Origin: a virus
Length of the DNA: 64,000 bases
Strand: one strand, 5' to 3'
IMG/VR virus record: IMGVR_UViG_3300037851_000568
Location: 10,139-74,138 of that record
Below are positions 1-64,000 of this stretch, one piece after another (the first letter of the stretch is position 1; each line of letters starts with the position of its first letter). The notes under the pieces were generated by a model. It saw only the letters and a program-made list of their open reading frames with translations, had not been told where the DNA came from and did not search any database. The translations under genes were made by a program, and so were the position numbers.

Positions 1-33
1 GGTGAACCGGCATCCTCCGAAGGGGTTCAAGAA

Positions 34-252
34 GTGAGCCTCGACGATCTGATTCAGGATGAAGGCGAGCCTCCTACGCTGTGCGACGCGTGCTTCGCGA
101 AGCTTGATGGCGAGATGCCGACCGTCGTAGGGTGGAAGATGCTGGTGTTCACCTGCAAGATCTGCAAGCTTGACTTCTGCGCTCATCTGGAAGGACCGTT
201 CGGCGGAACCGTGTGTGTCGGTTGCACCATTCCAAGTGGAGACAAGGCATGA
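34..252 (+). CDS. small Cys-rich (zinc-finger-like) hypothetical protein
   Basis: Three CxxC pairs (CDAC, CKIC, CVGC); its TGA overlaps the next ATG (ATGA). Confidence 0.55.
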   Translation: MSLDDLIQDEGEPPTLCDACFAKLDGEMPTVVGWKMLVFTCKICKLDFCAHLEGPFGGTVCVGCTIPSGDKA

Positions 253-1043
253 CTCCGTACACCCACGTCCTGTACCACGGCGGCGGATGCCCTGACGGCT
301 TCGGCGCGGCCTTTGCCGCGTGGAAGAAGCTGGGGGACTCCGCGCAGTACATCGGGCTTCATCCGTCGGATCCGGCCCCGGAGCTTCCGGCGGACGCCGA
401 GGTCGTGATGTTGGACATGTCGTTCCCCCGGGAGAAGTTCTTGGCTTTCCGGCAGACGGTCAAGAGCGTCAAGGTTCTGGATCACCACGTCACCGGGCGG
501 GACGGGATCGGGGATCTGCCCGACACCCACTTCGACACGGACCATTCCGGGGCCTACCTGTCGTGGGCGCACTTCCACGGCGAGCCGGTTCCTAACTTCA
601 TTCGGCACATCGAGGACCGGGACCTGTGGCGGTTCAAGATGCCGTACACCCGGGAAATCGGGGCGGCGCTTATGTCCTACCCGCAGCGCTTCGACCTGTG
701 GGAGCAGCTCATGACCATGGGGATGGAGAAGCTGGCCCTCGACGGCGGGGTCATCCTCCGGTTCCAGTCCCAGCTGGTGGACCGGATCTGCGCGAACGCC
801 GAGGTGAAGGAGTTCCAGGGCCACAAGGTCCCCGTGGTCAACACCTGCAACATGTCCAGCGAGGTGGGGGACCGGCTTTGTCAGCTGCACCCGACCGCCC
901 CGTTCGCGGTAACATGGTTCGCCAAGCCCGGGATGCTGTGCTACGGCCTGCGTTCCCCGGGCCGGTTCAACGTGGCGGAGCTGGCCAAGAAGAACGGCGG
1001 TGGCGGGCATGCCAACGCCGCCGGGTTTATCGAGCGTTTCTAG
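249..1043 (+). CDS. DHH/DHHA1-family phosphoesterase (NrnB-like)
   Basis: Motifs YH..CPDG, LD, LDHH, DRDLW and C-terminal GGGGHANAAGF; start moved to ATG 249. Confidence 0.85.
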   Translation: MTPYTHVLYHGGGCPDGFGAAFAAWKKLGDSAQYIGLHPSDPAPELPADAEVVMLDMSFPREKFLAFRQTVKSVKVLDHHVTGRDGIGDLPDTHFDTDHSGAYLSWAHFHGEPVPNFIRHIEDRDLWRFKMPYTREIGAALMSYPQRFDLWEQLMTMGMEKLALDGGVILRFQSQLVDRICANAEVKEFQGHKVPVVNTCNMSSEVGDRLCQLHPTAPFAVTWFAKPGMLCYGLRSPGRFNVAELAKKNGGGGHANAAGFIERF

Positions 1044-1052
1044 GAGATAAGT

Positions 1053-1391
1053 GTGGGTTGGATCGGCGTGGATCTGGATGGGACGTTGGCGCACTACGAG
1101 GGCTGGAAGGGGATGGAGAACATCGGGGATCCTATCCCTGCCATGGAGATCCGGGTCCACGAGTGGTTGAATGCGGGGAAGGAAGTCCGGATCTTCACCG
1201 CCCGGGCCAGCGTCCCGGAGCAGATCCCATTCGTCCGGGCGTGGCTGGAGAAGCACTTCGGGGAGAAGGCCGCCTCCATCGGGATCACCAACGTGAAGGA
1301 CTTCGGGATGCTGGAGCTTTACGACGACCGGGCGGTGCAGGTGGAGATGAACACCGGCCGCCTGATCGGGGAGTCTCGACTCGGTGCGTAG
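1053..1391 (+). CDS. HAD-superfamily phosphatase-like protein
   Basis: DxDGT motif (VDLDGTLA), FTAR motif II, terminal YDDR. Confidence 0.75.
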   Translation: MGWIGVDLDGTLAHYEGWKGMENIGDPIPAMEIRVHEWLNAGKEVRIFTARASVPEQIPFVRAWLEKHFGEKAASIGITNVKDFGMLELYDDRAVQVEMNTGRLIGESRLGA

Positions 1392-1523
1392 CTACAGGGT
1401 TCACTTCGCGGACGGCCGCGAAACTTTTTGCCGTAGGCCAAAGACCAGGTCTACGACCCGTGATGTGCAGCAGGTGACTTGCGGCTTGTGCTTGCGGTCG
1501 CTCAGGATGCTTGGGGTAATCAA

Positions 1524-1967
1524 ATGACGAGAGAAGAGTTCATGGCGCGGGTGGCTCACCAGTGCTGGGTGTCTTATCAGATGGCCGCCGGGCAGGCATA
1601 CAACGTGGAGCCGACGGAGGCCCAGCTCAAGAGCCAGATGGACGGGGTCCGGTTCTTCCTCAAGAACCCCAACGCCACGTCGGAGCAGAACCACGAGAAC
1701 TGGATGAAGTGCAGGCTGGCTGACGGCTGGCGCTTCGGCCCGGTCAAGGACGAGGCCAGGAAGGAGCACCCGGATCTCGTGCCCTACGACAAGCTGCCGG
1801 AGGTGGAGCGGGCCAAGGACGACATGGATCTGGCGGCCCGGCGCTTTGCCTTGAGCATGTGGATCTGGCTTCACCCCGAGGAGATGATCCCGACCCTGAT
1901 GAAGTCGGTGGAACGTCTCGAAGCCAAGGTGAACCAGCTGGGGTCGTATCCCCCGCCTAAGCGTTGA
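1524..1967 (+). CDS. RyR-domain protein
   Basis: HENWM...DGWRFGPVKD..RKEHPDLVPYDKLPEVERAKD is the RyR-repeat signature. Confidence 0.8.
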   Translation: MTREEFMARVAHQCWVSYQMAAGQAYNVEPTEAQLKSQMDGVRFFLKNPNATSEQNHENWMKCRLADGWRFGPVKDEARKEHPDLVPYDKLPEVERAKDDMDLAARRFALSMWIWLHPEEMIPTLMKSVERLEAKVNQLGSYPPPKR

Positions 1968-1984
1968 ACTGCACAGTGTGCAGT
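1968..1984. repeat. 17-bp palindrome ACTGCACA-G-TGTGCAGT (copy 1 of 4)
   Basis: Perfect inverted repeat between convergent stop codons. Confidence 0.8.
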
Positions 1985-1988
1985 CGGA

Positions 1989-2525
1989 CTACCGGGGCTT
2001 GCCCCACTTCTTCTCGTACTCGAAGTCGCGGGCAGCCCGGTCCACGTCCTTGTTGATCTGCTGCTGGGCCATGGGAGCCTTGTCGGCCACGACAGGCTCC
2101 AGCCCGAAACCAGCGGCCCGCATGAAGCGGTTGGTGTCGAACCGGGGGTTGTCCGACTTGAAGAGCTGGACGAGACCCTTGGCGATCTGGTCCTTGTTCT
2201 CGCTGTCCCGGAGGATCTGGGCGATGGCCACGTAGTACTTGCGGGACAGCTCTTCGGCGACGGCGTTGCCGCCTTCAGGCTGGCCGACGCTTTCGCCCAT
2301 CTCGGCGTTCTTGATGGCCTTGCTGGCGGCCCGGCTGGGGGACACACCGTCTTCGTACCAGTCGTTGTACGGGACGTCGGGAAGATCGTCGGAGTCCATG
2401 CCGGAGATCCGCTTGATCTCGGCCTTGACCTTGGTCATCCACGACTCGAAGCTGCCGCCCTCGGTGGCAGGGGCGCAGGAGCACTGCTCCATGAGCTGCT
2501 GCATGAGCTTGCGGATGTCGGCCAT
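1989..2525 (-). CDS. hypothetical protein (putative head-internal protein); only convincing minus-strand gene
   Basis: SD GAGGGAGG on the minus strand; phage-type motifs LSRKYYVAIA and DNPRFDTNRF. Confidence 0.7.
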   Translation of the reverse strand: MADIRKLMQQLMEQCSCAPATEGGSFESWMTKVKAEIKRISGMDSDDLPDVPYNDWYEDGVSPSRAASKAIKNAEMGESVGQPEGGNAVAEELSRKYYVAIAQILRDSENKDQIAKGLVQLFKSDNPRFDTNRFMRAAGFGLEPVVADKAPMAQQQINKDVDRAARDFEYEKKWGKPR

Positions 2526-2601
2526 GGTTCCTCCCTCTTCCTACGACGCTGAACTATACCCGGCAGTCGGTGGCGATACAATAGGCGGCGGGGGAGACGA
2601 G

Positions 2602-2691
2602 ATGGAAGACGAGGAACGGTTCAAGAGGCGTGTTGCGTGGATCGCCATCTTCACGATCATCGGCGTCATGGCGGTGCTGGCTCGTTGTTGA
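2602..2691 (+). CDS. 29-aa single-TM peptide
   Basis: GGGGAG SD; hydrophobic VAWIAIFTIIGVMAVLA. Confidence 0.4.
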   Translation: MEDEERFKRRVAWIAIFTIIGVMAVLARC

Positions 2692-2715
2692 CAAAAACGA
2701 TCCGCATGGTATGAT
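2688..2715 (+). promoter_or_regulatory. sigma70-like promoter TTGACA-N16-TATGAT (extended -10)
   Basis: Consensus -35, TGnTATGAT; in-frame GTG at 2723. Confidence 0.65.
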
Positions 2716-2722
2716 AGGTACC

Positions 2723-2965
2723 GTGTGGCTGGTGGTCTGGACCGGAACTTCGCGTCGGACTCCTAGGGAGTACGAGGTTCCCAAGCTTCGCGGCTTTCAT
2801 CCCATCGAAGGCGGCAATGGGAAACCTCTCAGGTTCGAGTCCGTCGATGACGCCAAGGCTTTTATGGTGAGCCTTGTGTTTACCGAGGGGTACTCACAGT
2901 CGTACGTCGATGAGCTGACCATCATGGACGAGAAGGAAGCTGCCAAGCTTCTGGCGGGATCGTGA
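2723..2965 (+). CDS. small early hypothetical protein (RF.S..DA family)
   Basis: ORF directly after the promoter; motif RFESVDDA. Confidence 0.65.
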   Translation: MWLVVWTGTSRRTPREYEVPKLRGFHPIEGGNGKPLRFESVDDAKAFMVSLVFTEGYSQSYVDELTIMDEKEAAKLLAGS

Positions 2966-3189
2966 AGACCGAGGTGGTGGTCTCGTGGAATCCGCCGCAG
3001 GAGCTGCTCGTGGCAGTGAGCCTTGCCTCCGGTCACGAGCTGAAGACGTGGGAGCACATCTACGAGGACGAGGCGATGGCGCGTGATGCCGCCACGCGGG
3101 CCACGGCGACTCTTGGGCTCATCTTCAAGGAGTACGGGTTCGATCCGGATCTGGTCAAGATCGACGTCAAGGTCTTCAAGTATGACTGA
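2962..3189 (+). CDS. hypothetical protein
   Basis: GTGA-coupled ORF with GC3-rich codons. Confidence 0.6.
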   Translation: MKTEVVVSWNPPQELLVAVSLASGHELKTWEHIYEDEAMARDAATRATATLGLIFKEYGFDPDLVKIDVKVFKYD

Positions 3190-3454
3190 CGGCTTCGTGC
3201 TCGTGGGCGTCTTGAAGGGTGCGGATGCAGGCTGGCACCACCGATACTTGGTGTGGTCCGGCATCGCGTGGACGTGGTCGACCAGTCGTGAGCCGAAGGT
3301 TTTTCCCACTGAAGTCGAAGCGGAGGCCGCTTTGAGGGAAAGGAAGCCCGCGTTCATGAACATCTACAAAAGCGTAAGACGGCTGAAGATCTGGCCTGCG
3401 GAGAAGTGGGAGGCCCATCGGGTGATGTACAAGCTTAGCGATGGGAGGTTCTGA
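3182..3454 (+). CDS. small early hypothetical protein (F.T..EA family)
   Basis: ATG 3182 overlaps the previous stop; motif VFPTEVEA. Confidence 0.65.
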   Translation: MTDGFVLVGVLKGADAGWHHRYLVWSGIAWTWSTSREPKVFPTEVEAEAALRERKPAFMNIYKSVRRLKIWPAEKWEAHRVMYKLSDGRF

Positions 3455-3531
3455 CCGTGCCGAGAGATCTGGTAACCGCTGGAAGCTACGTGTGGCTGGA
3501 AACCCTCCGTTACTCTTGAACAGGGGCTGGA

Positions 3532-3915
3532 ATGGACTATCCGTGGACGGTCTTGAGGGTGGCCCGGGATCAAGGCGAGGGATCGGCCTCCTCGACGGGT
3601 CCGTGGACGGTGGCGTGGAAGTGGAGCCTTACGGACACCGTCCTAGTCCTGTCGCCACGGATCCTGCAGCACCTTGCGTCTTCCAAGTCGGATAGCAGCA
3701 TCGGACTTCGGATGGATGCGCAGCAAGAAGAGGTGATGTGGATCAAAGTTGCGGCATCGGCTCACAGGGTCAAGGACGACATCAACCAGCGTGTCAAATA
3801 CGACACGCGGCCTCCCGAGTTCGAGTGCCGGGTGCTGACCAAGGAGGAGCTTGACCGATGGAAGATCGAGACGGAAATGGCGCGGATCGCTTCCGAGTCG
3901 GGGAATACGGGCTGA
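3532..3915 (+). CDS. hypothetical protein
   Basis: Open frame filling the gap; start uncertain. Confidence 0.45.
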   Translation: MDYPWTVLRVARDQGEGSASSTGPWTVAWKWSLTDTVLVLSPRILQHLASSKSDSSIGLRMDAQQEEVMWIKVAASAHRVKDDINQRVKYDTRPPEFECRVLTKEELDRWKIETEMARIASESGNTG

Positions 3916-4166
3916 GGGTTCCGCCTCGCGCCATCGGATTCAAGAAGGGCTGGCTCGGTCGTGACGGCAAGAACGCCGTGGTGATCGAGGACTTCGAGCT
4001 TGCCCTGCAGGCCGATGCCGTGGTCCGGTTTCCCAGCAAGGAAGACGCCATGAACTTCCTCATCGGACGGTGTCTTGCGGCCGATGGTTGGATCGACGTG
4101 GTTCACGTCCTGAAGTGTAGGAAGCTGCCTAAGTCCCTGTTGACAAAACTTAATCCGAAGACATAA
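3858..4166 (+). CDS. small early hypothetical protein (RF.S.EDA family)
   Basis: Motif AVVRFPSKEDA; start uncertain. Confidence 0.6.
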   Translation: MEDRDGNGADRFRVGEYGLRVPPRAIGFKKGWLGRDGKNAVVIEDFELALQADAVVRFPSKEDAMNFLIGRCLAADGWIDVVHVLKCRKLPKSLLTKLNPKT

Positions 4167-4167
4167 T
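4140..4167 (+). promoter_or_regulatory. sigma70-like promoter TTGACA-N16-CATAAT
   Basis: Shares TTGACAAAAC with the 4853 promoter; ATG at 4173. Confidence 0.65.
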
Positions 4168-4172
4168 ATTAC

Positions 4173-4532
4173 ATGGTGATGGACGCCGCCTCTCGACAGC
4201 TGCTGGTGGATCTGAGGTCGACGCTGACCGCTGACGGCATGTCGGCCGCCGCCAAGAACGCCAAGGCGGTCGCCCTCATCGACCGGTTCGTAGGCATCGT
4301 GCCGAAGAAGTTCCTCGCCGGGGCCTACGGGCGCGGCAGCTTCATGCTGGTGGGCAGATCCACGAAGTGGACGAAGTTCGAGGACGCCGCGCTTCGTTTC
4401 GACACGCGTGAAGAGGCGTGGCGCGTGCTGGAGGGTCGGATGGCCCGCTGGCAGACGGCGCGGCTGTGGACGAAGCTCGTGATGGACGACGAAGAGTTCA
4501 TGGCGTTCAAGGTGATGCAAGCGATCCGATAG
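4173..4532 (+). CDS. small early hypothetical protein (RF.T.EEA family)
   Basis: Motif AALRFDTREEA. Confidence 0.7.
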   Translation: MVMDAASRQLLVDLRSTLTADGMSAAAKNAKAVALIDRFVGIVPKKFLAGAYGRGSFMLVGRSTKWTKFEDAALRFDTREEAWRVLEGRMARWQTARLWTKLVMDDEEFMAFKVMQAIR

Positions 4533-4568
4533 GGCAAGCACAGTCGACGCTTTGTAAGGGAACACAGG

Positions 4569-4856
4569 ATGCACTACTACCTGATCGCCACCGACGGTGC
4601 GGCTATTTACTCGCTCAGCAAGGTTCCCACCAATGACGACAAGCGCCCGAGGTTCGCGTGGGGCATCGACGGTGCCGTGCGGTTCTCGTGCATCGAGCAC
4701 GCACACGAAGCGTTTCGGATCGTTCGCGGCTATCGATCCGAGTTCAGCGTGACTCGTCAGAACGGGTACAGCACGTACGAGCTGTTGGACGACATCCGAA
4801 GTGTCCGGTACGAAGAGGCTCGTAATCTGATGATCGCTCAAGTCCTTTCTTCTTGA
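4569..4856 (+). CDS. small early hypothetical protein (RFS..EHA family)
   Basis: Motif GAVRFSCIEHA. Confidence 0.65.
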   Translation: MHYYLIATDGAAIYSLSKVPTNDDKRPRFAWGIDGAVRFSCIEHAHEAFRIVRGYRSEFSVTRQNGYSTYELLDDIRSVRYEEARNLMIAQVLSS

Positions 4857-4880
4857 CAAAACGAAGGATTTGGACATACT
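4853..4880 (+). promoter_or_regulatory. sigma70-like promoter TTGACA-N16-CATACT
   Basis: Consensus -35; ATG at 4887. Confidence 0.65.
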
Positions 4881-4886
4881 AAGTCC

Positions 4887-5165
4887 ATGTGGAACTACCG
4901 GATCCTGAGACATTCTGATCAGGGGCATACGTGGTTCTCCGTCCACGAGGTGTACTACGACGACAAGAATCGGGCGTGGGGCTACACGCAGGAACCTGTG
5001 GCCGCGAAGGCCGAAACCAAGGACGAGACCATCGCCTGTCTGCGCATGATGCTCAAGGACTGCTTGTTCTCCCCGGCGTTGGACGCCAAGAAGATTCCGG
5101 AGAAGGGTGCGGTAGCGCCCGGAGCATCCATCGTGAAGAAGCCCAAGAAGCGCAAGTCCAAGTGA
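4887..5165 (+). CDS. conserved phage hypothetical protein (WNYR..HEVYYD type)
   Basis: MWNYRI...SVHEVYYD motif typical of small phage proteins. Confidence 0.75.
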   Translation: MWNYRILRHSDQGHTWFSVHEVYYDDKNRAWGYTQEPVAAKAETKDETIACLRMMLKDCLFSPALDAKKIPEKGAVAPGASIVKKPKKRKSK

Positions 5166-5219
5166 CGGCCCCACCACGGCGAATGGACGCCGTGACACGG
5201 GGCCGCCCGAGGAGGGCTT

Positions 5220-5465
5220 GTGCGAGATCACGGAGTCCGTCGCCGCAACCGGTACCTGAAGATGATGCGGCGGCTGAAGTCGGACTGGAACCAGCATTAC
5301 ACGGACCTGAACTGCGAGTGCCGGACCAACCCCATCGTGAAGTCGTTCTTTGCGGACAATCCGAAGCGGTGCTCCTGCTGGAGCTGCGGAAACCGGCGGC
5401 GTCACGGCAAGGGCGATGAAAGGCTGACGATGCAGGAGCGGCGGGCAGACGATTGGAAGGAGTGA
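5220..5465 (+). CDS. basic Cys-rich hypothetical protein
   Basis: CSCWSCGNRRRH motif. Confidence 0.6.
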   Translation: MRDHGVRRRNRYLKMMRRLKSDWNQHYTDLNCECRTNPIVKSFFADNPKRCSCWSCGNRRRHGKGDERLTMQERRADDWKE

Positions 5466-5466
5466 C

Positions 5467-5799
5467 GTGTACATCAACTCGGATGAAGTGACGGACGTGA
5501 AGTGGGTCAAGAACGTGGCCGGATGGTCCTGTTCGGACTGCCGCCTCAAGTTCGGCCCCAACGAGAACATCATCGAGGTGCAGACCGTCACCCAGATGGC
5601 CAGAACCGTGATCAAGCACAGGCTGTGCCTGCCGTGCGGCGAGGTGGCCATGACCAACGCGCTGGATCACCTGCAGGCCGTGGCCCGGAAGGCCAAGGAG
5701 GTGGTGGACGTGGTGAAGGACATGATGGCCAAGTGCAAGCTCAGCGTCCGTCGGCGCGAGCACGTGTTCATCGGCCGCAAGCTTCAGGTGGACCGATGA
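5467..5799 (+). CDS. zinc-finger hypothetical protein
   Basis: CSDC and CLPC pairs. Confidence 0.65.
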   Translation: MYINSDEVTDVKWVKNVAGWSCSDCRLKFGPNENIIEVQTVTQMARTVIKHRLCLPCGEVAMTNALDHLQAVARKAKEVVDVVKDMMAKCKLSVRRREHVFIGRKLQVDR

Positions 5800-6524
5800 G
5801 GGACGAAACGCTGGTCGTGTCCGGAAGGCTGACTGGTCGCTGGCGGATCCAGTGCGGCGTCTGCGGCACCCAGCACATGCAGCGCAGGGCCATCGCCCGC
5901 TGTGCCGAGAGGTTTGCGCACGTGACGCTCGGCAACGATGTACGCCTTTCGCTTCCCAGATCCGCACGACCGACCAAGTACGAGGCTCTCAAGAAAGGGC
6001 TTAGCGACGAATTGGAACGGACTGATCCCGAGACTCTGGACGAGTTTGAGATGCCGGTGGAGGTTTACGCCCGTGCCGAGACTCGGGAAGAGGCCGCCGC
6101 TCTCGTGCTTGAAGAGTTCGGCAAGTACGTCGCTACCACGCTGGCCCAGTACAAGGCGGCGTTGGCCTCTGACGAAGAACTGTGCCGCAAGATCCTTGCG
6201 TCCCCGAACAGGAAGCTTGGTACCGCATCTCTGAAGAAGCAGAAGTGGGGGCACAACACCACCCTCATCGATGGGGTGGAGATGGAGACTAACGACGTAC
6301 TGGCTTATTTCCTGTCCAAGACCCCGGACTGCGACGCCAAGGAGAAGATCAGGAAGAACAGCTACGCGTACGACTTCGTCTATCTGGATCCCGACGAGGA
6401 CATCGCCGTGCTGAAGAGTTCCGCCGGAGACGGTCCGTTCGTCGGGTTTCGACCCATCAACGGGGTAATGACGGTCAAGGTGGGCATGTCCCGCGAAGAC
6501 GCCAAGAAGGAGTCTCAGCCGTGA
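5796..6524 (+). CDS. hypothetical protein
   Basis: ATGA-coupled; CGVC near the N terminus. Confidence 0.65.
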   Translation: MRDETLVVSGRLTGRWRIQCGVCGTQHMQRRAIARCAERFAHVTLGNDVRLSLPRSARPTKYEALKKGLSDELERTDPETLDEFEMPVEVYARAETREEAAALVLEEFGKYVATTLAQYKAALASDEELCRKILASPNRKLGTASLKKQKWGHNTTLIDGVEMETNDVLAYFLSKTPDCDAKEKIRKNSYAYDFVYLDPDEDIAVLKSSAGDGPFVGFRPINGVMTVKVGMSREDAKKESQP

Positions 6525-7087
6525 CGTTCGTCGACATTCGCGAGGTCAAGCCGTCCGAGGTGCGGGGTCTTACGTCTGTCGGGTGGGTGATCATGAGTCA
6601 CCATCTGGCGTCCGTCCCGCAATCCATGAACAAGCAGTACATGTACCAGTCGTCTCCCGGTGCCTATCCTAGCTCTCACTCCTATGCAGAGGATGGGGTG
6701 GTTTCCGAGTTTCGCGTGGTAGTTGGCCTTCCGAAAGAGGTTGCCGTCGAAGAATCCGCGAAGAAGCTCGTCGAGTACGAGGCGGTCATCATGAAGCTGA
6801 AGGATGATCTTGTCATCAAGGACGAGAACCTGACGGCCTTGACAGGTACGCTGGCTATCTCGAAGACCAAGATGGAGGCGCTGGAGGGTCAAGTGCTGGC
6901 TTTTGGCGGCCTTCGGGATGCAGCCCTGAAGGAAAAGGCCGAAACGGCAAAGGAACTTGCCGCTCTTCGTGCCGGGATGGCGGCGTTGGTCACCAAGGTC
7001 GGCAACGCCTCGCTTCAGGATCTCCAGCAGGCGGATGCCGTGATGGCCGAGATCGAGAAGGCTGCTCAGGACAATCCGACCAAATGA
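6521..7087 (+). CDS. coiled-coil hypothetical protein
   Basis: GTGA-coupled; heptad-rich C-terminal half. Confidence 0.7.
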   Translation: MTFVDIREVKPSEVRGLTSVGWVIMSHHLASVPQSMNKQYMYQSSPGAYPSSHSYAEDGVVSEFRVVVGLPKEVAVEESAKKLVEYEAVIMKLKDDLVIKDENLTALTGTLAISKTKMEALEGQVLAFGGLRDAALKEKAETAKELAALRAGMAALVTKVGNASLQDLQQADAVMAEIEKAAQDNPTK

Positions 7088-7593
7088 GCGACGTGAAGAT
7101 CACCAGAACGTGGGCGATGCCGTCGCGGCACACGTTCACCATCAAACCGGTCGCCAACATCATCAAGAAGTACTCGGCCGGTATCAAGTGGGTGGATCCG
7201 TTCTCCGGATGGAACAGCCCGGCCGCGTACACCAACGACCTGAATCCGCAGGCTCCAACCACCAGTCATGCCGACGCGCAGGACTTCATCAAGACGTTCA
7301 AGAGCATCGACGGCATGCTGTTTGACCCGCCGTACAGCCCACGCCAGATTGCGGAGTGCTACAAAGGGATGGGCCTGAAGGTCGGAATAAAGGAGACCCA
7401 GAACGCCACCCTCTACGCTCGTGTCAAGGACGAAGCAGCGCCGCGCATCAAGAAAGGTGGCGTGGTGATCTGCTGTGGTTGGAACTCCGGCGGAATGGGG
7501 GAGAAGCGCGGCTTTGAGCTTCTAGAGATCTTGTTGGTGGCTCACGGTGGGGCGCACAACGACACCATCGTCACGGTGGAAACCAAGGTATGA
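7084..7593 (+). CDS. N6-adenine/N4-cytosine DNA methyltransferase (small phage type)
   Basis: VDPFSG (SAM-binding-like) and FDPPYS catalytic motif. Confidence 0.75.
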   Translation: MSDVKITRTWAMPSRHTFTIKPVANIIKKYSAGIKWVDPFSGWNSPAAYTNDLNPQAPTTSHADAQDFIKTFKSIDGMLFDPPYSPRQIAECYKGMGLKVGIKETQNATLYARVKDEAAPRIKKGGVVICCGWNSGGMGEKRGFELLEILLVAHGGAHNDTIVTVETKV

Positions 7594-7679
7594 CCAAGCT
7601 TGAAATGTAATGCGGCATGGACGTGGTCTGGTTCGAGCTTTCTGAGCGGCAGACCACCTACCTGAACAACAGGCCTCCG

Positions 7680-7708
7680 TTGACCTAGTGGCATGCCTGA
7701 TGTATCGT
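7680..7708 (+). promoter_or_regulatory. possible promoter TTGACC-N17-TATCGT
   Basis: Intergenic, upstream of an SD and ATG 7730. Confidence 0.4.
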
Positions 7709-7729
7709 TGAGAGGATCGGGGGAACAGC

Positions 7730-8491
7730 ATGGCCGATTTTGCCAAGTGGGACGCCGCCATTCAGGTTCCGGTTGAGCTGATCGAGGCCAACCCGTGGAA
7801 CCCGAATGCCATGAGCGAGGAGATGTTCCAGAAGCTCCTCGCGGAGATCCAGACCACCGGGTTCGACGAGCCCATCCTCGTGGTACCGCACCCCGAGAAG
7901 CCCGGCCGTTACCGGGTGGTCAACGGGGAGCACCGCTGGAAGGCCGTGCAGGTCCTTCAGTGGAAGACGGTTCCGGTGGTCGTGAAGGACCTTTCGGAAC
8001 TGGACCAGAAGACCATGACCGTGCGGCGCAATCTGCTGCACGGAGATCTGGACCGCCTGAAGTTCACCGAGCTGGTCAACGACGTGATCAACAATCACGG
8101 GATGGCCGAGACCAAGGTGCATTCCGAGATGGGGTTCCTCGACGAGCAGGAGTTCGTCAAGCACCTCGTGACCCAGAAGGCCAAGGTTGCGCAGGACATG
8201 GCCGAGGACGCCAAGAAGTCCGCCAAGATGGTGGACAACCTTTCGTATCTGCTCAACGAGATCTTCACCCAGTTCGGCGACACGGTACCGCAGGGCTTCG
8301 TCTTCTTCATGCACAAGTCCAAAATGCACCTGATGGTGCAGATGGACAAGGAGATGGAGGAGCTTCTGGGGATGGTGGTCAACCACCTGAAGGCCACCGG
8401 GAAGGACATCAACGACTTCCTCGGGAAGGCGCTTAGCGCGGCCATGCTGTCCGCCGAGCCGCAGCCTCCTGCTGACGTGAAGTACTCCTGA
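7730..8491 (+). CDS. ParB/Srx N-terminal-domain protein
   Basis: NPWNPN..., GFDEPILV, YRVVNGEHRWKA. Confidence 0.8.
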   Translation: MADFAKWDAAIQVPVELIEANPWNPNAMSEEMFQKLLAEIQTTGFDEPILVVPHPEKPGRYRVVNGEHRWKAVQVLQWKTVPVVVKDLSELDQKTMTVRRNLLHGDLDRLKFTELVNDVINNHGMAETKVHSEMGFLDEQEFVKHLVTQKAKVAQDMAEDAKKSAKMVDNLSYLLNEIFTQFGDTVPQGFVFFMHKSKMHLMVQMDKEMEELLGMVVNHLKATGKDINDFLGKALSAAMLSAEPQPPADVKYS

Positions 8492-8940
8492 TGTCTACCG
8501 GGTTGGGAGCCGCCCGAATCAAATTCAGCCCTCCCGGAGCCGGGAAACAGGCCAAGTCCATCTGGGGCAACACCAACCGGTCTGCCGACGGCGGGTTCTG
8601 GGGCCGGGAACTCAAGCAGGGCGAGGGCATGGAGGACAGGCTTCACAACCTTGCTGTGGCCTTCGACGGGCTTCGGGAGTACTATTCGTACATCGGAATC
8701 GACAGGAACCAGACCATCCGGTCCGGGACCGGGGGTGGAGGCAACATCTTCAACGAGAACGCGTGGATGAGACTGGTCCGGGGGCTGGATCAACCCGGAC
8801 TGGGCGAGTGCGCGGCGGCTCTTGCGGATGTGAAGGAGATGCTGGGAGCCTATCTGGCAACGGCTGGAGCTGCTGGCGGTATCAGCGGCATGAAGACCAG
8901 ATACGCTGGGTTCCCGGTACAGGGAGGCGGAGGCAGATGA
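8491..8940 (+). CDS. hypothetical protein
   Basis: TGATG-coupled ORF. Confidence 0.55.
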   Translation: MSTGLGAARIKFSPPGAGKQAKSIWGNTNRSADGGFWGRELKQGEGMEDRLHNLAVAFDGLREYYSYIGIDRNQTIRSGTGGGGNIFNENAWMRLVRGLDQPGLGECAAALADVKEMLGAYLATAGAAGGISGMKTRYAGFPVQGGGGR

Positions 8941-10907
8941 ACATCAACGAAGCGACCATGTCCGTGAACATTGCGGGTGTTCCCCGGCCGTTCCGGATCA
9001 TCACCAAGGAGCAGGGCAAGAAGGAGTACGGGGCCCCGTTCTACGAGCAGGTGGCCGGTACCCTCCGTGGTGTTGCCGACAAGATCCGCTCCTCCGCTTC
9101 TGACGCCCGGTCCGCACGGACCATGGTGAAGGAGACCTTCGAGAAGCTTGGTATGGAGCCGGTCCAGAAGGCGGGCTTCCTGACCCAGCTGATGCGGTAC
9201 AAGGACGCCGCCGCGCTGGCGGACGCCCTCTACGACATCACCATCGACGGTCCCGACGGTCAGGCCTTCGTTGTCGGCGAGTCCGAGCTGAACGACCAGA
9301 AGTCCTCGTTCTCTGAGGCGTGGGACGCCCAGAGTGAGGACGAGCGGGCCAAGCACCTGTCCATGGCCGGGTACGACGGCGAAGAGCTGTCCGCCTACAA
9401 GAAGTTCACGTGGGACAACCTGCCTCCCGCTGTACGCAACCACGTCGAGGTGGTGATGGAGTCCTACAACCCCGGGGCGGCCGACATTCGTCTGCCGTTC
9501 CACGGGGACAACATCCCCAAGGCCGAGGTGGAGCCGGAGGCTGAAGAGCCCGCCCCCGAGGCCGAGGAAGAACCCGCCGAGGAGGAGCCTGCGGAAGAAG
9601 AACCGGCCGGTGACGTCGTCTTTGAGAACGCCATGACCGCCGTCAATTTCTTCCGCAAGATGTCGGGTATGACCGAGGCTGAGGAGCCGAAGGACGGAAA
9701 GGCTCCCGGCGTCATGGACGATCCGGAGGCGAAGGCCGACGCCGAGGCCGCCAGTGACGCGAATGCGTACAAGCCTGAGCCTGCCGATGCTCGCAGTAAG
9801 ACCTCGGAAGATCCAGAACTTTTGGCGCTGCTGGCCAAGGCGGCTGCTGGAGACAACGACGCTGCCGGTAAGGTGGCGATGAAGTACCGGCCGCTGATCA
9901 AAAAGATGGCCGCTGATGCGGCGGCTATTGGGAATGCCTACAGCAAGAAAATGTCCAGCCCGGACAGGCAGTACGGTCGTCTTGACTCCGGGGACATGGA
10001 GGACCTTGCCAGCGACGGTTTGATGATCGCCGTCAACGTTGCCAAAAAATTCGATCCTGAGAAAGGGGTCAGGTTTTCGACGTTCTTGACGCGGAAGCTT
10101 CTCGACCTTAGAAACACGGCGCGTGGTCTGGTCGCCAAAAAAGTCGGAACAGTCAGCGGCGATGAAAAGGTCCCCTCCAAGAAGTTCGGGTCCGCAGGAG
10201 ACGACTCCGGTAACCGACTGACCACGTTTTCAAAGGAGGACGTTGCGAAGGTCTTGGCCCAGCGGGCGCTTCTTCCCGACGCGTGCGTCAAGGCCATCGA
10301 TGCGGCCGTTGATGCGCTTGCTGAACCCGTTCGGACGATGGTGCGTCTGGCTTTCGGGTTTGACCCTGCTTTGGCCCGAAAGATCAATCCCAATAAGGAC
10401 CACTTGTCGTTCAGGGACATTGCTAATTATGTGGTCGACGCCAAGTTGGCACCTACTATGTCGCACGAGTATGTCCGCAAGCTCGTTTACGGGGCCATTT
10501 CCGATCTCGCCGTTGACAAAGTCATCAAGGGCTGCTGGCAGGACGTTAATCCTGCAGGCCCTGACGAGGCGGCGGCCAAGCGGTTCGACCCCGACTTCGA
10601 TCTGGCTGGATTCCTCGGCGACGAGGATTACAACGCCCTCTTCGAGAGCGGCGAGTTCTTGGAGTACCCGTCGGACATGGTGGCCAAGAACATGGAAGCG
10701 CTCATGCTCGCCGAGGGCGTCAAGGTTCGTCGGAAAGGCAGGCGCATCCACGTTCCGGTCAACGAGTATGGCCGGGCCAAGAAGGCCTTCGAGAAGCATG
10801 GCCTGACGATCCCCAAGAAGATGGTCAGCAACGACGGGGAGACCGTCCGCAAGATGACCCGGTTCGCAGGTCTGTACGGAGCTTCGATCCTTGACACACC
10901 CCACTAG
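8937..10907 (+). CDS. sigma-70-family factor (regions 2 and 4) fused within a larger acidic protein
   Basis: AAAGDNDA...KYRPLIKKMA, DMEDLASDG...AKKFDPEKGVRFSTF (region 2); LAEPVRTMVRLAFG...SFRDIA...SHEYVRKL (region 4 HTH). Confidence 0.75.
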   Translation: MNINEATMSVNIAGVPRPFRIITKEQGKKEYGAPFYEQVAGTLRGVADKIRSSASDARSARTMVKETFEKLGMEPVQKAGFLTQLMRYKDAAALADALYDITIDGPDGQAFVVGESELNDQKSSFSEAWDAQSEDERAKHLSMAGYDGEELSAYKKFTWDNLPPAVRNHVEVVMESYNPGAADIRLPFHGDNIPKAEVEPEAEEPAPEAEEEPAEEEPAEEEPAGDVVFENAMTAVNFFRKMSGMTEAEEPKDGKAPGVMDDPEAKADAEAASDANAYKPEPADARSKTSEDPELLALLAKAAAGDNDAAGKVAMKYRPLIKKMAADAAAIGNAYSKKMSSPDRQYGRLDSGDMEDLASDGLMIAVNVAKKFDPEKGVRFSTFLTRKLLDLRNTARGLVAKKVGTVSGDEKVPSKKFGSAGDDSGNRLTTFSKEDVAKVLAQRALLPDACVKAIDAAVDALAEPVRTMVRLAFGFDPALARKINPNKDHLSFRDIANYVVDAKLAPTMSHEYVRKLVYGAISDLAVDKVIKGCWQDVNPAGPDEAAAKRFDPDFDLAGFLGDEDYNALFESGEFLEYPSDMVAKNMEALMLAEGVKVRRKGRRIHVPVNEYGRAKKAFEKHGLTIPKKMVSNDGETVRKMTRFAGLYGASILDTPH

Positions 10908-11562
10908 TCCGGGGCAGCAGCTACCGCTGCGCGGTGATCGTGAGGCCATCGACCAGCGTCGCGCTCTGGTCAAGGAGATGCTGGTTCGTGGCATGTCCAC
11001 GATGGCCATCGCCAAGGCCATCGGCGTGCATCGGAACACCATCCTGAACGACTCCAAGGAGATCCGGCGCACCATGCGTCAGGGGATCAAGGAGATCGAT
11101 CCGGTTCAGTCCATCGCCAACTCGGTGGAAATCTTCGACATGGTGGTCAAGGAGTCCATCGTCCAGTACCACAGTTCCGAGGGTAAGGCGGCCAAGGTCC
11201 AGTTTCTTCGCACGATCACCGAGACGGAGGCCACCAAGCTCAAGTTCCTGATGTCCACCGGCCTCCTTCCCAGCCACGGGCTGGAGAAGGTCATTGATGC
11301 CGAAGTCAGCACCGAGAAGACCAAGCACGTGGAAGGCAAGTTCCAGAAGGCCGGGCTTGGAGAGGTGCTAAAGAGCCCGGAATCCCGGCGCAAGATCTTG
11401 TCGGCTTTCCAGAAGTTCCTGACCATCGGCAAGCAGGAGGTTTTGGAGGCGGGAAAACGAGAGGAGGGTGTCAATGGCGGACAAAGTGGACCTTCAGGAG
11501 CTGATCCTGGAGCGGGAGAAGCTGAAGGGGGAACGCCTCCAGCTGCAGGAGGCGCTCCGTAA
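10891..11562 (+). CDS. HTH DNA-binding protein, possible terminase small subunit
   Basis: RGMSTMAIAKAIGVHRNTILND HTH; lies upstream of TerL; TTG start uncertain. Confidence 0.6.
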   Translation: MTHPTSPGQQLPLRGDREAIDQRRALVKEMLVRGMSTMAIAKAIGVHRNTILNDSKEIRRTMRQGIKEIDPVQSIANSVEIFDMVVKESIVQYHSSEGKAAKVQFLRTITETEATKLKFLMSTGLLPSHGLEKVIDAEVSTEKTKHVEGKFQKAGLGEVLKSPESRRKILSAFQKFLTIGKQEVLEAGKREEGVNGGQSGPSGADPGAGEAEGGTPPAAGGAP

Positions 11563-12139
11563 GATCCAGGACAACATGAGTCGGCTGACCCAGATGAAGG
11601 CCGACGCCGAGCAGGAGCTGCAGGTCGTAGCCCTTCAGCTGGTCAAGTACAACCAGCAGATCGTATCCCAGTGTACGGCCGAGATCGCTTCCGAGGGTCT
11701 GGACCTTCCCAAGGCGTCGGCCAAGCCCAAGAAGGAGGAGGCCAAATCCGGACTTGAGGAGGCCAGCGAGTTCCTTCCTTCCATGGAGGATTTCCGCAAG
11801 CTTGTGGACGCCAAGCCAAACAAGGACATCCAGATGGATGTGCAGGACCGGATGGTGGACAAGAGCCTGAACCAGATCATCGATATCGCCTCGTGGCCGG
11901 AACGCGAGGGCAAGATGCGCGGCGCTGGATGGCGGCAGGCCACGGCAGCTGGTGAACTTGTCCGGGATGACCGCGTCTGCGTGGCTCAGATGTCCAAGGA
12001 CGGCAAGAAAGTGTCGGTGGTCGAGGGCCGGGTAACGGCCGTCGAAATGGACGGTGCTGTTAACGTAGACGTGGGCGGAAACGTAGTTGAGGTTGATACC
12101 AAGGGCGCAGCGAGTAAGATATACAAGCTGTCAACGTAG
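11474..12139 (+). CDS. coiled-coil hypothetical protein
   Basis: SD GAGGAGGG; N-terminal heptad repeats. Confidence 0.65.
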   Translation: MADKVDLQELILEREKLKGERLQLQEALRKIQDNMSRLTQMKADAEQELQVVALQLVKYNQQIVSQCTAEIASEGLDLPKASAKPKKEEAKSGLEEASEFLPSMEDFRKLVDAKPNKDIQMDVQDRMVDKSLNQIIDIASWPEREGKMRGAGWRQATAAGELVRDDRVCVAQMSKDGKKVSVVEGRVTAVEMDGAVNVDVGGNVVEVDTKGAASKIYKLST

Positions 12140-12160
12140 GATTTCTGGAGGGAGGCGGTC

Positions 12161-12523
12161 ATGGGTCGCTTTGTCAAGACCATCGGCGAGTACAGGATCG
12201 ACAACGCCGACAACAACACCACCGAATACCGGCGCGTTTTCAACGAGTCCGTGCAGATCACGGAGTACGTGGCCTTCAAGGTCAACATCCCGGCCAGCAC
12301 GCTGGACTTTGAGATTCCGCTCACGGGGCTGGATCCCAACAACATCCGCAAGCTGTACATGATGTCCAACGTTGAGGTCTCGGTGAAGATCAACGGGATC
12401 ACCGGGCCTTCGTTCAGCCTGCTGAGCACGACGATCATCGGCGGCAAGCTGTCGAACGGGTCCATCTACATCACGACCGGGGCGGATGCTGCGTGCATTG
12501 AGGTGTCCGCAGCTGCCGTGTAG
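12161..12523 (+). CDS. beta-rich hypothetical (probably structural) protein
   Basis: SD GGAGGGAGG; composition. Confidence 0.7.
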   Translation: MGRFVKTIGEYRIDNADNNTTEYRRVFNESVQITEYVAFKVNIPASTLDFEIPLTGLDPNNIRKLYMMSNVEVSVKINGITGPSFSLLSTTIIGGKLSNGSIYITTGADAACIEVSAAAV

Positions 12524-12526
12524 TGG

Positions 12527-15500
12527 ATGCTCAAGAAGGTTGACGATAAGTGGGTTACCGTCCGCACGGAGGCCGAAGAAGCAGCTGCGCTTCAGGCTGA
12601 TCTGGCGCGGCTGAGCCCTGAAGAGCGGGCCGCGCTGCAGCTGATGGTGGCGGAAAGCCAGCTTCCGTCCATCTCCGGTACCGCTAGCATCGTCGAGTCC
12701 GTGGCCGACCTGGAGTACGCTCGTATTCCGGTCGGCCCCAGACAGTACCTTGAAGATCCCTACTACATGGGCGAGGTCGCCCGGAACATGTTCCCCAAGC
12801 TTCGGGACGACTTCATCAACATCTTCACCGGCGGCTACGAGGAACTGGTTGCGACCGGATCCATCGGCTTGGATTCCTTGATCCAAGAAGCTGATGGGGG
12901 TCTTCCCACGCTGGGAGAGCGGATCGGACATTCTGGTGATGTGGTCACGGTCATGGATCATGGCACCGACACGTCTACGACCGAACCGGCCCACCACTCC
13001 GGCATCAAGAAGGTTTTGCGGTTGACGCTGGCCAACGGCATGTCCGTAACCCTCACCCCGGATCACGAAGTGCTGGTGCGCAGGCTGACCGGTAATGCGT
13101 GGGTGGAAGCGCGGCAAATCCAGCTTGGTGATCTGGTCCTCTGTCCACGGGTTATCAAGACGACTCCGTCCTCCGACATTTCCGAAGACGAGGCTGCCCT
13201 GTTGGGCTATTGGACCACGGACGGCTCTTCGTCTGATACTCGTGCGCGATTCTCCGACGGCAATCCGAGAACCACCGAACATGTCATGGATTTGCTTCCC
13301 AAGTTCGGTTTCTCCGGCCGTCGATACAAGCTTACGGGGAGCAAGTGCTGGGAAGTATCCGTGTCTAAGGTGAAGACCGGCGGATTCTCTGCGTGGCTGC
13401 AAAGGCACGGCGTTTTCCGTCGTCAGTGCGGGACGGTTACGGTTCCGCAGGCGGTGTGCCGGGCGTCCAACTCTGCTGTGGCTGCGTTTCTTCGCGCTGT
13501 GTGGGCTGCAGAGGGAAGCGTCTACTGCCCCGGTAACCGGCGCTCGCCGCCTAGGTTTGCACTTGGGATGATCTCCGAGAGATTCATTCGTCAGGTCCAG
13601 CTTCTTCTCCTCAGATTCGGGGTGCAGGCCAGGATTCGTAAGACCGACTACGTAGACAAGCGTAACGGAGCCAGCAGGCTCATCTGGCATCTGGCGGTCA
13701 CGGGTGCGGAGCAGATGGCTGCGTTCCTGACCGGTGTTGGCCCCATCCTCGGTAAAGAGGACGCCTGCCGTAGGATTGCGGATTACTGCAAATCTGTGAA
13801 GGCTAATACCAACGTGGATCTGCTGCCGTTTACTCGTGGCTGGCTCAGCTCCGAGATGGCGTCATCTGGGATCGTTCGTCCTAGAGGAGACCGGTGGTGG
13901 ATCCTCAAGTCTCGATCTGATGCCAGAATTTCGAGAGGGTCGTTTGCGGAATGGCTTGCTAATTACGGCCGCACTGATCTTGGTCAGCACCTGAAGTCCG
14001 AGTTCCCTGACGACGTGATGTACGAGCCCGTCGTCAAGCTCGAATCCGTCGGTGTTAGCGTTCCGGTCGGCGACGTCGGCGCTCATCGCGGAAACCGATT
14101 CGTGGCCAACGGCATTTCGGTCCATAACTCCATCGGCTTTGGCAAGAGCTTCTTCGGGACCATGTGCCTGTCGTACGTGCTCTACCAGCTTAGCTGCCTG
14201 CGGAATCCCGCCGAGTCGTATGGTCTGGCTGCCGGATCCCAGCTGCACTGTGTTAACCTTTCCGCCCGCAAGGACACCGCCCAGCGTGTCATCTTCGACG
14301 GTGTGGCGGACAAGCTTGAGCTGTCGCCGTACTTCAAGGAGATCGGGTTCGAGCGACGCAAGGATTCCTTGCGGTTCCCACACAACATCGTGGTGGTCGG
14401 CGGCGAATCCACCGACAGCTCCGTGCTGGGCTTGTCCGTCATCGCGGCCATCGTCGACGAAACCAACTTCATCAAGACGTCGGCCGCACGCCGGACCGCT
14501 TCTGGCATGCAGCACTACGGGCGTGCCGAGATGCTCTACAGCTCCATCAAGAGCCGCATGCAGTCGCGCTTCATGAAGGCTGGGCAGCTCCCGGGTCTGC
14601 TCATGCTTCTGTCCTCGCGTCAGGTTCCTGATGACTTCACGGAGACCCGCATCCGGCAATCCGTCGACGATCCCAAGATCTACGTCATGGACTACGCCCT
14701 CTGGGACGTGAAGCCGGATAACTACTCCAAGGAGCGCTTCAAGGTCTTCGTAGGATCCGGCGGCCAGAAGCCCAAGATCTTGGACGCCGGTGAAAAGATT
14801 CAGCTTCACGAAGGTGAACGGATCGTGGAGGTTCCTGTCGACTTCCGTAAGCGCTTCGAGGAGAACCTCACGGGTTCGCTCCGTGATCTGGCTGGCGTCT
14901 CGGTCGTCACGATCACCAACTTCCTCCAGAACCGCGAGATGCTGTTCAAGGCCGTGGACAAGACACGGGTCCACCCTTTCTCCGTGGACGAATGGGAGAT
15001 CGGCACCGACGGCAAGTTCCTCTGGGACAAGCTGGTCACGAAGGGTGCCGATGGGGAGTTCTCCCCGATCAAGTTCCCCGAAGCCGTGCGGTACATCCAC
15101 ATCGACCCGTCGATCAGCGGTGACGCAACCGGGTTGGCCATGGGCTGCGTCTGCGGGTTCAAGCGGGTGGTCAGGCACGACAACGAGGGGAAGAAATTCG
15201 AGGAGGAGGCTCCCCAGATCTGGGTGGACCTCGTACTCCGGATCACTCCGCCGCAGGGCGGCGAAATCTTCCTTGGCGACGTGCGCAACCTCATCTATCA
15301 GCTCTCCGAGAGGGGATTCCCGATCAGCAAGGTTTCCATGGACTCCTACCAGTGCATGGCGGCTGGGACCATGGTGAACACGCGTCGTGGGTTGATTCCA
15401 ATCGAAGAGGTTCGGGTTGGAGATACGGTCCAATCTAGGATTGGGCCACGGGCCGTGCAGAAGACTTGGTCTTTCGGACGAAAGCCAACCCTCCGAATCA

Positions 15501-16957
15501 CCACGGACGACGGAGATGAGATCGAGGGGACGGACAGGCATCGTATTGAGGTGGCCGTCGGTTGGGAGGATGCGAAGCCTTCAAAATACGGTCACACCAG
15601 AGAGCCCGTCTGGGCTTGGAAGATGCTGTCCGAAATAAAGGCGGGTGACATCGTCCATCTTACCGGGGCAACGCAGGTTGATGGCAACGCGGTCAAGTTG
15701 AACGGCTCCAAGAAGGCCTTCGGGTGGCGGAAAGGGCCGCCCAGCTCGATTGACGGGTGGGCTTTTCCCGCGAAGATGACCGCGAAGCTGGCCGAGTGGC
15801 TCGGCCTCGTGTGGGGGGATGGAAGTGTAAGCGAAGACGGCGTTCGGGTTAGCGTGACGGCTGACGAGGCTGACGACGCGAAAGCTGTCTTCCGCAGGCT
15901 TTTTGGGGTTGCGCCGGAGTGGCACGCTTACGGTGATCGTAACTGCGGATACGTTGGAGTCAGTGCCCGGTGGCTTATTCGTTGGATGTCGGCCAACGGC
16001 CTCGTAAAACCATTGATCCCGGCCGCCATTCTTCGCTCTGGCAGGCGTATTAAGGCGGCTTTTCTTCGCGGGTTGTTCGCGACGGATGGCTCGGTTGGCC
16101 GGACGCAGGGGTCGGTCTCCTTGTCGACGGCCCACAAAGTCTTGGCCGATCAGGTGCGCCTTATTTTGAGAACTGATTTTGGGATCGAGTCTTGCCTCAC
16201 CAAAATCGTGCGCGGCTCCCGCGGCGATTATCCGTCGGCCCGCAATTTTCAGTACGTTGTCGCCGTGCGAGGCGCTCGCAAGGAGTTCCTTGAAAAAATC
16301 GGTTTTTCGTACGTTCGTAAGCACAAGCTGCTTTCCAAGCACTCTGGTGTCCGGGGCCGTAGGATCTTTCCACGCGTTGCGTCTGTTACACGCAGCGAAG
16401 CGGAGGTGTACGACCTTCAAGTGGCTGAGGATCCGTCCTACGTGGCGAACGGATTCGTGTCGCACAACAGCATCGAGAGCCTGCAGCAGTTGCGGCTCAA
16501 GGGGTACCAGACGGAGATCATCTCGGTGGACGCCAAGATGGATCCGTACGAGATGCTCAAGGGTACCTTGTACGAGGGGCGCGTCTCCATCTACGACTAC
16601 CCGGTCCTGATCAACGAGATGAAGAACCTTGAGCTGGACTGGGTGCGCAGGAAGGTAGACCACCCCATTCACGGCACCAAGGACGTCGCGGATGCTCTCT
16701 GCGGGCTGGTTTACTCGCTGACCCAGAAGTACACCAAGAAGGGGGGCCCCAACGGCTACGGCGCGGCCCCGATGCAGGGCATCTCGGAGCTTCCGCAGCA
16801 GAACACGTACGTTCCAGTAGACTCCAAGAGCGGAAAGCGCGGGCAGATCCTCTGGCCTGATGAGTACGAGGACCAGCTGTGGGGCAAGGAAGAGGAAGCC
16901 GACAAGGACTTTGATGGAGGGGACGACGGCAGCATGCCGCCGTTCATCGTGGGGTGA
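12527..16957 (+). CDS. terL: terminase large subunit with two inteins
   Basis: After splicing: Walker A GSIGFGKS, Walker B IVDE, nuclease HIDP, MDSYQS and HGTKDVADA motifs. Confidence 0.92.
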   Translation: MLKKVDDKWVTVRTEAEEAAALQADLARLSPEERAALQLMVAESQLPSISGTASIVESVADLEYARIPVGPRQYLEDPYYMGEVARNMFPKLRDDFINIFTGGYEELVATGSIGLDSLIQEADGGLPTLGERIGHSGDVVTVMDHGTDTSTTEPAHHSGIKKVLRLTLANGMSVTLTPDHEVLVRRLTGNAWVEARQIQLGDLVLCPRVIKTTPSSDISEDEAALLGYWTTDGSSSDTRARFSDGNPRTTEHVMDLLPKFGFSGRRYKLTGSKCWEVSVSKVKTGGFSAWLQRHGVFRRQCGTVTVPQAVCRASNSAVAAFLRAVWAAEGSVYCPGNRRSPPRFALGMISERFIRQVQLLLLRFGVQARIRKTDYVDKRNGASRLIWHLAVTGAEQMAAFLTGVGPILGKEDACRRIADYCKSVKANTNVDLLPFTRGWLSSEMASSGIVRPRGDRWWILKSRSDARISRGSFAEWLANYGRTDLGQHLKSEFPDDVMYEPVVKLESVGVSVPVGDVGAHRGNRFVANGISVHNSIGFGKSFFGTMCLSYVLYQLSCLRNPAESYGLAAGSQLHCVNLSARKDTAQRVIFDGVADKLELSPYFKEIGFERRKDSLRFPHNIVVVGGESTDSSVLGLSVIAAIVDETNFIKTSAARRTASGMQHYGRAEMLYSSIKSRMQSRFMKAGQLPGLLMLLSSRQVPDDFTETRIRQSVDDPKIYVMDYALWDVKPDNYSKERFKVFVGSGGQKPKILDAGEKIQLHEGERIVEVPVDFRKRFEENLTGSLRDLAGVSVVTITNFLQNREMLFKAVDKTRVHPFSVDEWEIGTDGKFLWDKLVTKGADGEFSPIKFPEAVRYIHIDPSISGDATGLAMGCVCGFKRVVRHDNEGKKFEEEAPQIWVDLVLRITPPQGGEIFLGDVRNLIYQLSERGFPISKVSMDSYQCMAAGTMVNTRRGLIPIEEVRVGDTVQSRIGPRAVQKTWSFGRKPTLRITTDDGDEIEGTDRHRIEVAVGWEDAKPSKYGHTREPVWAWKMLSEIKAGDIVHLTGATQVDGNAVKLNGSKKAFGWRKGPPSSIDGWAFPAKMTAKLAEWLGLVWGDGSVSEDGVRVSVTADEADDAKAVFRRLFGVAPEWHAYGDRNCGYVGVSARWLIRWMSANGLVKPLIPAAILRSGRRIKAAFLRGLFATDGSVGRTQGSVSLSTAHKVLADQVRLILRTDFGIESCLTKIVRGSRGDYPSARNFQYVVAVRGARKEFLEKIGFSYVRKHKLLSKHSGVRGRRIFPRVASVTRSEAEVYDLQVAEDPSYVANGFVSHNSIESLQQLRLKGYQTEIISVDAKMDPYEMLKGTLYEGRVSIYDYPVLINEMKNLELDWVRRKVDHPIHGTKDVADALCGLVYSLTQKYTKKGGPNGYGAAPMQGISELPQQNTYVPVDSKSGKRGQILWPDEYEDQLWGKEEEADKDFDGGDDGSMPPFIVG
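12860..14128 (+). mobile_element. intein 1 in the TerL Walker A motif (Ser-initiated, LAGLIDADG endonuclease)
   Basis: Starts SIGLDSLI, block B TLTPDH, ends VHN/S; motifs LGYWTTDGS and FLRAVWAAEGS. Confidence 0.85.
15353..16468 (+). mobile_element. intein 2 in the TerL nuclease domain (LAGLIDADG endonuclease)
   Basis: Starts CMAAGT, ends VYDLQV...SHN/S; motifs LGLVWGDGS and FLRGLFATDGS. Confidence 0.9.
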
Positions 16958-17988
16958 AAAAGAAGGTTGAGGATCCTGTTTCCGAGGTGGCGGCTCTCGT
17001 CCCCCCGGACGTCATCCAGAAGAAGACCGGCGGGTTCTTGTGGCCGCCGAGGCCCGAAATGCCGGATCAGCACGTTCCGGACTACGCCGCCAACCTTGAG
17101 AAGAACATGACGGGGGCGTCGGATGTGGCCAAGATCCAGGCCAATGCCAGGACAACGTGGCTCAGGGAAGGGGTTCTGGACTACGTTCGTGCCACGCAGG
17201 ACCCCGCCTTGTGGGATCTTGAGACCGGCATGCTTCGTCCGGAGGCGAAGACGGAGATCGTAGGGCGTCTGGATCGTGGGCTGGCCGATCTGGCCTTCGA
17301 TCCGGAGTGGATCAAGAGCGTCAGCATCATGGGGTCCATGGTTGGCCGCCAGTACCGGTCCGATTCGGATGTCGACGTCGAGGTTCTGATCGATCAGGCG
17401 GTTCCCGAAGAGGTCCTTCAGGGGGCCGTGAACCACTTCACGCAGGCTGTGAGCGGCAAGCCTTTGTCCGGAACCAAGCACCCGGTGAACTTCTTCCTGA
17501 CCAAGACCCCGCCGCCCATGGCCACCATCGAAGGGAAGTACGACCTGACCAGCGACCGCTGGACCAAGGACCCGGTCAATCCGCCGGAGAACTTCGATCC
17601 GGAGGCGGTTTACAGCGACGCCTACAAGGCGGGTCGTGAGATCGCCAACGAGATCGGCAAACTCTTCGGCGAGCTGCGCCGGGACGTTCAGGACATGCAG
17701 GAGCTGAAGGCCCTCGACAGCGCATTCGCCGACGACTTGCAGCTGAAGAAGCTCCACGAGATCAACGAGACGGTGCTCTGTCTGACCCGCATTGGGAAGA
17801 TTCTGTGGCGCGTTCGGGACGACGCCTTCAAGGCTGGCGGAGATCCCCAGCGTTCGCCGGAGAACCTGCTGTACAAGTTCGTGGACAAGTCCGGCGAGCT
17901 TGCCCAGCTTCACAAGCTTGGCGATGTTCGCAGCCGGTACGTCGACGATCTGGCGGCCGCCTTGAATGTCGGAGGACACGATGCGTAG
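16954..17988 (+). CDS. Pol-beta-fold nucleotidyltransferase-domain protein
   Basis: IMGS...YRSDSDVDV (GS + DxD). Confidence 0.7.
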   Translation: MKKKVEDPVSEVAALVPPDVIQKKTGGFLWPPRPEMPDQHVPDYAANLEKNMTGASDVAKIQANARTTWLREGVLDYVRATQDPALWDLETGMLRPEAKTEIVGRLDRGLADLAFDPEWIKSVSIMGSMVGRQYRSDSDVDVEVLIDQAVPEEVLQGAVNHFTQAVSGKPLSGTKHPVNFFLTKTPPPMATIEGKYDLTSDRWTKDPVNPPENFDPEAVYSDAYKAGREIANEIGKLFGELRRDVQDMQELKALDSAFADDLQLKKLHEINETVLCLTRIGKILWRVRDDAFKAGGDPQRSPENLLYKFVDKSGELAQLHKLGDVRSRYVDDLAAALNVGGHDA

Positions 17989-18703
17989 CCTTCTGTTCCT
18001 GACCCCGGCGTTTCTCACCGGATGCTTCCTGTTGGGAAGCGACGGACGTCTTCCCGAGGTCTGGGTGGTGAAGGACGTCCCGATCCGGTTCTGGAACAAG
18101 CTCGAACCCAATGACGACCGACCGCCCCGGGTTGTCGAGCTGCTTACGGAGCTGAACAGGGCCATCTACGATGCTTCCGACGGCCAGATTCGTGTTGCCA
18201 AGTTCACGGTCTACGACACGCCACAGCGGGGACCAGGAAATCTTGGACAAGGCGAGCTGCATGATGCGGACGAAAGCATCCGGGGACACGCTTCTCTTGG
18301 CACTCCCAAGCTTCCGGGCGTGTGGCACTTCACGCTGCACGAGAATGAAGAGGACCTGAAGCAGCGGATCCGTACGGCCGTCCACGAATGGTTCCACGCC
18401 TATACCAGCATCGTGGACGAGTATCGTCGGGAGGCCGAAGGCTCGAAGGCCTCGTGTCCGGAGAAGTGGGTCGACCGGCAGTTGTCCAACGCGTGTCTGA
18501 TGTACGCCAACCCGAGGACCGAGCTTTGCCGCCCGCCGAACCACAACCCCAAGACACGACAGGGTGATCGGTGGGGAAAATCCTGCTATGAACGGGTGAT
18601 TGAAGTGGTGAAGGCTGACGGGTTCGGGCAGATGATTCTACCGGACGAGCACTATGTCGGGCCTTCCAATCCCCCCGATCCGGTTGTAGACTTCGTGAAG
18701 TAG
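17981..18703 (+). CDS. lipoprotein zinc metalloprotease (HExxH, CLCA-like)
   Basis: Lipobox FLTG|C; VHEWFHAYTSIVDEY; downstream ACLM. Confidence 0.7.
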   Translation: MRSLLFLTPAFLTGCFLLGSDGRLPEVWVVKDVPIRFWNKLEPNDDRPPRVVELLTELNRAIYDASDGQIRVAKFTVYDTPQRGPGNLGQGELHDADESIRGHASLGTPKLPGVWHFTLHENEEDLKQRIRTAVHEWFHAYTSIVDEYRREAEGSKASCPEKWVDRQLSNACLMYANPRTELCRPPNHNPKTRQGDRWGKSCYERVIEVVKADGFGQMILPDEHYVGPSNPPDPVVDFVK

Positions 18704-18738
18704 TTCGGGGATGGAGAGATGGGGCAGCTGAATCGGCA

Positions 18739-18755
18739 ACTGCATAGTGTGCAGT
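18739..18755. repeat. 17-bp palindrome ACTGCATA-G-TGTGCAGT (copy 2)
   Basis: Intergenic, 7 nt before ATG 18763. Confidence 0.8.
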
Positions 18756-18762
18756 TTTAGCT

Positions 18763-19008
18763 ATGCAGATCAAGGCTTGTGAATCCTGCGGCGACACCAT
18801 GCGTTCCGTCAGCTACGTGAACGGAGGCACGCAGAACACCCTCTGGTGGTGCGGCTGGTGCGCCAAGGAATTCACCGAGGTAGGCCCTGTGGCGGCCGAC
18901 CCGGTCATTTCCGCCGTTCCTTCACCGCCCTCCTTTGCCGGTCTTGTCAAGCTTGAGTCCACACGCGTGGGCCCGCACGGCGGCAAGACCTATCGGAGGA
19001 TCTGGTAA
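18763..19008 (+). CDS. zinc-ribbon hypothetical protein
   Basis: CESC and CGWC pairs. Confidence 0.55.
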   Translation: MQIKACESCGDTMRSVSYVNGGTQNTLWWCGWCAKEFTEVGPVAADPVISAVPSPPSFAGLVKLESTRVGPHGGKTYRRIW

Positions 19009-19604
19009 TGGCCGACGAGCCGATCAAGGACCCCACCAAGAAGTCCTTCTGGCGAGTACGCAACCTCGCGTGGCTTCTTTTTGTGGGTATTGCTCCTCTT
19101 ATTGGCCACAGTTTGTGGGGTTGGGCTGGTGAAAGGATCGACCAGTTCAACTCGCTGGAGCACAGGCTGACGGAATTCAGCCGACGCGACGTTCAGGCTG
19201 TGTGGGCTGCTGTGTCAGAACAAAAGGACAGGCTCGACGCGCTGAGCAACGAAATGGCGCTCATGAACCGGCTGTTCGACAGGGAGTGGGGGCGCGGAAC
19301 CGGGGAGACTGAGAAGGCGTTGACCGAACGGATGCGGCTGCTGGATACGCATCTGAAGGACCTGATCTCCATGCAGACTGCGTTGGATCAGCTGGTCAAG
19401 GAGCACAAGGCCAAGAATCCAGACTCGAAGATTGCCCCCGTTAAAGGTGACACGAAGAGCATCGATGAAATACGTGAACTGATCGAGCGGATGGGAGTGC
19501 AGCAGCGCCCGAAGGATACACTTCCGTACGCGTCTCTTGAACGAGACCCTGCCTCGCTCCGCGAACAATACGAGCGCAGGATCCCCGCCCAGCAGAAGAA
19601 GTAG
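19008..19604 (+). CDS. membrane-anchored coiled-coil protein
   Basis: TM segment LAWLLFVGIAPLIG followed by a long helix. Confidence 0.7.
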   Translation: MADEPIKDPTKKSFWRVRNLAWLLFVGIAPLIGHSLWGWAGERIDQFNSLEHRLTEFSRRDVQAVWAAVSEQKDRLDALSNEMALMNRLFDREWGRGTGETEKALTERMRLLDTHLKDLISMQTALDQLVKEHKAKNPDSKIAPVKGDTKSIDEIRELIERMGVQQRPKDTLPYASLERDPASLREQYERRIPAQQKK

Positions 19605-19615
19605 AGGAGAACACC

Positions 19616-20041
19616 GTGGAGAGACTGGGGAAGCTGGTCAAGCAGCTCAAGGAAGCCGTCCAGACCAGGGACGTCGCCGAGGTCGTCGAGATCGAGGAGT
19701 ACGATCTTGAGTACGACGCTGAAGAGGGTGCCGTGACCGGTCACGCAACCATTAACGTGGCCGTGACCGGGGGCGATGGCGTTCGCGGCAACACCGACTG
19801 GCCCGACATTGAAGGCCTTCATCGCGGGATCCTGCGCTCACTCGAATACCAGATCATGGGGATGCTGCAGGACCGTGTACCGACTGAGCAGAAGGTTGAG
19901 CTGCCCGACGGCTCCGAGTACACTCCGGACTGGGAGAAGCATGGCGAGATCGGCTGGTCGCGTCAGGCCCCGTTCCGTGCCAAGCGAGGGGAGCCGATCA
20001 CGGTGGAAGTAGAGGTCACGTACCGGGACGAGGTGGGCTAG
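19616..20041 (+). CDS. hypothetical protein
   Basis: SD GAGGAG; GTG start. Confidence 0.65.
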   Translation: MERLGKLVKQLKEAVQTRDVAEVVEIEEYDLEYDAEEGAVTGHATINVAVTGGDGVRGNTDWPDIEGLHRGILRSLEYQIMGMLQDRVPTEQKVELPDGSEYTPDWEKHGEIGWSRQAPFRAKRGEPITVEVEVTYRDEVG

Positions 20042-20697
20042 TGTCCCTCAGTTCCGTCCAGAAGCTTACCCGTGAGCTGAAAGAGCAGTTCGCGGCGGAC
20101 GCCCGTCCCGTGGTCACGATCACGGTGCCGCATGCGGTGTGCCGCAACCAACAGGACATCGACAACCACTATTGCGACGTCGTCGCTGCTCCGGTCGGGC
20201 GGGCCATTGCTGGCATGCTTCAGGAGTCGCCCTACCGGCCCAACCTGCTCATGCCGACGATCAGCCGGATGGAAGTGGACATGAACAGGCCTGTGGCCCG
20301 CAGTCAGGGATTCCGGGAGCAGGTCAACGAAGCTTTGGGATCCAGCCAGTACCTTCTGGACGTCCACTCCTTCCCCGAGCTTGGCGGTCCATGGACCGTG
20401 GACTGCTACCTGCTCAAGCTTCGGTATGGCGGCAAGAACGACGACATCGTCTGTGAGCTGGCCGATCAGCTCATGACCCGTGGAATCAACTGCGCGGTGG
20501 TCATGGCGGAGAAGGAGAACGACGTCGTTCTTTCCGCCATCGAACGTGGCGTTCCGGCGACCCTTGTAGAATTTTCAGAGCCGGTAGTGAATTCCGAAGG
20601 CGTAAATGGTAGGCTTGTGACGAACTTTGTTGAGGGCTTCAAGGCGTTCCTGAAGGCCCGGGACCTGGAGGGAGGCAGACGTGGGAATCTTCCGTAA
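20041..20697 (+). CDS. N-formylglutamate amidohydrolase-like (zinc-peptidase fold) protein
   Basis: TVPH...DMNR...LDVHSF motifs. Confidence 0.6.
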   Translation: MSLSSVQKLTRELKEQFAADARPVVTITVPHAVCRNQQDIDNHYCDVVAAPVGRAIAGMLQESPYRPNLLMPTISRMEVDMNRPVARSQGFREQVNEALGSSQYLLDVHSFPELGGPWTVDCYLLKLRYGGKNDDIVCELADQLMTRGINCAVVMAEKENDVVLSAIERGVPATLVEFSEPVVNSEGVNGRLVTNFVEGFKAFLKARDLEGGRRGNLP

Positions 20698-21184
20698 GAT
20701 TTTGGCCGAAGGCAAGGATCTGGCTGCCGTGGTTCAGGGCATCAAGGATGCCGTCATGAACTACAAGGCCTACGAGGAGACTCAGGAGGCCCTGTTCCGC
20801 AAGGAACTCACCAAGGTTGAGGAGCAGGCCCAGAAGGCGCTTGCCGACATTGCCAAGGTGCTGGACAAGCACAAGGCCACTTTCGAGGCCATGTCCGACA
20901 AGAAGTGGTCCGGCCAGATCAACGCCAAGCTCATGGAGTGTGGGCAGGCGGTGATGGGTGTCGTGGAGCCCATCACCACCACGCTGGCGGAGTTCGTCAA
21001 GAGCGGGAAGAAGGAAAAGGCCCGGTTCGGTGCGAGGCCTGCCGCTGGCACGCAGGACTGCGCCGCCTGCGATGGCACCGGAGAGGTGGGCGGCGACGAA
21101 TGCACGAGCTGTCGCGGCTCCGGCATGATGGAGCCGGAGACGGCTGATGCCGTCAAGGGCGAGAACAAGAAGACCAAGAAGTAA
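20681..21184 (+). CDS. hypothetical protein with a DnaJ-type zinc finger
   Basis: CAACDGTG...CTSCRGSG. Confidence 0.7.
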   Translation: MGIFRKILAEGKDLAAVVQGIKDAVMNYKAYEETQEALFRKELTKVEEQAQKALADIAKVLDKHKATFEAMSDKKWSGQINAKLMECGQAVMGVVEPITTTLAEFVKSGKKEKARFGARPAAGTQDCAACDGTGEVGGDECTSCRGSGMMEPETADAVKGENKKTKK

Positions 21185-21201
21185 GCGGAAGAGGGGGACA
21201 C

Positions 21202-21591
21202 ATGTCGCTGGACAAGATCGCCGCAACGGTCCGCAAGCTCCATGAGACCGTCATGAGCGGCAGCATCAACTTCAAGCGGGTACCGGCTGAGACCATCAAG
21301 AGGCCGGTGGATCCCAGCAGCCCCACGGAGCCTATCGAAGATACCGAAGCTCCGGCCGGTAGCGATCCGCAGGGCGCGAAGCCTCCTTTCGAGGCCATGG
21401 TGGAGGCGGCCGCTTCTGCGTTGCTCAACGGCAAGGACCCGCACGAGGCCGTCGAGAAGCTGCTTGGTGAGGGCGAGCCTGAAGACGAGACGGAGGTCAT
21501 TCGTGCCGTCGAGGCCGCCATCGCAACCTTGGACATCGAGGAGAAGGAAGAGGAAGAAGAGGGCGATGAGGCCCCGGAGTCCGAGGCGTGA
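21202..21591 (+). CDS. acidic hypothetical protein
   Basis: SD GAGGGGG; ORF. Confidence 0.7.
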   Translation: MSLDKIAATVRKLHETVMSGSINFKRVPAETIKRPVDPSSPTEPIEDTEAPAGSDPQGAKPPFEAMVEAAASALLNGKDPHEAVEKLLGEGEPEDETEVIRAVEAAIATLDIEEKEEEEEGDEAPESEA

Positions 21592-22505
21592 GCCGAAGCC
21601 TTCGAGAACAGGCCGACCTGTACGGAGCGCTCTCTGGACTTGAGGCAGCGCTCAAGCCGTTCCTCGCCTCCGTCGGTGAGCCCAGCGGGCCCATCGACGC
21701 CGTCATCGATGCGACGTCCAAGATCTCCAAGCAGACCGCCGACGGTGCCCCGGTCAGGGCCGGGGAAGTGGCGCAGGTCATGAACCTCGTTCCCAAGGTG
21801 AGCACCGCCTTCGACAAGGTCTACGATCTGTTCAAGATCGCCCGCGAAGCTGGCTACGAAGTGGCCAAGCTTGTGGGAGCGCCGACCAAAGGCGCTTCGA
21901 GGCCCAAGAAGGCTCCTACCGATTACAGCGGTATTCCCGACGCGGACATCATGACGGGGATTGCTGGACTGGCTCCCAAGTTCAAGGACGTGATGTCCAA
22001 CGTTGAGGCCCTTGGCAGGAACGTCTCCGATCAGGTCCGTCGGGCCCTCGACAACATGGATGCCGGGAAGTCTGACGGAGTTGAGGATGCCAAGGCCCTT
22101 GTCCCGACGTTCGTCCAGTTTCGCGATTCGGTATCGGGCTACTACTCGATCCTCAACAGCATGGCCCGCCGGGTCAACCAGCTGCTGACCAACATCGGGC
22201 ACTCCAAGTTGGATCAGCCGCAGCAGGGTGCCGAGCCTGTGGCGGAGGCGCTCATCGTAATCCCGTGGGGCGACGAATTCGGCGAGTACGAGGGAGATGC
22301 CATGATGGAATCCAAGAAGCCCAAGACCGAGGCCAAGAAGAAGAACGGCAAGGAAGAGCTGCCCGAGGGCGCTGCCGGGAACCTGCCTGAACCCTCTTCG
22401 GCTCCTCCCATCGGAGTTGAACGGAAGTCTCCCATGCCGCCCATGATGCACGTGGAGCGGCTTGTGCGGGACCTCAAGAAGCAGATCCTGGAGGGTCTCA
22501 AGTAG
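21588..22505 (+). CDS. hypothetical protein
   Basis: GTGA-coupled long ORF with GC3 bias. Confidence 0.7.
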   Translation: MSRSLREQADLYGALSGLEAALKPFLASVGEPSGPIDAVIDATSKISKQTADGAPVRAGEVAQVMNLVPKVSTAFDKVYDLFKIAREAGYEVAKLVGAPTKGASRPKKAPTDYSGIPDADIMTGIAGLAPKFKDVMSNVEALGRNVSDQVRRALDNMDAGKSDGVEDAKALVPTFVQFRDSVSGYYSILNSMARRVNQLLTNIGHSKLDQPQQGAEPVAEALIVIPWGDEFGEYEGDAMMESKKPKTEAKKKNGKEELPEGAAGNLPEPSSAPPIGVERKSPMPPMMHVERLVRDLKKQILEGLK

Positions 22506-22508
22506 ACG

Positions 22509-22537
22509 TTGACTCTCCACCGAGTAGGTGGTAGATT
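22509..22537 (+). promoter_or_regulatory. promoter TTGACT-N17-TAGATT (extended -10)
   Basis: Intergenic, upstream of a three-gene block. Confidence 0.55.
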
Positions 22538-22567
22538 TTTCTGACGACGTTCTTCTGAGGGGGAGAT

Positions 22568-22999
22568 ATGGCGCAGGTCCAGACCGCACTTCCGACGGGT
22601 GTTCGTGCTTTCAACTCGGTCACGGTGGGTGACACCACGGAGACCGAGGTCATCTTCGCCAAGCCCGGTGACGGCGGCCAGTTCTCCCTTGAGGAGATTG
22701 ACGGCCAGAACAGCGCCATTGCGACGATCCGCGTGTACGCGGTGCCGGTCGGCAACGCCGCTCCCCAGCAGATCGGGCAGGTCTCCCTTGCCGCTGGAAA
22801 GTTCAACCACAAGTTCATCTCCATGCTGGGTGCGCCGGACTCCGTGCCGGTGATCAACCTTCCCTACAAGGCTGCCCAGAGCATGGGCATCATCGGCGGG
22901 GGTGGTATCCGCATCACGGTCCAGTTCGCTGTGAGCGGCACGATCAGCATGGGTGCGATCTTCGACCGTCGTCACGACGGTCCTTTCGACATGGTGTAG
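22568..22999 (+). CDS. beta-rich putative structural protein (paralog A)
   Basis: LPTGVRAFNSV...GGQ..LEEIDG...TIRVY shared with the next gene. Confidence 0.75.
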   Translation: MAQVQTALPTGVRAFNSVTVGDTTETEVIFAKPGDGGQFSLEEIDGQNSAIATIRVYAVPVGNAAPQQIGQVSLAAGKFNHKFISMLGAPDSVPVINLPYKAAQSMGIIGGGGIRITVQFAVSGTISMGAIFDRRHDGPFDMV

Positions 23000-23037
23000 T
23001 TCCGTAGGTTGACGACGAAAGAGTAGAGGAGGAAACA

Positions 23038-23460
23038 ATGCCCCAGAACACGACGACTCTCCCGACGGGAACCCGGGCCTTCAACGCGGTCACGGCCGAC
23101 ACCACCGAAGCGGTGGCGCTGTTCGTGTCCAACACCGACGGCGGCCAGCTGGCTCTGAAGGAGCTGGATGGCGTGTCTACCGGTGCAGTAACGATCCGCG
23201 TGTACGGCGTGAACCCTGACAACTCCGCCACGCAGCTGGCGGAGTTCGTGACGCCCATCGGCAACTTCAACGAGAAGTACAAGGGCGGCGTCTTCGCCAA
23301 CCCCCAGGAGTTCCTCAACCAGAAGATCTCCTTGAAGGGAGCCCAGAATCTGGGCCTGCTCGGGACGAGCGGCATCCGCGTGACGGTTCAGGCGGCTGCT
23401 CCTCTGGCCATCTCGCTGGGCGCGATGCTGGACCGTCGGATCGACGGGCCCATCTCCTAG
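23038..23460 (+). CDS. beta-rich putative structural protein (paralog B)
   Basis: LPTGTRAFNAV...GGQLALKELDG...TIRVY. Confidence 0.75.
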   Translation: MPQNTTTLPTGTRAFNAVTADTTEAVALFVSNTDGGQLALKELDGVSTGAVTIRVYGVNPDNSATQLAEFVTPIGNFNEKYKGGVFANPQEFLNQKISLKGAQNLGLLGTSGIRVTVQAAAPLAISLGAMLDRRIDGPIS

Positions 23461-23486
23461 TCGGGATTGAGTAGGGAGGAAGACAG

Positions 23487-23852
23487 ATGGCCTTCAGCAT
23501 GAACACGTCCTGCAGCGCCCAGTCCACGGACGGGGTGCTGGTGAACAAGTCCATCACGAACCTGTCGGTCAACGCCAAGGTTCTGCTGGACGACACCTTC
23601 GCGGCTGGCGTTGTCGATCTCGCTCCGTACCTCGCCTCGATCACCAACCCCCGTGGTTGCTACATCGTGGCCGATGGCGACGGTTACCTGATCGACCTTG
23701 ACGGTCTGGGCCCCTCTGTGAAGGCCCAGAAGCAGACCTTCATGGAGATCACGGACAACACGCCCGGTCCGTCCGGCCTTCTGGACATCGCCATCACGGC
23801 TCAGGGCGCTGCCCAGCGGATCCGCGTGTTCGCGTGGGGTGACCCGGTCTAG
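23487..23852 (+). CDS. beta-rich putative structural protein
   Basis: SD GGGAGGA; ORF. Confidence 0.7.
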   Translation: MAFSMNTSCSAQSTDGVLVNKSITNLSVNAKVLLDDTFAAGVVDLAPYLASITNPRGCYIVADGDGYLIDLDGLGPSVKAQKQTFMEITDNTPGPSGLLDIAITAQGAAQRIRVFAWGDPV

Positions 23853-23875
23853 TCGTAACCGTAGGTGTACAGGAG

Positions 23876-23915
23876 ACGGGGGAGCAAGCTATAATCTTGC
23901 TCTCCCGTTTTTCTT
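23876..23915 (+). terminator. intrinsic terminator with TATAAT in its loop
   Basis: 13-bp stem ACGGGGGAGCAAG/CTTGCTCTCCCGT, loop CTATAAT, followed by TTTTCTTT. Confidence 0.7.
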
Positions 23916-23927
23916 TAGGCGGACACG

Positions 23928-26675
23928 ATGGGCGGACCTCTTGACTGGATCCGGTCGGTCTTCGGACGTCACCAGGACCGGATCGACAACGCCATCAACC
24001 CGGCAGCCGGAACGACCGGCGAGCCGATGGGGATGGACCTGTACAGCTACTACGGGATGGACGCCATCGGCGACTATCTCCGTGTTGATCAGGATCTCGT
24101 AGCCCGGTACCTCGACTACAACGAAATGATCTCCTACCCGGAGATCGCGGCGGCCGTGGACGTGTACGCCGAGGATGCCTGCATCACGGCCGATACGGAG
24201 ATCCCGTTTCTCGATGGGACTACTCATACGGTAGGGGATCTGTACGCACGAGGTGTTAAGGACGGCTGGGTCTACGGGTACTCCAGGGAGAAGAATCGGT
24301 TCACCGCCACCTGTTTTGAACGGGTGGACATGGTCAATCCTAATATCGAGATTTTGGAAGTCGTTTACCGGAAGCGTACCGGGGAGGCCGGGTCCATCAA
24401 GGTGACGCCGGAGCACAAGTTCCTGCTCAGGAACAACGAGTATGTTCGGGCGTCGGATCTGAAAGTCGGCGACCGGTTGATGCCGCTCTACCGTTGCCAG
24501 ACCAGACTTAGCCATGGTGTGAAGAACAAGTATGAACGCATCATGATCGACCCGAAATCCTCCTGCAAGAAGTGGTTGCCGACGCACATCATGGTGGCCT
24601 CCGAGATGTATACGACGGCACAGCTGGACGGGAAGCAGGTTCACCACAAGGACGAGAACACCCTCAACAACGATCCGTCGAACTTGGATCCGAAGACTCC
24701 GGCAGAGCACGCTTCGGAGCACCACGCCGAGCGACGGGATTATTCGGACTCGGAACTGGCGGAGAGGCTTCGCGAGCAGGTCAAAGGTGGGCGACAGGGA
24801 ATTCAGAAGGCCGCCCTTGGTGTCGGGCATAGCGTCAGCGAGTTGTGGCACTTGGTCAAGCGGATGGGGTACTCGGGTTGGAACGATTTCTTGGCCTCGT
24901 GCGGGGTGCCCGTCCGGAGGCTCAATCACCAGAAACCTGGAACCGATGAAGACCGGCTGGAGCAGGCGCTGACGGCGTACGCGGCTGCTCCAGAGGGTGG
25001 GGTCAAACGAGCCGCTAAAACCGTTGGATACAGTACCGGCGGGTTCTACATGTTCTTGAGACGGATGGGCATCACGCCGGTCCGATTCAAGGAGATGGCA
25101 GAGGCCGGAGTTGACGGCAACCATCAAGTCGTTGAGATCAAGGCGGCCGGGCGTGCTGCCGTCTACGACCTTGTGAACTCCCGGCAGACCGGGAATTTCG
25201 CCGCTGGCCGCAACGGCCATTACGTGGTGGTCAAAAACACCCAGCCCAACACCATGACCGGCGACACGGTCTGGATCGAATCCGATGACCACGAAGTTCG
25301 GACCGATCTTGGGGCCATGCTGAAAAAGCGGGCCCACATCGAGGACGAGATCTGGGGCATCGCCAAGACGCTGGTGATGTACGGCAACGACTTTTCCGAG
25401 ATCCTCGTCACCAAGGACGAAGGCGTCGTCGGTCTACATGCCCTTCCTCCGGAGACCATGCGCCGTGTGGAGGGCCTCAAGGGCGAGCTGTTGGGATTTG
25501 TACAGGACCCCTCCGGACAGTTCCGTGTCCAGCCTGCCGAGTTCGTGGAGATCCTCCAGAAGAAGAAGCCGGTCCCGTCCGGGGTCGTCATCTTCGAGCC
25601 TTGGCAGGTGGCGCACGACCGGCTTCAGACTCGGTATCGGCAGAGCCCGTACGGGCAGTCCGTGCTTGAGCCTGCGCGGTGGATCTGGAAGCGCCTTCTG
25701 CTGCTCGAAGACGCCATGATGATCTACCGGTTGACGCGGGCCCCGAGTCGCTTCGCGTTCTACGTGGACGTCGGGGAAATGCCGCCGCGTCAGGCGATGC
25801 GGTATATGCAGACGATGCGACAGAACTTCAGGAAGAAGAAGTTCGTCAACCCGCAGAGCGGCAAGCTTGACCTCCGGTTCTCGCCGCTGGCTCAGGACGA
25901 GGATTTCTACATTCCCGTGCGTGGCGGACGGGAAAGCACTCGCATCGATGTCCTGCAGGGTCCGGACTTCCCCGGATCTACCGAGGACACGCTCTACTTC
26001 TACCAGAAGCTGCTCACTGCCTTGAAAGTTCCGCCCGCCTTCCTCGGACGGGAGGAGAACACGGCGGCGAAGAACGTTCTGGCCCACGAGGACGTCCGAT
26101 TTGCCCGCGCCGTCATGCGTGTCCAGCGGGAACTCCGCAACGGCCTCAAGAAGGTCTGCGACGTCCATCTGGCTTCCCGAAACATCGACCCGGAGTCCGT
26201 GGACTACGAAGTCTTCATGACCACGCCGTCGGGCATCTACGAACTGGCACAGATGGAGATCCGGAAGGCCCGCGTGGAGTTCGCCGAACTGCTTCAGGAC
26301 GGCGAATGGGTCTCGAAGCGCTGGATCATGAAGGAGATCCTCGGGTTCAGCGACGATCAGGTGGATCAGATGATGGCGGAGCGGATGCAGGAGGAGGAGT
26401 CCGGCGGGGCTCCGCCCCAGCGGGCCGCCCGTCCGTCGGGGCCGCCTCCCGTCGAGCAGCTCCAGCCCGGGGAGAAGTACCGGCGGGTGGACGGTCGGCG
26501 GATCATCACCGACGACGTCGACAACGGCAGCAAGAAGGCGGAGGCGTACACGAAGAAGCACCTCGACGAGATGCTCAAGCACAACAAGGGCCTCGACAAG
26601 CGGCTGGCCCACTTGTCGGCGCTCTGTATGGACATCCGGTCGAACATGCGCCGTAACGGCAGCCACGGCGGATGA
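23928..26675 (+). CDS. portal protein (T4 gp20-like) with an intein
   Basis: YPEIAAAVD, IYRLTRAPSRFAFYVDVG, EDFYIPVRGG, YFYQKLLTALKVP. Confidence 0.9.
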   Translation: MGGPLDWIRSVFGRHQDRIDNAINPAAGTTGEPMGMDLYSYYGMDAIGDYLRVDQDLVARYLDYNEMISYPEIAAAVDVYAEDACITADTEIPFLDGTTHTVGDLYARGVKDGWVYGYSREKNRFTATCFERVDMVNPNIEILEVVYRKRTGEAGSIKVTPEHKFLLRNNEYVRASDLKVGDRLMPLYRCQTRLSHGVKNKYERIMIDPKSSCKKWLPTHIMVASEMYTTAQLDGKQVHHKDENTLNNDPSNLDPKTPAEHASEHHAERRDYSDSELAERLREQVKGGRQGIQKAALGVGHSVSELWHLVKRMGYSGWNDFLASCGVPVRRLNHQKPGTDEDRLEQALTAYAAAPEGGVKRAAKTVGYSTGGFYMFLRRMGITPVRFKEMAEAGVDGNHQVVEIKAAGRAAVYDLVNSRQTGNFAAGRNGHYVVVKNTQPNTMTGDTVWIESDDHEVRTDLGAMLKKRAHIEDEIWGIAKTLVMYGNDFSEILVTKDEGVVGLHALPPETMRRVEGLKGELLGFVQDPSGQFRVQPAEFVEILQKKKPVPSGVVIFEPWQVAHDRLQTRYRQSPYGQSVLEPARWIWKRLLLLEDAMMIYRLTRAPSRFAFYVDVGEMPPRQAMRYMQTMRQNFRKKKFVNPQSGKLDLRFSPLAQDEDFYIPVRGGRESTRIDVLQGPDFPGSTEDTLYFYQKLLTALKVPPAFLGREENTAAKNVLAHEDVRFARAVMRVQRELRNGLKKVCDVHLASRNIDPESVDYEVFMTTPSGIYELAQMEIRKARVEFAELLQDGEWVSKRWIMKEILGFSDDQVDQMMAERMQEEESGGAPPQRAARPSGPPPVEQLQPGEKYRRVDGRRIITDDVDNGSKKAEAYTKKHLDEMLKHNKGLDKRLAHLSALCMDIRSNMRRNGSHGG
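24180..25238 (+). mobile_element. intein in the portal gene carrying an HNH endonuclease and HTH modules
   Basis: Starts CITADT, block B VTPEH, ends VYDL...VVKN/T; VHHKDENTLNNDPSNL. Confidence 0.85.
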
Positions 26676-26681
26676 TTAAGC

Positions 26682-26710
26682 TTGACAAAGCCTGAACACA
26701 ATAGTATGTT
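26682..26710 (+). promoter_or_regulatory. promoter TTGACA-N17-TATGTT
   Basis: Directly after the portal stop, upstream of the head-assembly genes. Confidence 0.55.
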
Positions 26711-26744
26711 GCTTTGAGTCAACTGGCAGTCAGAGGGAGGCGGC

Positions 26745-27953
26745 GTGGGAAACAGCACGCAGGAAACCGAAGTCAAGGTTGCAGATCTCCCCAAGGGAGA
26801 GCCTGCGGTCAAGTCCGAGAAGACCTCCAACTTCTCCGTGGTTTCCGTGCCTCCGTATCAGGAGGCCATCTGGCTTGCTGAAGTGGGCATCGGCGCTGGC
26901 ATCACGTCGGCCAAGTACAACCCCGACGAGATGCTTGAGCTGGTGATGATCGCCAAGAACCACGGCGCTCCGCTCACCCTCGACTTCGCCGGTAAGGGCG
27001 CTTCGGTCAAGACTGGTAAGGTTCCGAATCTTCCGGCCCTGTCCGAGGAGCTTCACAACGTTTGCAAGAACTCCATCGAGTGCAGCCTTCAGGGCGTACG
27101 CTCCATGATCAACGAGGAGCGGGCCAAGTTCGGTGGTACTGACAAGGTTGGCGTTACGCCCATCGCCACGTACGACAACCACGCCATCGTGTTCAACACG
27201 AACCGCGAGGTCTTCCGGGCAGCCTTCACCCGCAAGGACGGCAAGGTCAGCCTGACGGAGGTCCAGAAGCTGGACATCTACCCGGTCAAGGAGTACCTCG
27301 AAGAGGAGCTTTCCGATCTGGACGGCATGGTCAACGACCTGCTTGAGGGCCGTCGGGACCGCGCCAAGAAGCGCGTTTCCGAGGTCATCTCCCGGTTCGG
27401 CAACAGCTCCGACCTGCTCCGCGCCAAGTATCGCGTGATGGCCCGCCAGATGACCGGCGACCACATGTGGAAGAAGTACATGGCCGAGAACAACGATCTC
27501 GTCCGCAAGCTTCTGCATGGCGAGCTGAGCAAGCTTCGGGAGACGGCCCACAAGCCTCGTTACTCCTCCATCTACACCACGGACAAGCCGCAGGTGAAGG
27601 TCGGGGTGGCTGAGAAGCTCATCGCGGAGCTGAAGGACCTCGGTTCCAAGGCCGAGGAGCTGGTCAAGCGCGTCACCGAGTCCGTCAAGGTTGGTGAGAA
27701 GGTGCTCGACGACACCAAGTTCCACGATCTGGACAGCGATGTCCAGCTCGGCAAGTTCAAGCAGTTCTCGGCCGACTACGTCGAGGACCTGCAGGGCCTT
27801 CGCAGCGCCGTTCAGGAGGCTCTGACGGACAACGACGTCACGGCCATGGCGCTGGTGTACGACACGGCAGCTGAGAAGTTCGAGGCCTTCAAGATGGCCG
27901 GTCGCCTGATTGAGAAGGTCCTCGAAGACATCAAGTCCCGGATCAACAAGTAG
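26745..27953 (+). CDS. hypothetical head-region protein
   Basis: SD GAGGGAGG; long GC3-rich ORF between portal and protease. Confidence 0.8.
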   Translation: MGNSTQETEVKVADLPKGEPAVKSEKTSNFSVVSVPPYQEAIWLAEVGIGAGITSAKYNPDEMLELVMIAKNHGAPLTLDFAGKGASVKTGKVPNLPALSEELHNVCKNSIECSLQGVRSMINEERAKFGGTDKVGVTPIATYDNHAIVFNTNREVFRAAFTRKDGKVSLTEVQKLDIYPVKEYLEEELSDLDGMVNDLLEGRRDRAKKRVSEVISRFGNSSDLLRAKYRVMARQMTGDHMWKKYMAENNDLVRKLLHGELSKLRETAHKPRYSSIYTTDKPQVKVGVAEKLIAELKDLGSKAEELVKRVTESVKVGEKVLDDTKFHDLDSDVQLGKFKQFSADYVEDLQGLRSAVQEALTDNDVTAMALVYDTAAEKFEAFKMAGRLIEKVLEDIKSRINK

Positions 27954-27966
27954 AGGGGGTCAAAAA

Positions 27967-28647
27967 ATGGTGACCATCCGTTCGCTGTCTGAAGAGCTGA
28001 AGTCCCTGGGCCTGGTGGCTGAGCCCGCCCCTGCTGTTTCGGAGACGCCCGCCAAGGCGGCTCCGGTGGTCGATGACGCCAAGGTCCTCGCCCGCAAGCA
28101 GGAAGCCCGCAAGATGCGCACGCGCATTGAGGGCCTGAAGGACGGCTTCACCGCCAAGGCGGCGGTCGTCGAGTCCAAGGAGCCCAAGGCCGAGGCCAAC
28201 AAGACCCGCATCCAGAGCCTCTTCGAGGAGCTGGAGACGCTGACGCAGGAGTCCGTTGAGGCCCCCTCGGCGAAGGCCTCCCGGATCATGGGCGATGTCC
28301 TTGAGATCGCTCAGGCCATCATGAAGAAGTACGGCTCCCACGAAGAGGTCAAGGAGGTCTTCGAGGCCCTCACCGGGGCTGCGCAGACCCTCAACGGCCG
28401 TCTGACCGAGATGCAGGCGTCCGACACCGAGCGCGAGGTCAAGAAGGTCGTGGCCGAGCTGGTCGAGTCGCTGGAGTGGCTCCTCGAAGAGTTCGAGGAG
28501 GTCAAGAAGTTCCCCCTTCAGGGCGAGAAGGCCAAGCCGGATGACCGCTCCGGCAAGGGCGGCGAGCCCGGCGGCACTGAGAAGCTTCCGGCGCAGGTCG
28601 GGGCTGGCTCGCCCGTCGGCGACAAGCCCAAGGCGGAGAAGGCGTAG
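27967..28647 (+). CDS. acidic coiled-coil prohead core/scaffold-like protein
   Basis: Position; Glu/Lys/Ala-rich helical composition. Confidence 0.7.
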   Translation: MVTIRSLSEELKSLGLVAEPAPAVSETPAKAAPVVDDAKVLARKQEARKMRTRIEGLKDGFTAKAAVVESKEPKAEANKTRIQSLFEELETLTQESVEAPSAKASRIMGDVLEIAQAIMKKYGSHEEVKEVFEALTGAAQTLNGRLTEMQASDTEREVKKVVAELVESLEWLLEEFEEVKKFPLQGEKAKPDDRSGKGGEPGGTEKLPAQVGAGSPVGDKPKAEKA

Positions 28648-28649
28648 TA

Positions 28650-30338
28650 GTGGCCAAGATCCTGGCTGGTCCTAAGCCCGGCGAGAAGCTGATCCACGAG
28701 ATGTTCAGTGGAGTCACGGCTCAGAAGCTCATTCTCGTCGAGGGGAAGGACGCCGAGGGGAAGCCGACCGGTGTCATCTCGGCGAAGGGTGTGTACGGTA
28801 AGGCCGACGAACCCACCGGGAACAACCGGATCTACCCCCGCCGTCTTCTGGAGCGCGAAGTCGCCGCTCTGCAGAAGCAGATTCAGGAGAAGGGCGGCAT
28901 CATCGGTGAGCTGGACCATCCGGCTGACGGCAAGACCAGCCTCAAGCGCGTGTCCCACGTGATCACGAAGCTTGAGATGCAGCCGGACGGCACGGTGGTT
29001 GGCGAATCCAAGATCCTCGATACGGAGTACGGCAAGACGCTCAAGGAGATCGTGAAGTCTGGTTGTGCGGTCGGCGTCTCGTCGCGTGGTCAGGGTTCGG
29101 TGACGATCAACGAGTCCGGGCAGGAGGTCGTTCAGGAGGACTTCCATCTCGTGACCTACGACTTCGTCGCGGAGCCTGCCTCTGCGTCGGCGTACCCCAC
29201 GTTCATGATGGAAAACAAGAATCGGAGGGAGGCGGAAATGGCCGACGAGAAGAAGGACCTGACGGTCGCAGACCTGAAGGCCAACCATAAGCCCTTGGTC
29301 GAGGCCATCGAGGCCGACACCAAGAAGGCTGCTGAAGAGGCGTTCGCCAAGCGTACGGCCGAGATCCGCGCCGAGGAGCGCAATCTGGCCAAGGACGAGC
29401 TTCGCGAGGCCTTCAAGAAGGAGATCATCGACACGCTCGCCGAGCAGCGTGCGGAGATCGAGAAGCAGGTCCGCAGCGAGGTCATGTCCGACCCGAAGGT
29501 GGCCCGCTCCCAGAAGGTCATGGAGACCATCAAGACGGTCCTGCGCCCCCTGATCACGGACGAGGACATCTCGGCCGAGGTCAAGGCCAAGGACGAGGAG
29601 ATCACGAAGCTCAAGGCCCAGATCGCCGAGGGCCAGAAGGCCCGCGAGGAGGCTCTGGCCGAGTCCGCCAAGCTCCGTGAGGAGATGAAGAAGATCCAGG
29701 AGCAGGTGGATCAGGTCGAGGGCGCTGCCCGCGACATGGGTTACAAGCTCTTCCTTGAGCGTTCCATGCAGGGCATGACCAAGGAGGAGAAGGCGCTGGC
29801 CATGAACTTCGTCGGAGATCTCAAGGCCATCAAGACGGCCGAGGACCTCAAGACCAAGTTCGAGAGCGCCAAGACCCGCGCCAAGGAGGTTCTGGCCGAG
29901 GCCGGAGCCAAGAAGGACGCGGTCCGCAAGACCTTCGAGGAGATCGAGAAGGAAGTCGCCAAGCTGGAGGCCGAGAATGCGGCCCTCAAGGGTGACGTCA
30001 CGAAGCTCACTGAGGGCATGGAGAAGGCGGTTGGCGCGGCCAAGAGCCTCGGTCTTCAGGCCTACGCCGAGCGCAAGATCGCCGAGCACCCGCGTCGCCC
30101 CGAGCTGCGCAAGCTGATCGAGTCGAAGTCCCTCTCCAGCAAGGAGGAAGTGGACAAGCTCGTCAGCACGCTGACCGAGGAGCGCCGCACCAGCGAATCG
30201 TTCCGTCAGATCCGCGAGGGTCTGGCCAAGGGTCAGGGCCGTAAGGAGTCCGACGATACGGTTCCTGCGCCTGAGAAGGCTGAGGTCATGGGCGTCTCGG
30301 TGTCCGAGATGCGCCGTCTGAGTGGGTTGAACAAGTAG
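28650..30338 (+). CDS. prohead protease (T4 gp21-like) fused to a scaffold coiled coil
   Basis: NNRIYP, GELDHP, GVSSRGQGS, YDFVAEP; long helical C terminus. Confidence 0.9.
   Translation: MAKILAGPKPGEKLIHEMFSGVTAQKLILVEGKDAEGKPTGVISAKGVYGKADEPTGNNRIYPRRLLEREVAALQKQIQEKGGIIGELDHPADGKTSLKRVSHVITKLEMQPDGTVVGESKILDTEYGKTLKEIVKSGCAVGVSSRGQGSVTINESGQEVVQEDFHLVTYDFVAEPASASAYPTFMMENKNRREAEMADEKKDLTVADLKANHKPLVEAIEADTKKAAEEAFAKRTAEIRAEERNLAKDELREAFKKEIIDTLAEQRAEIEKQVRSEVMSDPKVARSQKVMETIKTVLRPLITDEDISAEVKAKDEEITKLKAQIAEGQKAREEALAESAKLREEMKKIQEQVDQVEGAARDMGYKLFLERSMQGMTKEEKALAMNFVGDLKAIKTAEDLKTKFESAKTRAKEVLAEAGAKKDAVRKTFEEIEKEVAKLEAENAALKGDVTKLTEGMEKAVGAAKSLGLQAYAERKIAEHPRRPELRKLIESKSLSSKEEVDKLVSTLTEERRTSESFRQIREGLAKGQGRKESDDTVPAPEKAEVMGVSVSEMRRLSGLNK
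29238..30338 (+). CDS. nested scaffold protein from an internal in-frame start
   Basis: GGAGGGAGGCGGAAATG at 29224-29240 is identical to the MCP initiation region. Confidence 0.55.
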   Translation: MADEKKDLTVADLKANHKPLVEAIEADTKKAAEEAFAKRTAEIRAEERNLAKDELREAFKKEIIDTLAEQRAEIEKQVRSEVMSDPKVARSQKVMETIKTVLRPLITDEDISAEVKAKDEEITKLKAQIAEGQKAREEALAESAKLREEMKKIQEQVDQVEGAARDMGYKLFLERSMQGMTKEEKALAMNFVGDLKAIKTAEDLKTKFESAKTRAKEVLAEAGAKKDAVRKTFEEIEKEVAKLEAENAALKGDVTKLTEGMEKAVGAAKSLGLQAYAERKIAEHPRRPELRKLIESKSLSSKEEVDKLVSTLTEERRTSESFRQIREGLAKGQGRKESDDTVPAPEKAEVMGVSVSEMRRLSGLNK

Positions 30339-30366
30339 AAAGATTCTCCTTTGGAGGGAGGCGGAA

Positions 30367-31770
30367 ATGCGTACTGATGTGGTGTCCCTGCCCGAGGCGC
30401 GTCGGTCTGTCGCCGATAAGGCCTTCACGGGCGCTCTCGCTACGAAGTGGAAGGACCTTCTCGAAGGCGTTCAGGGCGATCACGTGCGTCGGAGCACGGC
30501 GATCCTCCTGGAGAACGAGATGCAGTTCCTCCAGAACCTGACGGAGGAGACTCGTGCGGCTCAGACGGGCCCGTTCACGAAGTTCATCTTCCCGCTGATC
30601 CGTCGGGTGTACCCGAACCTGATCGCCAACAACATCGTCTCGGTGCAGCCGATGACGAGCCCGGTCGGCGCGATCTTCTTCTTCCGTTACCGTTACGGCA
30701 CCAACAAGGGTGCGACGACGGCCGGAACGGAGATGATCCCCCAGCCGAACTTCGACCGCTTCTACGGGAGCGAGTCGGTCTTCGGTGAGTCCATTGGCGT
30801 CGGTGACGGCGCTACGCTGGTGTACACCACGGTCCTGGACTTCACGCCGGTTCGTCTGCCCGGTCTGACGGTCACGGCCGGTTCGGTGGTCGGCACGGCG
30901 GACGCCGCTGGTTCGATCACGGGCACGGGCATCGTGTCCGGCTCCGTGAACACGGCTACCGGTGCGATCACGGTCACGTTCGCGGCCGCCCCGGCGGCTG
31001 GCGTGCCCATCGTGTCCAACTACCAGTACAACAGCGAGCTGAACCCCAGCGTGCCGCAGGTCAACCTGGACATCGAGCTGATCGAGGTCCGGGTCCAGAC
31101 CCGCAAGCTCAAGGCGCTGTGGTCCAGCGAGGCGGCGGACGACCTCCGCAGCCTGCACGGCATGGACATCGAGACCGAGCTGGTCGCCGGTATCGCCAGC
31201 GAGCTGGCCACCGAGATCGACCGCGAGATCCTCGACGACCTGCTGGGCGGTGCGCTCAGCGGCGTGCCGGGCCTCTTCGCTCCGTCGACGGACACCTTCA
31301 ACCGGCCCGCTCCGGCTGGCGTGTCCGACTTCGAGCACATCCGGGGCATCATCATCCCGATCTCGAACGTGGCGAACAAGATCCACAAGAACACCCTGCG
31401 TGCGCCGGGTAACTGGATCGTCTGCTCGCCCGAGGTCGCCTCGGTGCTGGACAGCCTGCCGTTCTTCCAGGCGGTGGATCCCGCGCAGTACACGTACACG
31501 GGGACCATCGTCAAGATCGGCACGCTCCAGTCGAAGTGGACGGTCTACAAGGACCCCTACTTCACGAAGGACCGGATGCTGGTCGGCTACCAGGGCCCCA
31601 GCTTCCTCGACACCGGCTACGTCTGGGCCCCGTACATCCCCCTGCAGGTGACGCCGACGTTCCTCGATCCGGCGGACTTCACCCTGCGGAAGGGTCTCCG
31701 TACGCGGTACGGCAAGAAGCTGGTCCGTCCGGAGTTCTACGGAACTGTTCAGGTCACGAACTTGCCCTGA
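30367..31770 (+). CDS. major capsid protein (T4 gp23-like)
   Basis: TAILLENE, PLIRRVYPNLIA, VQPMTSPVG, RKLKALWS, YVWAPYIPL, RTRYG. Confidence 0.95.
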   Translation: MRTDVVSLPEARRSVADKAFTGALATKWKDLLEGVQGDHVRRSTAILLENEMQFLQNLTEETRAAQTGPFTKFIFPLIRRVYPNLIANNIVSVQPMTSPVGAIFFFRYRYGTNKGATTAGTEMIPQPNFDRFYGSESVFGESIGVGDGATLVYTTVLDFTPVRLPGLTVTAGSVVGTADAAGSITGTGIVSGSVNTATGAITVTFAAAPAAGVPIVSNYQYNSELNPSVPQVNLDIELIEVRVQTRKLKALWSSEAADDLRSLHGMDIETELVAGIASELATEIDREILDDLLGGALSGVPGLFAPSTDTFNRPAPAGVSDFEHIRGIIIPISNVANKIHKNTLRAPGNWIVCSPEVASVLDSLPFFQAVDPAQYTYTGTIVKIGTLQSKWTVYKDPYFTKDRMLVGYQGPSFLDTGYVWAPYIPLQVTPTFLDPADFTLRKGLRTRYGKKLVRPEFYGTVQVTNLP

Positions 31771-31817
31771 GCCTAGTAGCTTGCGCTTTTCCTTGACTTA
31801 ACCTCTAAGGAGAATCG

Positions 31818-31856
31818 GGAGCCACTCGGGAAACCGGGTGGCTCCTTTTTCTTTTT
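31818..31856 (+). terminator. intrinsic terminator after the MCP gene
   Basis: 12-bp stem, GAAA loop, TTTTTCTTTTT. Confidence 0.9.
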
Positions 31857-31879
31857 CGCCTATTTTTCAGATTTTCCAA

Positions 31880-31907
31880 TGGACAAACAGGAATCGGTGG
31901 TTATAGT
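31880..31907 (+). promoter_or_regulatory. promoter TGGACA-N16-TATAGT
   Basis: AT-rich region after the MCP terminator. Confidence 0.55.
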
Positions 31908-31945
31908 AAGTGAGCAAGGAGACGGAACTTCAGTGATTACGCAAG

Positions 31946-32073
31946 CCCACAACTGGTCCGAAGGCAAAACGACACGAGCGGCGGAGTTGCTCGTGAGCGG
32001 GTTTGCCATTCCCTGCCTGAATACCTCGCGGTATTCCGACAAGCCGCAGGGTAGGACGACCCCGGTTGTGGGA
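31946..32073 (+). ncRNA. unclassified structured RNA core (three-way junction)
   Basis: CCCACAACTGG/CCGGTTGTGGG closing helix enclosing GGCAAA/TTTGCC and CCCTGC/GCAGGG arms; has its own promoter and terminator. Confidence 0.45.
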
Positions 32074-32109
32074 GCGCGGAAGATGTAGCAGAAGTAGCCA
32101 GAAGACGCG

Positions 32110-32150
32110 ACCCCGCAACCGGGAAACTGGGTGCGGGGTTTTTTGTTTTT
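32110..32150 (+). terminator. intrinsic terminator
   Basis: ACCCCGCA...TGCGGGGT stem, GAAA loop, long T tract. Confidence 0.85.
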
Positions 32151-32279
32151 CCGGGATCTGCCCGCCGCCATCGGCCGAGGCCGGGGACGGGCGGAAGAGC
32201 GGCCGAAAGGCCGGTTGACAATCGGGCCAGACAGCAAAAACGAGGCGGAGCACCTCGGGAAGAGATGCTCCGCCTGCTT

Positions 32280-32353
32280 GCGGGTGTCGTTCAATGGCAG
32301 GACCTCAGTCTTCCAAACTGAAGACGCCGGTTCGATTCCGGTCACCCGCTCCA
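32280..32353 (+). tRNA. trnG: tRNA-Gly(TCC)
   Basis: Cloverleaf, TTCGA, CCA. Confidence 0.92.
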
Positions 32354-32354
32354 C

Positions 32355-32428
32355 AGGCCGGTGGTGAAGTGGTATCACGACTGTTTCCAAATCAGTAGTC
32401 CGGGGTTCGATCCCCCGCTGGCCTGCCA
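32355..32428 (+). tRNA. trnW: tRNA-Trp(CCA)
   Basis: Cloverleaf, G73, CCA. Confidence 0.88.
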
Positions 32429-32435
32429 AAAATTT

Positions 32436-32510
32436 GGTCCCGGAGTGTGACGGACAGCACGACACCCTGTCACGGTGTTAGAACGGGTTCGACTCCCGTC
32501 GGGATCGCCA
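32436..32510 (+). tRNA. trnD: tRNA-Asp(GTC)
   Basis: Cloverleaf, G73, CCA. Confidence 0.92.
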
Positions 32511-32511
32511 C

Positions 32512-32586
32512 TGGGGCGTGGTGTAACCGGTAGCACGTCTGACTCTGAATCAGAAAATCAAGGTTCGAGTCCTTGCGCCCCAGCCA
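32512..32586 (+). tRNA. trnQ: tRNA-Gln(CTG)
   Basis: U1:A72, G73, CCA. Confidence 0.92.
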
Positions 32587-32590
32587 ACTT

Positions 32591-32666
32591 GGACGACTAG
32601 CTAATCTAGTGAAAGCGCCGGTCTGAAAAGCCGGAGAGCCCGGAGCGAAACCGGGGTCGTCCACCA
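32591..32666 (+). tRNA. trnF: tRNA-Phe(GAA), T-loop AGCGAAA
   Basis: Cloverleaf, CCA. Confidence 0.85.
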
Positions 32667-32675
32667 AAAATTCGA

Positions 32676-32753
32676 CGCAGGGGAGAGGCACCCGGTGACC
32701 TCACCAGGCTCATAACCTGGGGCTTGTGGGTTCAAATCCCATCCCTGCTACCA
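32676..32753 (+). tRNA. trnM: tRNA-fMet-like (CAT)
   Basis: C1:U72 mismatch; CAT anticodon; only two of the three initiator GC pairs. Confidence 0.8.
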
Positions 32754-32754
32754 A

Positions 32755-32828
32755 GGGCCCGTCGTCCAACGGTAAGACACCTGCCTTGCAAGCAGGGAAT
32801 AGGAGTTCAACTCTCCTCGGGTCCACCA
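32755..32828 (+). tRNA. trnA: tRNA-Ala(TGC)
   Basis: G3:U70, CCA. Confidence 0.92.
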
Positions 32829-32834
32829 AATTTC

Positions 32835-32871
32835 GGGTGTGCTTGAATGTGGGAACGCTAGACTGTAAACT
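32835..32871 (+). pseudogene. 5' half of a disrupted tRNA-Tyr (overlaps a TTGAAT-N17-TAAACT promoter)
   Basis: GGGTGTG acceptor strand and CTGTAAA anticodon loop; pairs with CGCGCCC at 33513-33519. Confidence 0.5.
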
Positions 32872-32877
32872 ATCTTT

Positions 32878-33381
32878 ATGCCAGCTTTCGCGTCTTTAGA
32901 GCAACGATTCTGGTCGAAGGTCAAGAAGTCCGAATCCGGTTGCTGGTTGTGGATGGGGAGTCGGTCCAAATCTGGGTACGGATGGATTCATCTCGGAGGA
33001 AACCCGTACAAGGGCACCCGAAAAGGCGGAAGGGCGCATCGTGTCTCATGGGAGTTTGCTTTCGGCTCCATCCCCGATGGGCTAGATGTCCTTCACAAGT
33101 GCGATAATCCTCCATGCGTTCGCCCGGATCATCTCTTCCTCGGAAACGACTCCTCAAACGTACGGGACATGATCGAGAAGGGGAGGGCGTGGTTCCAGAC
33201 CCAACCCGGAGTAGCTCCTCGTGGGGAGAAAAATGGAAGGGCCAAGATGACGTGGAGAAGAGTTCGCCGCATCCGAAACCTGCATCGAAAAGGTGTTTCT
33301 CTTCGTGAGCTTGGGAGGATGTTTAGGCTCGACTTCTCTACAGTTGGAAGCATTGTTCGCAGGGAGACGTGGAAGGAATAA
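32878..33381 (+). CDS. free-standing HNH homing endonuclease (HNH + C-terminal HTH)
   Basis: FWSKV..GCWLW..GYG..AHRVSW..HKCDNPPCVRPDHL..N..DM..KGR, GEKNGRAK. Confidence 0.9.
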   Translation: MPAFASLEQRFWSKVKKSESGCWLWMGSRSKSGYGWIHLGGNPYKGTRKGGRAHRVSWEFAFGSIPDGLDVLHKCDNPPCVRPDHLFLGNDSSNVRDMIEKGRAWFQTQPGVAPRGEKNGRAKMTWRRVRRIRNLHRKGVSLRELGRMFRLDFSTVGSIVRRETWKE

Positions 33382-33474
33382 GCCGGGGCTGGGCAGGTCT
33401 AGGACAAAGAGCCCATCTGCCTGTAAAGCAGACGCCTTCGGGTTGTGTGGGTGCGAATCCCACCTCCGGCACCA
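33382..33474 (+). tRNA. trnY: tRNA-Tyr(GTA), enlarged D-loop, T-loop TGCGAAT
   Basis: TCTGC-CTGTAAA-GCAGA, long variable arm, CCA; starts immediately after the HNH stop. Confidence 0.85.
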
Positions 33475-33523
33475 AAACTCGTGCCCTTGTGGATAGGCGG
33501 TTCGATTCCTCACGCGCCCACCA
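33475..33523 (+). pseudogene. 3' half of a disrupted tRNA (T-arm remnant, acceptor strand, ACCA)
   Basis: GGTTCGATTCC...CGCGCCC-A-CCA with no 5' half adjacent. Confidence 0.55.
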
Positions 33524-33533
33524 AAGACTTCGC

Positions 33534-33601
33534 GGCTCGACGCGATCCTGAAAGACGTGAACAGGGATACCGAAGGAAATGTTGGCCCTGCGCGTCGAGC
33601 C
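33534..33601 (+). ncRNA. small unclassified structured RNA
   Basis: Perfect 11-bp helix GGCTCGACGCG/CGCGTCGAGCC between tRNAs. Confidence 0.45.
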
Positions 33602-33606
33602 CGTAC

Positions 33607-33680
33607 TGCCCTGTCATCTAACGGTAGGATGCTGGTCCTTGAAACCGGTCATGAGCGTTCGAGTCGCTCCGGGGCAACCA
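33607..33680 (+). tRNA. trnQ: tRNA-Gln(TTG) with C33
   Basis: U1:A72; loop CC-TTG-AA; CCA. Confidence 0.8.
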
Positions 33681-33688
33681 ATCTTTCT

Positions 33689-33763
33689 GGGGGAGTAGTC
33701 GAGCAGCAAGACGCCTCGTTGCCAACGAGGAGATCGCGGGGGCGGAACCCGTCTCCCCCTCCA
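33689..33763 (+). tRNA. trnG: tRNA-Gly(GCC), T-loop GGCGGAA
   Basis: Cloverleaf, U73, CCA. Confidence 0.85.
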
Positions 33764-33764
33764 A

Positions 33765-33839
33765 CGGCCCGTAGCTCAACGGTCAGAGCACTCGGTTGAT
33801 AACCGAGCGACGAAGGTTCGACTCCTTCTGGGCCGACCA
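33765..33839 (+). tRNA. trnI: tRNA-Ile(GAT)
   Basis: Cloverleaf, CCA. Confidence 0.92.
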
Positions 33840-33850
33840 GATTTCTACAT

Positions 33851-33927
33851 GGTGGCCATGGTGTAGTAGCTCTGCACGCCTGACTGTCACTCAGGAGGTA
33901 CGGGGGCGGAACCCGTTGGTCACCCCA
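33851..33927 (+). tRNA. tRNA with a His-type acceptor (G-1:C73) and Asp anticodon GTC
   Basis: G-GTGGCCA/TGGTCAC-C-CCA; CCTGA-CT-GTC-AC-TCAGG; T-loop GGCGGAA. Confidence 0.8.
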
Positions 33928-33933
33928 AAATTC

Positions 33934-34008
33934 CGGGACGTAGGGGAATGGTACCCCGCCTCTTTGGGGTAGAGGAAGTCGCGAGTTCGATTCTCGCCGT
34001 CCCGACCA
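33934..34008 (+). tRNA. trnP: tRNA-Pro(GGG)
   Basis: C1:G72, CCA. Confidence 0.92.
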
Positions 34009-34009
34009 C

Positions 34010-34083
34010 GCCCGCATAGGTCAGAGGCAGACCGCCAGCATGACACGCTGGAAACGGAGGTTCGATTCCTCCTGTGGGCACCA
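34010..34083 (+). tRNA. trnV: tRNA-Val(GAC)
   Basis: Cloverleaf, CCA. Confidence 0.9.
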
Positions 34084-34086
34084 CTA

Positions 34087-34160
34087 GCCGGTGTAGGATA
34101 ACGGCAGTCCACCAACTTGGTAAGTTGGGAGAGCGGGTTCGACTCCCGCCATCGGCTCCA
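34087..34160 (+). tRNA. trnT: tRNA-Thr(GGT)
   Basis: Cloverleaf, CCA. Confidence 0.92.
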
Positions 34161-34163
34161 CCT

Positions 34164-34239
34164 GCTGGCGTAGCTCAACTGGTAGAGCACCTGTTTTGTA
34201 AACAGGCGGTTGCCCGTTCAACCCGGGTCGCCAGCTCCA
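34164..34239 (+). tRNA. trnT: tRNA-Thr(TGT)
   Basis: Cloverleaf, CCA. Confidence 0.92.
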
Positions 34240-34266
34240 ATAAAAAAGCCCTCCGACAGGGAGGGC
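34240..34266 (-). terminator. minus-strand intrinsic terminator inside the tRNA array
   Basis: Minus strand reads GCCCTCC-CTGTC-GGAGGGC-TTTTTTAT. Confidence 0.6.
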
Positions 34267-34310
34267 CAAAGCTGGGTTGTCCACTAGGGACTGGACCAGC
34301 AGTATATCAC

Positions 34311-34384
34311 GCCGCTCTGGTGCAACAGCAGCACGCCGGTCTCATAAGCCGGAAATCCCGGGGCAGCTCCGGGGGGCGGTACCA
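34311..34384 (+). tRNA. tRNA-Met/Ile2(CAT), T-loop GGCAGCT
   Basis: Cloverleaf, CCA. Confidence 0.8.
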
Positions 34385-34385
34385 C

Positions 34386-34481
34386 GGAGGGGTAAGCGGG
34401 TGGGAACCCGCCGCCGTCTCGAAATCGGATGGCACCCGAGATTCAACCGGGTGTGGGGTTCGACTCCTCACCCCTCCTCCA
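34386..34481 (+). tRNA. trnS: tRNA-Ser(CGA)
   Basis: Long variable arm; U73; CCA. Confidence 0.85.
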
Positions 34482-34482
34482 C

Positions 34483-34572
34483 GGAGACGAAGGCAGTCAG
34501 CGTGCCGCAGCGGCTTGAACCCGCTTGCCCGGCCAGTCCGGGTCGCGTGTGCAACTCACGCCGTCTCCTCCA
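34483..34572 (+). tRNA. trnS: tRNA-Ser(TGA), T-loop TGCAACT
   Basis: Long variable arm; U73; CCA. Confidence 0.85.
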
Positions 34573-34582
34573 AAACATTCAC

Positions 34583-34668
34583 GGAGGCGTTGGGCATTGG
34601 CAGGCCCACTTCCTTGGAAAGGAAGCGTCGTAACTGGCGTGCGCGTTCGACTCGCGCCGCCTCCGCCA
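34583..34668 (+). tRNA. trnS: tRNA-Ser(GGA)
   Basis: Long variable arm; G73; CCA. Confidence 0.9.
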
Positions 34669-34669
34669 T

Positions 34670-34755
34670 GGAGAGGTAGGCTAATTGGTAAGCCACCACT
34701 TTGCTAAAGTGGCGCTGTAAAAGGCTTGCGGGTTCGAGCCCCGCCCTCTCCGCCA
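34670..34755 (+). tRNA. trnS: tRNA-Ser(GCT)
   Basis: Long variable arm; G73; CCA. Confidence 0.9.
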
Positions 34756-34814
34756 TCAAGAACAAAGGGTCCTGATCAGGATAGCGTGCTCAGCACGATG
34801 GTCGGGCCAAGAAT

Positions 34815-34888
34815 GGACGCGTGGCCAAATAGCAAGGCACCCGTTTGCAAAGCGGGTAGTGCAGGTGCAAGTCCTGCCGCGTCCTCCA
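34815..34888 (+). tRNA. trnC: tRNA-Cys(GCA), T-loop TGCAAGT
   Basis: U73; CCA. Confidence 0.88.
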
Positions 34889-34895
34889 AATATTT

Positions 34896-34972
34896 GCCGG
34901 GGTAGCTCATTTTAGTAGAGCGCCTGCTTCGTAAGCAGGAGGTGGCGGGGGCAGAGCCCGCCCTCGGCTCCA
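34896..34972 (+). tRNA. trnT: tRNA-Thr(CGT), T-loop GGCAGAG
   Basis: Cloverleaf, CCA. Confidence 0.85.
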
Positions 34973-34973
34973 T

Positions 34974-35047
34974 TCCAGCGTGAGGTAATGGTAGCCTGAC
35001 GGATTGTTAATCCGTTCGCGGTGGTTCGACCCCACCCGCTGGAGCCA
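34974..35047 (+). tRNA. trnN: tRNA-Asn(GTT)
   Basis: U1:A72, G73, CCA. Confidence 0.92.
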
Positions 35048-35052
35048 ATCTT

Positions 35053-35124
35053 GTCCCCGTGGCCGAGCAGAGAGGCTCCCGTCTTCTAAACGGGCCGACG
35101 TGGGCGCAAATCCCACCGGGGATA
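35053..35124 (+). tRNA. trnR: tRNA-Arg(TCT), T-loop CGCAAAT, no encoded CCA
   Basis: Cloverleaf; the next tRNA starts at 35126. Confidence 0.82.
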
Positions 35125-35125
35125 C

Positions 35126-35199
35126 GGCCTCGTCGTCTATCGGAAGGACGCCGCCCTCTCAAGGCGGAAAGGTGGGTTCGACTCCCATCGAGGCTGCCA
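35126..35199 (+). tRNA. trnE: tRNA-Glu(CTC)
   Basis: Cloverleaf, G73, CCA. Confidence 0.92.
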
Positions 35200-35204
35200 A
35201 TCTT

Positions 35205-35279
35205 GGGCCGCTCGTCTACGAGGTAGGATCTCTGGTTTTCACCCAGAAGAACGGGGTGCGACTCCCCGGCGGCCTACCA
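35205..35279 (+). tRNA. trnE: tRNA-Glu(TTC), T-loop TGCGACT
   Basis: Cloverleaf, A73, CCA. Confidence 0.87.
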
Positions 35280-35280
35280 C

Positions 35281-35354
35281 GCCTCCGTAGTCTAACAGGA
35301 AGAGACCCGGTTTTTACCCGGGGGATGGAGGTGCAAATCCTCCCGGAGGCACCA
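35281..35354 (+). tRNA. trnK: tRNA-Lys(TTT), T-loop TGCAAAT
   Basis: Cloverleaf, CCA. Confidence 0.87.
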
Positions 35355-35366
35355 ACAAAAATATTC

Positions 35367-35441
35367 GCCTTCGTAGGTCAATTGGAAGACGACCTCGCTC
35401 TTAACGAGGGGATCTCGGTTCGAGTCCGAGCGAAGGCACCA
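35367..35441 (+). tRNA. trnK: tRNA-Lys(CTT)
   Basis: Cloverleaf, CCA. Confidence 0.92.
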
Positions 35442-35446
35442 ATCTT

Positions 35447-35529
35447 GCCCCGGTGCTTGGAATTGGCATACAGCCCTCACTCAAAACGAGGGGCCGAAAG
35501 GCGTGTGGGTTCGACTCCCTCCCGGGGCA
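35447..35529 (+). tRNA. trnL: tRNA-Leu(CAA), followed by CCG rather than CCA
   Basis: Long variable arm; A73. Confidence 0.87.
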
Positions 35530-35533
35530 CCGT

Positions 35534-35617
35534 GGGCCTCTGATGGAACAGCAGACATGCCGGTCTTAGAAGCCGGTGCCGAAAGGCGTTGGGGTGCGAC
35601 TCCCCCGAGGCCCACCA
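35534..35617 (+). tRNA. trnL: tRNA-Leu(TAG), T-loop TGCGACT
   Basis: Long variable arm; CCA. Confidence 0.88.
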
Positions 35618-35627
35618 AAACATTCAT

Positions 35628-35713
35628 GCGCGGGTGGCGGAACTGGCAGACGCGCTGGTCTCAGAAGCCAGTGGGTAACACCCGTGGAGGTTCGATTCCT
35701 CTCCCGCGCACCA
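35628..35713 (+). tRNA. trnL: tRNA-Leu(CAG)
   Basis: Long variable arm; CCA. Confidence 0.92.
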
Positions 35714-35714
35714 A

Positions 35715-35788
35715 GCCCTCTTGGCGTAATGGCAGCGCACCTAGCTTACACCTAGGCGGCGGGGGTTCGATTCCCTCAGAGGGCACCA
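35715..35788 (+). tRNA. trnV: tRNA-Val(TAC)
   Basis: Cloverleaf, CCA. Confidence 0.92.
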
Positions 35789-35794
35789 ATATTT

Positions 35795-35878
35795 GCAGCC
35801 GTGGCGAAATGGCAGACGCGTCCGTTTGAGGGGCGGATGGGGAAACCCGTGGAGGTTCGACTCCTCTCGGCTGCACCA
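35795..35878 (+). tRNA. trnL: tRNA-Leu(GAG)
   Basis: Long variable arm; CCA. Confidence 0.92.
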
Positions 35879-35885
35879 AATTCAA

Positions 35886-35961
35886 CGGGCCATGGGGTAA
35901 TCGGCAACCCGCCTGCTTCGGGAGCAGGAACATCCCGGTTCGAGTCCGGGTGGCCCGACCA
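35886..35961 (+). tRNA. trnP: tRNA-Pro(CGG)
   Basis: C1:G72; CCA. Confidence 0.92.
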
Positions 35962-35969
35962 ATCTTCAT

Positions 35970-36045
35970 GGGCCGGTAGCTCAGCGGCAGGAGCGGCCAG
36001 CTCATAACTGGACGGTAGCGGGATCGTCACCCGCACGGCCCACCA
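35970..36045 (+). tRNA. tRNA-Ile2/Met(CAT), T-loop ATCGTCA
   Basis: Cloverleaf, CCA. Confidence 0.82.
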
Positions 36046-36046
36046 A

Positions 36047-36122
36047 CAGGCTCAGGGGTAGATAGCGACCCGCCTCGCTTGGAACGAGGAGAAGGAACGT
36101 GCAAGTCGTTCGAGCCTGACCA
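36047..36122 (+). tRNA. trnP: tRNA-Pro(TGG), A37, T-loop TGCAAGT
   Basis: C1:G72; CCA. Confidence 0.87.
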
Positions 36123-36128
36123 AATATT

Positions 36129-36432
36129 GGAGCGTTCGCTGTCGCTGCGGAGGTAGCAGTACCTCCTAGCTCATGGGACAACGGCCCAAACGAGTATCCG
36201 TAAGTCTCCAGCGCCCACACCCGCGAAGGGGCGCAAGAGGCGAGGCAGGGCGGTGGCATACGCCCGTCACGACCTGTACCTCGGAGATGATCTTGGCCGG
36301 GTCGCCGCAATAAGGGTTTGGGGTAAATCCTGCCGCGAAAGCGAGACGGGGCATGAAAGGTAGCGGGTGCCACGGCGACTAAACCCCGCAGCAGGTGAGT
36401 GGATAGGCAAAAGCGAGGTCAGCGAACGCTCC
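36129..36432 (+). ncRNA. raiA-motif-like large structured ncRNA
   Basis: 13-bp terminal helix; AAACGA-TATCC-GTAAG, TCCTGCCG..GCGAGA, CAGCAGGTGAGT-GGATA, CAAA..AGGTC; crossing (pseudoknot) pairings. Confidence 0.75.
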
Positions 36433-36437
36433 TTTAG

Positions 36438-36511
36438 GCCCCCGTGGTGTAGCAGAGGCACAGCTGTTTCCTAAACAGCAAGGTCCGGCGCAACTCCGGA
36501 CGGGGGCTCCA
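36438..36511 (+). tRNA. trnR: tRNA-Arg(CCT), T-loop CGCAACT
   Basis: Cloverleaf, U73, CCA. Confidence 0.85.
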
Positions 36512-36518
36512 AACATTC

Positions 36519-36593
36519 GCCCCGGTAGTGAAATGGACATCACGGCTCCCTCCGAAGGAGTCATTGCGAGTTCGAGTCTCGCCTGGGGCACCA
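36519..36593 (+). tRNA. trnR: tRNA-Arg(CCG)
   Basis: Cloverleaf, CCA. Confidence 0.92.
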
Positions 36594-36594
36594 T

Positions 36595-36671
36595 CTCCCC
36601 GTCCCGTAACTGGACAACGGTCCCGGCTACGAACCGGGCACATACAGGTTCGAGTCCTGTCGGGGAGACCA
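36595..36671 (+). tRNA. trnR: tRNA-Arg(ACG)
   Basis: Cloverleaf, CCA. Confidence 0.92.
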
Positions 36672-36675
36672 AAGC

Positions 36676-36703
36676 TTGGCGCTGCTGTCTGGCCTGATAT
36701 GAT
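36676..36703 (+). promoter_or_regulatory. promoter TTGGCG-N16-TATGAT (extended -10)
   Basis: TGnTATGAT; ATG at 36711. Confidence 0.5.
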
Positions 36704-36710
36704 TGGTGAG

Positions 36711-37331
36711 ATGGATATGAACGCCCAACGGAAGATGTCCCGGCCGACCCTGGTGCTCAACAAGCACTGGAGCCCGATCCAGACCGCCCCGGTACAGGAG
36801 GCGATCAGCCTTGTGGCCAAGGGCTCGGCCAAGATCATCGACCCGAAGACCTTCGAGGCCCACGATCTGCTGTCGTGGAACGACGTCTCCAAGGCCAAGG
36901 GCCAGTTCGAGGACTCGGTCATCCGGTCCGCCCACCTTTCGCTGGTGGCCCCGGAGGTGATCGTCCTGACCGGCTACGAGGGTCTTGCGGTCCGTTCGGT
37001 GGTTTTCAGCCGGAAGAGCTTGTTCAAGCGGGACCGGTACACGTGCCAGTACTGCGGCAAGCAGCCTGGTCCGTCGGAGCTGACCATCGACCACGTGATG
37101 CCGAAGTCCCGTGGCGGGATCTCGTCTTGGACCAACTGCGTGCTGGCCTGCGTGGAGTGTAACAAGTTCAAGGCCAACCGTACGCCGGACGAGGCCAAGA
37201 TGTCGCTCCGCAAGGTTCCGAAGAAGCCGTCTTGGAAGGCTCTGGCGGAGATCCCGTCGGTCGCCCGCCGGGAGTCGTGGGAGCAGTTCCTGTCTCGCGC
37301 CTACTGGGAGGTCGAACTCGAAGCTCGATGA
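36711..37331 (+). CDS. HNH endonuclease (McrA-like)
   Basis: TLVLN, RDRYTCQYCG, TIDHVMPKSRGG, NCVLACVECN. Confidence 0.9.
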   Translation: MDMNAQRKMSRPTLVLNKHWSPIQTAPVQEAISLVAKGSAKIIDPKTFEAHDLLSWNDVSKAKGQFEDSVIRSAHLSLVAPEVIVLTGYEGLAVRSVVFSRKSLFKRDRYTCQYCGKQPGPSELTIDHVMPKSRGGISSWTNCVLACVECNKFKANRTPDEAKMSLRKVPKKPSWKALAEIPSVARRESWEQFLSRAYWEVELEAR

Positions 37332-37333
37332 CC

Positions 37334-37362
37334 TTGCTCCTGTCCCGGCCTGATGGTACTAT
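37334..37362 (+). promoter_or_regulatory. promoter TTGCTC-N17-TACTAT (extended -10)
   Basis: TGnTACTAT upstream of the neck operon. Confidence 0.5.
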
Positions 37363-37394
37363 TGCCGTAAGGTACCGGGACAGGAGAGAGGTTC

Positions 37395-37790
37395 ATGGCT
37401 GAGCGGCTCTTCGAGGATCTCAACAACCTCCTCAAGATGATCGAGGAGGAACCCAAACCGTCTTCTCCTCCGCCCGCAGCTCCGGAAGCCCAACAGCCTC
37501 AAGACCTTGAGTCGGCCGCCAAGCGTCTGAAGGACCAGCTGGCGGCGATTCAGGAGATTGTCACTACGGCCGAGAAGACCGCCCCGCTCAAACGGTTCAT
37601 CTGGCTGGCATGGGGTGCCGTCCAGTCCCTCGCGTCCGACATCGACGGCATCGAAGAAGAGCTGAAGAAGAAGGGGAAGGAGATCGGGAAGGACACGACG
37701 GCGGCCGTTCAGGTCATCGCCGACCTGAAGAAGCTCATGGGGCCTCTGACGGACGCCATCGACAGTCTTAACACCATCTCCAAGGGGTAG
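37395..37790 (+). CDS. helical hypothetical protein
   Basis: SD GGAGAGAGG; ORF. Confidence 0.7.
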   Translation: MAERLFEDLNNLLKMIEEEPKPSSPPPAAPEAQQPQDLESAAKRLKDQLAAIQEIVTTAEKTAPLKRFIWLAWGAVQSLASDIDGIEEELKKKGKEIGKDTTAAVQVIADLKKLMGPLTDAIDSLNTISKG

Positions 37791-37792
37791 GG

Positions 37793-38071
37793 ATGTCCGA
37801 CGTTAAGAAGTTGCTGGAAACGCTCAAGGCCGATCTGGTCGAGGAGCCCCGCAACCGGGACCTGTACGCCGCCTACGAAGGCGTGGTGGACAACATCGTC
37901 GACGCTGTGGTTTCTACCATGGTTCGCGGGGTGGACGACATCCTGCAGCAGGTCCACGACAAGGCGGAGATCTTCCACAAGGACGAGGAGATCGCCAACG
38001 ACGTGCTCACCCGCGTGATGGGGCGGCTTCCTGATGCCATTAACCGGGTTCTGCGTGGAAGAGGCAAGTAG
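37793..38071 (+). CDS. helical hypothetical protein
   Basis: Closely packed ORF. Confidence 0.7.
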   Translation: MSDVKKLLETLKADLVEEPRNRDLYAAYEGVVDNIVDAVVSTMVRGVDDILQQVHDKAEIFHKDEEIANDVLTRVMGRLPDAINRVLRGRGK

Positions 38072-38862
38072 TGGCTGAGGAGTTCTACGCCGTCCCGAAC
38101 GTCGGCCCGATCATCGAGAAGTCGGGCGGCGGAACGTTTGCCAACGACGACGATCTGTCGAAGTACCTGCTTCGCCGGATGGGCAAGGGCGTCGTTCAGG
38201 TTGAGATCACCAACGACCAGCTGGCTGACGCCATTCAGGACACCAAGCGCTGGTTCGTGGCCAACTGGGGCATCCACCGCGTTCGCACGTTCCAGATGAT
38301 CCAAGGGGTCACGGAGTACACCCTGTCGACGGACGTGGCGGATGTGCTGGCGGTTTACGTGGAGGCTGTGCGGATCCCGCCGCTGGTCTTCGACCGGGAG
38401 TTCCCGTTCTACTTTCCGTTCCCGATGCGTGCCGAGGGCGGCGTGGTGTTCAGCTACCCGGCTGGGCTCTACAGCGCCCTTGTCCAGCAGCTTCAGTGGA
38501 TCGACCAGCTCAAGCGGATCTTCAACGCCGAGGTCGAGTTCGACTACGTCGACAGCACCCGGCTTCTGAGGATCATGGCTCCCGGCAACCAGTCCGGCCT
38601 CTGCATGGTGGAGTACATCTCCAACTGCGTGGACGTCAAGGATCTGTTCGGGATTGCCGAGGAACTGTTCGTGGACTGGGCCCGGGCGGAGCTGATGGAA
38701 CGGGTGGGCCGCGTGCGGTCGAAGTACGGCGGCATCCCGACGGCCGGTGGCGAACGGACCCTCGATGGAGAGCGCCTGCTGGAAGAGGCCAAGGCCCTCA
38801 AGGACGAGGTCAGGACGAGGGCCATCGAACGCGGGTACCCCATCACGTTCCTAAGAGGCTGA
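38071..38862 (+). CDS. neck protein (T4 gp13-like)
   Basis: YLLRRMGKGVVQVEITNDQLADAIQ; RSKYGG; LDGERLLEEA. Confidence 0.8.
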   Translation: MAEEFYAVPNVGPIIEKSGGGTFANDDDLSKYLLRRMGKGVVQVEITNDQLADAIQDTKRWFVANWGIHRVRTFQMIQGVTEYTLSTDVADVLAVYVEAVRIPPLVFDREFPFYFPFPMRAEGGVVFSYPAGLYSALVQQLQWIDQLKRIFNAEVEFDYVDSTRLLRIMAPGNQSGLCMVEYISNCVDVKDLFGIAEELFVDWARAELMERVGRVRSKYGGIPTAGGERTLDGERLLEEAKALKDEVRTRAIERGYPITFLRG

Positions 38863-38870
38863 TTACTAAG

Positions 38871-39059
38871 ATGCTGCGCGTGTTTACGCCGAGACGGTAC
38901 TCAATGGAGGCTTACCGAGAGGCGGAACGCCTGTACACCTCCGGTGCGTCCTCGACAGTTGTTGACCGTCGAATGGGGTGGCGGGATGGTGTTGCGCGGG
39001 ATTACCTTCGTCGGATGGGTTTGATGCGTTCGGCTTCCGACGCTAAAGTCTTGGCGTGA
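38871..39059 (+). pseudogene. HTH fragment, probable homing-endonuclease remnant
   Basis: RLYTSGASSTVVDRRMG...LRRMGLMRSASDA; followed by a relic copy of the gp13 C terminus. Confidence 0.5.
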
Positions 39060-39078
39060 TTCCATTTGTTCGCGGATA

Positions 39079-39095
39079 ACTGCATACTGTGCAGT
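39079..39095. repeat. 17-bp palindrome ACTGCATA-C-TGTGCAGT (copy 3)
   Basis: Intergenic, 11 nt before ATG 39107. Confidence 0.8.
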
Positions 39096-39106
39096 TGGGG
39101 GGAAAC

Positions 39107-40393
39107 ATGGCGTCGCGTGGCGATAACAGCCTCACGTGGGAGATCGGGGACAAGAGCTACACCGTCTACTTCGACGTCTCTGGTCGCTGGACCAAGTCCA
39201 CCTTTCATGACCCGGGCGATTCTCCAGAGGTGGACATTACCACCGTTGTGGACGACGCCACCAACAAGGAGATTCCACGTTCCGAGTGGGCCGCCGCAGG
39301 CTTTGATCGGTCTGTGCTGGACGAGATCACAGACCGTGCCTTGGAGATCTTCAAGGACGCCGAGCCTGAATACGAGCCGGACGACCGTACCGACCGGTAT
39401 GACTTCGAGGAGTCGTCTGGAAACAAGCCGTACAAGTACCGGATAAACCGTCCCGGCACGCAGTTCCACGACCTTGAGTTCCTCGTAGCCTACGAGATCG
39501 AACCCAAGTTTGGCGGCGACGCGGGAACCCCCATCGGCAACGAGGTCCAGATCGTTGGCATCGCCCGTGCCTCTGACCCCAGTCGTCAGATCCCCAAGGA
39601 CATGTGGCACATGTTCGGCATCGACGACGACGAGTTGGACGCCATCAAGGACGCCGTCATCGACAACGTTGCCGCTCTGGAGAATCCGTATCGGCGCGAG
39701 GGCATGTCTCGCTGGGGTCGCCTGAAGGGCGGTTACGGGGAGTGGCAGGCCGGTACGGAGGTCGAAGTCGTCGACGTCAAGCGGAACTCGGACGGCAGCA
39801 AGGACGTCCTCATCAAGGGGCCCGACGGCAAGACGGTCCCTATCAAGCTGGATCAGGGTGAAGAGTTCGAGAAGTTCATCGATATTCTGGAGAAGAGGAC
39901 TATGGCAGACATGACCGAGGAAATGCGTGCGCTCGCCGGACTGCCCGTCCGTCAGGCTCCCACGGCTCCGATCACCACCGAGGCTGACCGCGCCGTCCAG
40001 AGGGACTGGCGGCGGATGGCCGTCAACCCCAGCAAGAACCTCGTGGAGACCAGTGAGACGACCGGCGGGGCCATCGTGCCCGCCAGCTTCGTCTTCCCGG
40101 ACCTTGGGGCTCTTCTGGGCTACACCCAGCAGAAGCTCCCTACGACCCTTCTGCGGTGCATCGACCGGATGACCCCGGAAGGCCAGAACGCCATGGCGGT
40201 CATGCTGAACGAGCTTCAGAAGCTGCGTCCTGCTGCGGACCACCTCGTCGAGGTGTTCGCCGGGATCGTGGACGGCATCGACAAGTTCGACGGTGGCAGC
40301 ATCGAGGGCAGGGAGGTGGCGCGGGTGTTCCGGTACATGATGGACGCGGCCCGCTTCACGCAGGGCGGAGCGGAGCTGACGGAGCAGCTGTGA
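39107..40393 (+). CDS. hypothetical (putative virion-internal) protein
   Basis: Long acidic ORF; EMRALAGL motif. Confidence 0.75.
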   Translation: MASRGDNSLTWEIGDKSYTVYFDVSGRWTKSTFHDPGDSPEVDITTVVDDATNKEIPRSEWAAAGFDRSVLDEITDRALEIFKDAEPEYEPDDRTDRYDFEESSGNKPYKYRINRPGTQFHDLEFLVAYEIEPKFGGDAGTPIGNEVQIVGIARASDPSRQIPKDMWHMFGIDDDELDAIKDAVIDNVAALENPYRREGMSRWGRLKGGYGEWQAGTEVEVVDVKRNSDGSKDVLIKGPDGKTVPIKLDQGEEFEKFIDILEKRTMADMTEEMRALAGLPVRQAPTAPITTEADRAVQRDWRRMAVNPSKNLVETSETTGGAIVPASFVFPDLGALLGYTQQKLPTTLLRCIDRMTPEGQNAMAVMLNELQKLRPAADHLVEVFAGIVDGIDKFDGGSIEGREVARVFRYMMDAARFTQGGAELTEQL

Positions 40394-41325
40394 GGCACAT
40401 CAAGCCTACCCTCGATGAGCTTCGCGGGGTCCTCGGCGGCTGCGGCTTTGCCAAGGTGAAGTCCGAAGACCTGTCCGACGCCACGGAGTTGCACAAGGAG
40501 ATGACGGACCACCTTGCCTCCACGTTCGGCAAGCTGCTGGACGATCAGGATCTGAAGGACAGCTCCGAGATCGCCATCTACTGGTTCGCCAACGATCACC
40601 ATCGCGGGCAGGCTGACCCGCTGTACTCCATCCTGTCCCAGTCCCCGTACACGCCCGGACCCATGATGAGTTCGGCAGCGGACGAGGGCGAGACGGTCGA
40701 TATGCTCTATCAGGAGCTGGTCGACGCGTTCTCCAACCCTGGGAAGCCAATCTCGGAGATGAGTCAGGAGGAGGCTGACGACATCGTGAACGAGGTGGCG
40801 GAGGCCGCTTATAGCATGGCTGCCCGCAGCGCCGCCGAGGCATGGAGCACGTCCGAGGATCCCGGCAAGTGGATCGTGGCCACGTTCGGAGACTTCACGG
40901 CGGCCAACGGGGAAGTGCTTCCCGAGGATGAGGCCCCGCTTCCTCCCGAAGGGTTCGTCATGTTCGAGCAGGGCCGGATCCCGGCTGTTGAAGAGTGCGT
41001 GCCCATGGAGCACGTGATCCGCGCCGTGGCCAAGAAGCACCCCGGTGACCGTGAGGCCGGGGCGGTCCTGCGCCGCTTGTGGCAGGAGCAGGGCTCTGAA
41101 CGTTGCATGTCCATTTCCGGGAAGTCGCAAGTCTATCGGAAGGAAGGCGACGTCTCGAATGTGGCCGAATCCACCAGGTATATGAGCGCCAAGTATGTCT
41201 CGGATATCCTCGGGATTATCATCTCCGACATCATGAAGGGTCGGGCCAAGTGGGCGCTCGACAACCTTCAGAAGTTGAAGAAGGACCTTGAGACCGGCAG
41301 CCTTGAGATCGCGGAGAGGAAGTAA
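40390..41325 (+). CDS. hypothetical protein
   Basis: GTGA-coupled; GC3 bias. Confidence 0.7.
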   Translation: MRHIKPTLDELRGVLGGCGFAKVKSEDLSDATELHKEMTDHLASTFGKLLDDQDLKDSSEIAIYWFANDHHRGQADPLYSILSQSPYTPGPMMSSAADEGETVDMLYQELVDAFSNPGKPISEMSQEEADDIVNEVAEAAYSMAARSAAEAWSTSEDPGKWIVATFGDFTAANGEVLPEDEAPLPPEGFVMFEQGRIPAVEECVPMEHVIRAVAKKHPGDREAGAVLRRLWQEQGSERCMSISGKSQVYRKEGDVSNVAESTRYMSAKYVSDILGIIISDIMKGRAKWALDNLQKLKKDLETGSLEIAERK

Positions 41326-41326
41326 A

Positions 41327-41806
41327 ATGGGTCAGAACAAGAAGTGGTCGTCGGCCGATTTTCAGGAGGTTCTCCAGAACCTCAAGAGCGCCGTCTCCGA
41401 GTCCGCCCCTGTTAAGCAGGAGGTCCTGGGACAGGAGACCTTCCTCGGGATGCAGAAGCTTCACGAGGCCCTCACCAATCTGGAGATCGCAGCCGACCAC
41501 TTCGAGGCCGACGGCAACAAGGACGACGCCGCAAGCATCCGGGCGGCCTACGATCAGCTCAAGGTCATTAAGGACGGCTTTCAGCAGCAGTTCGACGCCG
41601 AGCTGGCCGCCCGCGAAAAGGCGCTTGAGGGCGTTGCGGCCCCGCTGTCCGGTGATCACCGGATGGAGGCCAAGGACTTCAACCCGTTCGCAGTCTGCAA
41701 CGCAATGGCCAAGAAGCACGGGTGGTCCAAGGACAAGACGGAGAAGTGCATCCTGAAGCTCAAGGAAAAGCCCGGCGCGACGTATGAGGAACTTGGGAGG
41801 CTGTAG
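41327..41806 (+). CDS. hypothetical protein
   Basis: ORF; C-terminal NPFAVC motif. Confidence 0.7.
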   Translation: MGQNKKWSSADFQEVLQNLKSAVSESAPVKQEVLGQETFLGMQKLHEALTNLEIAADHFEADGNKDDAASIRAAYDQLKVIKDGFQQQFDAELAAREKALEGVAAPLSGDHRMEAKDFNPFAVCNAMAKKHGWSKDKTEKCILKLKEKPGATYEELGRL

Positions 41807-42486
41807 TGCCCCAGGACCCCATCCAGCACAAGTTCGTACCGAACAACCCGGTTCCGGGGGTGCCCAACGCACCTCCGAACCTTGGGCAGACGGAGTCCTC
41901 TGACCTCACCCCCAGAACCTCGTACCCCAACCCCTGCAATCAGTTCCAGATGTTCCCCACGACGGAGATCGACTTCCTCGACTCCATCAACGCCGAGATG
42001 GCCGGGATCGCCGGGGTGGACGCCGAGTACTTCGTGATGAACCGCACCATCACGAACATGGACGCGTTCTACAATGAGCCCACGGCTGATTGGGCGTGGA
42101 CCAAGAGCTTCCGGATCCGGGTGTTCTACCTGCCCGATCAGGGAGACCCGTCCCAGAGAGAGCCGACCGAGAGGGGCCTTGCTGAGGTCTTTCCCGGACA
42201 GGTGACCATCAGCCGACGGATCGCCGAAGAGGTGGGTCTGGGAGCCCCCAAGGAGGGGGACGTCATTCGGCTCTTCCACCACGAAGGACGCGGGTACGCC
42301 GACTACGACATCATCAAGGTCAATCCGGATCCCGCCAGCTACTGGGGGGATCAGGGGGTGTTCCTGCAGTTCCTCTGCGACGTGGTCCGCCGCGTCAAGT
42401 TCCTGCCGGAGCGCCGGTTCACGGCTGGCAACGAGACTGGAGGGGTGACGGAGTCGGATTCCGACCCGCACTCGTTGACCCAATGA
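41806..42486 (+). CDS. head-completion/neck protein (T4 gp14-like)
   Basis: E....AGVDAEYF...DAFYNE, PKEGDVI; synteny. Confidence 0.65.
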   Translation: MPQDPIQHKFVPNNPVPGVPNAPPNLGQTESSDLTPRTSYPNPCNQFQMFPTTEIDFLDSINAEMAGIAGVDAEYFVMNRTITNMDAFYNEPTADWAWTKSFRIRVFYLPDQGDPSQREPTERGLAEVFPGQVTISRRIAEEVGLGAPKEGDVIRLFHHEGRGYADYDIIKVNPDPASYWGDQGVFLQFLCDVVRRVKFLPERRFTAGNETGGVTESDSDPHSLTQ

Positions 42487-42752
42487 GCCTTGAGCAGGTG
42501 CTGGCGGAGCTGAAGCTGTACCTGACCAATCCGCAGGCGTTTCCGGCCGACCGGGTGTACGCCGCAGGCAAGGTGGGTACGTTCGATCTGGGGGCTCATG
42601 TTCCTGAGCCTTTGGGCGTACCTGAGAACGACAGGTTGACCTATGACCCCGACAGGTTGGCCTCGATTTTGGGCCGCCTGAAGGGGTATACTCATGTACC
42701 CAGAACCAGACCGTTGGCGGTTGCGGCTACTAGGGCGGAGAGACGGGCGTGA
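42483..42752 (+). CDS. hypothetical protein
   Basis: ATGA-coupled. Confidence 0.55.
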   Translation: MSLEQVLAELKLYLTNPQAFPADRVYAAGKVGTFDLGAHVPEPLGVPENDRLTYDPDRLASILGRLKGYTHVPRTRPLAVAATRAERRA

Positions 42753-43186
42753 ACGACGGGGAACAGATCAGAAAGTCGATCTCGGAGCTTCGTAAGCTCT
42801 GCGTCGAATCTGACACTCCTTCTTGTTCCGAGCCGGTCAGTAAGCTGCGCACGGCTGCTGACCGGCTCTACTACATGACCAAGGAGAATTCCGACGGGAT
42901 CACCACCGCACTGCGGAAGGTCCTGGAGGATCTGGACGCCGCAGTCCAGACGGCGGGGGGAGCGGACAGCAAGTGGGGTCGCCGGGTGATGGACCTTGCC
43001 CGTAAACTTGATGGCTTTGAGGTATCGACGGCTTTGGAACTGCGGTCGGTCGTCGAAGGCTTCGCCCGGCCCTCTTCACTTCACTTCGTCTGCAGCCTGC
43101 CTGCGTTCCCCGAGAAGAAGATCAGCTCCCTGATGACGGACCTCTACGATCTCGCCGACGAGATGAGCGGGGTCACGGATGACTAA
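42749..43186 (+). CDS. hypothetical protein
   Basis: GTGA-coupled. Confidence 0.6.
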   Translation: MNDGEQIRKSISELRKLCVESDTPSCSEPVSKLRTAADRLYYMTKENSDGITTALRKVLEDLDAAVQTAGGADSKWGRRVMDLARKLDGFEVSTALELRSVVEGFARPSSLHFVCSLPAFPEKKISSLMTDLYDLADEMSGVTDD

Positions 43187-44261
43187 ACTTCAGGAGCTGC
43201 TGTCTGATCTCAGAACGGTCGCCGGTCTTGGTGAGGCGCGTTCGGCGTTCGACGCGGTCGGTGCCGAACGTGCTTTGGACAACGCCATCGATTTCATCGA
43301 CAAGAACTGGAAAGAGGCGGTTGCCAAGGACGCCGTGGATCTGGCGGGCAGTTGGACCGAAATTTTCGACTACCTCGTCAGTCAGGACAAGGACGTCCTC
43401 GTCAAGGACGGCAAGCCCTCTTCGGAAACGCAGTGGGTGCGCAAGAAGCTGCGGGAGAAGGGCTACGCGTTCGACAAGCCGCCTGGCTCCGACAAGGAGT
43501 TCGTGTACGCGCCGGGGAACAGCCCGTACCACCTCAAGCTTGACCGTCTGACGACTGCCCAGAAGGACGCCCGCAAGGCCCTTCGCAGTGCTACGACTGA
43601 TCAGGAGAAGAAGGACCTCAAGGCGGCCATGGACCAGCTGGCTGCCGATAAGGAGGATGTGGAGGCCCACATCAAGCGGCTGGAAAAGCGCAGCGCACCG
43701 GAGGACGTTTCGGAACCTGTTGCGACGTTTGTTCCGTCCAAGGAACTCAAGGCCCTCCAGAAGGACGCCAAGGCGGCAGAGAAGCGTGCCGACGCCGCCC
43801 TCAACGCCAAAGACCGCGAGGCGGCTCTCAAAGATCTGGCTCGTATCCAGACCGCGATTGCCAAGGAGACCGCCGATCTTGAGCAGGCGCAGGGTGTTTC
43901 CGCGTCCGGCGAGCCTACCAAAGGGGACAGGAAGAAGCCTGCTTCGCCCAAAAAGCCCGACGACGAAAAAGATCAGCGCCTGAAGTCTCAGGACAAAATC
44001 ATCGGGGCCTATCAGGGTACCGCGCAGGCCAAAGACGCCGTGGACCAGTTCAAGGCAGGCATGGAAAAGGTGCTTGACGGATTGGAGGGCGATGCGGCGC
44101 AGGGCAAATTCGACAACGACCGCCGCATCCGACTGCAAAACCTGATCCGTACTCTTGAGCAGACGGTTTTGGCGGGAGATAGTGCGCTTCGCAAGGTTGG
44201 CGTTGTGCGTGGCGAGCCCGAAAAAGATAAGAAGGTTGCAGAAGGGGTGGAAAATGCCTGA
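43179..44261 (+). CDS. charged helical hypothetical (putative virion-internal) protein
   Basis: N-terminal LRTVAGLGE motif. Confidence 0.75.
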   Translation: MTKLQELLSDLRTVAGLGEARSAFDAVGAERALDNAIDFIDKNWKEAVAKDAVDLAGSWTEIFDYLVSQDKDVLVKDGKPSSETQWVRKKLREKGYAFDKPPGSDKEFVYAPGNSPYHLKLDRLTTAQKDARKALRSATTDQEKKDLKAAMDQLAADKEDVEAHIKRLEKRSAPEDVSEPVATFVPSKELKALQKDAKAAEKRADAALNAKDREAALKDLARIQTAIAKETADLEQAQGVSASGEPTKGDRKKPASPKKPDDEKDQRLKSQDKIIGAYQGTAQAKDAVDQFKAGMEKVLDGLEGDAAQGKFDNDRRIRLQNLIRTLEQTVLAGDSALRKVGVVRGEPEKDKKVAEGVENA

Positions 44262-44610
44262 GCAGGGTATGTGGGGATTCGGACAGGGCTTCTCCGGAGA
44301 GAAGTGGGACCAGGAGTCCTTCTTCGGCGAGATCAAGCGGCTGTCCGGTATCCCGGTGAAGGAGTCAGCCGACGGGATGGACTGGGGCAAGCTCGACGAG
44401 CTGGCCAACCTGTTCGCCTCCCTGAGCGGCTCGCTCCGGCAGGTGATCCAGAAGAAGGACATGTCGGAGGCGGGCGGTCTGGCGGCCATGGCCGTCAAGT
44501 TCGCCAACGACTTCAAGCAGGTTGTCGGCGACCAGTACCCGGCGGAGAACCCTCCGGCTCCGGAGGATGTTCCGATCCCGTCCGGTCCCGGTGCCGAGGT
44601 GGAGGCTTAA
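44254..44610 (+). CDS. hypothetical protein
   Basis: W.QE.FFGEIKRLSGI motif shared with the next gene. Confidence 0.7.
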   Translation: MPEQGMWGFGQGFSGEKWDQESFFGEIKRLSGIPVKESADGMDWGKLDELANLFASLSGSLRQVIQKKDMSEAGGLAAMAVKFANDFKQVVGDQYPAENPPAPEDVPIPSGPGAEVEA

Positions 44611-45093
44611 ATGTTCGAGAGCTGGAACATGGACGGCGCGGACGTTAAGCCCGCTCCTTGGAAGCAGGAAGACTTCTTCGGCGAGGTCCGCAAGCTTTCC
44701 GGGATCAAGGAACCCACACCGGAAACGGTGAAGCCGCGTGGCCTGTTGGTCTCCCGGAACGAGTCCATGAAGGCGGAGCACGCCCTTGGTTCGTACGGGG
44801 TCGAGTACACCGTAGAGGACGTGGACAGCAGCACCCTCCGGATCGTCGCGCAATCGCTGGATCAGGCTGCTGGCCTGCTTCGGCATGCCAAGGTGGCCTT
44901 CAAGGAGGACATGGTCGAGGCGAAGGCCGAGGTTGCGGAGCCGACCAAGGACGAGCGCGATCAGGGCGAGATCCTCGTCATGCTTTCGGCCGCCCAGTCC
45001 CTTGCCAAGGCGTTGAACCTGAGTCAGGCGGCGCAGGATGCCGTCCTCAACGCCATTGACAAGGTCACCAGTGAGCTTGGAAACAAGGCGTAG
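44611..45093 (+). CDS. hypothetical protein
   Basis: WKQEDFFGEVRKLSGI motif. Confidence 0.7.
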   Translation: MFESWNMDGADVKPAPWKQEDFFGEVRKLSGIKEPTPETVKPRGLLVSRNESMKAEHALGSYGVEYTVEDVDSSTLRIVAQSLDQAAGLLRHAKVAFKEDMVEAKAEVAEPTKDERDQGEILVMLSAAQSLAKALNLSQAAQDAVLNAIDKVTSELGNKA

Positions 45094-45205
45094 AGACTTC
45101 ACGCCCGGCGGCCGGGAATCCAATCCCGGATGGCCGCGGACGTTCGTCCCGTACGTCAATAGCTGGATCAACGAGATCAAGAAGACCATGGCATCGGAGG
45201 GAGGC

Positions 45206-45850
45206 ATGGACAAGATCAAGGCCCTGCTGGCGGACCTGAAGGCGAAGGCCTGCGGGGAGCTTTCTGAGGCTGCCGCTGGCACGGCTCCTGTTGCCGAAGT
45301 TGGGCAGGTGATGGACGTCACGCTGGCCAAGGCGGCGGAGCAGAACTACGCCTACAAGGGCAAGAAGCAGTACCAGCCTCCCGGCAAGCCCACCAAGGAC
45401 TGCGAGACCGTGGAAGGCCCCGGAGCCTTCGAGGACATCGCCAAGTCGATCAAGGCGCTGTCGGCGATCATCGAGCAGGGGGAGGAAGGGGATCCGGGGA
45501 GGGAGGCGGGCGAGGCTCCGGAGTCTGATCCGAAGCCGGAGGCTGAGCCTGAAAAGGCGGAGCCCTCCGAACCTTCGGATGAGGCTCCGGACCTCGCTTC
45601 AGCCATCAAGAACAACCTCGCCCATGGTATTGCCGACGGCGTGGTCAGCTCCTTGGCGGCTGTGTTCGGCGATCCGATCAACTTCGCCGACGCCGAGGTG
45701 CTCAAGGCCGTCGACGAGGTGGAGCGCCAGTACAACCAGAAGGGCCGCCAGTTCTTCACCCAGCTCCGTGCCGAACTGAGGGACATCGGATCGGTCGACC
45801 GCGATAGGGCGGTTCGGGCTGCGGTCCGCGTCTTCCGTGAGCTTGCCTGA
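45206..45850 (+). CDS. hypothetical protein with a Glu/Pro-rich linker
   Basis: SD GGAGGGAGG before ATG 45206. Confidence 0.7.
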   Translation: MDKIKALLADLKAKACGELSEAAAGTAPVAEVGQVMDVTLAKAAEQNYAYKGKKQYQPPGKPTKDCETVEGPGAFEDIAKSIKALSAIIEQGEEGDPGREAGEAPESDPKPEAEPEKAEPSEPSDEAPDLASAIKNNLAHGIADGVVSSLAAVFGDPINFADAEVLKAVDEVERQYNQKGRQFFTQLRAELRDIGSVDRDRAVRAAVRVFRELA

Positions 45851-46121
45851 GCCTGTAGACGAAGCCCGCAAGAAGCCCAAGCGCGTGTCCATGGCGTACA
45901 CGTGCAGCGTGGACGCTTTCCGGCGGAATGCCAAGCGGCTGGAGAAGGAGGGCTACCCCTCCTCGCTGGCTTACGCACAGGCCTATCAGGCCCTCTCGTT
46001 CGCCTGCGAACGTACCAAGCGGGAAGCCGGAGTCGTTCTCATGGCTCCCGCCAACGAGTCCCTGACCTTGGATGAACTGACCTTGATTGCCAAGGGGCTT
46101 ACAGAATCGCTGTTGTCGTGA
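45837..46121 (+). CDS. hypothetical protein
   Basis: ORF; start uncertain. Confidence 0.5.
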   Translation: MSLPEPVDEARKKPKRVSMAYTCSVDAFRRNAKRLEKEGYPSSLAYAQAYQALSFACERTKREAGVVLMAPANESLTLDELTLIAKGLTESLLS

Positions 46122-46909
46122 TCACGAAGAGCAAGAACTTCGACGACGTCATGGAGGCCTTGGAGGAGCTTGAGCCTCGGGCCAGAACATACGCACGTCA
46201 GGTGTTCGCAGCGCTCGGCGATGACGTTTTCGACCGTGTTCGTGCGCTGCTGAGGCCGAAGTTCTGGTGGCAGAAGCCGTTCAAGAAGAGCCTCAAGTAC
46301 GGGTACCTGACCGACAAGGATCAGGACTTTCTGGCGGTCTACGGCGACAAGCCCGGTTTCGTGAACCATCTGGATGCCACGCGCATGCTGATCTGGTTCG
46401 GGAATACGACCAACAAGATGCTGGCCTCCAGAGCCGACCTTTTTCGCAAGTTCAATCCGTGGACCGTGGACACGCTGCCCAAGGTTGCGGCCGACCTGTA
46501 TGGGGCGCGTGCCAAGGTGCGGGTGATGTCCCCCGCCGTTGTTACGCAGCGCAGGCGCGAGCTTCGGAAGCAGATGCCGCAGATCATGAAGACCCTGCTG
46601 GCCAACAAGGTGCCCATCAAGAAGGGTCCGGCCAAGCTCAACAATCGTACGGTCTTCGATCTTGAGCACGCTCTGCTGTCTCAGGAGTTCTTCAGGGGCG
46701 GCCGACCGGTATTTCGGCAGGTGCTCCGGCAGATCAACCAGTTGGTGGCCAGAGCGTCGGCCGAGGTGGACCCGGACATGATGCTGGACCCTGAGCAAGG
46801 TACCGCCGAGAAAGACGGCTTTGGGGAAATTCCCAAGCTTGATCCCGCTTTGCTCCCCTCCATCAGCGAATTCCAGAGTAAAATCATCGGAAAGAAGGTG
46901 AGGGAGTAG
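46118..46909 (+). CDS. basic hypothetical protein (possible virion morphogenesis protein)
   Basis: Position just before the tail-completion gene. Confidence 0.65.
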   Translation: MITKSKNFDDVMEALEELEPRARTYARQVFAALGDDVFDRVRALLRPKFWWQKPFKKSLKYGYLTDKDQDFLAVYGDKPGFVNHLDATRMLIWFGNTTNKMLASRADLFRKFNPWTVDTLPKVAADLYGARAKVRVMSPAVVTQRRRELRKQMPQIMKTLLANKVPIKKGPAKLNNRTVFDLEHALLSQEFFRGGRPVFRQVLRQINQLVARASAEVDPDMMLDPEQGTAEKDGFGEIPKLDPALLPSISEFQSKIIGKKVRE

Positions 46910-47736
46910 TGGCGGATCCTTGCAAGCCCAACGACTGCGAGACGAAGTCCTGCCACTTCAACGACGGGACCAAGTTCCCCACCACGTGGGGCTACAAGAC
47001 CGGGCTCGTCGACGTCGGGGCCTACGACCGTGGGATCATGCGGACCCTCGGGGTGGAGCTGCAGGATCCGGTCATCGGGGATCGTCCTCGTTTGTTCACC
47101 AGAGTTCCTGGAATTCAGGGAACCCAGGAGGACAAGGTCACGGTGGTCTACGCCAATCCGGAGCAGGTCTTCTCCACCTACAAGATCCCCATGATCCTGA
47201 TCCGCCGGGATTCCGTTACGCCTGCGCTGCAGCACGCCTTTGCGTGGCAGAACGAGTACAACGTCCCGGCCGAGAATTCCCGATTGATCACCAAGGTTGA
47301 CCCCAACACGGGCATCTGTCTGGGGCAGGGCTACTCCCATATGGAGACCAAGCCTAGAGCCTTCCCGTACGACATAGGGTACACCATCGAGATCTGGGCC
47401 AGAAAGCGGTTGGACGCCAATAAGATCCTGCAGAAGGTCTTGAGTGTGTTCCCCCCGTACGGTAATATGCTGGTCGTAGATAGCGTAGGGTGTGCCCGGT
47501 CTTACTTGGCCTTGCAGGAGGGCTTTTCCGAGATCACCGAGATCACGGACATCATGAACCGGCAGCCCTCGTACGCGGTGACCCTCACCGTGCAGGGTGA
47601 GCTGGATTCCGCGATGCCCGAGACCCGGAAGACGGTTGACACCTTCAACGTCACCCTCTACCAGAAGGAAAGGGTGCTGTCCTGCAGGTGCTGGGAGTGT
47701 TCGGGCACGGCGAACGAAAGCAGGCGTTGTCCGTAA
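46909..47736 (+). CDS. tail completion/terminator protein (T4 gp15-like)
   Basis: IPMILIRRDS...PYDIGYTIEIWA...KILQKV; precedes the sheath gene. Confidence 0.7.
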   Translation: MADPCKPNDCETKSCHFNDGTKFPTTWGYKTGLVDVGAYDRGIMRTLGVELQDPVIGDRPRLFTRVPGIQGTQEDKVTVVYANPEQVFSTYKIPMILIRRDSVTPALQHAFAWQNEYNVPAENSRLITKVDPNTGICLGQGYSHMETKPRAFPYDIGYTIEIWARKRLDANKILQKVLSVFPPYGNMLVVDSVGCARSYLALQEGFSEITEITDIMNRQPSYAVTLTVQGELDSAMPETRKTVDTFNVTLYQKERVLSCRCWECSGTANESRRCP

Positions 47737-47747
47737 AGGAGAGAGGC

Positions 47748-47960
47748 ATGGCAAGCCAGTTCGGCGTCTACAAGAACGTCACCATCTACCCCCTTTGCGT
47801 GAAGCTTCCTGCCAAGGACGTCGCCAGCCTTCCGCCCGGCAAGACGGCGGTCTTCGCTGATGCGTGGCCCGGCGTGAAGGATCAGGTGGAGAAGGGGAAA
47901 CTGGTACGCGTTGCCGACGCGCCGAGCCAGAACGTGGTTTCGGTCGTCGCCAACGGGTAG
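47748..47960 (+). CDS. small hypothetical protein
   Basis: SD GGAGAGAGG. Confidence 0.6.
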   Translation: MASQFGVYKNVTIYPLCVKLPAKDVASLPPGKTAVFADAWPGVKDQVEKGKLVRVADAPSQNVVSVVANG

Positions 47961-47985
47961 TCCGGAGTAGGAGGGAGGATCGGAA

Positions 47986-49800
47986 ATGGCCATTCCCAAG
48001 AGCCCTGGAGTCTTCGTTCAGGAGGTTGCCCCCACGCGGGTTCCGCAGGGGGTGTCTCCTTCCAACATGGGTATTGTCGGGTTCACGGTGCAGGGGCCTG
48101 TCAACGTGGCTACCCTGGTCGAGAGCTACGACGAATTTACCCGCAAGTTTGGCGGGGAGACCGACCTCTCGCTGGTTCCCCTCTCGACGCAGGCGTTCTT
48201 CGAGAACGGTGGCCGTCGGGCGTTCGTGGTCCGCGTCGTCCCGGCTGGGTCGGAGACGGCTGAGGTCGAAGTCGACGCCCCGGCCAAGTGGACTGTTGAC
48301 GCCATCTCGCCGGGAGAGTGGGGCAACCTCCTGAAGTTCCGTTTCGTTGGCGATCCCGACTTCCTCAACACGTCCGGTCCGTTGCCTGTCTGGGAGCGGT
48401 TCGACGTGCAGGTGCTGCAGTTCGACGCCAGCGTGGGGGCCTTCCTCGCGCAGGAAGTCTTCCAGCAGGTGGACCTGACCAACGCCAGCTCTCCAGCCTT
48501 CATGCCGACGGTGGTCAACGACGACCAGCGCGGAAGCCAGCTCGTACGGGTGTCGGAAGGCCTCAACGGGGTTCCTGACGCCATGGCGGCCACGAACGTG
48601 ACCGGTGAAACCATCGCCACGGGTGACGGCGTCACGACACAGTTCACCGGCTTCCTCGCCCAGCCGTCGGTGTACCCCGGCAGCATCGCGATCTCGACGG
48701 CCATCACGCTCCTGAGCGTGACGGACAACAGCTACGGAAGCTTGGTAGGCGACGTGTCGGCTGCCGGGCTCAACATCGTCAACTACGAGACTGGTGAGTT
48801 CAACGTGACGTTCGATCTGCCGCCTGCCCCGGGCGAGCCGGTCACGGCGGACTACATCCACCTCAACAACGAGGTGACGTTCGATCTGGCCGGTGGCACG
48901 AACGGCGTGGGAGTGATCACCCGCAATCAGGTGACGAACCCTCTGCTTGAGACCAACAAGCAGGGCATCTACGCCTTCAACGCCGTCGAGGACATCGTCA
49001 ATATCATCCTGCCCGACTTTGCCGGTGACGAGCAGGTGATGCAGGATCAGGCCGAGTTCTGTGACTCCAAGCAGGACCGGTTCACGATCCTGACGACACC
49101 TCCGGCCCTGACTCCGGCCGAGGCCATCACGTTCATCCGGAACGACTACGCCCGGAACAGCCGGAACGCGGCCGTGTACTACCCGTGGGTCAAGGTTCTG
49201 GATCAGGCCACGCAGGGGATCCGGACCATCCCGGCTCTCGGGCACATCGCCGGGATCTATGCCAACACGGATCTGAAGCGGACCGTGGCCAAGGCTCCGG
49301 CTGGCATCGATGATGGCCGGTTCCAGGGCATCTTCGCCATCGAGCGGAAGCTCGAACGGGTGGATCTGGACAACCTGTACCAGAGCCGGATCAACCCGCT
49401 GTTCAGCTCCGAGACGACCGGTGACATCGTGTTCGGCGTCCGGACCGGCAGCCTGGATGTGGCGTGGCGCTACATCAACGTTCGCCGGACCTTCATCTAC
49501 GTCGAGAAGGTCCTGTTCCGGGAGACGCAGTTCGCGCTCTTCGAGAACAACGGCCCGGACCTCTGGTCCCGCGTGTCCATGACGCTCAACGGCGTGCTGA
49601 CCTCGATGTACAACGCCAAGATGTTCGCGGGGAACACGCCGGAGGAGGCGTTCTTCGTCATCTGCGATCAGACCAACAACACGCCGCAGGACATCGAGGA
49701 CGGCGTGGTGAACATCGATGTGGGCATCGCTCCGCAGAAGCCTGCCGAATTCATCATGATTCGGATCCAGCAGAAGCAGGTTCAGGCTACGACGACATAG
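47986..49800 (+). CDS. tail sheath protein (gp18-like)
   Basis: SPGVFVQE, GPVN, FFENGG, AVYYPW, WRYINVRR, ICDQTNNT, PAEFI. Confidence 0.95.
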   Translation: MAIPKSPGVFVQEVAPTRVPQGVSPSNMGIVGFTVQGPVNVATLVESYDEFTRKFGGETDLSLVPLSTQAFFENGGRRAFVVRVVPAGSETAEVEVDAPAKWTVDAISPGEWGNLLKFRFVGDPDFLNTSGPLPVWERFDVQVLQFDASVGAFLAQEVFQQVDLTNASSPAFMPTVVNDDQRGSQLVRVSEGLNGVPDAMAATNVTGETIATGDGVTTQFTGFLAQPSVYPGSIAISTAITLLSVTDNSYGSLVGDVSAAGLNIVNYETGEFNVTFDLPPAPGEPVTADYIHLNNEVTFDLAGGTNGVGVITRNQVTNPLLETNKQGIYAFNAVEDIVNIILPDFAGDEQVMQDQAEFCDSKQDRFTILTTPPALTPAEAITFIRNDYARNSRNAAVYYPWVKVLDQATQGIRTIPALGHIAGIYANTDLKRTVAKAPAGIDDGRFQGIFAIERKLERVDLDNLYQSRINPLFSSETTGDIVFGVRTGSLDVAWRYINVRRTFIYVEKVLFRETQFALFENNGPDLWSRVSMTLNGVLTSMYNAKMFAGNTPEEAFFVICDQTNNTPQDIEDGVVNIDVGIAPQKPAEFIMIRIQQKQVQATTT

Positions 49801-49813
49801 GAAGGGGGAAACC

Positions 49814-49999
49814 ATGGAACTGACGCTGAAGGGCATCCTTAACCATCTGGCCTCGTGGTTCGTGGCCGGAGTGGGTCTCGGCCTCGGCTGGTGGCTCGGT
49901 GGCAAACTCAAGGATCTTGCCTGCAAGCTGATCCCGGCCAAGAAGTGCGCTGAAGCCCCGAAGGTGCTGACCGAGAACAAGCCCGAACAGAAGGCGTAG
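49814..49999 (+). CDS. small membrane protein (holin-like?)
   Basis: Gly-rich TM segment WFVAGVGLGLGWWLGG. Confidence 0.6.
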   Translation: MELTLKGILNHLASWFVAGVGLGLGWWLGGKLKDLACKLIPAKKCAEAPKVLTENKPEQKA

Positions 50000-50008
50000 G
50001 GAGGGTTT

Positions 50009-50533
50009 ATGGCACGCTCGATTGCCACGGACTTTTTGCATTTGTTCAAGTTTCGGGTGACGGAGCCGTCGAACTTCCTCAACCCGGCGGCTGGCTTCTC
50101 GTCCGTGACCATTCCGGACTTCAGCCAGCCCGAGGTGACGTACCGCGAAGGCCTGTACGTCTACACGCGCAAGTACCCCGGTATCCCCGAGTTCTCCAAC
50201 ATCACGCTTTCTCGCGGCGTGGCCCGGTCCGCCACGGACTTCTTCAACTGGATGCTCCAGCCCATTAACGGGCAGGAGTACCGCACGACCATCGAGATCC
50301 AGCACTTCCATCGTGCGGACCAGAAGCAGCCGTCGGCCCGGTACATCCTCAAGGAGGCGTTTGCGGTCCGGATGCGCCCGACCGGCGATCTGGACGCGAA
50401 CAGCCCCGAGGTGGCCATCGAGGAACTGGAGATCGCCTTCGAGGAGCTGCTGGTCCAGCGGACCGGTGGTGGCCTTGGCCAGACGATCAGCCAGAACGTG
50501 GTGCTGGGAACCGGCACCAAGATTTCGACCTAA
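50009..50533 (+). CDS. tail tube protein (gp19-like)
   Basis: FKFRV, GFSSVT, YREG, KYPG...NITLSRGV, IEELEIAFE. Confidence 0.9.
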   Translation: MARSIATDFLHLFKFRVTEPSNFLNPAAGFSSVTIPDFSQPEVTYREGLYVYTRKYPGIPEFSNITLSRGVARSATDFFNWMLQPINGQEYRTTIEIQHFHRADQKQPSARYILKEAFAVRMRPTGDLDANSPEVAIEELEIAFEELLVQRTGGGLGQTISQNVVLGTGTKIST

Positions 50534-50550
50534 ACTGCACACTGTGCAGT
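50534..50550. repeat. 17-bp palindrome ACTGCACA-C-TGTGCAGT (copy 4)
   Basis: Immediately after the tube stop codon. Confidence 0.8.
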
Positions 50551-50559
50551 CGGAGGGTT

Positions 50560-51216
50560 ATGGCGCGTAGCGTCCGGGTGGACCACGCCCAGAACTACCG
50601 CTTCCGAGTGGCGGTGGTGGACGAGGGTGGGCAGTCTGACATCAGTCTGCTCAGCCCAAAGGCCATCACCCTGTTCGGAGGGTCGTATGCCAGCTTCGCC
50701 CGCGTCTCCGTTCCGAGCGTCACCATCGAGACGGAAGAGATCAAGGAGGGCGTCTGGCCGTTCCGCCGCCGGGCCATCGTTGGAGCGTCCATGGACACGG
50801 TGCTCCTCGAACGTGGCGTGACCATCCCCGACTCCGACTTCTGGCAGTGGGCCGTGGGAGCTATTACCGGGGAAATCGCCCGCAAGACGGTTATAATCCA
50901 GCTGATGGCGAGGACGCAGGAACCGGCCCTCTTTCCCGGTCCGCAACAGGATCGTATGCGGTCGGCATCTCTGAGCGGCTCTCTGAGGCTTGGGCAGGCG
51001 GACATCGTGCAGTACAAGGTCAATCCTGTGCTTCCCATTGTGGCCAAGCAGTGGACGTTGCACGAGTGCATCCCGGTTCGAGTGAAGCCCGCCAGCGATC
51101 TGGACGCTTCCAGTGCCGAGGTTTCCTTGACGGAACTGGAGATTCACGCCAACTGGATGGAACAGGCCCGGTCCACGTTCATCTCCACTGGCGGTCCGGA
51201 GATGCTGATCACGTAA
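50560..51216 (+). CDS. second tail-tube-fold protein
   Basis: NYRFRV, FARVS, IKEG, LERGV, SDLDASS.EV..LEI. Confidence 0.85.
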   Translation: MARSVRVDHAQNYRFRVAVVDEGGQSDISLLSPKAITLFGGSYASFARVSVPSVTIETEEIKEGVWPFRRRAIVGASMDTVLLERGVTIPDSDFWQWAVGAITGEIARKTVIIQLMARTQEPALFPGPQQDRMRSASLSGSLRLGQADIVQYKVNPVLPIVAKQWTLHECIPVRVKPASDLDASSAEVSLTELEIHANWMEQARSTFISTGGPEMLIT

Positions 51217-51242
51217 AAATTTTGGGATGAGCTGAGTACATA

Positions 51243-51776
51243 ATGCTCGACGACATGATCCTGAGCGCGGTGGACTGGCAGAAGGCCGTCCTGAAGAGGG
51301 ACGCGGACGCCTGTGCGGTCTGCAAGAGCACCGAGGGAATCCAGGTCTACTACATCACCCCCAAGTCGTTGGGCGGCCGCACCATCGTGGCCAACGGGGT
51401 GACCCTCTGCCTGACGTGCCGGGCCAGCAACGCCACCCGGGCCGGACAGGCGGCGGCCGAGTTCCTCAAGGTTCGGTGGAACGTCCCGCTGTCGCAGGAG
51501 TTCCTTCGGGATCTGAACCTGATCTCCATGGCGGTCGGCCGGTCGGTCTCGGACATCGTCCGGGAGGTGATGTCGGAGGCCGTCTTCACCTCCAAGTGGG
51601 ACAGGCTGGAGACGGTTCCCACCAACGGGTCTCCGCCGGAGCGGACCAACGTGTGGATCGCCAAGCCTGTGTTCGAGAAGTTCGAGCAGTGGTGCAAGAA
51701 GCGTGATCTGACCGCGCCCACGGCGATCCGCAGCCTTCTTTGGGCATGGGCGCAGGACATCCAGAAAGGGGTATGA
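51243..51776 (+). CDS. degenerate HNH/Zn module fused to two ribbon-helix-helix-like domains
   Basis: KRD..CAVC...QVYYITPKSLGG...NGVTLCLTC (His replaced by Tyr); RWNVPL...SVSDIVRE and RTNVWI...TAIRSLL. Confidence 0.65.
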   Translation: MLDDMILSAVDWQKAVLKRDADACAVCKSTEGIQVYYITPKSLGGRTIVANGVTLCLTCRASNATRAGQAAAEFLKVRWNVPLSQEFLRDLNLISMAVGRSVSDIVREVMSEAVFTSKWDRLETVPTNGSPPERTNVWIAKPVFEKFEQWCKKRDLTAPTAIRSLLWAWAQDIQKGV

Positions 51777-52501
51777 CCATGGCGGGAGAGTTGGTGTTCG
51801 AGCTGCCGACGGGCTGGCTTGGCCCGGACGGGCAGGTGCATCGTCGCGTCGAGATGCGGGAGATGACGGGGTACGAGGAGGACGTGATCGGGGACGACCG
51901 TCTGCCCTACAACGTCAGGATGAACCGCGTGCTGGCGGGGTGCGTGGTAAAGCTTGGTCCCATCACGGACAAGGCCGAGATCGAAAAGATCATGGACCAG
52001 CTGACGTCCGTGGACCGGATGAAGCTGCTCATCATGATCCGGGTGGCCAGCCTGCCGGAGCCCTTCGAGTTCGACGTGACCTGCCCCGGCTGCAACAAGA
52101 AGGGCACCCACCAGCTGGACCTCCTCACGTTGCAGTTCGAGGGCCTCAAGGATCCCAAGGTTCGGGAGTATGAGATGAGCCTGCCTTCCGGTCGGAAGGC
52201 CGTTTGCCGGGTGCTGACGGGAGAGCTGGAGAACAGGATCTCGGAGCTGGAGCGGGCGGACATCATGTCGGGGTCCATCCTGCTTCGGCTGGCCAAGCTT
52301 GACGACAAGGCGGACCTTACGCTGGAGGACGTCAAGAAGATGCCTCTCAAGGACCGCACCGCGCTTCGCAACAGGTTCGACGAGATCGAGGGTGGATTCG
52401 AGCGGGACATTCAGGTTTCCTGCAAGAACTGCCGGAAGGAGTTCGAGACGCGCCTTGATCTGGGCGTGATGGAGTTGCTCTACAAGAACCTGAAGGCGTG
52501 A
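51773..52501 (+). CDS. tail assembly chaperone / baseplate hub assembly protein (gp26-like)
   Basis: REMTGYEE, DRMKLL..IR, CPGC...CKNC, DRTALR; lies before the tape measure. Confidence 0.75.
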   Translation: MTMAGELVFELPTGWLGPDGQVHRRVEMREMTGYEEDVIGDDRLPYNVRMNRVLAGCVVKLGPITDKAEIEKIMDQLTSVDRMKLLIMIRVASLPEPFEFDVTCPGCNKKGTHQLDLLTLQFEGLKDPKVREYEMSLPSGRKAVCRVLTGELENRISELERADIMSGSILLRLAKLDDKADLTLEDVKKMPLKDRTALRNRFDEIEGGFERDIQVSCKNCRKEFETRLDLGVMELLYKNLKA

Positions 52502-52502
52502 C

Positions 52503-52787
52503 GTGACCAAGCAGACGTTCGAGTCATGGACCCCGGAGAAGTTCGAGACCACGGGGGAGACCCCGCAGGACCTGCTTCGGAAGGTCGAACTCGACGAACT
52601 GGTGGTCAAGTATGCCAACGATTGGTTGGTTCGGTTGTTTCTTCCTCTTGGTATCCGTGAGGCCATGGAGGACGAAATTCAGCTGTTGATGAAGCACCTG
52701 CACCAGCCGTACGATGCTGTGATGTTGATGCCGTGCTCTCGTAGGCGGCGTCTGGTGGAGAGAGTGGCGCAAGCCAGCAAGGGTTAA
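52503..52787 (+). CDS. small tail-assembly-chaperone-like protein
   Basis: EIQLLMKHLH...LMPCSRRRRL; position. Confidence 0.6.
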   Translation: MTKQTFESWTPEKFETTGETPQDLLRKVELDELVVKYANDWLVRLFLPLGIREAMEDEIQLLMKHLHQPYDAVMLMPCSRRRRLVERVAQASKG

Positions 52788-52790
52788 CGG

Positions 52791-54806
52791 ATGGCCAAGG
52801 GAACGACGGCGTTCGGACTCCTGTTCACGTTCAAGGACATGGCGTCCCGTCAAATCCGGTCCGCCACCAAGGGCGTGGATACCCTGTCCGTCACCATGGA
52901 AGACGCCGTTCAGAATGCCACCAAGCTTCAGAATGCCTTCGAGAAGGGCAAAGTGTCTAGATTCCGGCAGGCTGGTAGCGCGATTCTCTCGTTTGGAAAG
53001 TCCATCGCATCTGCCTCTGGGAGCACGGAGACCTTCTTGGGTTCTGTCGGCGATCTCGTTGGTGCCATTCCCATTGTCGGGCCGGTAATCGCCAAGACCG
53101 GAAGCTTCATTCTTGGAATGATGAACCGTCTCGGTGAGCTTCGAGACGAGCAGAATCGTTGGCAGGTTCAGCTGGGGACCTTGGGGTCCGACATGGCGGC
53201 CTTCATGACGCCGTTGATGGATATTTCCAACACGGTTGGCATGAACGTAACGGAGGTGGCCAAGCTGACGCGCTCCATGGGTGACGCTTCGGAGGCCGGT
53301 ATCGCCCTGACCAAATCTGCAGCCTCCGTTGCTAAGGCATTTAAGCTTGAAAACGACGAGGCCGCTGCCTTTCTCAAGACCACTGACGCGCTCGGTGTTT
53401 CAGGTCAGACCTTCAAGGAGTTGAGCGGCACTATCATCCAGCTCGGGCAGCGGTTCAAGTTGCCGGACCTGATGAGGGAGATGCCCGAAATCACCGACGA
53501 GGTGCGCAAGTCCAGCCTTCTCATGGGCAACAGCTTTGACAAGCGGATCCAGCCTGCAATCAAAAATGTGGCGAAGTCCGCCGGTATTCTCAGCAAACAG
53601 CTGGGCATGATGCCCAAGCAGGCTCTTCAGGTAGCCAAGGGCATGCTGGGCCAGTTCCAGGATCTGGCCGTGAACATGGAACGGGTGTTCACCGGCGTGG
53701 ACGATGATTTCGACGAGCGCACCCAGAACCTGATGGAGATGTTTGTCCGTTCGGGCAAGAGCGGTGCAGATGCCTTTAGCGCCATTCAGCAGGCCGCCAC
53801 GGAGGGCGACTTTACCAAGCTTGGGGACGCCTTCGCGCAGGTCATGGAAAAGGGCGGCATTGGCGCTCGCAGGATGAAGGTGCAACTGCAGAAGACGTTC
53901 GGGGCAGAGTTCCCAAAGATCATGGAAGCAGCGGCCACGGCATCCGGCAAGAGCGTGGAGGAGATGTTCCCCACGGATAAGTCGGACCCTGCCAAGCGGT
54001 TCGACGACTCTGTGAACACCATGCTCCAGAGTGCAGGGAATCTGGAGCAGAAGATCAACTCGTTGGCCGATAACTTCATCAAGAGCATGGGCGGTTCCAT
54101 GCCGTCGGCGATGAAGAAGCTGGAAGAAGGGTTTGGGACCATTCTTGGAAAGGCTGGCGAGGCTCAGGGCAAGCTGTCCGACTTCTTTGCTGGCATGGAC
54201 AAGCCTGTTGCCGAAGGCATCGGAGAGATGCTCAAGCAGTACGTGTACCCGTTCGTCGACAAGGCCTTCGACAAGATTGAAAAGGCCATCAAGCCCGTGT
54301 TCGACGGAGCCATCATTTGGGCTCAGGACATTATCCGGTGGGGCAAGGAGCTTGGTCCTTACCTGCAGTCTGCTGTCAGCGGGCTGAAGATCGCGGCGGA
54401 TATTCTTGGCGCTGTTGGTAGCGGCCTGCGGAAAATCCTGTCGTGGCTGGGGCTGGCCCAGTCGGAAGATGAAGTTGACGCGGAAAAGCTGCGTAGCAGT
54501 ATGCGTTACGCTGGTTCAGGACAGACGCTTAGCAAGGCCGACATGGAACACAATAAGGCCATCATCGACCGGCTTAACGTGAAGGGGGAGCGCGAGGCTA
54601 AAGAGGCCTTGGCTGCTCAGGCGGTTCGTGACAAGGAAGCGCAGCTTAGGTCTCAGTACATGTTTACCCGCGCTGGTATGTTCCCTCGCCAGTCTGTCCA
54701 TGTCGAAATGAAAGCCGTGGGTACGGTGGATTACAACGGTACTCAGAAGATGGAGGCTAAGAAGTCCGTCGATATGACTGGAGGGCCGGTTCCGGCTAAC
54801 AAGTAA
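52791..54806 (+). CDS. tape measure protein
   Basis: FGLLFTFKDMAS N terminus; long helical Ala/Gly-rich; position. Confidence 0.75.
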   Translation: MAKGTTAFGLLFTFKDMASRQIRSATKGVDTLSVTMEDAVQNATKLQNAFEKGKVSRFRQAGSAILSFGKSIASASGSTETFLGSVGDLVGAIPIVGPVIAKTGSFILGMMNRLGELRDEQNRWQVQLGTLGSDMAAFMTPLMDISNTVGMNVTEVAKLTRSMGDASEAGIALTKSAASVAKAFKLENDEAAAFLKTTDALGVSGQTFKELSGTIIQLGQRFKLPDLMREMPEITDEVRKSSLLMGNSFDKRIQPAIKNVAKSAGILSKQLGMMPKQALQVAKGMLGQFQDLAVNMERVFTGVDDDFDERTQNLMEMFVRSGKSGADAFSAIQQAATEGDFTKLGDAFAQVMEKGGIGARRMKVQLQKTFGAEFPKIMEAAATASGKSVEEMFPTDKSDPAKRFDDSVNTMLQSAGNLEQKINSLADNFIKSMGGSMPSAMKKLEEGFGTILGKAGEAQGKLSDFFAGMDKPVAEGIGEMLKQYVYPFVDKAFDKIEKAIKPVFDGAIIWAQDIIRWGKELGPYLQSAVSGLKIAADILGAVGSGLRKILSWLGLAQSEDEVDAEKLRSSMRYAGSGQTLSKADMEHNKAIIDRLNVKGEREAKEALAAQAVRDKEAQLRSQYMFTRAGMFPRQSVHVEMKAVGTVDYNGTQKMEAKKSVDMTGGPVPANK

Positions 54807-55135
54807 TGGCTACGTCGATCAACCGGTACAGCTGGCTTCTGCGCGATCTTCTGCGCCAGAAGGACGGGATCCAGTTCTGGGACTACTTCGAGCCCACCAT
54901 TGGACCTGACGAGCTGCTAAAGCCTCGTGAAGACGACATCGAGCACACGGTCCGGGACTTTGATCGCATCGATAACATGGCGCAGGAGGTCTACGGAGAC
55001 CCGCAGCTGTGGTGGGTCATCGCTCTCGTGAACGACCTGCGGCTCGTGCCCAACGAGATGAAGAACGGCCGGGTGTTGCGGATCCCCAGCCCGGCCTTCG
55101 TCAAAGAGAAGATGCTCATCCCGAGGACCAGCTAG
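54806..55135 (+). CDS. baseplate LysM/gp53-like (tail X) protein
   Basis: DRIDNMAQEVYGDPQLWWVIALVN..G..LRIP. Confidence 0.85.
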   Translation: MATSINRYSWLLRDLLRQKDGIQFWDYFEPTIGPDELLKPREDDIEHTVRDFDRIDNMAQEVYGDPQLWWVIALVNDLRLVPNEMKNGRVLRIPSPAFVKEKMLIPRTS

Positions 55136-56749
55136 ATGGGCTTCGACTTCTTCGGGGCCGACGTCGACATGAAGATCTGCCTCCAGCAGGGGGTGGAGCT
55201 GAATCCCGGACGTTACTCCGTGTCGCCGACCGGCCAGCCTGTCAGGAATCCGGAAGACCCGGATGTCGTTACCGTGGGCCTTCGTACGCAGCTGGGCACC
55301 GCTCCCGGATCCTCCGAGATCACCCTTCAGGGCGGCAACGTGGGCGGGGATCAGACGGAGCTTCCTCTGGGATTCTTCCGGTCCATGATGACCCGGTTCC
55401 AGATGGAGATCGGGTTCAGCCAGATTCCCAAGGTTCAGATCGACATCGAGCCGCCTTCCAACGATCTTGCGCTGGCCATGTTGAACTCCAACGTGTTCTC
55501 GTTCGGTAACGCGCTGGCCGTCAAGTTCGGGTACGTCAACTCGCCCTTCGAGTTCTTCCCCGGTCGCGGCAAGGACTACGAACTGTTCTTTCTTCTCAAA
55601 CCGGAGGTCAGGTTCGGGGACGCTATCACGTTTACGCTGCACGGTCTGGGGACCGGCATGGCCATGTCCCAGCGTGCCCAGCGGAGCATCCTGTACAAGG
55701 CCCGGTCTCCCAAGCAGATCGTGTCGGAGATCGCTCAGAGGGCCGGACTCCAGATGGTCGAGCCGAATTTCATCATCGCTCCGGGGCAGCCTATCGCAGC
55801 GTTCTCCGAGCGAACCACCAGTCCTACGGTCGCGCCGGGAAAGGCGGAGTGGGATTCCGCCCGGGACTTCGAGCAAACACAGGTATCCGACTGGGCCTTT
55901 CTGCAGGAAATCCTGTCCTCCATCCCGGGGAATCTGACCTTCCTTGTGGAAGGCGACCGGTTGATCATCCAGTCGGAGGCCCAGAGGCTGGCGGGATCGC
56001 CCAGAGCCATCTTCCGCTGGTACCACCAGCCCAAGCTGAACGCATCCACAGGGAACCTCACCTCGAACGACGAGCTTCCTATCCTGAGCTTCAACTCTGA
56101 TACTAATCTGGCCTTCTACCCCATGGCCGCCGCCGGTGTCGCCACCATCGCCGGTGTTGGTCGCGATTCCTTTACGCCCACCGGAAACAGCACCCAGTCT
56201 GTGGCTGGCAAGGACACCAGCGCCAAGAAAGGCACGTTTCCGGCCCTGGGGCAGACCACGTTGGCCAGTCCCAAGCTTGGTAATCTTCCGCAGATCACCT
56301 GCGGCAGCCAGCGTATGCTGCCCTTCGGTCCGCTGAAAGGACTGGAGGAGGCCATGCAGGTGGCGCAGGCCACCACGGCTGCACCCAACAGCCAGACCAT
56401 CGCCACCAACTTCGCTCAGGAGGGCCAGTTCTTCGGCAACTGGACGGCTGAGATCACCACCATCGGCGTGCCCACGCTGCGGCCGGGTGACCTCGTGTTG
56501 CTCAAAGGCTTCGAGACCGTGGGAACAGTGGTGGAGAAGCTCAACGGAAACTTCCTCGTGAAGAAGATGATCCATACGCTTGGCCCGGAGGGATTCGAGA
56601 CGCAGCTCACGCTGATGCGGAACTCCACTCCGGGTGAGGGCGTGCCGGTGAACGGGCCGGTCAACGCCAAGACCAGCACTGCGCCAAACACGTCTACGCG
56701 CAGAAATCTTCCCATGGACGCTGTTTTGGTCACGGACGCGTACTCATGA
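55136..56749 (+). CDS. baseplate hub protein (gp27/late control D-like)
   Basis: SDWAFLQ, IGVPTLRPG...GNFLVKK..H..GFETQ. Confidence 0.8.
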   Translation: MGFDFFGADVDMKICLQQGVELNPGRYSVSPTGQPVRNPEDPDVVTVGLRTQLGTAPGSSEITLQGGNVGGDQTELPLGFFRSMMTRFQMEIGFSQIPKVQIDIEPPSNDLALAMLNSNVFSFGNALAVKFGYVNSPFEFFPGRGKDYELFFLLKPEVRFGDAITFTLHGLGTGMAMSQRAQRSILYKARSPKQIVSEIAQRAGLQMVEPNFIIAPGQPIAAFSERTTSPTVAPGKAEWDSARDFEQTQVSDWAFLQEILSSIPGNLTFLVEGDRLIIQSEAQRLAGSPRAIFRWYHQPKLNASTGNLTSNDELPILSFNSDTNLAFYPMAAAGVATIAGVGRDSFTPTGNSTQSVAGKDTSAKKGTFPALGQTTLASPKLGNLPQITCGSQRMLPFGPLKGLEEAMQVAQATTAAPNSQTIATNFAQEGQFFGNWTAEITTIGVPTLRPGDLVLLKGFETVGTVVEKLNGNFLVKKMIHTLGPEGFETQLTLMRNSTPGEGVPVNGPVNAKTSTAPNTSTRRNLPMDAVLVTDAYS

Positions 56750-57498
56750 GCACCTTTGCGTCGTTCTGGGATACCTTCATCAAGTTCGGGCTTGAGGCCT
56801 TCGGACGGTACTACTCCGTCTACAGGGCCAAGTGCTCCGACAACGCCGACCCCAAAAATCAGGGGAGGATCCGCGTTATCGTGGAGGCCTTGGGCAGGAC
56901 GAACGAGCTGGCCGAATGGGCGTACCCTATCACCCCGTTGGGGTCTAAGGATGCCGCGATGTTCTTCCCGCCCGAGCCTGACGATCAGGTCTACGTCATG
57001 TTCGAGAACGGCAACCCGCGATTGCCCATGTACTTGGGCGGCTGGTGGATGCCGGGAAACCTGCCGTCGTCGTTCCAGAAGAACCCGCCCACAGTACGGG
57101 GTATTGAGACCAAGAGCGGGCACAAGATCTTGTTCGATGAAGGGTCGTCCACGCCGGGAATCCAGATCGAGACCCAGCAGGGGCACAAGGTGGTCTTGGA
57201 CGATTCCTCGGGAAGCTTGGGCGTCAAGCTTGAGACTGCAGCGGGCGCAATCGTAAAGCTGAACGACACGGATCAGACGATCACGATTGCCAAGCAGGAG
57301 GGGGCTCCGCCGCTGATCCAGATCAATGCGGCGGGGCAGATCATGCTATTCTCGCCGTTTGCTGCACAGGCGTTCGTTCTGGGTACGCAATTCATCAACG
57401 ACTACTTGCAACACACTCACCCTGACCCGCAGGGCGGAGCCACTGGGCCTCCTTCGCCGAACGGCCTGTATACGTCCTTCAACATCTTTGGGCAATAG
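56746..57498 (+). CDS. baseplate spike protein (gp5/gpV OB-fold), no lysozyme domain seen
   Basis: DNADPKNQGRIRV, FFPPEPDDQVYVMFENGNP, HTHP. Confidence 0.88.
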   Translation: MSTFASFWDTFIKFGLEAFGRYYSVYRAKCSDNADPKNQGRIRVIVEALGRTNELAEWAYPITPLGSKDAAMFFPPEPDDQVYVMFENGNPRLPMYLGGWWMPGNLPSSFQKNPPTVRGIETKSGHKILFDEGSSTPGIQIETQQGHKVVLDDSSGSLGVKLETAAGAIVKLNDTDQTITIAKQEGAPPLIQINAAGQIMLFSPFAAQAFVLGTQFINDYLQHTHPDPQGGATGPPSPNGLYTSFNIFGQ

Positions 57499-57501
57499 AC
57501 G

Positions 57502-58431
57502 ATGTCGATCCCGCCGATTGATCCGAGTACCACGTGGACGGCCGACAAGGTCAAGTACGCCCTCAATCCGTCCGACTATGACCTGCTGGTCACCAAGGTT
57601 CTACCTAAAGAGGTGACCGGGGCACAGTCGACTCTGGCTGCCATCCCCAAGCTTCAGGCTCAACTGGCTGAGCAGCAGGCCACGTCCGATGCCGTGGAGA
57701 ATCTGTTCTTCGCCCTCGGGCAGTACATCGGGGGTTTGGAGCAGGAGGCGGAAGGGCTCAATGGTCGGGTGGTGGTTCCTATTACTTCTACGGATATCGA
57801 CGACGGCAAGACTGGTACTGGCGTGTTGTTTACTCCGCCTCCGCCGAAACCCGATCCGGTCACGGATCCTGTGGAGTTTACGGGACCGCTGCGCAAGGCG
57901 GACCTGTTTGGCGGTACTCTTGCAGGGGCTGCCAATGAGACGGATGGTCTGGCGAATGAGCTTCCGTACCTGTCCATTGGTGTTCCCACTCCCGCCGACA
58001 ACACGGCGTGGCAGGCAACGCTGACGGAGGAAGCGACGGGCCTGGCCAAGCAGGCGGCTGGATTGGCCATCGTAGCCGCAGCCCCGTGGAACTTGCCGGT
58101 GGGAACCGAACAGGCGCTAGTCGCAGCTGCTCAAGCGGCTGTGGCCTACCACCAGACCTTGAACTTGTTGACGATGACGGGGGTCCAGAAGACGGCCCGG
58201 ATCGCGGCAATCGGCGTCCGGCAGGCCGAAGTGGCGGCCCGGGTGACGGCCAACGACACCCAGAGGAACGCCGAGTACGAGATGCGGTTCCAGATCCTCG
58301 ATTCGCTCCTGAACACTCCTCACGGCTTTGGGCGCTTCGAGGCGGTGACCCAGAAGGTGCTGGCGTACGTCACGGAACACAAGGATTTCTACGTGAATTT
58401 TGATAAGATCTACTCTGCTGTGATTGGCTAG
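57502..58431 (+). CDS. hypothetical baseplate-region protein
   Basis: Long ORF between the spike and gp25. Confidence 0.7.
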   Translation: MSIPPIDPSTTWTADKVKYALNPSDYDLLVTKVLPKEVTGAQSTLAAIPKLQAQLAEQQATSDAVENLFFALGQYIGGLEQEAEGLNGRVVVPITSTDIDDGKTGTGVLFTPPPPKPDPVTDPVEFTGPLRKADLFGGTLAGAANETDGLANELPYLSIGVPTPADNTAWQATLTEEATGLAKQAAGLAIVAAAPWNLPVGTEQALVAAAQAAVAYHQTLNLLTMTGVQKTARIAAIGVRQAEVAARVTANDTQRNAEYEMRFQILDSLLNTPHGFGRFEAVTQKVLAYVTEHKDFYVNFDKIYSAVIG

Positions 58432-58442
58432 GAGAGAGGCGG

Positions 58443-58817
58443 GTGGCCAAGTTCAAGGGCTACAAGTTCCCCTTCCAGAAGTCGGGGTCTGCCGTTCCCG
58501 CCAGTGCCATTCCGCCCCAGCTCCTTTCCGATTCCATCAAGCAGATCCTGCTTACCGAACAGGGTGAGCGGGTCATGCGGCCTGACTTCGGAACGCGCCT
58601 CCGCCGGAAACTGTTCGAGAGCATTGATCAGGCGCTGGTGAAGGAGATCCAGAAGGAAGTGGTTATGGCCATCGCCCGGTGGGAGCCCCGGGTTGAGGTG
58701 GTCAAGGTTGAGGTGTTCCAGGAGACCAACAACCCGACCCAGGTCACTGTGAACGTCACGTTCGTCGCACTGGGCAAGGAAACGGAGACCGGTCCGGTCT
58801 TGATCGGAGCGGGCTAG
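58443..58817 (+). CDS. baseplate wedge protein (gp25/gpW-like)
   Basis: ILLTEQGERVMRPDFG, WEPRV. Confidence 0.92.
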   Translation: MAKFKGYKFPFQKSGSAVPASAIPPQLLSDSIKQILLTEQGERVMRPDFGTRLRRKLFESIDQALVKEIQKEVVMAIARWEPRVEVVKVEVFQETNNPTQVTVNVTFVALGKETETGPVLIGAG

Positions 58818-58819
58818 AG

Positions 58820-60793
58820 ATGGCCGTTATCATTCCTCCTGCAGCCAAGAACCTCACGAGGTCGAAGTTCCTCGGCAAGGACTTCGACACCTACGTGCAG
58901 GAGATCACGCAGTACATGCAGCTGCAGTTCGATCCCACCACCTTCAACAACTTCTTCGCGTCGGAGCTGGGGGTGATGCTGGTGGAGACGGTGGCGTATG
59001 CCCTGTCGCAGGCCAGCTGGTACATCGACCGTCAGGTGGGCGAGAACTTCCTCGAAACGGCCGTTCTCAGGAACAGCGTTGCAAGGTTGTGCCGCCAGAT
59101 CGGGTTCCGCATGCCGGGGGCCGTGGCCCCGTCGGTCGATCTCGAAGTCAGCTTTGCGGCTCCGCAAGCCTTCAACGTGGAGATCCCCAAGGGTTTCGAG
59201 TACCAGTCCTCCAGCGGACTGATCTACCAACAGACGGCCGACCTGATCTTCACGGCCGGTGAAGTTGGTCCGAAGGTCGTCACGGTCATTCAGGGCGAGA
59301 CCCGCGAGGAATTCTTCGTCTCCGATGGAACCCCTAATCAGATCTTCCAGCTCCGCAACATCCTGTCCGGTGAGTTCATTGCCGAGGGTACTTCGGTGGT
59401 GTCCATCGACAACGTCATCTGGGATCCGCAGGACTTCCTCACGTTCGACCAGACCAACCAGTACGAGGTGGAGCTGAACCGGGAGCCGCCCCAGATCAGA
59501 TTTGGCGACGGATTCGCCGGGAACATCCCGCCTAACGGGGCGGACATCCGGGTGAGCTACGTCACCACCAAGGGCACCGCTGGCAAGGTGCTGGCTGGAG
59601 AGATCACGCAGTCTCGTGCTCCGCTGGTCGTGGGTGTGGACGAGATCCCGCTCATCATCAACAACCCGTCGGCTTCCACCGCTGGTGGCGAAGCCATGGC
59701 CTTGTCCGAGGCACGGGTGCTCGCTCCGCAGGTGTTCTCCACTGCCAAGCGCCTCGTGACAAAGGAGGACTACGACGCGGTGATCAACGCGTTCGTAGAT
59801 CCGATCTTCGGCCGGGTGGCCATCGGCGGCGCAAACATCGTCCGCAGCTTCTTGGACGACAACTATTTCGTGCAGGACCTTGAGAATCTCAACACCCTCT
59901 GTGGTTATGTGCAGGCCCAGCTGGTGGTCCACTCCACAGCTGCCAATGGAAACGTGACCTACACGGCCAAGCCCGTCGGAGCAGCTGGGAATACCATTCA
60001 GGTGGCCCAGCAGAACAACGGCGTCAGCCTGCCGCTGGTGGTGTCTGTGGTTGGGCAGGATATCACGGTCCAACTGGCCACGAACGGGCTTGGTGCGGTG
60101 ACGTCTACGGCCAACGATGCGGTCACCGCCATTCAAGCCAGTGCGGCGGCCAACGCCCTCGTCAATGTGGTTGCCGAGGGGACTGGAGCCGGGCTGGCGG
60201 GGGTGCTAGCCTCCCTGACGGCCTTGTCCGGCGGTGGTGACAACACCGCCGTCCAGAACATCATCAAATTCGACAGCCTGATGCCTCCGGCCACATGGGG
60301 AACCCTTCCCCAGCAGTTCGACGAGATCTACTCGGCTGCCTGCAAGGCCAACCTTGTGGAGGTGCAGATTCTGGCGGCGGACTCCTCCGGAAGGTACATT
60401 GCCCCTACGGTCGGACTGGCGCAGGCCCTCAAGGCCGAGCTGGAGACCATGAAGGAGTCCACGGTCCAGATTCTGGTCTTCGACGGTTCCCGCAACCTGT
60501 TCTCGGTCAACGCCGCAGTGGCGATCAAGGTCATCGACGGGTACGATAGCGTGGTCGTGTCCAACAACGTCAAGCTTGGCGTTGAGGACCATTTGCTGAA
60601 CAGGAAGTACGGAGAGTCGGTTCGGATCAGCGACGTCTATGCCATCGTGGAGGCCGTCGAGGGTGTAAAGTACAGCCATGTCAGCTTCACGGTGCCGACG
60701 GCTCCGACGAAGGTCGATCCGACCACCGGTGATGTCCTGATCGATGAAGACGAGGTCGTAACCTTGGGACAGGTCGTCGTTTCGCTTATTTGA
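58820..60793 (+). CDS. baseplate wedge protein (gp6/gpJ-like)
   Basis: KDF..., RFGDG..G.IP, YVTTKGTAG, RLVTKEDY. Confidence 0.9.
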   Translation: MAVIIPPAAKNLTRSKFLGKDFDTYVQEITQYMQLQFDPTTFNNFFASELGVMLVETVAYALSQASWYIDRQVGENFLETAVLRNSVARLCRQIGFRMPGAVAPSVDLEVSFAAPQAFNVEIPKGFEYQSSSGLIYQQTADLIFTAGEVGPKVVTVIQGETREEFFVSDGTPNQIFQLRNILSGEFIAEGTSVVSIDNVIWDPQDFLTFDQTNQYEVELNREPPQIRFGDGFAGNIPPNGADIRVSYVTTKGTAGKVLAGEITQSRAPLVVGVDEIPLIINNPSASTAGGEAMALSEARVLAPQVFSTAKRLVTKEDYDAVINAFVDPIFGRVAIGGANIVRSFLDDNYFVQDLENLNTLCGYVQAQLVVHSTAANGNVTYTAKPVGAAGNTIQVAQQNNGVSLPLVVSVVGQDITVQLATNGLGAVTSTANDAVTAIQASAAANALVNVVAEGTGAGLAGVLASLTALSGGGDNTAVQNIIKFDSLMPPATWGTLPQQFDEIYSAACKANLVEVQILAADSSGRYIAPTVGLAQALKAELETMKESTVQILVFDGSRNLFSVNAAVAIKVIDGYDSVVVSNNVKLGVEDHLLNRKYGESVRISDVYAIVEAVEGVKYSHVSFTVPTAPTKVDPTTGDVLIDEDEVVTLGQVVVSLI

Positions 60794-60799
60794 TGCCTA

Positions 60800-61203
60800 A
60801 TGAGAATTCAGCCGCAGCCGTATGACGTCGACATGGTGCGTTTTTACGCAGAGGGTCGTTCTTCGGACGAGGTTGCTCGGTTGCTTAATAAGTCCCCGAA
60901 CACTGTGCGTAGCAGGCTGCGGATCTTGGGCAAGACTCGTTCGCGAGGCAGCGTGCGTCGGGATACGCGGCACGTTGAGCTGGATGAGGTTGTGCGCCTT
61001 TGGAAAGAGGGGTTGACTTCTCGGGAGATCGGTAAGCGTTTCGGTGTTAGCCACCGCGCAATTATGATGGGCGGAGAAACGCCGTGCATCACATCAACTA
61101 CGACAAGCAGGATTGCCGCATGTCGAATTTGATTACGCTGTGCGTGTCCTGTAACATCAAGGTGAACAACAACCGGCCGTTCTGGCAGAAGTTTTTCATG
61201 TAG
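60800..61203 (+). pseudogene. frameshifted HTH-HTH-HNH homing endonuclease
   Basis: Two HTH units in the 60800 frame; VHHINYDK..NLITLCVSCN..RPFW in the -1 frame, ending TAG 61201-61203. Confidence 0.7.
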
Positions 61204-61268
61204 AAGACGGCGACGGTCGTAACCTTGGGCACCGTGACGGTGTCCCTGATTTAGGGAGGAGGAACAGA

Positions 61269-61646
61269 ATGGTGTCCATTCCGCAGTTGAGCTGGGCGTA
61301 CCCCATTGCGTCGTCCGGCTTTCCCACTACTGCACCCATCAATGTCCAGACCGAGCTGACTGGCGCGGTTGAGGACGGTTCGCTGCTCTGGGACGCCGGT
61401 GGCGAGGTCACCAATCAGCCCGGCGGTCTGGCCATCGGGATTCTGCCTACGTCCTTCACCAGCACCACCTACGGAACGGTTCCCGTGGCGTCGGCCCAGA
61501 ACGTGGTGACGGTTCGGTCCAAGGCCGGGGCTCAGGTGGTTCTGGTCGGAGCCTTTACGATCTACCCCACCCGCCTGCTGGTGAAGCGCGACGGGACGAT
61601 CCGGATCGACTGGGAACTCAACCTCCAGTCCGGGATTACGGCATGA
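61269..61646 (+). CDS. hypothetical baseplate/tail protein
   Basis: SD GGAGGAGG. Confidence 0.7.
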   Translation: MVSIPQLSWAYPIASSGFPTTAPINVQTELTGAVEDGSLLWDAGGEVTNQPGGLAIGILPTSFTSTTYGTVPVASAQNVVTVRSKAGAQVVLVGAFTIYPTRLLVKRDGTIRIDWELNLQSGITA

Positions 61647-61930
61647 GCGAGATCCGAAAGCTTCTGGCTGAACTGCGGGACGTCGCCACCATGGGACGGA
61701 GGGATCCGACCATCGGCGAATTCTTGCAGGCTCACGTTCACGAGGCTTTCACCGTCGCGGCCGACAAAATGGCCCAGATGGGCTACCTTTCGACGGACGA
61801 GCGCATTGCACTGTCGTCCGCCGTGGGCGACATGCTTGAGACGTTCCGAACGGCCGCATCCCAGAAGTGCCCGGCCTCCGACAAGGTCATCCTGCATTGG
61901 GACGCCACCAACAAGTTGATGGAGAGGTAG
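61643..61930 (+). CDS. hypothetical protein
   Basis: ATGA-coupled; IRKLLAEL N terminus. Confidence 0.65.
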   Translation: MSEIRKLLAELRDVATMGRRDPTIGEFLQAHVHEAFTVAADKMAQMGYLSTDERIALSSAVGDMLETFRTAASQKCPASDKVILHWDATNKLMER

Positions 61931-61931
61931 A

Positions 61932-62912
61932 GTGGCGATCAGACTTACGCCCCGTTTGAAGTATCCGTTCCCCGACTTCCTTACGGATCCGTATTTCGAC
62001 GAGATCACCTCGTTCTTCCTGGGGGTGGACGGGACGAACTGGGCGGTCACGGAGGATCGGAACCTCTTCACCAGCGGCGGCGGTGTTCTGACGCTGGATG
62101 GCGTCGCCAACACCCTGACGTGGACGATGCCGATTTACCTCCAGACGTTTTCGGTCGGCATCACGTGGCAGCTGATGCCGACGACGGTGACCATCTTCCC
62201 GGGACAGATCCTCTGGGCGGAGGTCGACCGCCGGTCCCTGGAGGTGAACCCGGCCACGACCCGCACGGTATCCCCGACGGTCACCAACATCCTGCTGAAC
62301 TCCGACCCTCAGAAGCTGCAGGACAAGATCGTTCTTGGATTCCGCCGGGGGAACTCCTTCTACTGGCGCACCGGCTGCGTGATCACCGACGGCTCCCCGT
62401 CCACCTGCCTTGAGGATGGGTGCTGTGGCTCCAGCGCCTTGGCAGACCTGATGGTCTACAACGAGACTCCGACCGAGGTGCCGGACGGGGTCGTCATCAA
62501 CTTCACGACCGTCGAGGCCTACGAGACCGGCACGCTCCGGGTCTACCTCGACGGCATGCGGATGCAGAAAGGCGTCGACTGGATCGAGATCAACCCGACC
62601 ACGTACCAGTTCACGACCGCCCCGTCGGTCGGGATGGTCATCGTGGTGGACTACATCAAGGACGAGGCTGGTCCGTCCTTCGCCAACCAATTCGTCTACA
62701 ACGAGGTTCCGACCGGGGTAATTGACGGCGTCAACGCCAACTTCACGACGGCTTTCGATTACATCGGCAACAAAATCGAGGTATATCTGGATGGGCTGCG
62801 GATGCAGCGCGGCGTGGACTGGGTGGAGACCGGCGCGGACTCCATGCAGTTCACGACGCCCCCGGCGATTGGTCAGATTCTGGTGGTGGACTACCTGAAG
62901 CTGACCCCGTAG
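61932..62912 (+). CDS. tail fibre/baseplate attachment protein with two tandem ~70-aa repeats
   Basis: VYNE.PT.V.DGV..NFTT...VYLDG.RMQ.GVDW.E occurs twice. Confidence 0.75.
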   Translation: MAIRLTPRLKYPFPDFLTDPYFDEITSFFLGVDGTNWAVTEDRNLFTSGGGVLTLDGVANTLTWTMPIYLQTFSVGITWQLMPTTVTIFPGQILWAEVDRRSLEVNPATTRTVSPTVTNILLNSDPQKLQDKIVLGFRRGNSFYWRTGCVITDGSPSTCLEDGCCGSSALADLMVYNETPTEVPDGVVINFTTVEAYETGTLRVYLDGMRMQKGVDWIEINPTTYQFTTAPSVGMVIVVDYIKDEAGPSFANQFVYNEVPTGVIDGVNANFTTAFDYIGNKIEVYLDGLRMQRGVDWVETGADSMQFTTPPAIGQILVVDYLKLTP

Positions 62913-62924
62913 GAGAGGTGGGGA

Positions 62925-64000
62925 ATGCCTAGAAACACATTCATTCTGGGCCAGCACGACATCAAGGACGGTACGTTTACCGATCCTAAGCTGGACCCGG
63001 CATCGCAGCTGTACGCCCTGCTCAACAAGCGGGTCGAGGACACCTTCGGCATCTACGCCAAGACGGTCAGCGGCGGCAGCGTAAGGTTGGATACCGAGCT
63101 GGCGGCGGAGACCCAGTCTGCAGCCTTGGGCATCACCGGCATCGTGATCGGCCCGGATGCTCCGGAGCGGCACAACATCTTCGAGGCGGGGACGGACAAG
63201 GCCATCGACGGCGGGTCTTCCACTCACGTTTGCGGGGTTTTGTCGTTCACGGCCTCCCAGCCGGGCTACGCCTTGTCCTGCACCAACGCGGTGGCCACCA
63301 TCCCGTACATCGGCTCCTCGGCGGCTATCGCTGCCGGGGATACCCTCCAGATCTACTCCGGGCCCACCCTGATCCAGACGGTTACGGTGCTCACCAACGT
63401 TGTGGGTACTCCCACCAGCGGCACCCTGACGGTCAGTGCTCCGTTCGTGGCGGCTACCGGGGCCTACTCCGGCATCCGCATGCCCCGTTGGACTCTGGAC
63501 TTTCAGGTCGCCGAGACCGGCGGAGCGTACTCCTTCGGAGCCCCTACGTCCGTCGACATCAGCTTGCGCAAGCGCCTGCAGCTGCACGAGCACAGCGGCA
63601 AGTTCCTTGTCCACACCCCGCCGCTCTCCGGTACGCAGGGCGAAGTCGGTGGAAGTAGCGCAGTAGACATCGCGGCCCGCACGGAGATCGACCGGATCCG
63701 GGCGTGGATCATCGATGCGGGCGGTCTTCCCACCGGCATCGACAACTGGTGCGTCTGCGTCCACAAGCACCTTGAGGAGATCTTTGTCACGACGGTGCCG
63801 GGGATTACGCACCTCAAGCTGACCGGTGTTCACCTGCAGGAGACGGAGTATCTGGCCGATCCAGGGTCGGTCGAAGGCACCACGGAGTATGCCGAGATCA
63901 ACGTCTTCCGCAACGGCATGGAGCAAAAGATCGTCGAGGACTACACGTGGACCTTCCAGAAGGACCTCGTGACGTTCACTCCTCCGTCCGTGGCGGGCGA
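62925..64000 (+). CDS. tail fibre-like structural protein (runs off the window end)
   Basis: ATG 62925 after GGAGAGG; no stop in frame; VFRNG...DY motif near the end. Confidence 0.7.
   Translation, partial: MPRNTFILGQHDIKDGTFTDPKLDPASQLYALLNKRVEDTFGIYAKTVSGGSVRLDTELAAETQSAALGITGIVIGPDAPERHNIFEAGTDKAIDGGSSTHVCGVLSFTASQPGYALSCTNAVATIPYIGSSAAIAAGDTLQIYSGPTLIQTVTVLTNVVGTPTSGTLTVSAPFVAATGAYSGIRMPRWTLDFQVAETGGAYSFGAPTSVDISLRKRLQLHEHSGKFLVHTPPLSGTQGEVGGSSAVDIAARTEIDRIRAWIIDAGGLPTGIDNWCVCVHKHLEEIFVTTVPGITHLKLTGVHLQETEYLADPGSVEGTTEYAEINVFRNGMEQKIVEDYTWTFQKDLVTFTPPSVAG

Follow-up and report, generated by a model that had tools for sequence, protein, structure and literature searches.

A strongly divergent variant of the raiA-motif RNA class encoded in the tRNA array of an uncultured freshwater jumbo phage

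Introduction

The raiA motif is a chromosomal gene of Bacillota or Actinomycetota, which is often located near raiA/hpf or comFC. Its product is an abundant, stable, structured, stand-alone RNA with unknown function.

The class is covered by two main descriptions (Weinberg 2017, PMC5737381; Soares 2024, PMC10861870) and by cryo-EM structures (9ELY, PMC12286853; 9CXF, PMC11751092). Sporulation and aggregation are affected when the bacterial gene is knocked out, and the RNA is most abundant around stationary phase (PMC10861870). The clade-wise distribution of the motif has been used as an argument against its horizontal transfer (PMC10861870). We found no report of a raiA RNA in a virus or beside tRNA genes, and the searchable literature describes it from bacteria only. 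Kretsch et al. applied a raiA profile to phage genomes, and the accessible part of their text reports no phage raiA. Other large RNAs do occur in such a setting: GOLLD and ROOL are phage or prophage RNAs that are often found near tRNA islands (PMC12286853; PMC5737381), and GOLLD has also been described from Mycobacterium tRNA arrays (PMC7549688).

Here, we analyze a 64,000-nt stretch of viral DNA (the window; positions 10,139 to 74,138 of IMG/VR record IMGVR_UViG_3300037851_000568). An initial annotation, made without database searches, had proposed a raiA-like RNA within its tRNA array. We conclude that the phage RNA is a strongly divergent, phage-borne variant of the raiA-motif class.

Phage genome and tRNA array

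The virus record comprises 86.9 kb and has a CheckV completeness of 37%, which implies a phage genome of more than 200 kb. The DNA originates from freshwater metagenomes and has a G+C content of ~61%. Upstream (5') of the tRNA array are the genes for terminase, portal, prohead protease and a T4-type (gp23-like) major capsid protein (30367-31770), while an HNH endonuclease, the tail sheath and baseplate genes follow on its 3' side. This places the RNA within the structural module, with the major capsid gene on one side and the tail genes on the other. The entity is an uncultured freshwater jumbo phage with a T4-like capsid; the closest capsid proteins among GenBank phages have less than 40% identity. 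It has its own sigma factor gene. Neither a Ribosomal_S30AE (RaiA/HPF) gene nor a gene with a phosphoribosyltransferase domain (the kind encoded by comFC) was found in the 87-kb record. Host inference was not possible from the protein atlas, which returned viral taxa only.

The features of the array that are relevant here are as follows:

32280-36671, plus strand: tRNA array that holds the RNA, with 35 tRNAs called by ARAGORN and further ones found by Rfam or by eye (~39 in total)
36046-36122, plus strand: tRNA-like gene upstream of the RNA, with anticodon UGG (Pro), T-loop UGCAAGU and an encoded CCA
36129-36432, plus strand: the whole raiA-like RNA (304 nt), matched full length by RF03072 and present as the same element in two related contigs (L002 and L003)
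36438-36511, plus strand: tRNA-Arg(CCU) downstream of the RNA (ARAGORN)

All genes of the array are on the plus strand, and no terminator-like site was found on that strand inside the array. The tRNA-like gene was missed by ARAGORN and by Rfam, and its cloverleaf was read from the sequence. Its T-loop is UGCAAGU rather than UUCGAAU. Its anticodon stem is CUCG/CGAG as compared to CUGC/GCAG, and the anticodon and T stems covary with respect to L002 and to a metatranscriptome contig (run X20), which indicates that the gene is under selection. The RNA is separated by 6 nt from the CCA end of the tRNA-like gene (at 36122) and by 5 nt from tRNA-Arg(CCU); these spacers are similar to the inter-tRNA spacers of the array.

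A separate unit of ~240 nt (31880-32150) is located between the terminator of the capsid gene (31817-46) and the tRNA array. In it, a promoter-like, sigma-70-like sequence (TGGACA-16-TATAGT, 31880-907) is followed by a strong terminator (32108-50). No convincing ORF is present in this unit, and none of the Rfam families matches it at gathering score. Its promoter-like sequence was considered as the promoter of the array and was rejected, because the terminator at 32108-32150 intervenes.

Two HNH homing-endonuclease genes are associated with the array, one inside it (32878-33381) and the other directly after it (36528-37331). An HNH segment is also found in the portal gene (23928-26675), and the terminase ORF reaches 1476 aa; both point to inserted elements.

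Within the wider lineage, the array is not a constant feature of this position, since a relative with 66% capsid-protein identity (L127, IMGVR_UViG_3300031576_000346) has neither tRNA genes nor a raiA-like RNA within 10 kb downstream of its capsid gene. No raiA-like RNA was found in the examined DNA of a distant relative (L128).

Covariance model searches

The check that the initial annotation had named as decisive was a search with the Rfam raiA covariance model (RF03072). When run with E-value reporting, it matched 36132-36429 full length, covering all 209 model positions (41.4 bits, E = 8.3e-9). When the entire virus record is taken as search space, the E-value becomes 2e-7. The two relatives reach 58.7 bits (E = 1e-15 per record), while a canonical raiA RNA used as control (from contig L004, see below) scores 188 bits. 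When Rfam gathering thresholds are applied, only tRNAs are reported; the gathering score of RF03072 (101.3 bits) is not met by the phage RNA. With 41-59 bits, well below that score, it is a divergent relative and not a standard raiA member, and in this form the proposed raiA-like identity is supported. The phage copy also shows that the Rfam threshold misses real relatives, so that further variants may hide in viral and metagenomic data.

No other Rfam family matched the RNA itself at E < 0.05. The further matches at this level (tRNA and Plastid-ycf2) are both on the neighboring tRNA-Met (35970-36043). Neither GOLLD (RF01998) nor ROOL (RF03087) matched the phage RNA, even at E up to 10, and the Y RNA families in Rfam gave no match to it. 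ARAGORN found no tmRNA in the window.

The Rfam raiA model is older than the cryo-EM structures. With pk-1 represented as a nested helix and with P3 and P4 missing, it mis-assigns the 5' half of the phage RNA, which therefore had to be remapped by hand on the cryo-EM architecture. A MAFFT alignment was discarded, as it also misaligned the 5' half. We also built a covariance model from 43 bacterial raiA RNAs, using an RNAalifold structure in which P4 and P6 are wrong. It gave the phage RNA only 10.6 bits (E ~0.08) and aligned the 3' half alone.

Boundaries and fold of the RNA

The RNA is closed by a perfect stem of 13 bp, formed by GGAGCGTTCGCTG (36129-41) and CAGCGAACGCTCC (36420-32). Its minimum free energy is -131.7 kcal/mol (z = -2.7), more stable than 100 of 100 dinucleotide shuffles. 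The raiA-like nested fold, computed under constraints, has -125.9 kcal/mol and is thus within 6 kcal/mol of the minimum, without tertiary pairing being counted. The sole ORF across the element (36002-36373, minus strand) has a GC3 of 0.57, which is background, as opposed to 0.72-0.9 in real genes. The element 36129-36432 is non-coding.

The following parts are distinguished in 5' to 3' order:

36129-38, 36139-41 (CUG) and 36142-46 (UCGCU), plus strand: 5' strands of P1a, P1b and P1c, which pair with 36423-32, 36420-22 and 36412-16, respectively
36147-36168, plus strand: junction J1c-3a (G-C ... U-A) with the optional P2 hairpin GGAGGU-AGCAGU-ACCUCC at 36149-66
36169-36195, plus strand: P3 hairpin, with P3a GCUC/GAGU, A36173, P3b GGG/CCC, a 7-nt loop ACAACGG (36178-84) and the bulge AAC
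36196-36204, plus strand: P4 5' strand AUCC, which pairs with GGAU (36401-04), followed by the conserved GUAAG
36205-36287, plus strand: expanded P5 domain, with the base UCUCC/GGAGA and hairpins at 36211-34 and 36248-65 (from the constrained fold)
36288-36317, plus strand: pk-loop UGAUCUUGG (canonical UGAGCAUGG), with the candidate pk-1 strand CCGGGUC (36297-303) and a 14-nt insertion (from the block alignment)
36318-36346, plus strand: junction UUGGGGUAAAU, P6 5' strand CCUGC (36329-33), P7 mini-hairpin GC-GAAA-GC (36335-42) and the conserved GAGA (36343-46)
36347-36388, plus strand: P8 domain, with the closing stem CGGGG/CCCCG, the inner hairpin GGUA/UGCC and the single-stranded CGGCGAC (36373-79)
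36389-36432, plus strand: 3' core, consisting of CA, P6 3' strand GCAGG, UGAGU, P4 3' strand GGAU, J4-1c AGGCAAA, P1c 3' strand AGCGA, GGU and the 3' strands of P1b and P1a

In the P1a-P1b-P1c stack, all pairs (18/18) are Watson-Crick, and two of the P1c pairs are changed on both sides relative to the canonical UGGUU/GACCA. The P3 hairpin has the same length (27 nt) and geometry as the canonical GUCG-A-UGCC-AGUCGCA-GGCA-AAA-CGAU. The P5 domain comprises ~83 nt in the phage RNA as compared to a canonical hairpin of ~20 nt. The P7 loop is of the GNRA type in both the window (GAAA) and L002 (GAGA). P8 is devoid of the canonical E-loop. A gap-free alignment of the first 34 nt of the 3' core (36389-36422) to the canonical CAGCAGGCGAGUGUGGGGUCAAAGACCAGGUCAG has 25 identical positions; the last 10 nt are the variable P1a 3' strand.

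Core comparison with bacterial raiA RNAs

The architecture was taken from Haack et al. (PMC11751092) and was checked on 43 diverse bacterial raiA RNAs from GTDB genomes. The core was defined as 109 positions in seven gap-free blocks, which include P1b-P1c-G20, the 27-nt P3 hairpin, the P4 5' strand with GUAAG, the junction with the P6 5' strand, GAGA and the 34-nt 3' core. The phage RNA is identical to the bacterial consensus at 72 of the 109 positions. The mapped pairs of P1b, P1c, P3a, P3b, P4 and P6 all form as standard pairs (24/24), and ten of them are changed on both sides relative to the bacterial consensus. The rewritten helices are as follows:

P1c: UGGUU/GACCA in the bacterial consensus, UCGCU/AGCGA in the phage RNA
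P3a: GUCG/CGAU in the bacterial consensus, GCUC/GAGU in the phage RNA
P3b: GCC/GGC in the bacterial consensus, GGG/CCC in the phage RNA
P4: CCAC/GUGG in the bacterial consensus, AUCC/GGAU in the phage RNA

In helix P4, the canonical CCAC/GUGG is invariant in the bacterial sequences (43/43). The phage RNA forms four pairs in the same register, three of which are changed on both sides. As P4 is invariant in bacteria and rewritten in the phage RNA, this is natural compensatory evidence for the helix, the first known to us, and it separates nucleotides required for the fold from those needed for other things.

Plain identity of the P3-P4 segment (16/36) is not significant on its own. As an independent check, the 144-nt 5' interior was examined by a shuffle test which combines structural features: canonical P3 geometry, then a 4-nt complement of the fixed P4 3' strand, then GUAAG. 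None of 200,000 shuffles fulfilled this combination, and a single one did so (1/200,000) when one mismatch in GUAAG was allowed.

The raiA class is characterized by some 50 nucleotides with at least 97% conservation. Among the 72 columns that are conserved to at least 97% in the 43-sequence sample, 50 are kept and 22 differ. When only those columns are considered that were not imposed by our search pattern, 30 of 51 are kept. The lost conserved columns cluster in P3, P4 and pk-1. At the level of sequence, pk-2 and the core junction nucleotides are all present: C80, U82, C181, A182, A183, A57/A58 and G190/G191 align with C36292, U36294, C36408, A36409, A36410, A36202/03 and G36417/18, respectively. 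The discontinuous GNRA is kept (GCG, or GUA in the relatives, together with the A of CAAA), and so are the P3 adenosine bulge and GGU.

The pk-1 pseudoknot, in which the 7-nt P3 loop of raiA pairs with the strand next to UGG on its 3' side, remains unproven in the phage RNA. Three pairs can form in register (G36184-C36297, G36183-C36298 and C36182-G36299), with three more after a shift by 1 nt, and the duplex between the P3 loop region and CCGGGUC has -13.5 kcal/mol, with no covariation data. An alternative pairing, GUCGCCG/CGGCGAC, has -15.8 kcal/mol and overlaps the pk-1 candidate. The strands of both candidates do not vary in the family, so that covariation cannot test either of them.

Many of these segments had already been pointed out in the initial annotation. 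The closing stem, TCGCT (36142-46)/AGCGA (36412-16), TATCC (36195-99)/GGATA (36401-05), GTCGCCG (36301-07)/CGGCGAC (36373-79), GGGGT (36320-24)/ACCCC (36383-87) and CCTGC (36329-33)/GCAGG (36391-95) are all found where it placed them. The sequence blocks that it listed for raiA (AAACGA..CGUAAG, UCCUGCCG..GCGAGA, CAGCAGGYGAGU and CAAA..AGGUC) do occur as conserved blocks in bacterial raiA RNAs, in unchanged order and at the same spacing. The compensatory change that it noted at UCCAC/GUGGG is real: this pairing is P4 in the cryo-EM structure, and the phage RNA has AUCC/GGAU in the same register instead; for a second pairing that it named (GAAGU/ACUUC), inspection of the bacterial alignment revealed no covariation. 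Its view that several pairings cross and give pseudoknots holds only in part. The closing stem, P1c, P4 (TATCC/GGATA) and P6 (CCTGC/GCAGG) are nested, and only GTCGCCG/CGGCGAC and GGGGT/ACCCC would cross. Neither pseudoknot has been demonstrated: the former lacks any covariation test, and the latter competes with the P8 stem CGGGG/CCCCG.

The phage RNA is also remote from the bacterial raiA RNAs. Pairs of bacterial raiA RNAs (n = 108 RNAs) have at least 83 of the 109 core positions in common (median of 100 overall), and the median is still 98 when RNAs from Actinomycetota are compared to those from Bacillota. For the phage RNA, this number is only 65-76, whichever bacterial raiA RNA is used for comparison. 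This range applies to all classes, so that no nearest bacterial clade could be identified. By this count of common positions, the phage RNA is an outlier of the raiA class.

Relatives and selection within the phage family

Two IMG/VR contigs from other samples (L002 and L003) were found with a pattern for the conserved 3' core. They share the synteny of the window (tRNA-Met, tRNA-like gene, RNA, tRNA-Arg(CCU)), and their RNA is ~97% identical to that of the window. The main difference is an 18-nt hairpin (36149-66), which is absent from L002 and L003, where GUAA is found instead. Six bacterial raiA RNAs (L133, L217, L155, L166, L129 and L241) have a hairpin at exactly the same junction, and in the first four of these, the flanks G-C-[hairpin]-U-A are identical to those in the window. 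An optional P2 substructure has been described by Soares et al. (PMC10861870). Judged by its position and flanks, the extra hairpin of the window is this optional P2 stem. Between the window and the two relatives, P3a is changed from U-A to C-G (36171/36193) and P3b from G-C to G-U.

More distant variants (80-95% alike) were detected in public contigs from at least five further freshwater and sediment studies. Only two distinct full phage-type sequences are available, and the other variants were obtained as difference tables only. Several differences are compensatory. In run X8, an A-U pair of P2 is replaced by C-G (36151 A>C with 36164 T>G), and 36170/36194 (C-G to U-A) together with 36171/36193 represent two compensatory pairs in P3a. 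In a contig from run X3, the inner hairpin of P8 is GGCCGC-GG-GCGGCC, which is again compensatory. In run X4, the hairpin 36248-65 is replaced by an unrelated one (UGUUG-CCGAAAA-CGACA). Several of the 80-95% alike contigs occur in one rRNA-depleted sediment metatranscriptome. This suggests that the RNA is expressed but is no proof, as DNA carry-over is possible; the contigs show neither strand nor ends nor level.

One metatranscriptome variant (run X20) has a loose end at window position 36168. It begins with GAAGCGUUCGGUCUGUCGCUGAA and has the canonical GU bulge and a GAA junction, both of which are absent from the window, and is thus intermediate between the bacterial and the phage-type 5' ends. 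The sequence upstream of it (AAAAAUU) does not correspond to the 3' end of a tRNA.

Distribution

A pattern search across 2.9 million IMG/VR contigs found the phage-type RNA only in this lineage. Three further patterns, applied to IMG/VR, retrieved only L002, L003 and L004. A loose IMG/VR pattern matched at least 119 stretches, of which only those already known survived a second filter. When the phage RNA and two canonical raiA RNAs were compared by blastn to 50,697 GenBank phage records, no match was obtained. Two scans of metagenome contigs with family-specific patterns yielded nothing real; their single match (L249) was rejected as a chance match, as it has no raiA match and no tRNA. No tRNA was found within 1 kb of bacterial raiA at any of 114 loci (0/114), so that the tRNA context is peculiar to the phage.

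A canonical raiA RNA was encountered once in IMG/VR (L004:12-217, 188 bits), where it occupies the extreme end of a viral contig of 27 kb. A prophage tyrosine integrase gene (L004:325-1527, minus strand), with a repressor module (Peptidase_M78, HTH) behind it, is only 108 nt away, so that this raiA copy most likely represents host flank or an attachment site. By analogy to tRNA and tmRNA genes, prophages may use the raiA gene for their attachment.

The raiA 3'-core pattern also retrieved three Atribacterota MAG contigs (including L207) with a complete canonical core; this phylum is outside the two reported for raiA. An Oxalobacter contig (L172) has only a poor core (54/109) and is probably due to chance or contamination.

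Interpretation

Our reading of this locus is that the phage carries a selectively maintained gene of the raiA class, that its RNA is released by tRNA processing, and that it supplies or retargets raiA activity in the infected cell. As a whole, we assign this reading a probability of roughly 0.7. Its parts differ in strength. We are highly confident that 36129-36432 is a raiA-class RNA under selection. Release of the RNA from the tRNA transcript is probable. Its acting in place of a host raiA RNA, in a function connected with translation or dormancy, is a tentative proposal, for which the odds are somewhat unfavorable.

The RNA would be co-transcribed with the tRNA array. This is inferred from the common strand of all array genes and from the lack of an internal terminator-like site; transcription and promoter have not been observed. 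RNase P is predicted to cut at 36437/36438, which is 5 nt past the 3' end of the RNA, and maturation of the 3' end of the upstream tRNA-like gene would free the 5' end of the RNA by a cut 6 nt before it. The 18-bp P1 stack may then shield the ends, so that a stable RNA of ~300 nt would accumulate; again, the ends have not been observed. The RNA is presumed to fold like bacterial raiA and to supply or retarget its unknown activity as part of a translation-support module. Given its placement among tRNAs by the phage, the target would most plausibly be linked to translation.

An alternative, which we consider improbable, is that the RNA is a decoy or antagonist. It would have kept the raiA scaffold with rewritten recognition surfaces (P3 loop/pk-1, P4 and a P8 without E-loop) and would titrate a host partner or block the stationary-phase or dormancy programme. 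The largest departures from otherwise invariant nucleotides are indeed in pk-1, P4 and P8, and the bacterial phenotypes (effects on sporulation and aggregation upon knockout, with an RNA peak near stationary phase; PMC10861870) would fit such a target. However, compensatory rewriting of stems is equally expected of a fast-diverged functional homolog, there are no data on a partner, and the host is unknown and may have no raiA at all.

There is only a slim chance that the RNA has a phage-specific role in the tRNA operon which is unrelated to raiA, be it as a scaffold for folding or processing, as a stabilizer of the precursor, or as a binder of tRNA or ribosomes as proposed for GOLLD and ROOL. 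That phage and prophage RNAs of these two families are often near tRNA islands (PMC12286853; PMC5737381) speaks for such a role, as does a tRNA context that is confined to the phage. A mere spacer or scaffold would, however, not require the raiA core junction nucleotides, and raiA is a monomer, not a cage.

A functionless, decaying relic of a host raiA gene that was captured once is very improbable. The score below the family cut-off and the loss of many otherwise invariant positions could be read in this way, but a decaying copy would break helices, so that the fully intact set of mapped pairs counts against it. Moreover, the relatives retain ~97% identity, and the variants with 80-95% keep their stems by compensatory changes. 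A chance resemblance, in which a G+C-rich structured spacer or another RNA class happens to have short raiA motifs, is practically ruled out: although our own model gave only E ~0.08 and the identity of the 5' segment alone is not significant, the Rfam E-values (1e-7 to 1e-15), the shuffle test (0/200,000), the seven collinear and gap-free blocks and the absence of other Rfam families (E < 0.05) and of a tmRNA (ARAGORN) stand against it.

We thus retain a selectively maintained raiA-class gene as the preferred reading. A broader scenario, in which phages captured and remodelled a raiA RNA and express it from a tRNA operon so that it acts on the translation or dormancy machinery of the host, goes further and is rather unlikely on present evidence. 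If true, it would place the biochemical function of raiA RNA in the biology of tRNAs or ribosomes, and the phage variant would define a minimal invariant core, in which the junction nucleotides are kept despite a rewritten P3, P4 and pk-1. A virus-borne copy means that the raiA class can move and can evolve fast.

Comparison with known systems

The closest system is the raiA motif itself (RF03072). The phage RNA has the same order and spacing of P1a/b/c, the optional P2, P3, P4, P5, the pk-loop, P6, P7 and P8. Common sequence blocks are CUGU..G, the A-UG of P3, the AAA bulge, GUAAG and UGA.C.UGG, followed by GUAA.UCCUGCC, GAGA, CAGCAGG.GAGUG, CAAA and GGUCAG. The phage RNA differs in that P4, P3a/b, P1c and both pk-1 strands are rewritten, in a 14-nt insertion after the pk-1 strand, in a short P8 without E-loop, and in the replacement of G102 by A. 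The genomic setting is also distinct: the phage RNA is flanked by tRNAs, whereas the raiA motif is found on the chromosome near raiA/hpf or comFC.

A tmRNA in the tRNA operon of a phage follows the same logic, being a stable structured RNA that is located between tRNAs for release by tRNA-processing enzymes; in contrast to tmRNA, the phage RNA has no tRNA-like domain and no tag reading frame.

GOLLD (RF01998) and ROOL (RF03087) differ in being 600-800 nt long and in forming multimeric nanocages, while raiA is a compact monomer. Like the phage RNA, they are large, ornate, phage- or prophage-encoded RNAs of unknown function that are often found at tRNA islands. As for GOLLD and ROOL, the position of the phage RNA within a translation-support module is a testable clue to function.
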